This document shows positions 1 through 64,000 of a stretch of DNA of 64,000 bases, in pieces. The position numbers were made by a program, and so were the translations under genes. The first letter of the stretch is position 1. Each line of letters begins with the position of its first letter. The notes beneath the pieces were generated by a model. That model saw only the letters and a list, made by a program, of their open reading frames with translations. It was not told the DNA's origin and made no database searches. Location of the stretch: assembly GCF_902652985.1 (NCBI RefSeq), contig NC_047018.1, positions 31,930,001 to 31,994,000 of the forward strand. The letters run 5' to 3'. This stretch comes from Pecten maximus (taxonomy: Eukaryota).

Positions 1-224
1 ACACACAGTTTAATAGGCCTATTTTTTTTAAGACAATGAATTCTGCATTTTTGTTTTCCTTCACAAAATACTAGTTGTATAGTAGAATATCAGGAATGGC
101 AGCAAAAAACAACAGTGCTGAAATACTCATAATTCTTAAATTACAAATATGCCTTCTTGAAACCTAACAGATCTTCAGATAATCTAGATTTTTTTCCCTA
201 TTAGTCTGGTCATGAACTACTCAC

Positions 225-2183
225 CCTGATTTGTTCATTCCTCTCCTTTTTGGCAGCATCTCTGAGCTTCTTGTTTTCAGCCTCCATGAGCCTACGACAT
301 CGACGGTCTGGTGCCTCTCTTGTATCATACTTTTCCACCCACACAAAAGACTTGGCTGTCTGGAAACTTTCCCAGAAGTCATAGAATGGCTTCACCACCT
401 AGATACATCAAGTAAAATAACATGCAATCAAATCTTACTACCTAGTAGAACATGTACAGACTAATATTGTCAGAAAAATAAAGTTACAGTGAACTTCACT
501 ACTGTGAATACAACATTTCCCTTTTGAACATGTTACTCTAATATCATTGCAAATTGTAGATCACAAGAAGTTGTTTAGATAGTTTTAAATCTACTTTCAT
601 GTCATAGATCTACCAACCTGACCCAATTTCTAATGGTTGAGCGTCAAAATGATCAGTTGACTGATGTACACAGTATTAAATCCAAGTATGATGTTACTTT
701 ACAGGTAAAACAAAAACAGTCCTTTATATTGTTTGGTTTGGTTTTGTAATGTTTACCGTCCTATCAACAGCTAAGGTAATTTAAGGAGTTATTCAAGCAG
801 CACACAGGATGAGAAGATGTACCTCAAAAACTGATTGTCCACCTATATATAGCTATACTTCCTGATGTTCTACAACAGAGACTCACTTCTTCATAAGAAC
901 TCTTAGAATTTCCAAATTCTGGAAAATCACAATCACTTTCTCGATCATCCATGAAATGGTAATCTTCTTCAGACAGTTTCTTAAACACATCTAGGTATAC
1001 ACAGTAAAATCCCTGAAAAAGAATCAGAAAAAATTAAATATATACAAATTCCATAAACAATCGTGATCTTATCAGTTATAGGTAACAATTCCATCTTCAC
1101 AAATTACTGTTTTTGTAAGTTTCTCAATAAAAGTATACAAATAATTTTATGCGAGCTGAAACTTACATTTTCATCATCATCAAACCCAGAATAACAAGAG
1201 GAATTGAAGTACTGAAACACATCCATGCTGTCATCTTCATAGTTATCACCATGACCAAGACCTGCAACATACAAAATTGTCTTTGTATAAATCACATATC
1301 ATTTTTAAAATTAAGTCTTTCCATTACTTAGCACTTTAAAGTGATAAACAGAGAAATGTATGGTAGTGTAAATTCTCCTCTCTCAAGTATATACTATCTA
1401 ATCAATAGAACTCTATACTTGAAACACATCAGAAAAAAATGATCCCCCTCTTTTTCATCATAACAATTTCATTAAACTTAACTTTTTATTACATTAAAAG
1501 GTATTCAAACTATAAAAATCATATATAATTACTGCTGGCTTCCTTAGAATATTTTGTTAAACATTAAATAAACTGATTGTGAGATATAGGGACCACACAA
1601 ACTCTGACAGTGATATATACACTCTCTACCCGCTACGTGCCAATTAATGGGAATATCGCAGGAACAATAACCCTGAGTTGAGGACTGATTTACTGATGGA
1701 TAATAAATTATTATCAATATATACAATACCAGTGACAAGTTGAACTGACTTACCTCCCTTGAGTATAGCTTCCCTGTGTTTGTCGTACCATGCACGCTCC
1801 TGTGGGTCACTGAGAACATCATATGCCTGTTGTACTAGTCGGAACTGGGATGTACACTCCTCAACATTGTCTGGATTTTTATCTACAAACGTCAAAGATA
1901 ACATTTAATATTCACTAAACTTAAAGGGCTAGTGCTTATATACATGCCATTCAAATCGATGGACTCTATTGGGTTGAAGCGTAATTAATTGTTAATGTTT
2001 ACATTATATGTGAGCCACAGACAATATAGATGAACATTCTCACACCGTTACTAAAAGCTGACTGCATGTTTTGTAGGTTTGTATACCTGGATGCCATTTA
2101 AGGGCCAATTTTCTGTAGGATTTTTTTAGATCATCTGCACCAGCATCCCTCTCTACACCCAGAACCTGGTAATGACATTTCAT
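225..2183 (-). CDS. DNAJC21: DnaJ homolog subfamily C member 21 (Jjj1-like J-protein), 5' portion; gene continues beyond position 1
   Basis: Phase-consistent GT-AG exons 2183-2087, 1882-1754, 1261-1167, 1012-887, 398-225. They encode [36 protein letters not shown] (J-domain HPD split by an intron), [35 protein letters not shown] and [18 protein letters not shown]...[24 protein letters not shown], the characteristic DNAJC21/Jjj1 N-terminal region. Confidence 0.95.
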
Positions 2184-4093
2184 TTTCGTCTTCCCCTGCC
2201 ATTTCTGGTTTTCTGTAAAAGAACAAAATTCTAAAATCAGTGTTTGATTTATCAAAGAAATATTGGATACAAACCATGGCTATTTCAATCAAAATTCAGA
2301 TTAATTTTTGCGATAGGAACCGGATGGAGAATTAACAAAATAACAAATGTTTTGGTCAAATTATGGATTCTGCATTACCAGTATGGTCAGTTTCAGCAGA
2401 CTACAAATTACTTGGTCATATCTATATAGATGTACACTGTACCTGCACCAACATCCTATCAAAAACATCCTTGATATTAGGGATAATCTTCTGAAGTGCA
2501 TAAGATACCCTGGTATTGTCTGAAAATCTCCAGTATTTCCTGTATACAATTGGTAACTGCTTAGTGTCAAATTAACACAATTAAGGAGATTGCCTGGTTG
2601 TAGCTTATTTGAATAGGCCCATTTAGGGATCACCTTTTATGTATGTTGCCATCAGTGAAATGTAATGTCACAGGTAAATTACAGGTACATTTGCATGAGT
2701 CATCTGTCCCAGTCCCCAGTGATGAGAAATTGATTGCAAAGTCAAAATCGTTTATCGATTATAACTGGAAAGGACTTCTTACGTAGTTAATCAGTTAATT
2801 ATTGGATGACAATTTATTCAAATATCCTATAATATAAATAAATTATCATTTGTTGTCATATTATTTTTTATGTAAATCTAATTCTCATCTCACCTAGGTT
2901 TCACTTATGAATGAAATATGTAAGTAACTGACTGTGACATCTTTATTAGGTATTCAAAGTAGGAAATGGGACTTGTTTAATGTAAAACATAGGGATATTA
3001 GTACTCTTTTGACAATCGATTATGAAAAATTACAATCGTTTATCAGGTGTGTTGATGTTAAATGTCACCCCGACACTACCAGTCCCTGACAACAGAATAG
3101 GTCAGTTGTTTCCTGGTGCATCGTTTTCATTGCTGAGCATGATGGAAGCAATGGTAGCATGAAGTACAATGTTTAGTGACTGGCATTTCAGGGCATGGGG
3201 GTTTTCTCACATGGGCAAACACCCAATTCACAACCAAGGACAAAATAATAACAAAAGTTATAGATGTAATTACTTTTGCGATCAATTTTGGAACCAACAA
3301 TTATTGTCAGTTTGCCAAAAGTAAAACTGACAATAATTGTATGTTGGCTCCAAAATTAATTGGGGTCCCAAAGTTAAGACCCCCTGCAACTTTTTTCGTT
3401 TATACACTGCCATCCAAAATTCCATGAAAAAATAATTATACAGAGTTTTTGATATGTTGTAAACAGACTCTAAATAGCAATTTCGTGAAATGTATTATTA
3501 ATTTGTAAGTGACAATGACAAATCCTTCGGGGGGACCCCACCTTCATGAAGATCAAAGTAAGGTCCGATTTCCCCAATATTTTCAAAAACACATAAAAAT
3601 GGTTTTTTAAACACATGTAGCATAAAATCACAATCTAACTTAATTATCATCCATTAACTACCAATATCACACATCATGAACCGATGAAGAGATCGTTGTC
3701 AACCATGAACTTCACTGAAGGGGAACAAGATCACGTCGCGAGAAAGACAAGATTCATGAAAGAAAATATATTTATGTTGAAGAATATGTGGACCTACAGG
3801 ACAATCTATACATACATTTGTTCACCTTTAAAACATCAGATCTCTTGATCACAGATCTCTTGCACAATCCACACGTTTTCTTATTTCGCCAACCACCGAT
3901 TCCGTCCTCCGTATAAAAAGAGCTGGGCAAGGGAAGTAACTCATAACTTTATTATGCGGGGAAAAACAAATGGTTTTAGCCAGCCATAGTTGTGGACAGT
4001 ATGTCTCACTCTATCCCAAATCTTGGCCTGCCTATTTTTTAATAAACTGTTTGAACATTTCTAGCACACTAGAACTGCCACCTTTGAAGTCGG

Positions 4094-4536
4094 TAAAGCC
4101 CATATCTTATAGGCCTAGTTACAAACTTTAAACGTTAAAGCCCATATCTTATAGGTCCTAGTACAAACTTTAAACGTTAAAGCCCATATCTTATAGTACA
4201 AACTTTAAACGTTAAAGCCCATATCTTATAGTTACAAACTTTAAACGTTAAAGCCCATATCTTATAGTTACAAACTTTAAACGTTAAAGCCCATATCTTA
4301 TAGTACAAACTTTAAACGTTAAAGCCCATATCTTATAGTTACAAACTTTAAACGTTAAAGCCCATATCTTATAGTTACAAACTTTAAACGTTAAAGCCCA
4401 TATCTTATAGTTACAAACTTTAAACGTTAAAGCCCATATCTTATAGTTACAAACTTTAAACGTTAAAGCCCATATCTTATAGTTACAAACTTTAAACGTT
4501 AAAGCCCATATCTTATAGTACAAACTTTAAACGTTA
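4094..4536. repeat. 36-bp tandem repeat, ~12 copies
   Basis: Unit AAAGCCCATATCTTATAGTTACAAACTTTAAACGTT repeated head-to-tail; near-identical copies with no spacers. Confidence 0.95.
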
Positions 4537-5025
4537 TACAAATGTATTCCCTCCAGCCCAGCAAACTGCTGCTGTCCACTTAAAGGTCGTAGTAGTGCAT
4601 GTAACTAGTTAAATGCTCTGATAGCAATGATAATAAAACACATTCTTCAGATTATGTAAGAGATCCAGAGACATGATATTGAGCCTCTAGTATGATGGGT
4701 GTATAGCTATCAAGATTGTTCAAATGAATAACCTTGACCTTCATTCAAGGTCACAGGGGTCAAATATGCGAAAATCTTTAATCATTCATTAGATTTACTC
4801 GCTCTGAAAAAACTCTTTCTTATATTAGGTTTAGCTCTTTGTGGGATTTCTTTTTAGTTTCCTCTACCACTATTCCTGGACAACACACTATCCGATGGTT
4901 TCAGAATATTTATTGGTATTCATATCAAATCCTCCACTTATGATCTTATATGTTTTGACCATATCTCTTCTTATATGCGATATGCAAGTGTTAGTAGGTT
5001 CAATTTGACAAATCGTTGTAGTGTA

Positions 5026-5239
5026 CGCTGTGGTTGCCGAGTGGTTAAGGTGTCCCGACACTTTATCACTAGCTCTCCACCTCTGGGTTGCGAGTTTGAA
5101 ACCGATGGGGGCAGTTGCCAGGTACTGACCGTAGGCCGGTGGTTTTCCTCCTGATACTCCAGCTTTCCTCCACCTCCAAAACCTGGCACGTCCTTAAATG
5201 ACCCTGGCTGTTAATAGGACATTAAACAAAATAAACCAA
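5026..5239 (+). mobile_element. tRNA-derived SINE with V-domain-like core
   Basis: A-box-like GGTTGCCGAGTGG, B-box-like GAGTTTGAAACC, central GGTTTTCCTCCTGATACTCCAGCTTTCCTCCACC, and an A-rich (AAACC) tail. Its 3' part recurs inverted at ~731-788 and ~10374-10430. Confidence 0.75.
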
Positions 5240-5314
5240 GTATGCAAGATCCTTCATTCATGGCAACTGTTTTGTTGACTTTCTCTCGACAACCTTTTCT
5301 ATGCCTTTCATTTT

Positions 5315-6515
5315 TTATGGCGACCAAACAGAGCTTGCAAAATCCAAATGGGTCCTTACCAATGTTTTATATAGAGATATAAGTGTTTGCTTGTCCATAT
5401 GTTGAATAGTTCTCCTGAGCATGGCGAACATGAAGTTGGCCTTATTTAATTTTTCACTTAGATGATCTTCAAAGGTGAGTTTTGAGTCTGATGTTATGCC
5501 TATATCTTTCTCCTTATCTGTTTGTGTCAATTTTATCTGGTTATTTATGGAGTATGAGGTGGGTCCTCCCTTATCAATATCTGGTTATTTATGGAGTATG
5601 ATGTGGGTCCTCCCTTATCAATATCTGGTTACTTATGGAGTGTGATGTGGGTCCTCCCTTATCAATATCTGGTTATTTATGGAGTATGGTGTTGGTCCTC
5701 CCTTATCAATATCTGGTTATTTATAGAGTATGATGTGGTCCTCACTTCTCAATATCTGGTTATTTATTGAGTATGAAGTGGGTCCTCCCTTATCAATATC
5801 TGGTTATTTATGGAGTATGATGTGGGTCCTCCCTTATCAATATCTGGTTACTTATGGAGTATGGTGTTGGTCCTCCCTTATCAATATCTGGTTATTTATG
5901 GAGTATGATGTGGGTCCTCCCTTATCAATATCTGGTGATTTATGGAGTATGATGTGGTCCTCCCTTATCAATATCTGGTTATTTATAGAGTATGATGTGG
6001 GTCCTCCCTTATCAATATCTGGTTATTTATGGAGTATGAAGTGGGTCCTCCCTTATCAATATCTGGTTATTTATGGAGTATGATGTGGTCCTCCCTTATC
6101 AATATCTGGTTATTTATAGAGTATGATGTGGTCCTCCCTTATCAATATCTGGTTATTTATGGAGTATGATATGGGTCCTCACTTATCAATATCTGGTTAT
6201 TTATGGAGTATGATGTGGGTCCTCCTTTATCAATATCTGGTTATTTAGGGAGTATGATGTGGGTCCTCCTTGATCAATATCTGGTTATTTATGGAGTATG
6301 ATGTGGGTCCTCACTTATCATTATCTGGTTATTTATGGAGTATGATGTGGGTCCTCCCTTATCAATATCTATTTATTTATGGAGTATGACGTGGGACCTC
6401 CCTTATCCACATTTCATATATGCACATTTTTGAGGGTGTACTTGAAGGAGCCATTTCTTGCTCCATTCTTCCATATTTTCCAGATCCTTTTGGAGAACTG
6501 TCTTATCCTTTTCAT
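5315..6515 (-). mobile_element. CR1/L2-type LINE reverse-transcriptase fragment, split by a satellite
   Basis: 6515-6405 encodes DKTVLQKDLENMEEWSKKWLLQVHPQKCAYMKCG, and 5545-5315 encodes LTQTDKEKDIGITSDSKLTFEDH...LYKTLVRTHLDFASSVWSP. These are consecutive motifs of the LINE ORF2 RT C-terminal region. Confidence 0.85.
5535..6410. repeat. 43-44-bp tandem repeat, ~20 copies
   Basis: Unit GGTCCTCCCTTATCAATATCTGGTTATTTATGGAGTATGATGTG. Confidence 0.95.
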
Positions 6516-7960
6516 TTTCTATAATTTATCCCATTTTATCCCATGCACTTGAATGAGTAGTTGTGTGGTTTCAAGATTTCACTGATACACTCTGACAATA
6601 AACATGAACTAGGGCAATCTTGAATAGGAAAAACAAAAATAAAACTAAACTACACTTGTACATGTAGAATGTGAGGACAGAGATGGAGGGCCTTGTAAAA
6701 GTAACAACAGCACAGAATGGTCCAATATCTCAGTTTCTCAAGATATACAAACAAATCTAGGTAGGGTTCTTAACCCTATACTTCAGATCTTCACTTGAAG
6801 TTTTATTAGTCCGATACTCTATTGACGGAGTAATTGTGGCCTACACAACTTAAGTGGTACGATAATGTTCATATCAAAAGAAAAGAAAACTTTGAAAACC
6901 TGTTTACTGAATCATGCACAAATAACAAAAAACAAGTACTTTCACATTTCATTCTTTAATCCCATCACAGAATATATCATTACAGAAAACAAGGTGTATA
7001 TGGAGATTTAATAATTCATTCCAACAGAAATTATAACACAGGAGCAAATTAAATAATTGATTATATATAAATATCCCCTCATATTAATTTCAAAATTCAT
7101 TTTAAGACTTGGAAAAACATTTATGATCTCATTTACTGTTATTGTTGGACAGCAGTCCTAATTTGTAATCACAGCCAAATGTATGATCAGTTCCAACTTA
7201 TTTTGAAGTGCTGGCTTGTGATTCATCTCAAAATGGTCCAAGAAACACTATTACTTATTTATAAGTTTCTAAATTTCATTCAAAATTATCATATATAAAA
7301 GATCATGAAGTACCCGTATACTAGAAAGGTGTGCATCACTTTCAAATGTCTCCTTTGCACATGCCCCTATGTACTTTATGAACAGCTAAAGTATGAGCTG
7401 TTCAATTAAATGGAACATTTTAGTTTCTTTCTGAATCAAAAGCTATGCTGTCCTGATTCTGTAACAATTGGACCTAAAATCTTAAATTCATAGCTATAAG
7501 AGTTTCACCTTTGTCTATACCATTGAATAAATAAAGAATATTGACAGTATCAAGTACATAATATTATTGTTTAAGATGTCCAGAGAGTCTGTTCACGATG
7601 CAACATTATGATCCAGTGTAAGCTAGATTGCCTAAACTTGGTGTCTCTGTTTTCATCTTTTCAGAAATGGTTGTCTTTTGTCTTAGTCTGTGATATTGCA
7701 TCCAATTAAGCGCTCTATTAAAAGTGTAAAATCACTTTTTGGTCAGCATTATAAACATAACGTCTCCATTGGCCCAACCATAAAGTGTGCTGTCACATAT
7801 TGGTCTGTCAACTCCTTATAGGAAGATTCTGTTGGCTCCCTTTACCCATTGACTGAAGTTAAGCTTCAGTCTGCCATGATAATGTCTCCATGTGGACTCC
7901 ACTTAATCTCTGGACAGTTCTTATTTTGGGTCTTCCTTGAAGTAGATTTCCATTGGCACC

Positions 7961-10900
7961 CTAAAACTCTGGACTGCTATCCCGTTTCGGTCTACCTTGA
8001 AGGTATGCTTCCATTGGCTCTAATCTCTGCTGTATAATACAATCTGAAAGGCAAAACAATTCAACTATAAATGTAGTTCGTTTTTTCAGACCGACAGATT
8101 TCAGTTATAGCCTTTTACAGTATGAATAATGATATTATGAAGCTAAATTTGTTTCAATTAAACTCCACTGTTTTCAAACACATTATATTTGTTAATAAAA
8201 CTAGGAAGCATTTATGTTACATATACAGTTACAGTAACAGTATTACTGCACAAATTTCTACATAGAAACCAAAGGGCACTTAATCCTTACCCAGAATCCA
8301 GAGGGGCGACACACTTGTCCTGTCAGGATAGAAGTCATTGCCTACAATTATCTGTGCCTTGGACGTAGACATTGTTACCTGTGGTACAAACAAAAATCTT
8401 AAATGAAATAATCAAGTTAAAATTGTTTAATTTTAAGTATTACTAACTGGAACTTTATTTAGGAGATTGGGTGTCTGAGTTGAAGGTTAAGTGTTCTCCT
8501 TATACAGATAGACAGATACCGAAGAAACACCAACTGTGTACTGGTAGTTGACCTTACCTGGCCACCGCAAAGTTTGATGAGAGCAGCCAGATGCGACCTC
8601 GGTGGGGAAGTTTTCTGTGACACGAACATGATGCCTACACCAGAGAACAGTGTTGACTTGTAGTTTTCCTTCAAACTTTCCTTCTGTAGCCGGGCAGCCT
8701 ACAATGGGTCAGGATTATACATACAGAGGTCTATAATTGCATACATGTATTATAAAACATAAAATAACATATATATACACAATGTCAACAGATAGTTCAT
8801 GTTGTGTTTATTAATTGGATTATATAACATCAAAATATAAATGACAAAGAATATTTTTCATTTTCATTGTCTGTGTTTCAAACTAACAATTATGGATACC
8901 ATCAATTATGATGGAGCCCAAAAAGTATCAGCAATTCTGCCCATTATATCAATGTGGTATTTGAAACAAAGGCATTTCAGTGTAGTATTTTGAACAAAGG
9001 TTTTAATAATGCAATAGTGAACAACCTAATAGTTTATGTCTCTAGAGGTTCTCAGACTTTATATTACCAGATAAATCTTTATTACATATTTTAAGTGTGT
9101 AAATTTTTATGCACTAAGGATAATTTCTATGCATCCATTAAATGCCAACATTTCCTCCCTAATCAATAGGTAATATGATAGGTCAATTGTCATATTAGGA
9201 CATAAACATGTTGGTCTTTTATCACATTTAATTGGCAAATGCCCGATGGAAGACACCTATCAGAAGTATTAGTACATTATTTGTATGTAGTAACTTTACC
9301 TTGACAGATGGAAACCATTTGGTCACCTCATACCCTTCCTCTGGTAACCACTGACCGGCATCCAGTGAATCGTAAACCTTCAAATATCAAAGGTAAAATC
9401 ATAGCCTTTTTCTTCTGCATGGTCATTACATCAAATCATAATACATAGTTGCAAAACAAATTTTATTTAATTTTTTATTTGATTTTAGTACTGTAAATCT
9501 TTTAATTGTAATCATCAATAAAGAGAGTTACTGGTCTGATTCACCAGTGTATTCATTCTAATTTATGTAAGCTGTATAACAAAATAAGTATGAATAATTA
9601 CAAGCTTAATAATGCATGACATTTTTAAAATAACCTTTCCACTCAAACAAAATACAAACGGTTCACATGTTTGACAGATAAAGTTTATATTACTGTACAA
9701 GAAAATAATGGGAAAATGTGTTGAAAATAAAACTTGTTCAATACAAAGGCAATGACCTGTAATGACAATGAATGATTTTGCTCCAATCATACTTTTTAAT
9801 TTACACATGGTCCAGTTACAGCAATGCAATACAATGGTGACATGACTTGATTTAATTGTCGACATGGCATTATTGTATTGTTGATGTGACATCATCGTAT
9901 TGTTGGTGTGACATCATTATATTGTTGGTGTGGCATCATCGTATTGTTGGTGTGACATCATCATATTGTTGGTGTGGCATCATTGTATTGTTGATGTGAC
10001 ATCATCGTATTGTTGGTGTGACATCATCGTATTGTTGGTGTGACATCATTGTATTGTTGGTGTGGCATCATCGTATTGTTGGTGTGACATCATTGTATTG
10101 TTGGTGTGACATCATTGTATTGTTGATGTGACATCATTGTTTTGTTGATGTGACATCATTGTATTGTTGCCATGACATCATTGTATTGTTGGTGTGGCAT
10201 CATCCTATTGTTGATGTGAAATCATTGTATTGTTGCCATGACATCATAGTATTACATGTAGATGCTATCTGTCACACACTAGAGGTTGACACAGAAATCA
10301 TACCCTAGGGGTTGACAGAGAAATCAAACCTGAGCTACATATAGGGGGTGACAGAGATATCACACACCAGGGGGTTTGGTTTGGTTTATTTGGTTTAACG
10401 CCCTTTTAACAGCTAAGGTCATTTAAGGACGGCCTCCCGTGTGTGCGACATGCGTGCATGTGGTGAGTGGATAAACTATAATCTTAACTGATGTCTGTTC
10501 AACCATTCTGATCATAGAAGTAATGCCATAAACAAAATGAGTGATACCATATTTATCCACAAATAAGCCCTTTAATTCTTAAATTTTTCAGAATCTTCAA
10601 TTTTAAAATGGTAACCAAAATATGGTTCACAAATCAGACCTTCTCAAACTTCAGAGCTAAAATTTTGCAGTAGAGAGGTGTTAACTTGAGAATAAATAGA
10701 GTAATTTGTAGATGCTACAACATCAATACACACCTCACAGTATGCACCATTATTATCACATGCCTACCCATTTCTGGTGGAGGATCCAGCAGCCCCTAGA
10801 AACGGCATACAACAGGTTGAGGGTACGACGAGGACCACCACATATCACATGACTCGTCGTGTCAGAAACATTGTCAGAGATTACAAATTGCCCAATCTTT

Positions 10901-13900
10901 TTCACAATGGAGATGACCGTGTCCTGTTCACTGGAACACAAAGACAACAGATCATCAGACATGTTCAAGTAGGACATAAACATTTAAAATCAAGGTCAAG
11001 ATGCACCAACATTATAGCTATGAAGAGCTATAAATTAAAGACCTGCTTTTAATCTGTCTTTACTACCTTACAGAACATGCTTAAGACCCAGATTAAATCA
11101 ATTTCTATTTTTTATATTTTGGTAAATTCTTCAATAGTTTGTAGATACCAAAACATGTTATACTGATGTGTCCTTAATCCCTACCGTGTGAAATAAAAGA
11201 AATCAAGCATATTTTCTACAAGTGACGCATACTTACTGCGAGTGTAAACTTGTCATGACAACTGAGGGTCTCTGTGGACTTCGCCTGAAAGAAGATCCTA
11301 CATTCCCATGAAATTTGGATCTTGATTTTTGTGCCCCATCACTATCACTGCTCGACTTGTCACTGTCACTAAACTTCTGCTTGTGTTGGCTTACTGATGA
11401 CTCGGAGAATGCTTTTTTCCTTGGTTTGCTGCATGACTTGATCTTCTTTATATTGAATTCATCAATACTGGGTCTTGGTGGTGCAAAACCAGAAATGGAA
11501 GAAGCCATGGTATCATCCCCAAACACAGTGGACAAGGACATACCGTGTGGACCAGTTGTCTGTAGGGTTGATTCAGTCTGTATATTTGAAGCACTCAAAC
11601 TACTGTCATTTTCTAACATATCCCTCATTATATTTTTGACTGGAGCAGTGTAACTTACTGCCTTATCACTCTCTTCACTACTAGAAAACATGTCATTTGT
11701 CTGTGGATGTATGGAATCAGACCTGCTTCCCTTTCTGGACTTTTTACGAGACTCTTTATCGCCATCATCTGTCGTTACTTTCCTCTTCCGCCCCTTACGC
11801 ACCACATTTCCCGATTCTATAGAGCAACTATCAAGAATGCTTGGTTGTATTTTATCTGATTTCATTGTTGGTTCAATCAGAAATGAGCTAGGCAAATTAT
11901 CTTGCGGCAGTAACATCTTTATCTTTTTTGTGGGGATTTGCTTTCTTTGAGCCTGTAATTTGGCTCTAGTGCTATCATAACCTACTAAAGGAGGATCCAC
12001 ATTACCTGAAGATTCGTCAGAAGAGTCCTCCCCTATGTCATGGACTCCAGTACTTATTTGCTCACAATTGTCAGTTTGACTAGAAAGATTGTTAGAATTA
12101 CAAATAGCCGTCACACTGGCTGATACTGTGTCAGTCTTTGAAACAGAATATTGCTGCTCACTTTCACTGGACTTTCTGGTTGTAGACTGGTTGTCCTGAT
12201 TGATGACACTATCTGGGGCAGTGGTAAAGGTTACAGACTTTCTTTGTCCTCTACGTGAGGCAGGATCAGTTGCTCTTCTTCCACTTGTAACTGCCTCTCT
12301 AGAGGTATCTGATGCACAACTTCTACGTCTACTTGCCTCACCACTGGTCAAGCCCCCTTTGACAAGGGAGGGCTCTGATGCCCTACCCCTACTTGCCCCA
12401 ACTCCTTTCCTGGTCAATCTGTCAGGGGAGGGCTCTGATGCCCTACCCCTACCCCGACAGGCCCCACCTCCTCTACTAGTTACTTTGTTAGAGGATATGA
12501 CATTTGCTTCCCCACCTTTAATACTAGAAACATTCTCAACAACAGGTTTAGTAGCATTACTTTTACAAACCATCGATTTTCTACGTCCCTTTACTGCTGT
12601 TTTGCTATTTCCTTGACCTGGTTCTTTCAGCAGTAGTTCAGACTTTTTCCCAGTACAATCAGACAAATTTTCACCAGTTCTGACAGGAACTATGTCTTGT
12701 TGTCCAATATTTGAGTTGTCAGTATCATTGGAGTTTGTAGGTATGTCACTGGATTCTTCCGTGACATTACTGTCCAGACTGACAGATGTTACAACAAGGG
12801 ACTTCCGACGTCGAGATGATCTGGTAGGCAAATCCACATAATCTTTCTCTGATATTTTTACTGAAGGCATTGATTTGCGGCGATTATTCATCCTCTTAGT
12901 TGATGGTAACTTTGGTGTCTCAAGAGTTTCCAATGTAGCTGCTGTTTGTTTGCTGCGGCCATCATCAACTGCTGTTTTACCTGTTGATTTTGCTCTGTTC
13001 AATGCTAACAGCGGGTCCTCTTCCTCCACATCTATATTGTCTGTAAAGAAATATATATAATAGTACCATTGATTTCCCAAAAATATCACTGTCTTATATA
13101 TAGGTATATTTTCAATCTGATTATATGTTATGAAGATCTTATAGCTTGGCTAAAGAGACAAATCTACATTATCAGTGTTTTGATTATCATTTTTGCATGC
13201 CAGTTACCTTTATAAACTAATGCAAAGAAAAAGCTGAAAAAAATATTGAAGTCACTGATCATGAAAACTAGGTCAAGGACACCCATTTTCATATCTTATG
13301 TAATGTTGATCTCAACTCATGACAACACAATCTGCCAGCTTTGGTTAAAAAAGGTTATAGGTAAGATGAAAAGGAAGAAATTTCAGAGCCATGAAAATGA
13401 AGTGGCAGTAGTATTTGGTGTGATCTGAAGGGAACAAAATATACAATTACATATATAAACTTTATTACTTTATTTTAGAACAATTGCAAAACAAGCTGTA
13501 TATGAATATTTATACAAAAGCATGGTATCTTTTCACCTTTGGTAACTGTCTGCCTTCACATTAATTATGATAATCAATATAAACAATACGATAAACAATA
13601 GAATTATCACTGTACTATGGAAACTAGGCTACAATGACTTATTTACATATATAAATTATGTATTCATTAGTTATTAATTTTTGTGTTTAAGTCATCATAA
13701 CACAAAAAGCTTACATTGATCACTGTATGTCTGAATGTTGACAAGAGACAATATATGGACTTTCAATAATCTTTGAAGCCAGCATTCTGTTGCAACCAAG
13801 TCAAAAAATGTGATCAGTCCGGAAATATGTCAAATGGCACAGACAATTTTTTTCAAAATCAGACACAGCATGACCAGATGCTACAGATTAACCATTGTTA

Positions 13901-40499: not shown

Positions 40500-41925
40500 A
40501 ACAATATTGATCGATATTGATTAACAAATCGATCTTTAGTGACCCATATATAATGACTTTTGGTATACCATCAAACTATAACATGATATGCATGTAAAAT
40601 TTAAACGATATTGATCGAAATTGATTGACAATTTGACCTTTGGTGACCCATATAATGACCTTTGGTTTAACTTATGACTGTTATAAGACATTCATACAAC
40701 ACGTCCACGATATTGATCGACATTGATTGACAATTTGACCTGTGACCTTTGGTGACTCTTATAATGACATTCGGTATATCTTCAAACTGTAATATGATAT
40801 GCATATGAAATGTATTCGATATTGATCGACATTGATTAATAATTTGACCTCTGACCCTTGGTGACCCATATTAACCTTTGAAATAACTTAACACTGTTAC
40901 AAGATATTCATGCAACATGTACACGATATTGATCGACATTGATTAACAATTTGACCTGTGACCTTTGGTGACCCAGACAATGACCTTTCGTATAACTTAT
41001 CACCGTTCTAAGATATGCATATGAAATGTATACGACATTAGTCCACATTAATTAATAATTTGACCTGTGACCTTTGGTTACCCATATAATGACTTTTGGT
41101 ATATATTCAAACTGTAATATGATATGCATATGAAATGTATACGACATTGGTCCACATTGATTAAGGATTTGACCTTTGACCCTTGGTGACCCATATAATC
41201 ACCTTTGAAATAACTTAACACTGTTAAGATACCATGCAACATGTACAAGATATTGATTGACAGTGATTAACAATTTGACCTTTGACCTTTTGTGACCCAT
41301 ATAATGACCTTTGATAAAGTTATCACTGTTATTAGATATTCACACCTTTTACCCTTGGTGACCCATATAATGACCTTTGAAATAACTTAACACTGTTAAA
41401 AGATATCCATGCAACATGTACTCGATATTAATTGACAGTGATTAACAATTTGACCTTTGACCTTTTGTTACCCATATAATGACCTTTGATAAACTTATCA
41501 CTGTTATTAGATATTCACACCTTTTACCCTTGGTGACCCATATAATGACCTTTGCAATAACTTAACACTGTTAAAAGATACCATGCAACATTTACACGAT
41601 ATTGATCGACATTGATAAACAATTTGACCTATGACCGTTCGTGACCCAGAAAATGACCTTTGTAGAAACTTTTAACTATATAAGGTATGCATATGACATA
41701 TACGACATTGGTCCATATTTATGAAGAATCTGACTTGTGACCTTTGGTGTCCATTTTAATGACCTTTTGTATAAACTTCAAACTGTTATATTATATGCAT
41801 ATTCTAATGTATACGATATTGATCGACATTGACCTCTGACTTTTGGTGACACATAAAATGACATTTTTATAAATATTAACTATCATAAGCTACATACAAC
41901 ATGTATACGATATTGATCGACATAG
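40500..41925 (+). repeat. ~100-110-bp diverged tandem array
   Basis: Recurrent GATATTGATCGACATTGATTAACAATTTGACCTGTGACCTTTGGTGACCCATATAATGACCTT. Inverted copies at ~43385-43900. Confidence 0.9.
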
Positions 41926-42009
41926 ATTTGTCCAATTATGTTTTCGGTAATTTATTCATCAACCCATACCCAGTGTAACATTTGAAATGGAAATGCTGTC
42001 ATTTTGAAA

Positions 42010-42592
42010 ATCTAATATGGTAAAGGATCAATATGTTATGGGGCCCATTTTCAACGTTGAAAATGGAACCGGGGTCATTTCTTAGATAAATAATATGGAA
42101 ATGGGTCAGTGTGTTGTGGGGTCCATTTTTAACATTGAATATGTAACCGGGTCATTCTTAACAAATGATATGGAAATGGGTCAGTATGTTGTGGGGTCCA
42201 TTTTCAACGTTGAATATGAAACCAGGGTCATTTTCATCAAATAATATGGAAATGGTCAGTATGTTGTGGGGTCAATTTTCAACGTTGAATATGGAACCGG
42301 GTCGTTTTCAGCAAATAATATGGAAATGGGTCAGTATGTCGTGGGGTCCATTTTCAACGTTGAATGCGGAACCGGGGTCATTTTTAGAAAATAATATGGA
42401 AATGGGTCAGTATGTCGCGGGGTCCATTTTCAACGTTGAATGCGGAACCGGGGTCATTTTTAACAAACGATATTGAAATCGGTCAGTATGTCGTGGGGTC
42501 CATTTTCAACGTTGAATATGGAGCCGTGTCATTCTGAACAAATACTATGGAAATGGGTCAGTATGTTGTGGGGTCCATTTTCAACGTCGATA
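42010..42592 (+). repeat. ~65-bp tandem array with a self-complementary core
   Basis: Unit AATAATATGGAAATGGGTCAGTATGTTGTGGGGTCCATTTTCAACGTTGAATATGGAACCGGGGTCATT. Further copies at 43075-43379 in both orientations. Confidence 0.9.
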
Positions 42593-44899
42593 TTTGTTTT
42601 CTTGACCGTCGACAGGAAAAAAATATTCAATTCAGTATATTCTTTTTAATTCCAGCCAAAATGGGATAACACATAATACAATACAAACACATAAAAATAG
42701 AGCGACCAACTGACAGGTAAATGACTTGAGATTAAATTGTTTAATTACATGTATGATACCTGATATATATACACGGTGTGTGACCACTTAATTTTGACAG
42801 TGCTTCAAAAATATCATTACAAGACCCTGAACAGGAACTATAATGCATGATGAAACAAATCGCCTAATTCGATGTGATCACGTGCCCTTTGTAGTCGACT
42901 CCGATGGGTCGGATGTTGCGATTCGTTAGTGGGCTCGTTTCTGCAATTTCACGTGATTTAAGAAACTTTTCCTAACGGACCGATGAATCGGGACACTTGA
43001 ATGTATTTGAGTGTAAATAACCGAAATTTTAAAAGTGTTTTTAAGAATTTCTATTTCAGTTCCCAAAAAAATGACACCGGTCCAATTTCAACGTTGAATA
43101 TGGAACCCGGTCATTCTTAACAAATAGTATGGAAATGGGTCAGTATGTTGTGGGGTCCATTTTCAACGTTGAATATGGAACCGGAGTCATTAACAAATAA
43201 TATGGAAATGGGTCAGTATGTTCTGGGCTCCATTTTCAGCGTTGAATATGGAACCCCACGATATACTGACCCATTTCCATTTCCATATTATTAGTTAAGA
43301 AGGACTCCGGTTCCATATTCAACGTTGAAAATGGACCCCACAACATACTGATCCATTTCCATATTATTTGTTAAGAATGTTCATCACTATCGTATACATA
43401 TTTTATGAATAGCTTATAATAGTGATGAGTTATAGCAAAGGTCATTATATGGGTCACCAAAAGTCACAGATAAAATTGTAAATCAATATCGTATACCTTA
43501 GAATATGCATATCATATAACAGTTGAAGTTTATGCAAAAGGTCATTAAAATGGACACCAAACGTCACAAGTCAGATTCTTCATAACTATGGACCAATGTC
43601 GTATACATTTCATATGCATATCTTATAACGGTGATAAGTATACGAAAGGTCATTATATGGGTCACCAAAGGTCAAAGGTCAAATTGCTTATCAATGTCGA
43701 TCAATATCTTGTCCATGTTATTATAGCAAAGGTCATTATATAGGTCACTAAAGGTCACAGGTCAAATTGTTAATCAATGTCGATCAATATCGTGTACACG
43801 TTACATGAATATCTTGTAACAGTGTTAAGTTATTTCAAAGGTCATTATATGGGTCACCAAGGGTCAAAGGTAAAATTATTAATCAATTTCGATCAATATC
43901 CTATGTAATCTGGTACCGAGATCCAATACTTTTATGTGGTTCACTATTCAACGGGGTCCATTTTAAACGGGTATGTAAAGAAAATTTAAAATGTGGTTCC
44001 GTTTTCCACGGCGTCCCAGTTATTAATTAATCCAATCCCAGTTATTAATTAATCAATTTCGATCAATATCCTATGTAATCTGGTACCGAGATCCAATACT
44101 TTTATGTGGTTCACTATTCAACGGGGTCCATTTTAAACGGGTATGTAAAGAAAATTTAAAATGTGGTTCCGTTTTCCACGGCACCGGGTTCCATTTTCCA
44201 TGGGGGTCCATTTTCAACGTTTTTTTGTTAGCGGGATCCCAAACGGTGTCACTGTATCCTAGTACTGATCGCACCATTGCCATATAAGCAGTTTTCTTGA
44301 GTGTCGCTGGATAGGGTTTTAAGTTGAGTCAGAAAAAATAGCGGGTTTTTGGGTGTTTTTCTTTGTTTGCGCTGAAAGCATTACGCTAAATTCTGAATAT
44401 GCTAATTGTAGTTGATGTACAATGTATGTTGTGTGTATAATTTAGTAATTCTGGTGCACCAATTCAACATCGCGCTAATACGTTTAGATCAGCTGTGTGC
44501 TAAGATTTCAGAGTGCCAAAATGAACACGTTTACAGTAAGTGTATAATGCTCCATGTGTATTTATACAATACCGAGGATCCTGTATCAAAGTCCTGTAGT
44601 TAACATTGTATACAACTCCTTTTTCTGTGGATGTGAAATTTTCGCAGTGAAAAATAAAAACTAATGAATAGATTGGTAGTTTTTATTGTCAGAAATACTT
44701 TAGTATACATATATTCATTTTGACTCCAAATGTCAGACATTGGTCCACTGACCCACCATACAATATCATTAGGCAGGGTGAGTTAAATTATCATTTATAA
44801 ACAAGTGATGGAAATCTTTCAGCTCTAATAGATTTGACAATGTGTACATGACACTGATAATTGGTTCACTCACTTCTATACAATAGAAGGACAATACCC

Positions 44900-46040
44900 T
44901 GTTAACTGGACGGACTTTACACTTGTACACAATACAATAGGAATCACCTATTTATTGGAATGATTTACACTTGTACACAATACAATAGGAATCACCTATT
45001 CATTGGACGGATTTTACACTTGTACACAATACAATAGGAATCACCTATTCATTGGACGGATTTTACACTTGTACACAATACAATTGGAATCCCCTATTTA
45101 TTGGAAGGATTTACACTTGTACACAATACAATTGGAATCCCCTATTTATTGGAAGGATTTACACTTGTACACAATACAATTGGAATCCCCTATTTATTGG
45201 AAGGATTTACACTTGTACACAATACAATTGGAATCCCCTATTTATTGGAAGGATTTACACTTGTACACAATACAATTGGAATCCCCTATTCATTGGATGA
45301 TAATTTTACACTTGTACACAATACAATTGGAATCCCCTATTCATTGGATGATAATTTTACACTTGTACGCAGCACAAGAGAATCCTCCTTTTATACACTT
45401 GTACACAACACAATGGGAATCCCATATTTATTGTAAGGATTTATACATTTGTTCACAATACAAGAGAATCCTCCTTTTATACACTTGTACACAATACAAG
45501 GGAATCCTCTTTTTATACATTTGTACACAATACAATGGAAATCCCCTATTTTTTGGAAGGATTTACACTTGTACACAATACAAGGGAGTCTCCTATTTAT
45601 TTGAAGGATTTACACTTGTACACAAAGTTTCCAAGTGTATATAATCAAGGGAAATAACTCTTTCGCGATACATTTATTTACAGAGTGGACGAAATTCGGC
45701 AGTCCAGAATACCGGACGGTTTGGGCTTGGAACGCAGCTGTCCAGATAATTGATAGTCCACTTTACACAATTTAAGCTGAATCCTGTTTTTATACACTTG
45801 TACACAATACAAGGGGAATCCCCTATTTATTGGAAGGATTTACTCTTTTACCCAATATTCAAGGGGAATCCTGTTTTTATACACTTGTACACAATATTCA
45901 AGGGGAATCCCCTATTTATTGGACGGATTTATACTTGTACACAATATTCAAGGGGAATCCCCTATTTATTGGACGGATTAATACTTGTGCACAGTACTCA
46001 AGGGGAATCCCCCATTTAATGGACCGATTTATATTTGTAC
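44900..46040. repeat. 48-49-bp tandem repeat, interrupted at ~45627-45765
   Basis: Unit GATTTACACTTGTACACAATACAATTGGAATCCCCTATTTATTGGAAG. Confidence 0.92.
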
Positions 46041-46514
46041 ATGATAAAATGGGGGTTCAACAAGTGATAAATAAGCTACTACAAATGTCAGAATAACATT
46101 ATCTGACTAAATCTCTCCACTCAAAATGAAATACACACTGTATTATCTCAATGTCACTTATCTTATCCAACAGATCTGCTAATAAAATTTACAAACTGAG
46201 ATTCTGGAAAAGTCCCCATATTTCTAAAACTGAGATTCTAGAAATGTTCCTATATTTCTTTAATCCATCAAGTTTATATCTAACTCCGTATTATTGGCCA
46301 CAAGACCTATTTTTTCAATAACATTTCAACAATTCACATCAATGATAAAAAAATAAGTTATCACAAAAACAGATAAATGTAACACAAAAATGGAAGACAT
46401 GTTTAACAACATAAGACGCAATGTATTCTTCAGGTGTTGATCTTCAAACTTAAAACCACTCTTATGGTCAAATTCAAAGTCTTCTGGAAATGTATTAATG
46501 TGAGAAAGTTCTCT

Positions 46515-47192
46515 CACTCCCCCATACCTTTCTAATTTACTCCCTCAACGCAGAATGGACGTTCATCATTATAACACACGCGATGCTGATAACTTAAATA
46601 ATGTATTCTGTAAAACGAACTTCTACAAAAACTCTTTTCTCCCTTCTTTTATTGACCTGTGGAATTCACTACCCCCAGATATTAAAAATAGCCCCTCCCT
46701 TAGTAACCTGAAAAAATACCTACACAGACACTCACCGACAGTCCCTCCTTATTATAGTTATGGGAAACGTTCTGATCAGGTTCATCATGCTAGATTGAGG
46801 ATGAATTGCAGCTCTCTAAATGCCCATCTATTTAGTCGTAATCTTATCGACAGCCCTGTATGTTCATGTAGACAAGCGCATGAAACCACTGAACACTTTC
46901 TATTGTCTTGTCCAAACTATACCATTGTAAGAAACGAATGTTTTGTAGATCTACCAATAGACTATACTTTTGATATGCTTCTATACGGAAATCCAAATCT
47001 ATCGATTACAGAGAATGAAAATATTTTCCATTGCATCCAACTTTATATTTTAAAAACCAAACGTTTTTTAAATTAATAGTGCCATTTTACGAGTCCCAAG
47101 AGGTCACTAGTGCTGTATATTTACATTATATTACTATGTTTTATTATGTCATTTTGCTTATGTAGTACCTATAGTATCACTAGGTCCCATTA

Positions 47193-47236
<44 letters not shown>

Positions 47237-47418
47237 ATAGTTTTGTTTTTAAGTTATACTATTTGACTAATAAATAGCTATACAGTGTTGTCACCCGCCA
47301 ATCTATTATTTAAGGAGACAGATTTAAATAAGTATTTTCATACTTTTTTTCTGAATCCTTTTATTATTATGTATCATATATATGACATGTAAATATTGAA
47401 TAAAATATTGTTTAAACT
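46515..47418 (+). mobile_element. 5'-truncated CR1-like LINE (ORF2 C-terminus with Cys/His motif, plus 3' UTR)
   Basis: ORF 46555-47076 contains YKNSFLPSFIDLWNSLP...ARLRMNCSSLN...CSCRQAHETTEHFLLSCPNY...TKRF*. The 3' UTR has (TC)n and AATAAA. 10-bp TSD AAAGTTCTCT at 46505-46514 and 47419-47428. Confidence 0.88.
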
Positions 47419-50393
47419 AAAGTTCTCTTGTTATTAAAAATGTTCCTGTACTTAACCAAGACCATTAACTCTCTTACTTTTTGTAATGTCACAAGTTCTA
47501 TGTCAGTTATAAAAGTTCATATGATCTTTACCTGGAACATGGCAATGGCTTTGTGAATGTGAGGTATGGTGTCATTACAAAATCCTATTTTGAGAAATAT
47601 AAATTGTATATAACTACTGGTTATGATTCCAGTTGAGATTTCAATTTCAATCAAATTAAAATAAATCTTATTTGTAAAAGGATTTAAAAACAAAAAAATT
47701 TAAAAGGTTGAGGTTGATTGCGATTGATATTTAACAATGTGGTGTAAAATGGTAGTAGACAAGGTATCACAAATTAAAGCCTTTCACCTGGAAGTGTATT
47801 CAACATACTACGCCATAGACTATGGCATTGGATAAAGGTTGAATTGGTACAGTTAATATCAGAATGATTTTTTTTAGTTATCAAAATGCCTACTTCTGTA
47901 ACATCTATCACATTCAGGAACATGTCAATGAATATTTTGTATAAAATTCCCAATTGTTAAATTTTCATCAATTCAATGAGAATATGGTCCCCTTATTTTG
48001 TACATAATATTAATATAAGCTGAAAATCCAAACACAATCATATTTGTATTACCATTATCAAATAAACCATGTTAACAAAATAAATCATTGACTCAGTAAT
48101 ATCTTATTTCATATCAATTATCTCTTTTCATTATAATTAAATACATGTACATACAATGATAAAGAAGAAAAAAATCGGGACCTGAGAATTTTATGCAAAT
48201 AAGTGGTTTATTCAAATAAGCGATATGCAAATAAGTGGGCTCCTCTGTACATGCAAATCATTGAATAGACAAGTTATCCAAAGGTTTTAAAAGTAAACAT
48301 ATGTACATATAATCACAGTATACTGCCTGGGCAACTTAATCTAGAATGAACATATATCTCTTATTATTTGTTAGTGAAAAATCATTATTTCAAAGGAATT
48401 TATTCCTTCTAAGTGCTGAATTATAATATTCTAGGAAATTTTGAAAATCAACAAATTCAGACACTCAAAGTTTCACTTAATATGCCAACAGAAGTGTTCA
48501 GACTGACAAGGTTTTATTTTATACACAAACCAAACATGTCTTACTTTAAGTGTTCTACATAAAATCAATAATTTTACAAAAAACAAACGCAGATCCAGTT
48601 TTACAAACAACCCGTCACTTTCACTTTACACACATGTAGACCAAAATAACCAGCCTTACAATGTTCTAATTTGAATAAAATTGACTGACATTATATTATT
48701 GTATACATATCAGGTATATCTTTTAATTCATCTTAGCAAACCATATTGATAGAAGATTTAATAAAGAGTTAAAATTAAGAATACAAATGTATCAGCATAT
48801 TAAAAGATAGCCTTTTGTCCACTGACACACCCACAGGGCTGACTTAGTGGGGTAATTAGACGTGTCCAATATATGTGTGTTCCCGATGATGCCCCAAGGG
48901 CCGATCTTGGTCTGGTCTGTGTGGCATTTGATGCATCTTTAGACCAGTCATGGTAGAGTTCTTTGATGAAACATGCACCTGAAGGCCTGCCTTGGTGAGG
49001 TTATTTGATGCACTTTAAAACCCACTATGGTGAGGTAATTTGATACATCTGAAGGTATGCCTGGTAGGGTCACATGACCCACTCCAATTCCTGCCTTAGT
49101 TGGGTCAATTGATGCACCTGAAGGTCTGATTTGGTTTCTCTTTTGACTTTAGATGGTCACAGCTGGCATACAGAATTTTATCATTAATTAAACTTCTATC
49201 CATTAAATGGACAGTTGGTATGAGCAATATCACCACAGTAAGTCAGAACTATTTTTTCAAAACAGTACTTTTAAAAATAATCCTGACGAGAAATATTTCA
49301 GAACTTATTCAATTATATACATCTACAGTTATACAGTATACATTTTTTCATTACAGCATTCATTCACCACAATCATTACCTTACTGGTATACAAGACCAA
49401 TCACCACAATCACCACCCATACTGGTACACACACCATTCACCACAATCACCGACCATACCAGTACATCAAAACAAAAATAACCATATTAAAACATCACTA
49501 CAGTAATCACAGCCATGCCAATGATAATTTTACATTACAAACATATCACATAATAATGTACAAATTCCAAAGTCCAAACATTCTGGTCAGTAAATTGTGT
49601 CAAACTTGTGCTTCACAGAACAATCACACATCATTGCATTTTAGGGATTTGTGAAAGTGTCGCACAATAAACAACGCAAGTGTTTGGTTAAAGCAACCAA
49701 AGACATATTATAATCAGCATGATTGTTCATTATGGCACTATATTTCTAATGCCTTTTTGTAATTAAATGTTATTAGCCTTCAAGGCGTGAGGGAACTTTA
49801 TTATTTTATAAAAATTAAAATTGCCATGACCTTTAAAATTTGGTCATAGGTCAAGATTAATGTTACTTGATTTTAGTATTACACCTTAAATTGCTTATTA
49901 TATACATTTTAATACAGTATAAAAGTTTCAATTCATTCATATTTATTCCTGGTAAGTTTGTACTGTAGTAATTATATAAAATCTGAGAACTTTCTGAAAA
50001 GCATTCAGATGTCATGACCGTATTTATCCTGTAATAAGCCAAGAGGGACAACACACAGATTTTGACAAAGTGGATAGGTGCTTATTGCAGTACACTGAAA
50101 TAGCATTTATATATGGGAGGGCTTATTACAAGGCATTGACTTATTGTTGAATGAATACGGTAGTTGTGTAAAAGATTACTTTATTACCTGTATCAAGCTC
50201 TGGCCAATGATCTGAAAATATACATCACATATCTACACTGCACAAAAGCAAATTCCAGGTGTTTATGAGGTATTCCCATACTTATCATGCTCCAATGAAG
50301 GGATGAAAACTTTAAGACAGTGTGTTTTTTTTCTTCAAAATATGAACTTGATAAAATATCACATATTGTCTAACATGATTATGTCACCAGAAA

Positions 50394-53300
50394 TCAGCTG
50401 TACCCTCGCGGTACTACATACTTTTTGACTCTCTCCAATACCACTGCCATGTGCTGCTTGTACAGGCGGTCGTTACTCAGGTCCACACAACTATACTTGG
50501 CAATAATCTTTCGCACCTGGTCTGGGGCACTTTCAAGGGGAGAGAACCGGAGAAGTACAGGAATGATTGGTTTATTGAATGTCTCTGCCAGAGTTAGATC
50601 TTTCTTACAGTTGTCGCTCTGGAGGTATTTCGGAGTGATACAGCTCACAACTACAGCTGAAGCCTTCATGTTGCGTTGGATCTGGCTCTGAAGAGTCTCA
50701 CCACCGACCTCCAGTAGGGTTACACTGCTGCGACTACTCTTGCTGCTGTGGCCGCGTGGCTGGGTGGTGCTAGCCATAGTGATGTCAGCCCAGCACTGAA
50801 GCCCATTGTTTTCTAACATCTGTTTGATGTCTAGAACCTTCCCCTGCATGTCCCACTGGTAGCTGATGAATACCTGAGGTTCACCTTCCTTATAGTACTG
50901 TGACTGTGTCCCTTCAGAGATCAACACAAAATGTCAGGTCAGGTCATACACAAATTATCTGATAACATTTATAAAACATGAATACACCATGCTCCACCTT
51001 GATGGATTTAACCCCTCATTGTAGTAAAAATAGGTCACTGTGACTTACGTTTTATATTTTGGTGTTGCATTCCTCAAGAATGGCATATATACACCTCATA
51101 CAAAGTTTAGATAAGGATTGGTCTTCCAGTGGATATATATTGGGTTAGATTCAAAGTGTAAATAAGAATGAGACTACATATTGTAATACAGAAATATTGG
51201 ATATCTATCATGCAGACCTGATTTCATCCACTTTAGTGAGAGTCATCAACAAAAGTACTGGCACACAGTCCCGTAATTACACAAGTATCTGTTTTATTAC
51301 AGTCTGTCATCAACAAAAGTACTGGCACACAGTCCCGTAATTACACAAGTATCTGTTTTATTACAGTCTCCTCATCTAACACAGTTTAAAGTTAAAGATA
51401 CATTAGACATTTATCTACAACTGAAATCTATATTTACCTGGTGAGACAGTGCCCAGGACCTCGAGAGGCTTGAGACCTTCCGCCATCTTGTTGAGATACG
51501 CCTGTTCCAGGACTACACCTGGAACTCGCCTCAGGGGTTTGATGTGGTGCTCCAATACATCCAGACTCTCGTTGTACATTTTGGTTTCAAAATCGACAGA
51601 AGGGCATTCACCTGTTAACATCAACAACTCTTGTAATGTAAAATAACAAACAGAAGAGCATATAACTGTAAACATCAACAAACTAGTAATGTAACTAACT
51701 GACGGAAGGGCATTTACCTGTAAACATCAACAACTAGTAACGTAACTAACCCAAAAGAAGAGTATTTACCTGTTAACATCAACAACTAGTAATGTATCTT
51801 AACCAACAGAAGGGCATTTACCTGTAAACATCAACAACTAGTAATGTAACTTAACCGACAGAAGGGCATTTACCTGTAAACATCAACAACTAGTAATGTA
51901 ACTTAACCGACAGAAGGGCATTTACCTGTAAACATCAACAACTAGTAACATAACTAACCCAACAGAAGAGTACCTATTTACATTTACCTGTAAACATCAA
52001 CAAATGTACTTATCTGTTTTCTACACAAAATATTTCAATAGATACAATTCTAAACATAAATATCAACTGAATTAATTATGAATTTACACAGTGAAACTTG
52101 TCTGTTTACTTATAGACTGTGTCATTATTACAGATCTATATTTTGTTTTTCCTCTCGAGATATGTGTTATCATTTGTCATGATTTTACTGTCCTACTTAC
52201 CTAGCACCGCTTTCAAGGAGGCCCTGAAGTTCATCCAGACATTTTTAAACATGGCAGTGACAAGTTTCTTGCCAAGCCAGTCGGCAAACAGGACCTCATG
52301 GAAGACAAAGGGAGATGTGGTGGAAGCATCTGTCAGAAGGACTACAATTTGGGATGATGTGGCCATGACAGGCCCATTGATGAGCAGGAACTCTTCCTTG
52401 GATTTTCCTAGTTTCATGCTGTCATGGTGTAGCACCTAGGATACAAAGTAGAAAATTCATCAGACAATAGCTAGATTGTCAATCACAGTCAATAAAGGAT
52501 ATGTAGCGCCTCGGATACAAGGTAGATAACTCATTGTACAATAGCTAGATTGTCAATCACAGTCAATAAAGGATATGTAGCGCCTAGGATACAAGGTAGA
52601 TAACTCATTGTACAATAGCTAGATTGTCAATCACAGTCAATAAAGGATGTGTAGCGCCTAAGATACAAGGTGTATAACTCATTGTACAATAGCTAGATTG
52701 TCAATAAAGGATGAGTAGCCCCTAGGATACAAGGTAGATAACTCATTGTACAATAGCTAGATTGTCAATCACAGTCAATAAAGGATGTGTTGCGCCTAGG
52801 ATACAAAGTAGAAATTTCATCACACAACAGCTAAATTGTCAATCACTGTTAATAAAGGATATGTAACGCCTAGGATACAAGGTGGATAACTCATTGAACA
52901 ATAGATAGATTGTTGATCACCTTCAATAAAGATAAATTAAGCTAATAAACCACAAACAAAATATGGCAGAGAACTTTTGAAAAATTTGGCTGACTATTCC
53001 TTTAACCATCATTATAAGAAATTATATGTACTTGAAAAATAACATATTTATATAGTCAGCTCCATATACAAGAGGCTTTAAAATGTTTGTTTCTATAAAA
53101 GGGACATCACAGAAAACCCGTTGTTTTTATTGACTGTTCATGTTTTATAGACTTCCAATTACATGTCTATGCTATTCCAATATTTGCATGAATTTCCAAT
53201 GTCCAGCTTAACTTGACCACTCAATTTAGTCATGAACCCTCTCTTAATTTAGCATAGATAACATATATCACGTGGTTGTTTTGAAACAGGCACTCATTTC

Positions 53301-56300
53301 TAAACAGGAATACATGATGCATGACGTGACACAACAGTACATGTAAACACCTGTTTTAAACATCCGATTTAGTTTAAGTTGCGGCAATGTTATTTGATAA
53401 CTCAAAGTAAATTCAGAATTATCAAAAAGCAAACTTCTAGGGATTTCTTTTGCCCACTTGGCCATCTTTTGTTTTTTTAACTGATGTTGTAACCTTTTAA
53501 AACCACAGACGATTCACTTGAGAGGCCATTTTTGTTTTACAGGTGTTGCTGTGTTGTACACATAATTTATCATATATGATTCAAAATAATTTCATATCTA
53601 GACTGTTAATCAATGATGAGAGATTTCCCTTTTATAAGTATTAATTAGCATCTTAATGTACATATTTCAGTGAAATCCATTTATCATTGCCCATAAGGCA
53701 ATACATGTTATATATGCAATAATAAGAAAATAACAGTATAAAAATTGTTTTATTTAAATGTTCCTTTAATATCATAACTTAAAAAAAAATTATTTCTCAA
53801 AAAGATAGAATGCCATATTGGTAAAATACAAAATACCTTCACAAATTGGTTATGTATAATGCATAAAATTACTGAATGTGCCCCCCCCCCCCCCCCTCAA
53901 ACTCATATCAGAAAATAACCCCACCCTCCTAAATGAAAATACATACCCTTGTATCAAAAAATTAACCTACCGTAACCCTCATTTCACAAAATACACCCTA
54001 CCCTCATACCAGAGGCTCATACCCTCATATCAAAAAATTAGCCATGAGGCTAATATATTGTATTATGTCAATGTTCAGAATTCAACTTGAGAAAAAAAAA
54101 CAAAACTTTTGATCTACAAAACTAATTTATCATTTCTGACACACCAATAAACTTCTATTACTATTATGAGTGATAATAATACATTAATTATACAAGTGAT
54201 AGATATCTTTAAAATCAAATTAGCTTTTCATGTAAACTCCCTGATCGCTGGCTTCTGTATTTGATTAGGTGTCTGCGTGACTAGTCAATAAGCATATTTT
54301 TATGTATGCCTCAGTAAACCAGAAAATAAGTAGCGTATACATTTCATGGTCACGTTTATAAAAGGATCCTATCTATTTAAGTTTATATAAGAGAAGGATT
54401 CTTAAAATTCAAATCATCTCATTCATGTGCTAGCTAGCAACTGGTGTTTTTTTCACTAGGTAATCTCATATATGTATATATATATATATATTTACCCACT
54501 AAATTCCCTGAAACACTCCTGTCATTCAAACATCCCACTTTACACAGTTCTGATAAGGTGAACCATGTAATATGGTAACGGAGCTGTGGGCTCCCTTTGA
54601 CCTGCCAACACAGGTAGTACATGCGGCAGAGAAATTGATATCCAATAACATTTATCAAAGATCACTTAGAAAATTGATAGACTGTATTGAATTGAACATT
54701 GTTGACTGAAAGCTAGGCCCATGTCATAACACAGTAGTGTTCTTCATTGTTAATCCACGAAATTGGATACCTATAGAAAAATCTGAATGAATTCACGTCA
54801 CATGAACATTTATCCATAATGTCAACATCCATCTCTGAGGGAAAGGACATGTTATACATGAAGTGATAAGTAAAGCTTACACAGCTTGGACAACACAGTC
54901 ACCCTGACACGAGAGTAAAGTGAAAAATCTTTTGTGAGAGACTCGTTAACAATTACCCTTATTGACATGTGACTTGTTATAGGATCATAATGTATACTTG
55001 CTAACATGGTATTAGAGGTTTTGTTGCATTAAGGCAGATTAATTTGTAGATTTGTCACACTCAGAAGTATAAATAGGGGACTAGTGTTCACCGGATCTTA
55101 CTTACGCCCAATGTCATAGCATTAATTACTGTCAGATATATGGTAATTTTTTATTATCACTACTCACTAGCAACAATTTCCTTTGAAAGACACTAATTCA
55201 CCTGTTCTCAAACTCTACCTACTAGTTCCGCACTCAATTAAAATGTTCAATTTTCACACAAATGTGGTATTTCTTTATCTATAAGCTAATGATTAAAGTA
55301 TAAATTTATCTCCTTATTACACTGAAATAAAAAAAAAATATTGTATCAACTGTTTAATAATTTGACTTTATGAAATTATTTTATTCCAAACATGAAGCAA
55401 GAAAATTCAACTATGTTATAAATTTCAGTTCACAAATGTGCTAATTACCACAGGTTAATATATCTTGTCTAATGTTTAAATCATAAATTAATATCAACAT
55501 TACACTGAATTAATAAGAATATTATATTCAACTTCTTAATTATCAATTATTTCAAAAAACTTCACTTCCATATGTACTGGCTCATACACTCCTATTACTG
55601 GGTTTTTTAAACAAACATCTACTGTAACAATTATCCTGGAGAGAGGGGGCTTGTCTAGCATACTATGAAAGGAAACCTTTTACTGAAATTATCTCTTAAT
55701 ATTAAAACAATGGCTAGTTGGCCACCCATGTAAACAATAGTATTGTAAAGCAAGAGCACTTTTTCTAACAACATGCATTTGATTTTGGATCTATTTAGTT
55801 ACACAACCCAAAATGACCTTAAACTTTGACCTTTAATTGTTTCTGAAAATCAATGGGTTCATTCCTCTCATGAAGAGAAATAATTATAAGTATTCCAAAT
55901 TTTACTCCATGGTATTGGATTACCAACTTTGTTGCATGACCCAAAGTTTATGGGACCCTTTCCTGAAGAAAAATAAATACTGGTATACCAAGTTTGATGA
56001 ATATTTACAACTTATTCTGTTAACCCAATGTAACCTTGACCTTTTTATCCCACCCTCTGAAAATTAATATGTCACTCTCTCATAAAGGGAGACAACTTAT
56101 GCCAAGTTTGATTATCCTTCATGGTATTTTTTTTCTTGTTGTAAATTGTATATAGTACTTATCTTATTCAACAATGAATTCCTTATCAAAGTTAATTTTG
56201 GCATATGATTAAAATGTCAATTTCAGAAATCCTTTTCATATTTAACATCTTATTTTTGAAAATTTTTCCTCAATATTTACATTTTTGTATATTGATAATA

Positions 56301-59300
56301 TTGTATTCCAAGAAAAATCTTATTAACAAAACAAAACAAAATATTGGAAGGAGGATCAGTGCACTTTTTGGATCCTTAATTTGGACATTAATGATCAGTT
56401 AAACCTCTTTATCAGTGTCTATATTATTATTCATCATTAAAAAAGTTGATCAATGGGAGATCTAATAATTTTGAGGCTTGTTTTTTTTAACATACTCAAT
56501 ATCCCCTATGGAAATACCAAGTATGTTATTGATATATATATATCCGTTGCATTTTCGATTGAAATCAATAAAGAACAACCTGTCCAAACTGTCAAAAATG
56601 TCTATACAAAAAAGTGCATTATAAATATACCAGGACTAGTCTCCAAGGGTTTTCTTTGTCAAGCACTCACTTGAGGTATCAATGGGTATCCACAATGGAC
56701 TCTTACATGTGGTGTGATCATTTTCATAGACTTGGCAAAGGGTAAAGCTCTAACATCGAAATAACACTGTCGCTGGACAAACATGAAAGCTTGTAACTTC
56801 AGAAGTTTTCAGCACATCTTACGACTCAAGTGACAAACATGGTATATTGAATCGGGATTGTGATCAACTCAAGGGTCACCAAGGCTCTACTGGAAACACA
56901 GATTATCTCCTTTATATCAAAATTGGAAAATATAAATCCATATTAAAAGTTAAAACCCTCCTCAATTCTCTGTCATGTACTTGTCAAATCTGTGGGAGAT
57001 AGTGGTGTGTTTTGTTTGGAGACATATTTCTCTGTGACAACCTATAGTAGCTGCAGACATTGGCTCAGTATGTGAAACTCTGCCTATGTACTATACCTAT
57101 AACTGATAAATATCACTACTGTCACCCTAACAGTTCATAAAAAATGGTGTATTAAGTGAGATTTTATCATCAAAAATCTTGGCACAATGAGGTGCTGTTA
57201 ATGACTTCTCATTTTCTTGGCTCATTATTTAGGGACTCTGATCTCAAAATTTCAAGTAAGATTTTGTTAAAAAAGAATTAATATGGTAGAGTTCTTCTTA
57301 TTCAAGTTTACCTACAGCTCAATAGAGATGAGAGGTTACTAATATGTATCGGAGGGTAATTACTAGCACTATGACTACCAAAACTATTTTCCTTTGTGAA
57401 ACAACTACTAAAATATCATTTTTTGAATGTGTGTCATTTGTCAATATATAGAATTGAAGATATAGATAAGAAAACAAAAGTGTTAAATCAAAGTGACTTA
57501 ACTACCATGTACAAGTCATGATATATATACAACCATGCATATGCATCATTTCAGCTTCAATCCCTTTCCACATACAATATGTCAAATTTGACATATGACG
57601 ACTGTGTTTCAATACTTGGTAACTGTGATGTTTTATGAGGTAGGCCTGGGTAACATAATTTATTCCGGCTATTTCAGTGGTAAAATGTTATAAATCATGA
57701 TAGTGATACCAATGAATTCACACTGTCCATTGTTGTTTACATTTCATGCCAATTTTATTTGACAAGAGGAAATTTACAACCTAGTACATTGCAGACATTT
57801 ATAAATTTTAAAACTCAACATGCAGTTCCAAATATCGAAAAGTGTCAATTTTAAACCTTTGGACCACATATTAATAGCTATAAAAAGTGTGATTTTATAG
57901 ATCTTGTTCGCTTTATGTTTTGTACACATCGTGTTCTGAGCCTATATAGCGTACTTTTGTATCACTTATAATTAGCTTTAAGTGGCAGTCCTGAGTGAAA
58001 ACAGATAAAATTATGTTTACATGGGGAATAATAAATACCTGCTTATAACACAAGCAATAAAGTGATTAACAGATTCTTTTTTCACTAGAGTCGCAAACAT
58101 TAAAAGTTATTACACCAGTGTTTCCTACCTATATATATACAAAGGTATATGTATAGGCCAACAGTAATGGAAAAAAATTATGTTGAAAAATTATAACTGA
58201 TAATAATATGTATTGTTTTTTTATACATCTATATGTGTTCTTTGTTGAAAACGCTGCCAATAATTTGCAACTGTTCCTCTTTAAATTTGAGATATATAAT
58301 ATGATAATGATATAGAGTAAAAATATCTAAGTTTAGTGGATTCATATCTTCACTTGCTTTCAATTTCAGTGTGCAATAGCTATAGTGTGGTCAGTGTGTG
58401 ATTGCTATAGTGTGGTCAGTGTGTGATTGCTATAGTGTGGTCAGTGAGCGATTGCTATAGAGTGATCAGTGTGTGATTGCTATAGTGTGGTCAGTGTGTG
58501 ATTGCTATAGTGTGGTCAGTGTGTGATTGCTATAGTGTGGCCAGTGTGTGATTGCTATAGTGTGGTCAGTGTGTGATTGCTATAGTGTGGTCAGCTTGTG
58601 ATTGCTGTGATGTGGTCAGTGTGTGATTGCTATAGTGTGGTCAGTGTGTGATTGCTATAGTGTGGTCAGTGTGTGATTGCTATAGTGTGGTCAGTGAGCG
58701 ATTGCTATAGAGTGATCAGTGTGTGATTGCTATAGTGTGGTCAGTGTGTGATTGCTATAGTGTGGTCAGTGTGTGATTGCTATAGTGTGGCCAGTGTGTG
58801 ATTGCTATAGTGTGGTCAGTGTGTGATTGCTATAGTGTGGTCAGCTTGTGATTGCTGTGATGTGGTCAGCGTGTGATTGCTATAGTGTGGTCAGTGTGTG
58901 ATTGCTGTGATGTGGTCAGCGTGTGATTGCTATAGTGTGGTCAGTGTGTGATTGCTATAGTGTGGTCAGCGTGTGATTGCTATAGTGTGGTCAGTGTGTG
59001 ATTGCTATAGTGTGGTCAGCGTGTGATTGCTATAGTGTGGTCAGTGTGTGATTGCTATAGTGTGGTCAGCGTGTGATTGCTATAGTGTGGCCAGCGTGTG
59101 ATTGCTATGATGTGGTCAGCGTGTGATTGCTATGATGTGGTCAGCGTGTGATTGCTATGATGTGGTCAGCGTGTGATTGCTATAGTGTGGCCAGCGTGTG
59201 ATTGCTATGATGTGGCCAGCGTGTGATTGCTATAGTGTGGTCAGTGTGTGATTGCTATAGTGTGGTCAGCGTGTGATTGCTATAGTGTGGTCAGTGTTTG

Positions 59301-62059
59301 ATTGCTATAGTGTGGTCAGTGAGCGATTGCTATAGTGTGGTCAGTGTGTGATTGCTATAGTGTGGTCAGTGTGTGATTGCTATAGTGTGGTCAGCTTGTG
59401 ATTGCTATAGTGTGGCCAGCGTGTGATTGCTATAGTGTGGTCAGTGTGTGATTGCTATAGTGTGGTCAGTGTGTGATTGCTATGATGTGGTCAGTGTGTG
59501 ATTGCTATAGTGTGGTCAGCGTGTGATTGCTATGATGTGGTCAGTGTGTGATTGCTATAGTGTGGTCAGTGTGTGATTGCTATAGTGTGGTCAGTGTGTG
59601 ATTGCTATAGTGTGGTCAGTGTGTGATTGCTATAGTGTGGTCAGTGTGTGATTGCTATAGTGTGGTCAGTGTGTGATTGCTATAGTGTGGTCAGTGTGTG
59701 ATTGCTATAGTGTGGTCAGTGTGTGATTGCTATAGTGTGGTCAGTGTGTGATTGCTATGATGTGGTCAGTGAGCAATTGCTATGATGTGGTCAGTGAGCG
59801 ATTGCTATAGTGTGGTCAGTGAGCGATTGCTATAGTGTGGTCAGTGAGCGATTGCTATAGTGTGGCCAGCGTGTGATTGCTATAGTGTGGTCAGTGTGTG
59901 ATTGCTATAGTGTGGTCAGTGTGTGATTGCTATGGTGTGGTCAGTGTGTGATTGCTATGGTGTGGTCAGCGTGTGATTGCTATAGTGTGGTCAGTGTGTG
60001 ATTGCTATAGTGTGGTCGGTGTGTGATTGCTATAGTGTGGTCAGCGTGTGATTGCTATAGTGTGGTCAGCGTGTGATTGCTATAGTGTGGTCAGCGTGTG
60101 ATTGCTATAGTGTGGTCAGCGTGTGATTGCTATAGTGTGGTCAGTGTGTGATTGCTATAGTGTGGTCAGTGTGTGATTGCTAAAGTGTGGTCAGTGTGTG
60201 ATTGCTATAGTGTGGTCAGCGTGTGATTGCTATAGTGTGGTCAGTGTGTGATTGCTATAGTGTGGTCAGTGTGTGATTGCTAGAGGTCCCAAGTGTGAGA
60301 TTGCTAAAAACTTGTCAGTGTGTGCTCTAACTTATGTCAATGTTTGATTGCTATAACTAATGTCAGTGTGTCATTGCTATAGTTTTGTGAATATTTATCT
60401 CAAGTTAAAATTGTTTGAGGTAAAAGGCCCATATGGCGATATGCTATAGATAAAACTGTATATATTAGATTTAAATGGTCCCCTTATGCAAGTTTATAGC
60501 TCATTAAAGCAAGAACTGCTCATAACAGCATGTATCAGAGTATAGAAATAGATCAGCAGATAACTGACATGGTCCCAGCTGATGGATGTATAGACAGAAT
60601 GAACAGCTCACCTCACCCTGCATTTGTGTATTCCATATGACAGATTTTTAATTTGTGTGAAATTGTACCTCCCATTTGGACTGACCAAGCCCCAGTTAAA
60701 TCAATCAATGTTCTTTAACTTAATCCATAGGAAAACATCGCAGCATTTAAGGAAAATATCCTAGCTTAGGAACCTTCCTTCAATTCTGTTATTTGTCCTA
60801 TGGAAAATTTTAAGTTAAGGAATTTATGTAAGTTACGAAACGTTGATGAAACTGAATCCTGACCTTATTATATATGAATTAATTTATATATGCAGGTTTG
60901 AGTTATGTCTTACCTGCAGATTTTTCTTCTTCAAGTCGGCTTTAAGATTCTGTGCGAGTCGGACATCTGCTGGATCATACACCAGATAGATGACATCGGG
61001 TTTAGCACGTAGAGCACGCGCGCGAAGATGCCAGTTGTCTTTCTGTTTGTGTTCCAAGTCCAGCGTGATGAGAATCTGCTGCATGATCTTTTTGCGAACA
61101 ACACGACTATCGATCCCAAGGTGTTGAATCATGTCATGGTCTGTCAATGACATTAGCAGAAATCCATCCACCATATTTTCAGCCAAACTTTGACGATAAA
61201 ATTCCTTTATTCCCAAATTGAAGAGCCACTCCTGTAGGTCACTAGCACTCCACTGACATATCTTCTTTTTTTTGTACTCCTCTGTGAATTCTGTGTCAGG
61301 TGGTGGCACAGGTGTAGGGGGAATATTCATGGAGGCATATTTTTCTAGTTCCTCCATAATACCCCCTATAACTACTGATGTTTTCTCTGCTAGACTCTTT
61401 TTCACATGGTCTTTACTTAAATCTACTGCATGTTTTATTAATAAGAAGTAATCTTTAGGAATTTCTGTGTTGTCTAAAGATGAGAAGATGATGGGAAAAA
61501 TGGCTACAGAGTGCGGGTCTTGTCGTCGTCTTTGTAAAAGTGTTTTACTTTCATACATTGACACAGGACATGAAAAGTAACTTGGGGAGAAAAATAGAAT
61601 TGAGGCACGACATTTTTCCACTGCCTCCATGCGCAAAGAGAACCACACAGGGCTGTCTGTGTTTTTTTCGTCCTTATCAAACCAAATATCCTCTGCAAGA
61701 TTGTTTTCCTTTAGCTGTCGCACTGTGTCCACCACAAATTTCCTCTCTACAAACCCAGCATCAGGGGAGTAAGAAATGAATATACCTCTCTTCATCTTTT
61801 TTGTTTTCTGAGGGGGTGCCACATGTGGTGCAAATTCATGGCTATGTGTAATGCCTCCTCCCTCAGCGGCTCGCTTGTTACTGTCCATGTGTTGTGTATT
61901 AGTGGAATCCTTCAGAGCTTGTTTTGACACAGCTTCTCTGGCTCTGTCAGGTTGAGAACGAACATTCGACACAGAATCAAACTGGTTGATATCTTCTGTC
62001 TTGTCTTTGATTTCCACCGTCACGGAATTTTCAATCACATCTGACTGTTCGGTATTCAT
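50394..62059 (-). CDS. TIR-SAM-TIR-TIR cytosolic protein, 690 aa
   Basis: Exons 62059-60914, 52435-52201, 51611-51438, 50911-50394 (GT-AG, phases 0/1/1, 2073 nt). TIR1: IFISYS...IWFD...ILFFSPSYFSCPVSMYE...IFPI. SAM: WSASDLQEWLFNLGI...VDGFLLMSLTDHDMIQHLGI...RKKI. TIR2: IYLVY...IVVLLTDASTTSPFVFHEVLFADWLGKKLV. TIR3: VFISYQWD...CWADI...CITPKYLQSDNCKKDLTLA...KPIIPVLL. Confidence 0.9.
51243..51369. repeat. Direct duplication of ~63 bp
   Basis: GTCATCAACAAAAGTACTGGCACACAGTCCCGTAATTACACAAGTATCTGTTTTATTACAGTCT occurs twice in tandem. Confidence 0.9.
51596..52005. repeat. 52-bp tandem repeat anchored on the exon-3 splice acceptor of the TIR gene
   Basis: Unit CAGAAGGGCATTTACCTGTAAACATCAACAACTAGTAATGTAACTTAACCGA, ~8 copies; the first copy overlaps the exon boundary at 51611. 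Confidence 0.9.
52428..52935. repeat. 74-bp tandem repeat anchored on the exon-2 splice acceptor of the TIR gene
   Basis: Unit CCTAGGATACAAGGTAGATAACTCATTGTACAATAGCTAGATTGTCAATCACAGTCAATAAAGGATATGTAGCG, 7 copies; the first overlaps the boundary at 52435. Confidence 0.9.
58368..60285. repeat. 25-bp satellite (~76 copies) in intron 1 of the TIR gene
   Basis: Unit GATTGCTATAGTGTGGTCAGTGTGT; highly homogeneous. Confidence 0.96.
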
Positions 62060-62399
62060 GATTTAGGATATGCGAAAACAATCGGCTTGTTATGTTGGCT
62101 TGTGTACTAGGACCTAGCCTTTGTCTTATAGAATACTACCTGGATCTGTTACCTGCATGCCTGCACCAGTCCTGAGACATGGTCGCTTACCGACTTCCAA
62201 GTACATCTCGGCAAGCTCTCATCATGACATCGCATTGTACATTACACCGTCAAGGAATTCATCATCTATGCCATCAGATTAATACGGTTTCATCAGATTA
62301 ATACGGTTTCATCAGATTAGATGCTTAAACTGGTCTTCTGCACTAATTAAACTCAAAGGAAGATCCCATTAGGCATTTCCGTCACCGATCACGTTTTTT

Positions 62400-62945
62400 T
62401 TCGAGCACATAGAAACCAAACAATCAGGTCGCTTGAGTTAAGAAAAAATTGGCTGATCTGTTATTCTCCAGCGTAATATTTGTCAGATAATTATAAAGAA
62501 ATCTTTTGTGATTAAATCACTTCAAATTGCTCGAGATGTTAATAACATCATATAATTATATTAATTCAGTTTCCATATGTCCAATAAGCCCGTAAATTTC
62601 TGATTTCAAATATAAACATATCGTGTATACGCTGTTCTATATACCTCCCCCGTTATCACATGGTTTTGGTGTGCAATAAACATTCTAACCGAGGTATGAC
62701 CGAGATCAGCGAGTCGTGTCATTTCCAGCCAATCACCAGTCCGAGAATTTACTGAGTTAATTATATTACAGGCTAAATGATACGTGAATTGTTTATATAT
62801 CTTTGTGTTAAATTGAGTGGTTGAACAGTTGTAAGCCCGATGTCAACAAAGCTAACCACGTGTTAGAAAACCGACCAAGCGTGGATAACCTCGTTTTGCA
62901 TGTCAACGTGTTCGATAATGATATTCAAGATGGAGGCGTCTTAAC
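62400..62945. promoter_or_regulatory. Candidate shared (bidirectional) promoter between the TIR gene and the HMBOX1-like gene
   Basis: Lies between divergent start codons 62059 (-) and 63627 (+). CCAAT boxes occur in both orientations (~62448, ~62581, ~62729), with a YY1-like CAAGATGG at ~62926. Confidence 0.35.
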
Positions 62946-63626
62946 TAGGTTTTGGAGGTTAGTATTTTTTTGCCGATAATTTAGATTAATTTTAATCAGC
63001 TGGATATACGTGGGATGAGGAGTATCCGGGTTGTTTTTAGACAGGAAACTAACTAAAAATCTGGATGCATAAGGTACAGTGGAAAGCTGGAGTGTCACAA
63101 ACAAACTCTCCAAGCTGAATGTTAACAATGGGCGCAGTGTGAGTGTATGATACAATTGTCGGTACGGCGAACTTATAGGCAAAAGCATAATAGATCTAGT
63201 GATGATAAAAAATGAGCAGATCTGGGGAATTAAGATATTGTAAACGAAAAACCATTGTATCTTCCATACATATATTGCATTTAATTAAACACTACTATTT
63301 CAGGAAAGCGTTTTTTTTTTTAAATATATACAATTATGATCAGAGTTTCAGAACCCATTTCATTTAAAAGATGCATTAAATGATAACCCATATAGTGGCC
63401 TTTAGATTTTAGATACAATGTGGTTGTTGTTCATGGATCTTTTATGTCTAAGTTAATTAACAATTTATTGTGAAAAAACACTTTTCTGTCCACAATTACC
63501 TGTGGTTTAAATTGAAGTTTCCAACATGTCGGCTTTCTCTTAATTCATTGCAATTGATTTCAGTAAGAAGTACAGCTGTGCCCATGAGCAGTGTGGCAGT
63601 CGTTCAGCCTGTGAAGTAAGGGGACA

Positions 63627-64000
63627 ATGTCCGGTCGTGTTGGGGGCGGCAGACAAATGTTCTCAATTGAGCAGATTGAGTTGATACGGCGTCTGAGAAA
63701 CAGTGGTATTACCAAGGAGGAGGTTGCTCAGGCCTTCGATTCATTTGACCGTTTAGACAATGAGTTAGGACTTCTTTATAGTGTCCCAGTGTCACTATCA
63801 ACCCAGCCAGCTGTCCGTAACCCTGTCCAGTCCTCCCATCCTCGTGCACTGGTGTCTGGTGTATCCAGGACAACCCACTCAGGCCAGGGAGATCATGCTT
63901 CATCAACACAGACAAATAATGTCCCTGCATCACAGCCACACAGTGTACCTGGGTACAGGCCCCAGCAATCTAATCATGTGTTCCCGGTGTCAATGACTAC
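63627..64000 (+). CDS. HMBOX1: Homeobox-containing protein 1-like (HNF1/HMBOX class), N-terminal part; frame open to the window end
   Basis: MSGRVGGGRQMFSIEQIELIRRLRNSGITKEEVAQAFDSFDRLDNELG matches the HMBOX1 N-terminal motif FTIEQIDLLQRLRRTGMTKxEIxxAxxxLDRLD. It is missing from the ORF track because there is no stop codon within the window. Confidence 0.82.
   Translation, partial: MSGRVGGGRQMFSIEQIELIRRLRNSGITKEEVAQAFDSFDRLDNELGLLYSVPVSLSTQPAVRNPVQSSHPRALVSGVSRTTHSGQGDHASSTQTNNVPASQPHSVPGYRPQQSNHVFPVSMT

Follow-up and report, generated by a model that had tools for sequence, protein, structure and literature searches.

The question raised by this locus is whether a protein that joins three TIRs to a single SAM in one chain is an NAD+-cleaving signalling enzyme or a non-enzymatic adaptor. 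Its gene lies in a window of 64,000 nucleotides from Pecten maximus (contig NC_047018.1, positions 31,930,001 to 31,994,000), which is the whole stretch of DNA that was analysed and to which all coordinates refer. Each feature described is on the minus strand.

The locus is a genuine, expressed gene with spliced transcripts, and the 918-Mb genome has one copy of it. The gene runs from 62059 to 50394, and open reading frame and splice-site analysis gives four exons and a product of 690 amino acids. Exon A (62059..60914, 382 codons) starts with the ATG at 62059 and ends at a splice donor; it covers the N-terminus, which is predicted to be disordered, together with TIR1, the SAM and the opening strand and helix of TIR2. 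Exon B (52435..52201), bounded by splice sites, contributes the middle of TIR2 from alphaB to betaD. Exon C (51611..51438), bounded in the same way, completes TIR2 and adds a highly conserved extension (51442-51537), in which 13 of 32 columns of the family alignment are at least 90% conserved. Exon D (50911..50397) holds a short linker and TIR3, and is followed by the stop codon, TGA (50396..50394). Every intron has GT..AG ends, and the phases are 0/1/1. The joints 50910|51437 and 51609|52199 are present in RNA-derived contigs, in which the introns have a depth of zero. The third junction is represented by a loose contig end at 52437 that continues into the end of exon A.

The product carries TIR1 at amino acids 88-240 (61340..61798), identified by Pfam TIR_2 and a fold match, and a single SAM at amino acids 264-337 (61049..61270), identified by Pfam SAM_2 and by profile and fold matches. 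On exon A, Pfam reports TIR_2 at 5.8e-9 (amino acids 93-217) and SAM_2 at 1.3e-8 (amino acids 270-329). The strongest TIR_2 match of the protein is found on exon D (3.6e-16). Exons B and C give no Pfam match when each is scanned alone, so that Pfam does not detect TIR2 from single exons of the window. Among homologues, Pfam counts TIR2 in the full-length orthologue P0259, as the third of its TIR_2 stretches; the domain is subthreshold in the fragment P0144 (21.2 bits against a cut-off of 28 bits) and undetected in the fragment P0146. Pfam finds no domain beyond TIR and SAM in the protein, including no Arm match, and no transmembrane-like segment is found outside the TIR cores.

The expected folds, three TIR and one SAM, are confirmed for all four domains in models of two homologues: the full-length orthologue from Mizuhopecten and a SAM+TIR2 fragment from paddlefish. 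For the orthologue, the AF2 model scores a pLDDT of 83 and a pTM of 0.68, with pLDDT values above 90 in all four domains and predicted disorder over the N-terminal 84 residues. Foldseek returns C. elegans TIR-1 and human SARM1 as its best matches (E 8e-8 to 1e-6). Within this model, TIR1 (88..239) aligns with the TIR of RPP1 (Z 14.2, rmsd 2.6, 141 aligned) and TIR3 (529..683) with the TIR of human SARM1 (Z 17.3, rmsd 2.2 A, 126 aligned). TIR2 in the P0146 fragment model aligns with the TIR of Hydra TRR-2 (Z 15.7, rmsd 2.7 A, 124 aligned) and with that of SARM1 (Z 14.8). The fold matches of the TIRs also include the filament-forming adaptors MAL, MyD88, TRIF and TRAM. By sequence profile, the nearest solved relatives of TIR1 are the adaptor MyD88 and TLR2 (MyD88/MAL type, E 7e-4); the death domain of MyD88-type adaptors is absent from the scallop protein. 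The SAM resembles those of Shank3 (Z 12.7, rmsd 1.3), DGK-delta (Z 12.2, rmsd 0.9) and SARM1 (Z 12.1), and its family profile finds SARM1 SAM1 as the best solved structure (E 1.1e-11). An earlier, sequence-only reading of the window had described three TIR folds around one SAM and no transmembrane, LRR, death or ARM region; Pfam, the segment check and the folds of the two homologue models agree with it.

The catalytic Glu of SARM1 and of plant and bacterial TIRs lies at a fixed position in helix alphaC. By alignment and modelled secondary structure, TIR1 and TIR2 of the scallop protein have Glu at this position and TIR3 has Asp. The residues concerned are E170 (codon 61552-61550), E429 (52297-52295) and D623 (50600-50598), each the sixth residue of alphaC in the orthologue model. 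All three are aligned with each other in profile-profile comparisons (TIR2-TIR3, E 3.9e-4; TIR1-TIR3, 0.08; TIR1-TIR2, 0.23). D623 pairs with the catalytic Glu of the SARM1 WVHKE motif in two separate alignments, and the structure matches include an entry titled “Sarm1 E642A”. MyD88 has a Gln at the canonical position, and E170 pairs with it. One result is contrary: a local hhalign comparison of TIR2 with the TIRs of SARM1 orthologues (E 0.0029) sets the SARM1 Glu on a TIR2 Lys through a shared “DW”. This alignment is discounted as it places betaD of TIR2 on alphaC of SARM1, though it still counts against the assignment of E429. In SARM1 and plant TIRs, an aromatic residue stands four positions ahead of the Glu in a W...E pattern; at that distance TIR1 has Val and TIR2 has Phe.

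Judged by sequence, an ancient TIR-SAM-TIR-TIR family of animals, extending from cnidarians to non-teleost fishes, has its scallop orthologue in this gene. The family order of TIR, SAM, TIR, TIR is found in one cytosolic chain of the family length of about 600-800 amino acids, and when the exons are aligned one by one to 12 full-length members, the junctions show no gap. Exons A and D share 94% and 96% identity, respectively, with LOC110462547 of Mizuhopecten yessoensis (P0259), which has the same length (690 amino acids), domain order and E/E/D pattern, with no difference of note. Members occur in sharks, bichirs, paddlefish and lungfish, with none among the teleost or tetrapod names listed. 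The family is already catalogued, as “Bf-TIR-SAM-like protein” or “uncharacterized protein” in databases, and several members bear the UniRef name “ADP-ribosyl cyclase/cyclic ADP-ribose hydrolase”. As these enzyme names show, automatic annotation arrives at the same NADase-type guess. A survey by Gerdol et al. in 2017 reportedly described “ecTIR-DC” families, among which we presume this one to be. An amphioxus “TIR-SAM” hybrid gene backed by cDNA was reported in 2008 (PMC2575513). The suggestion in the sequence-only reading that such an architecture may already be catalogued was correct.

Conservation was counted in 45 full-length homologues from a cnidarian to fishes, Nematostella included. 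The pattern at the catalytic position is near-invariant, with Glu in TIR1 in 44/45, Glu in TIR2 in 44/45 and Asp in TIR3 in 45/45. Lymnaea has Gly at the TIR1 position. The vertebrate members examined, from bichir, paddlefish and lungfish, have Gln at the TIR2 position in 3/3 cases with the remainder of TIR2 conserved, so TIR2 serves some function for which the Glu is dispensable.

TIR3 also differs from its paralogues in a Ser-rich insert (50697..50777) that carries an R..S..S.R motif. The stretch sits between betaB and alphaB, which is the BB loop, and its pLDDT in the orthologue model is below 50. The four residues of the motif are kept in 41/45 (R), 42/45 (S), 42/45 (S) and 41/45 (R) homologues, while the rest of the loop is variable. 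In paralogous TIRs of the same genome, 4/4 examined loci keep the Glu and have a 21-residue gap in place of the insert. By this comparison, the TIR3 Asp and the 21-residue BB-loop insert are derived. What had been proposed from the letters of the window is upheld here: the numbering E170, E429 and D623 is reproduced exactly from the spliced model, alignment and model secondary structure put all three residues at the alphaC catalytic position, apart from the one contrary alignment of TIR2, the Asp of TIR3 holds throughout the 45 homologues, and the model places the Ser-rich insertion in the BB loop.

The system that resembles this protein most closely is that of SARM1 and C. elegans TIR-1, an NAD+ hydrolase of ARM-SAM-SAM-TIR architecture. 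It is the best overall structural match, the SAM of the scallop family is nearest in sequence, among solved structures, to SARM1 SAM1, and TIR3 has an acidic residue at the E642 position. Unlike SARM1, the scallop protein has no ARM domain, its first TIR being preceded by an N-terminal stretch of 84 residues predicted to be disordered; it has one SAM rather than two and three TIRs rather than one; and its SARM1-like C-terminal TIR3 carries Asp, not Glu. The possibility that this gene is the SARM1 of the genome was considered and rejected on the missing ARM, the single SAM, the Asp in TIR3 and the presence of SARM1 exons elsewhere. Exons that are 58-69% identical to a SARM1 orthologue sit on another contig of the same genome, and the true SARM1 orthologues P0217 and P0195 have two SAM stretches each. 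With the TIRs of plant TNLs and of bacterial Thoeris ThsB, SPARTA and AbTir, the protein shares the common fold (Z 12-17) and, in TIR1 and TIR2, the alphaC Glu of the catalytic members. It differs from them in having its TIRs in tandem within one chain and in lacking an NB-ARC/LRR, Argonaute or SLOG partner.

Members of this family may signal in immunity by cleaving NAD+. The preferred reading, to which we give an even chance, is that of a cytosolic multi-TIR signalling enzyme clustered by its SAM, with TIR1 and TIR2 processing NAD+ and TIR3 as a partner. Two-TIR composite active sites are known from SARM1 and plant resistosomes. In such a self-contained enzyme, the SAM would cluster the molecules, and either this clustering or the pairing of TIRs within a chain would form a composite site of two TIRs. 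TIR1 and/or TIR2 would convert NAD+ into an ADPR or cyclic ADPR signal. TIR3 would act as a non-catalytic or weakly catalytic partner, the long BB loop of which would gate the neighbouring site, possibly via phosphorylation.

In a preprint, animal non-TLR TIRs with this Glu are reported to be able to make cADPR in a Glu-dependent manner (10.64898/2026.04.20.719644). Of 61 animal TIRs bearing the Glu, this 2026 screen found only 12 to be active, and TLR2, IL-1R9 and IL-1R10 have the Glu and are inactive because it points away (10.64898/2026.04.20.719644). The alphaC Glu is thus insufficient, which weakens the enzyme reading. It is weakened further by the closeness of TIR1 to MyD88 and TLR2, the Gln of vertebrate TIR2, the Gly of Lymnaea TIR1, the Val and Phe found four positions ahead of the Glu in TIR1 and TIR2, the contrary alignment of TIR2 and the single SAM. 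A literature search found no activity data for any family member.

A non-enzymatic adaptor or scaffold is a real possibility, if one on the unlikely side. The TIRs and the SAM would then be interaction modules for assemblies of the TLR/IL-1R type, with the Glu/Glu/Asp pattern serving a structural or interface role. MyD88, MAL and TRAM are adaptors that nucleate or regulate such signalling assemblies. The MyD88 and TLR2 TIRs are the best solved sequence matches of TIR1, filament-forming adaptors are among the fold matches, and TIR2 is retained with Gln in 3/3 vertebrate members. The 49 of 61 Glu-bearing animal TIRs given as inactive in the preprint point the same way (10.64898/2026.04.20.719644), and papers citing the ecTIR-DC survey repeat the hypothesis that such proteins act as adaptors or regulators (PMC6321704). 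However, an interface by itself hardly accounts for a near-invariant acidic residue at the catalytic position of all three TIRs from cnidarians to chordates. In MyD88 itself, a Gln takes the place of the conserved Glu of TIR1, and the overall closest structures belong to enzymes, SARM1 and TIR-1.

The invariance of the TIR3 Asp bears on two further readings. The sequence-only reading proposed that SAM polymerisation activates TIR1 and TIR2, and that TIR3 is a catalytically dead, phosphorylation-controlled sensor or inhibitor in the role of the ARM. Its architecture, residue positions, conservation and the nearness of the SAM to SARM1 SAM1 all stand; its strong form is weakened by the Gln of vertebrate TIR2 and the inactive Glu-bearing TIRs. 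The likeness of the SAM to oligomerising SAMs in fold and the two derived features of TIR3, the Asp and the R..S..S.R motif in a disordered insert, would suit this model. It is nevertheless quite unlikely: a single SAM need not polymerise, the ARM of SARM1 is a metabolite sensor of a different fold, and an Asp kept in 45/45 members argues for a maintained function rather than decay. That same strict invariance would fit a protein in which all three TIRs are active and the Asp serves different chemistry (another cyclisation, base exchange or a nucleic-acid substrate, for instance) or yields a different product, and TIR3 is both the most SARM1-like TIR (Z 17.3) and the strongest TIR_2 match. This is very unlikely, as the Glu is described as essential in the preprint (10.64898/2026.04.20.719644) and the literature search found no report of activity in a TIR that has Asp there.

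A further reading, which we regard as rather unlikely, is an ancient, SARM1-independent NAD+-signalling enzyme of animals with a built-in asymmetric TIR pair. The Glu of TIR2 (or TIR1) would be catalytic, a kinase-controlled BB loop in TIR3 would gate the neighbour, and SAM clustering would set the threshold. The Asp of TIR3 would in that case have been fixed for more than half a billion years. If true, this would be the first two-TIR composite site hard-wired in one polypeptide, and a second TIR-enzyme pathway surviving in sharks, bichirs, paddlefish and lungfish.

The TIR1-SAM-TIR2-TIR3 protein is encoded by four open stretches of the minus strand that form one gene, with canonical GT..AG introns, consistent phases and a total of 690 residues. 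Exon A (62059..60914) supplies 382 codons from the ATG. It is followed by exon B (52435..52201) and exon C (51611..51438), both open stretches with canonical splice sites, and by the last exon, exon D (50911..50397), whose open stretch ends in a TGA. The residue numbers assigned by the sequence-only reading to the acidic residues of the three TIR domains (E170, E429 and D623) are reproduced exactly by this four-exon model. The exons were analysed singly rather than as a joined protein. Aligned as separate rows, their translations tile 12 full-length relatives end to end with no gap at the junctions.

RNA contigs from four runs of two studies were mapped over positions 50300-52600. A 2333-letter contig of runs X1 and X3 leaves out precisely the stretches 50911-51436 and 51610-52198, both GT..AG on the minus strand, and continues at 52437 into the end of the exon A sequence. 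The exon B/C joint is present in run X5, and the exon C/D joint (50909-51436) in run X6, where three extra letters add a Gly codon that X1 and X3 lack. Either allelic variation or a different choice of splice site may explain this codon; extra Gly residues at the same joint are also found in the Mizuhopecten yessoensis protein. Contig depth in the introns of this interval is zero. Given the joints in X1, X3, X5 and X6, all three exon junctions exist in RNA-derived assemblies. Sampled words of exon A, at least in part, return rows from 10 studies, and 96% are found in four runs of one study. Searched against the 918-Mb assembly, the last exon gives one full match, the other 15 being to distant TIR genes; the gene is single-copy in the Pecten maximus genome.

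Some features of the transcript and its introns were noted in passing. A 60-letter contig in X1 and X3 tracks the last exon as far as 50422 before its sequence departs, at a point that coincides exactly with a donor-like GTATGT on the minus strand. This suggests an alternative 3′ end, which would replace the last few residues. One tandem array extends into the 3′ splice site of exon B (52428-52931, 74 bp × 6.9 copies) and another into that of exon C (51594-51968, 52 bp × 7.2 copies). As the acceptor and the first exon letters are in both cases the last repeat unit, a look-alike acceptor lies in each upstream unit; only the last unit is used as the acceptor in the RNA contigs. Intron 1 holds about 81 copies of a 25-bp minisatellite unit (58366-60383, 92% matches), and this repeat explains why the GC skew spikes and ORFs are missing there.

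Exons A and D are 94% and 96% identical to the Mizuhopecten “uncharacterized protein LOC110462547 isoform X1”, which is also 690 residues long. The gene is thus, in a related pectinid scallop, an orthologue of that annotated gene. In Pfam scans of single exons, exon A yields TIR_2 and SAM, exon D yields TIR_2, and exons B and C alone yield no match. Three TIR_2 stretches and a SAM are recognized in the Mizuhopecten orthologue; among the first 10 longer relatives to be scanned, 7 share this set. A search of exon D as a single sequence against solved structures found no TIR, giving only a chance match to an unrelated chain (E 0.55), and a family profile was needed to obtain matches to TIRs of solved structure.

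An AlphaFold2 model of the Mizuhopecten orthologue, based on a 45-row alignment, has a mean pLDDT of 83 and a pTM of 0.68, with pLDDT above 90 throughout the four domains and predicted disorder at residues 1-84, 518-526 and 564-589. By Foldseek, the solved structures that it matches best belong to C. elegans TIR-1 and human SARM1. In VIA-align, the modelled TIR3 (529..683) matches the TIR of human SARM1 (Z 17.3, rmsd 2.2 Å over 126 residues), in effect a tie with the SPARTA and Hydra TRR-2 TIRs, which score within 1 Z of it. TIR1 (88..239) matches the RPP1 TIR at Z 14.2. As TIR3 filled the match list of the full model, a paddlefish fragment comprising SAM and TIR2 (P0146) was folded separately. 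Its TIR2 matches the TIRs of Hydra TRR-2 (Z 15.7) and SARM1 (Z 14.8), and its SAM those of Shank3, DGK-delta and SARM1 (Z 12.1-12.7). In Pfam, TIR2 alone reaches 21.2 bits in one fragment, and P0146 has no TIR_2 match. Since exons B and C likewise lack a match, the identity of TIR2 is settled by its fold, and by the models it is a true but divergent TIR. The proposed complement of three TIRs and one SAM is therefore borne out by Pfam together with the folds of the two models.

TIR2 and its C-terminal extension are the best-conserved parts of the protein, with a mean majority fraction of 0.75. The segment that follows TIR2 (51442-51537) has a level of conservation equal to that of the TIR cores, at or above 90% in 13 of its 32 columns; it is modelled as two short helices and a strand and matches no known domain. 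Near the N-terminus, the motif I-N-Q-F-D-S-V-S-N (61964-61990) recurs in other molluscs within variable, disordered surroundings, and may be a docking motif.

The protein is distinct from SARM1. SARM1 has an ARM domain and a Glu in its TIR, whereas this protein lacks an ARM domain, has one SAM and carries an Asp in its SARM1-like last TIR. Identity with SARM1 was rejected for these reasons, and is also ruled out by exons on another contig of this genome that are 58-69% identical to a SARM1 orthologue. A specific kinship of the SAM with that of SARM1 is not pressed, as several multi-SAM proteins outscore SARM1 orthologues with exon A; in a library of 1.84 billion proteins, the multi-SAM protein P0174 is matched at 9.5e-13 and the SARM1 orthologues P0195 and P0217 at 1.6e-7 and 1.2e-5.

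E170, E429 and D623 had been placed at the alphaC position of the catalytic Glu of SARM1. In the orthologue model, each is the sixth residue of alphaC (helices 164-179, 423-434 and 618-629). Domain profiles drawn from the 45-row alignment place all three in one column. The TIR2-TIR3 profile alignment has an E of 3.9e-4 over 130 columns; those of TIR1-TIR3 (0.08) and TIR1-TIR2 (0.23) are weak. When the family profile is compared with solved chains, the TIR3 Asp falls on the Glu of the SARM1 “VHKE”, position 615 of a 697-residue chain, in very weak stretches of -1.7 to 2.0 bits. This position would be E642 if the construct starts at residue 28. Alignment of the TIR3 profile to two SARM1 orthologues with hhalign again pairs the Asp with the SARM1 Glu (E 0.004, 115 columns), and the TIR1 Glu is paired with the Gln that MyD88 has at the corresponding place of the motif. 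One local TIR2-SARM1 profile alignment is contrary: through a common “DW”, it sets the SARM1 Glu on a Lys of TIR2. This register was rejected because it lays a modelled strand of TIR2 on what is taken here to be a SARM1 helix, and it is also contradicted by the TIR2-TIR3 alignment over 130 columns. It is judged, on model secondary structure, to be a mis-registration. Model secondary structure and profile alignment favour the placement, the local TIR2 alignment standing as a contrary result.

Conservation of these residues was assessed in 45 full-length members, defined as matches covering the whole protein. All fragments, mostly exon-A-only proteins, were left out, as were P0005 (without the exon-B part), P0123, and P0069, P0102, P0278 and P0283, the last four being partial in coverage or fusions. 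In P0123, a MetaClust protein, the TIR3 part precedes TIR1-SAM-TIR2, a likely sign that the model is misassembled or circularly permuted. Glu is found in TIR1 in 44/45 members, with Gly in Lymnaea, and in TIR2 in 44/45, with Gln in bichir; TIR3 has Asp in 45/45. Nematostella retains the E/E/D combination. With two fish fragments added, TIR2 has Gln in 3 of 3 vertebrate members within surroundings that are still conserved. The Glu of TIR2 has thus been lost in these vertebrates.

The family itself is broad. Exon A finds 121 proteins at E ≤ 0.001 in a 90%-clustered collection and 178 among 50% representatives, 48 of them at E ≤ 1e-30, and a search with one full-length relative finds 107. Named members come from bivalves, gastropods, annelids, a brachiopod, a nemertean, a bryozoan, hemichordates, echinoderms, amphioxus, tunicates, the cnidarian Nematostella and four non-teleost fishes (Erpetoichthys, Protopterus, Polyodon and Chiloscyllium). 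Among the matches listed, there are no arthropod, nematode, teleost or tetrapod names. Few animal TIR proteins outside the TLRs are as conserved as the TIR-SAM-TIR-TIR family, which spans Nematostella to lungfish. A match to exon A (E 1e-25, three stretches) is also given by P0153, a 673-residue protein of the green alga Bryopsis; this protein looks like two consecutive TIR-SAM units, and a similar TIR-SAM pairing would then occur outside animals.

Source names include “Bf-TIR-SAM-like protein” and the automatic labels “ADP-ribosyl cyclase/cyclic ADP-ribose hydrolase” and “NAD(+) hydrolase SARM1”. A 2008 report describes an amphioxus TIR-SAM hybrid gene with a recovered transcript (PMC2575513), and two later papers attribute invertebrate “Evolutionarily conserved TIR-domain-containing” families to Gerdol et al. 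2017 (PMC6321704, PMC8662601). The suspicion that the architecture was already catalogued proved correct, on the basis of the “Bf-TIR-SAM-like” names and the amphioxus report. The gene is an ordinary orthologue in a catalogued family, and no functional study of that family was found within the literature collection searched.

The Ser-rich insertion proposed for the BB-loop region of TIR3 does lie between betaB and alphaB of the orthologue model, in the BB loop, and the model predicts disorder for it. Each of its four R..S..S.R positions is retained by 41-42 of 45 members amid variable neighbours and common gaps, a pattern that fits a short linear motif. An Arg three residues before a Ser is a common basophilic-kinase pattern. 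Within this genome, the TIRs most closely related to TIR3 belong to four loci: a set of three almost identical copies, and a gene that lies 145 kb from the window. A Glu occupies the aligned position at all four loci, and at three of them the alignment shows a 21-residue gap in place of the insert. The Asp and the insert are on this account family-specific novelties that have since been frozen. The TIR domain of the neighbouring gene (L005, G000:C4:32123500-32128500, about 145 kb away) is encoded by two exons, with identities of 56% and 39% to parts of TIR3; it carries Glu at the catalytic position and lacks the Ser-rich insert. A haplotig-like copy of the gene lies on contig C123.

In SARM1, plant resistosomes and bacterial TIRs, activity requires TIR-TIR association, and the composite site includes the BB loop of the partner. 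The models and alignments show a conserved cytosolic protein with three predicted TIR folds, an oligomeriser-type SAM and acidic residues fixed at the catalytic position. By analogy, SAM clustering and/or intrachain TIR pairing would make NAD+ processing by TIR1 and/or TIR2 possible, with TIR3 in the role of partner and its long, possibly phosphorylated BB loop gating the site. The chance that at least one TIR of the protein processes NAD+ is put at about even. The general scheme has backing from a 2026 preprint by Hurieva and colleagues (10.64898/2026.04.20.719644), which reports that non-TLR animal TIRs with Glu produce cADPR in a Glu-dependent manner. The same preprint reports activity in only 12 of 61 Glu-bearing animal TIRs assayed, TLR2, IL-1R9 and IL-1R10 being inactive despite their Glu, and the prior for an enzyme is sober for that reason.

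A purely adaptor role is possible, but less likely than the enzyme. The sequence-only reading had cast TIR1 and TIR2 as an NADase activated by SAM polymerisation and TIR3 as a phosphoregulated sensor or inhibitor in place of the SARM1 ARM domain. TIR3 as an inhibitor is less probable than either the enzyme or the adaptor. The same ranking applies to activity of all the TIRs. Overall, the observation behind the earlier proposal is confirmed by sequence and model, and its interpretation is partly supported.

TIR domains are enzymes in bacteria, in plants and in SARM1. According to the 2026 preprint (10.64898/2026.04.20.719644), many other animal TIR proteins are enzymes as well. The present protein is unusually informative in having three TIRs per chain, a fixed Glu/Glu/Asp, a conserved regulatory-looking loop and a single-copy gene. 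If active, it would offer a compact system for how TIR-TIR pairing makes an active site and for the role of a permanently Asp-bearing TIR. If inactive, it would be a clear case of a “catalytic” position strongly conserved for non-catalytic reasons, and Glu-based prediction of TIR enzymes would be tempered. What is added here is the cnidarian-to-fish conservation pattern, the derived state of TIR3 and the disappearance of Glu from TIR2 in vertebrate members.

No second TIR gene was found within the 64-kb window. Other genes on the minus strand include a 618-residue Ser/Arg-rich open exon at 11233-13089 and a 128-residue ORF at 18905-19291, which by eye is taken to be BRCT-like.
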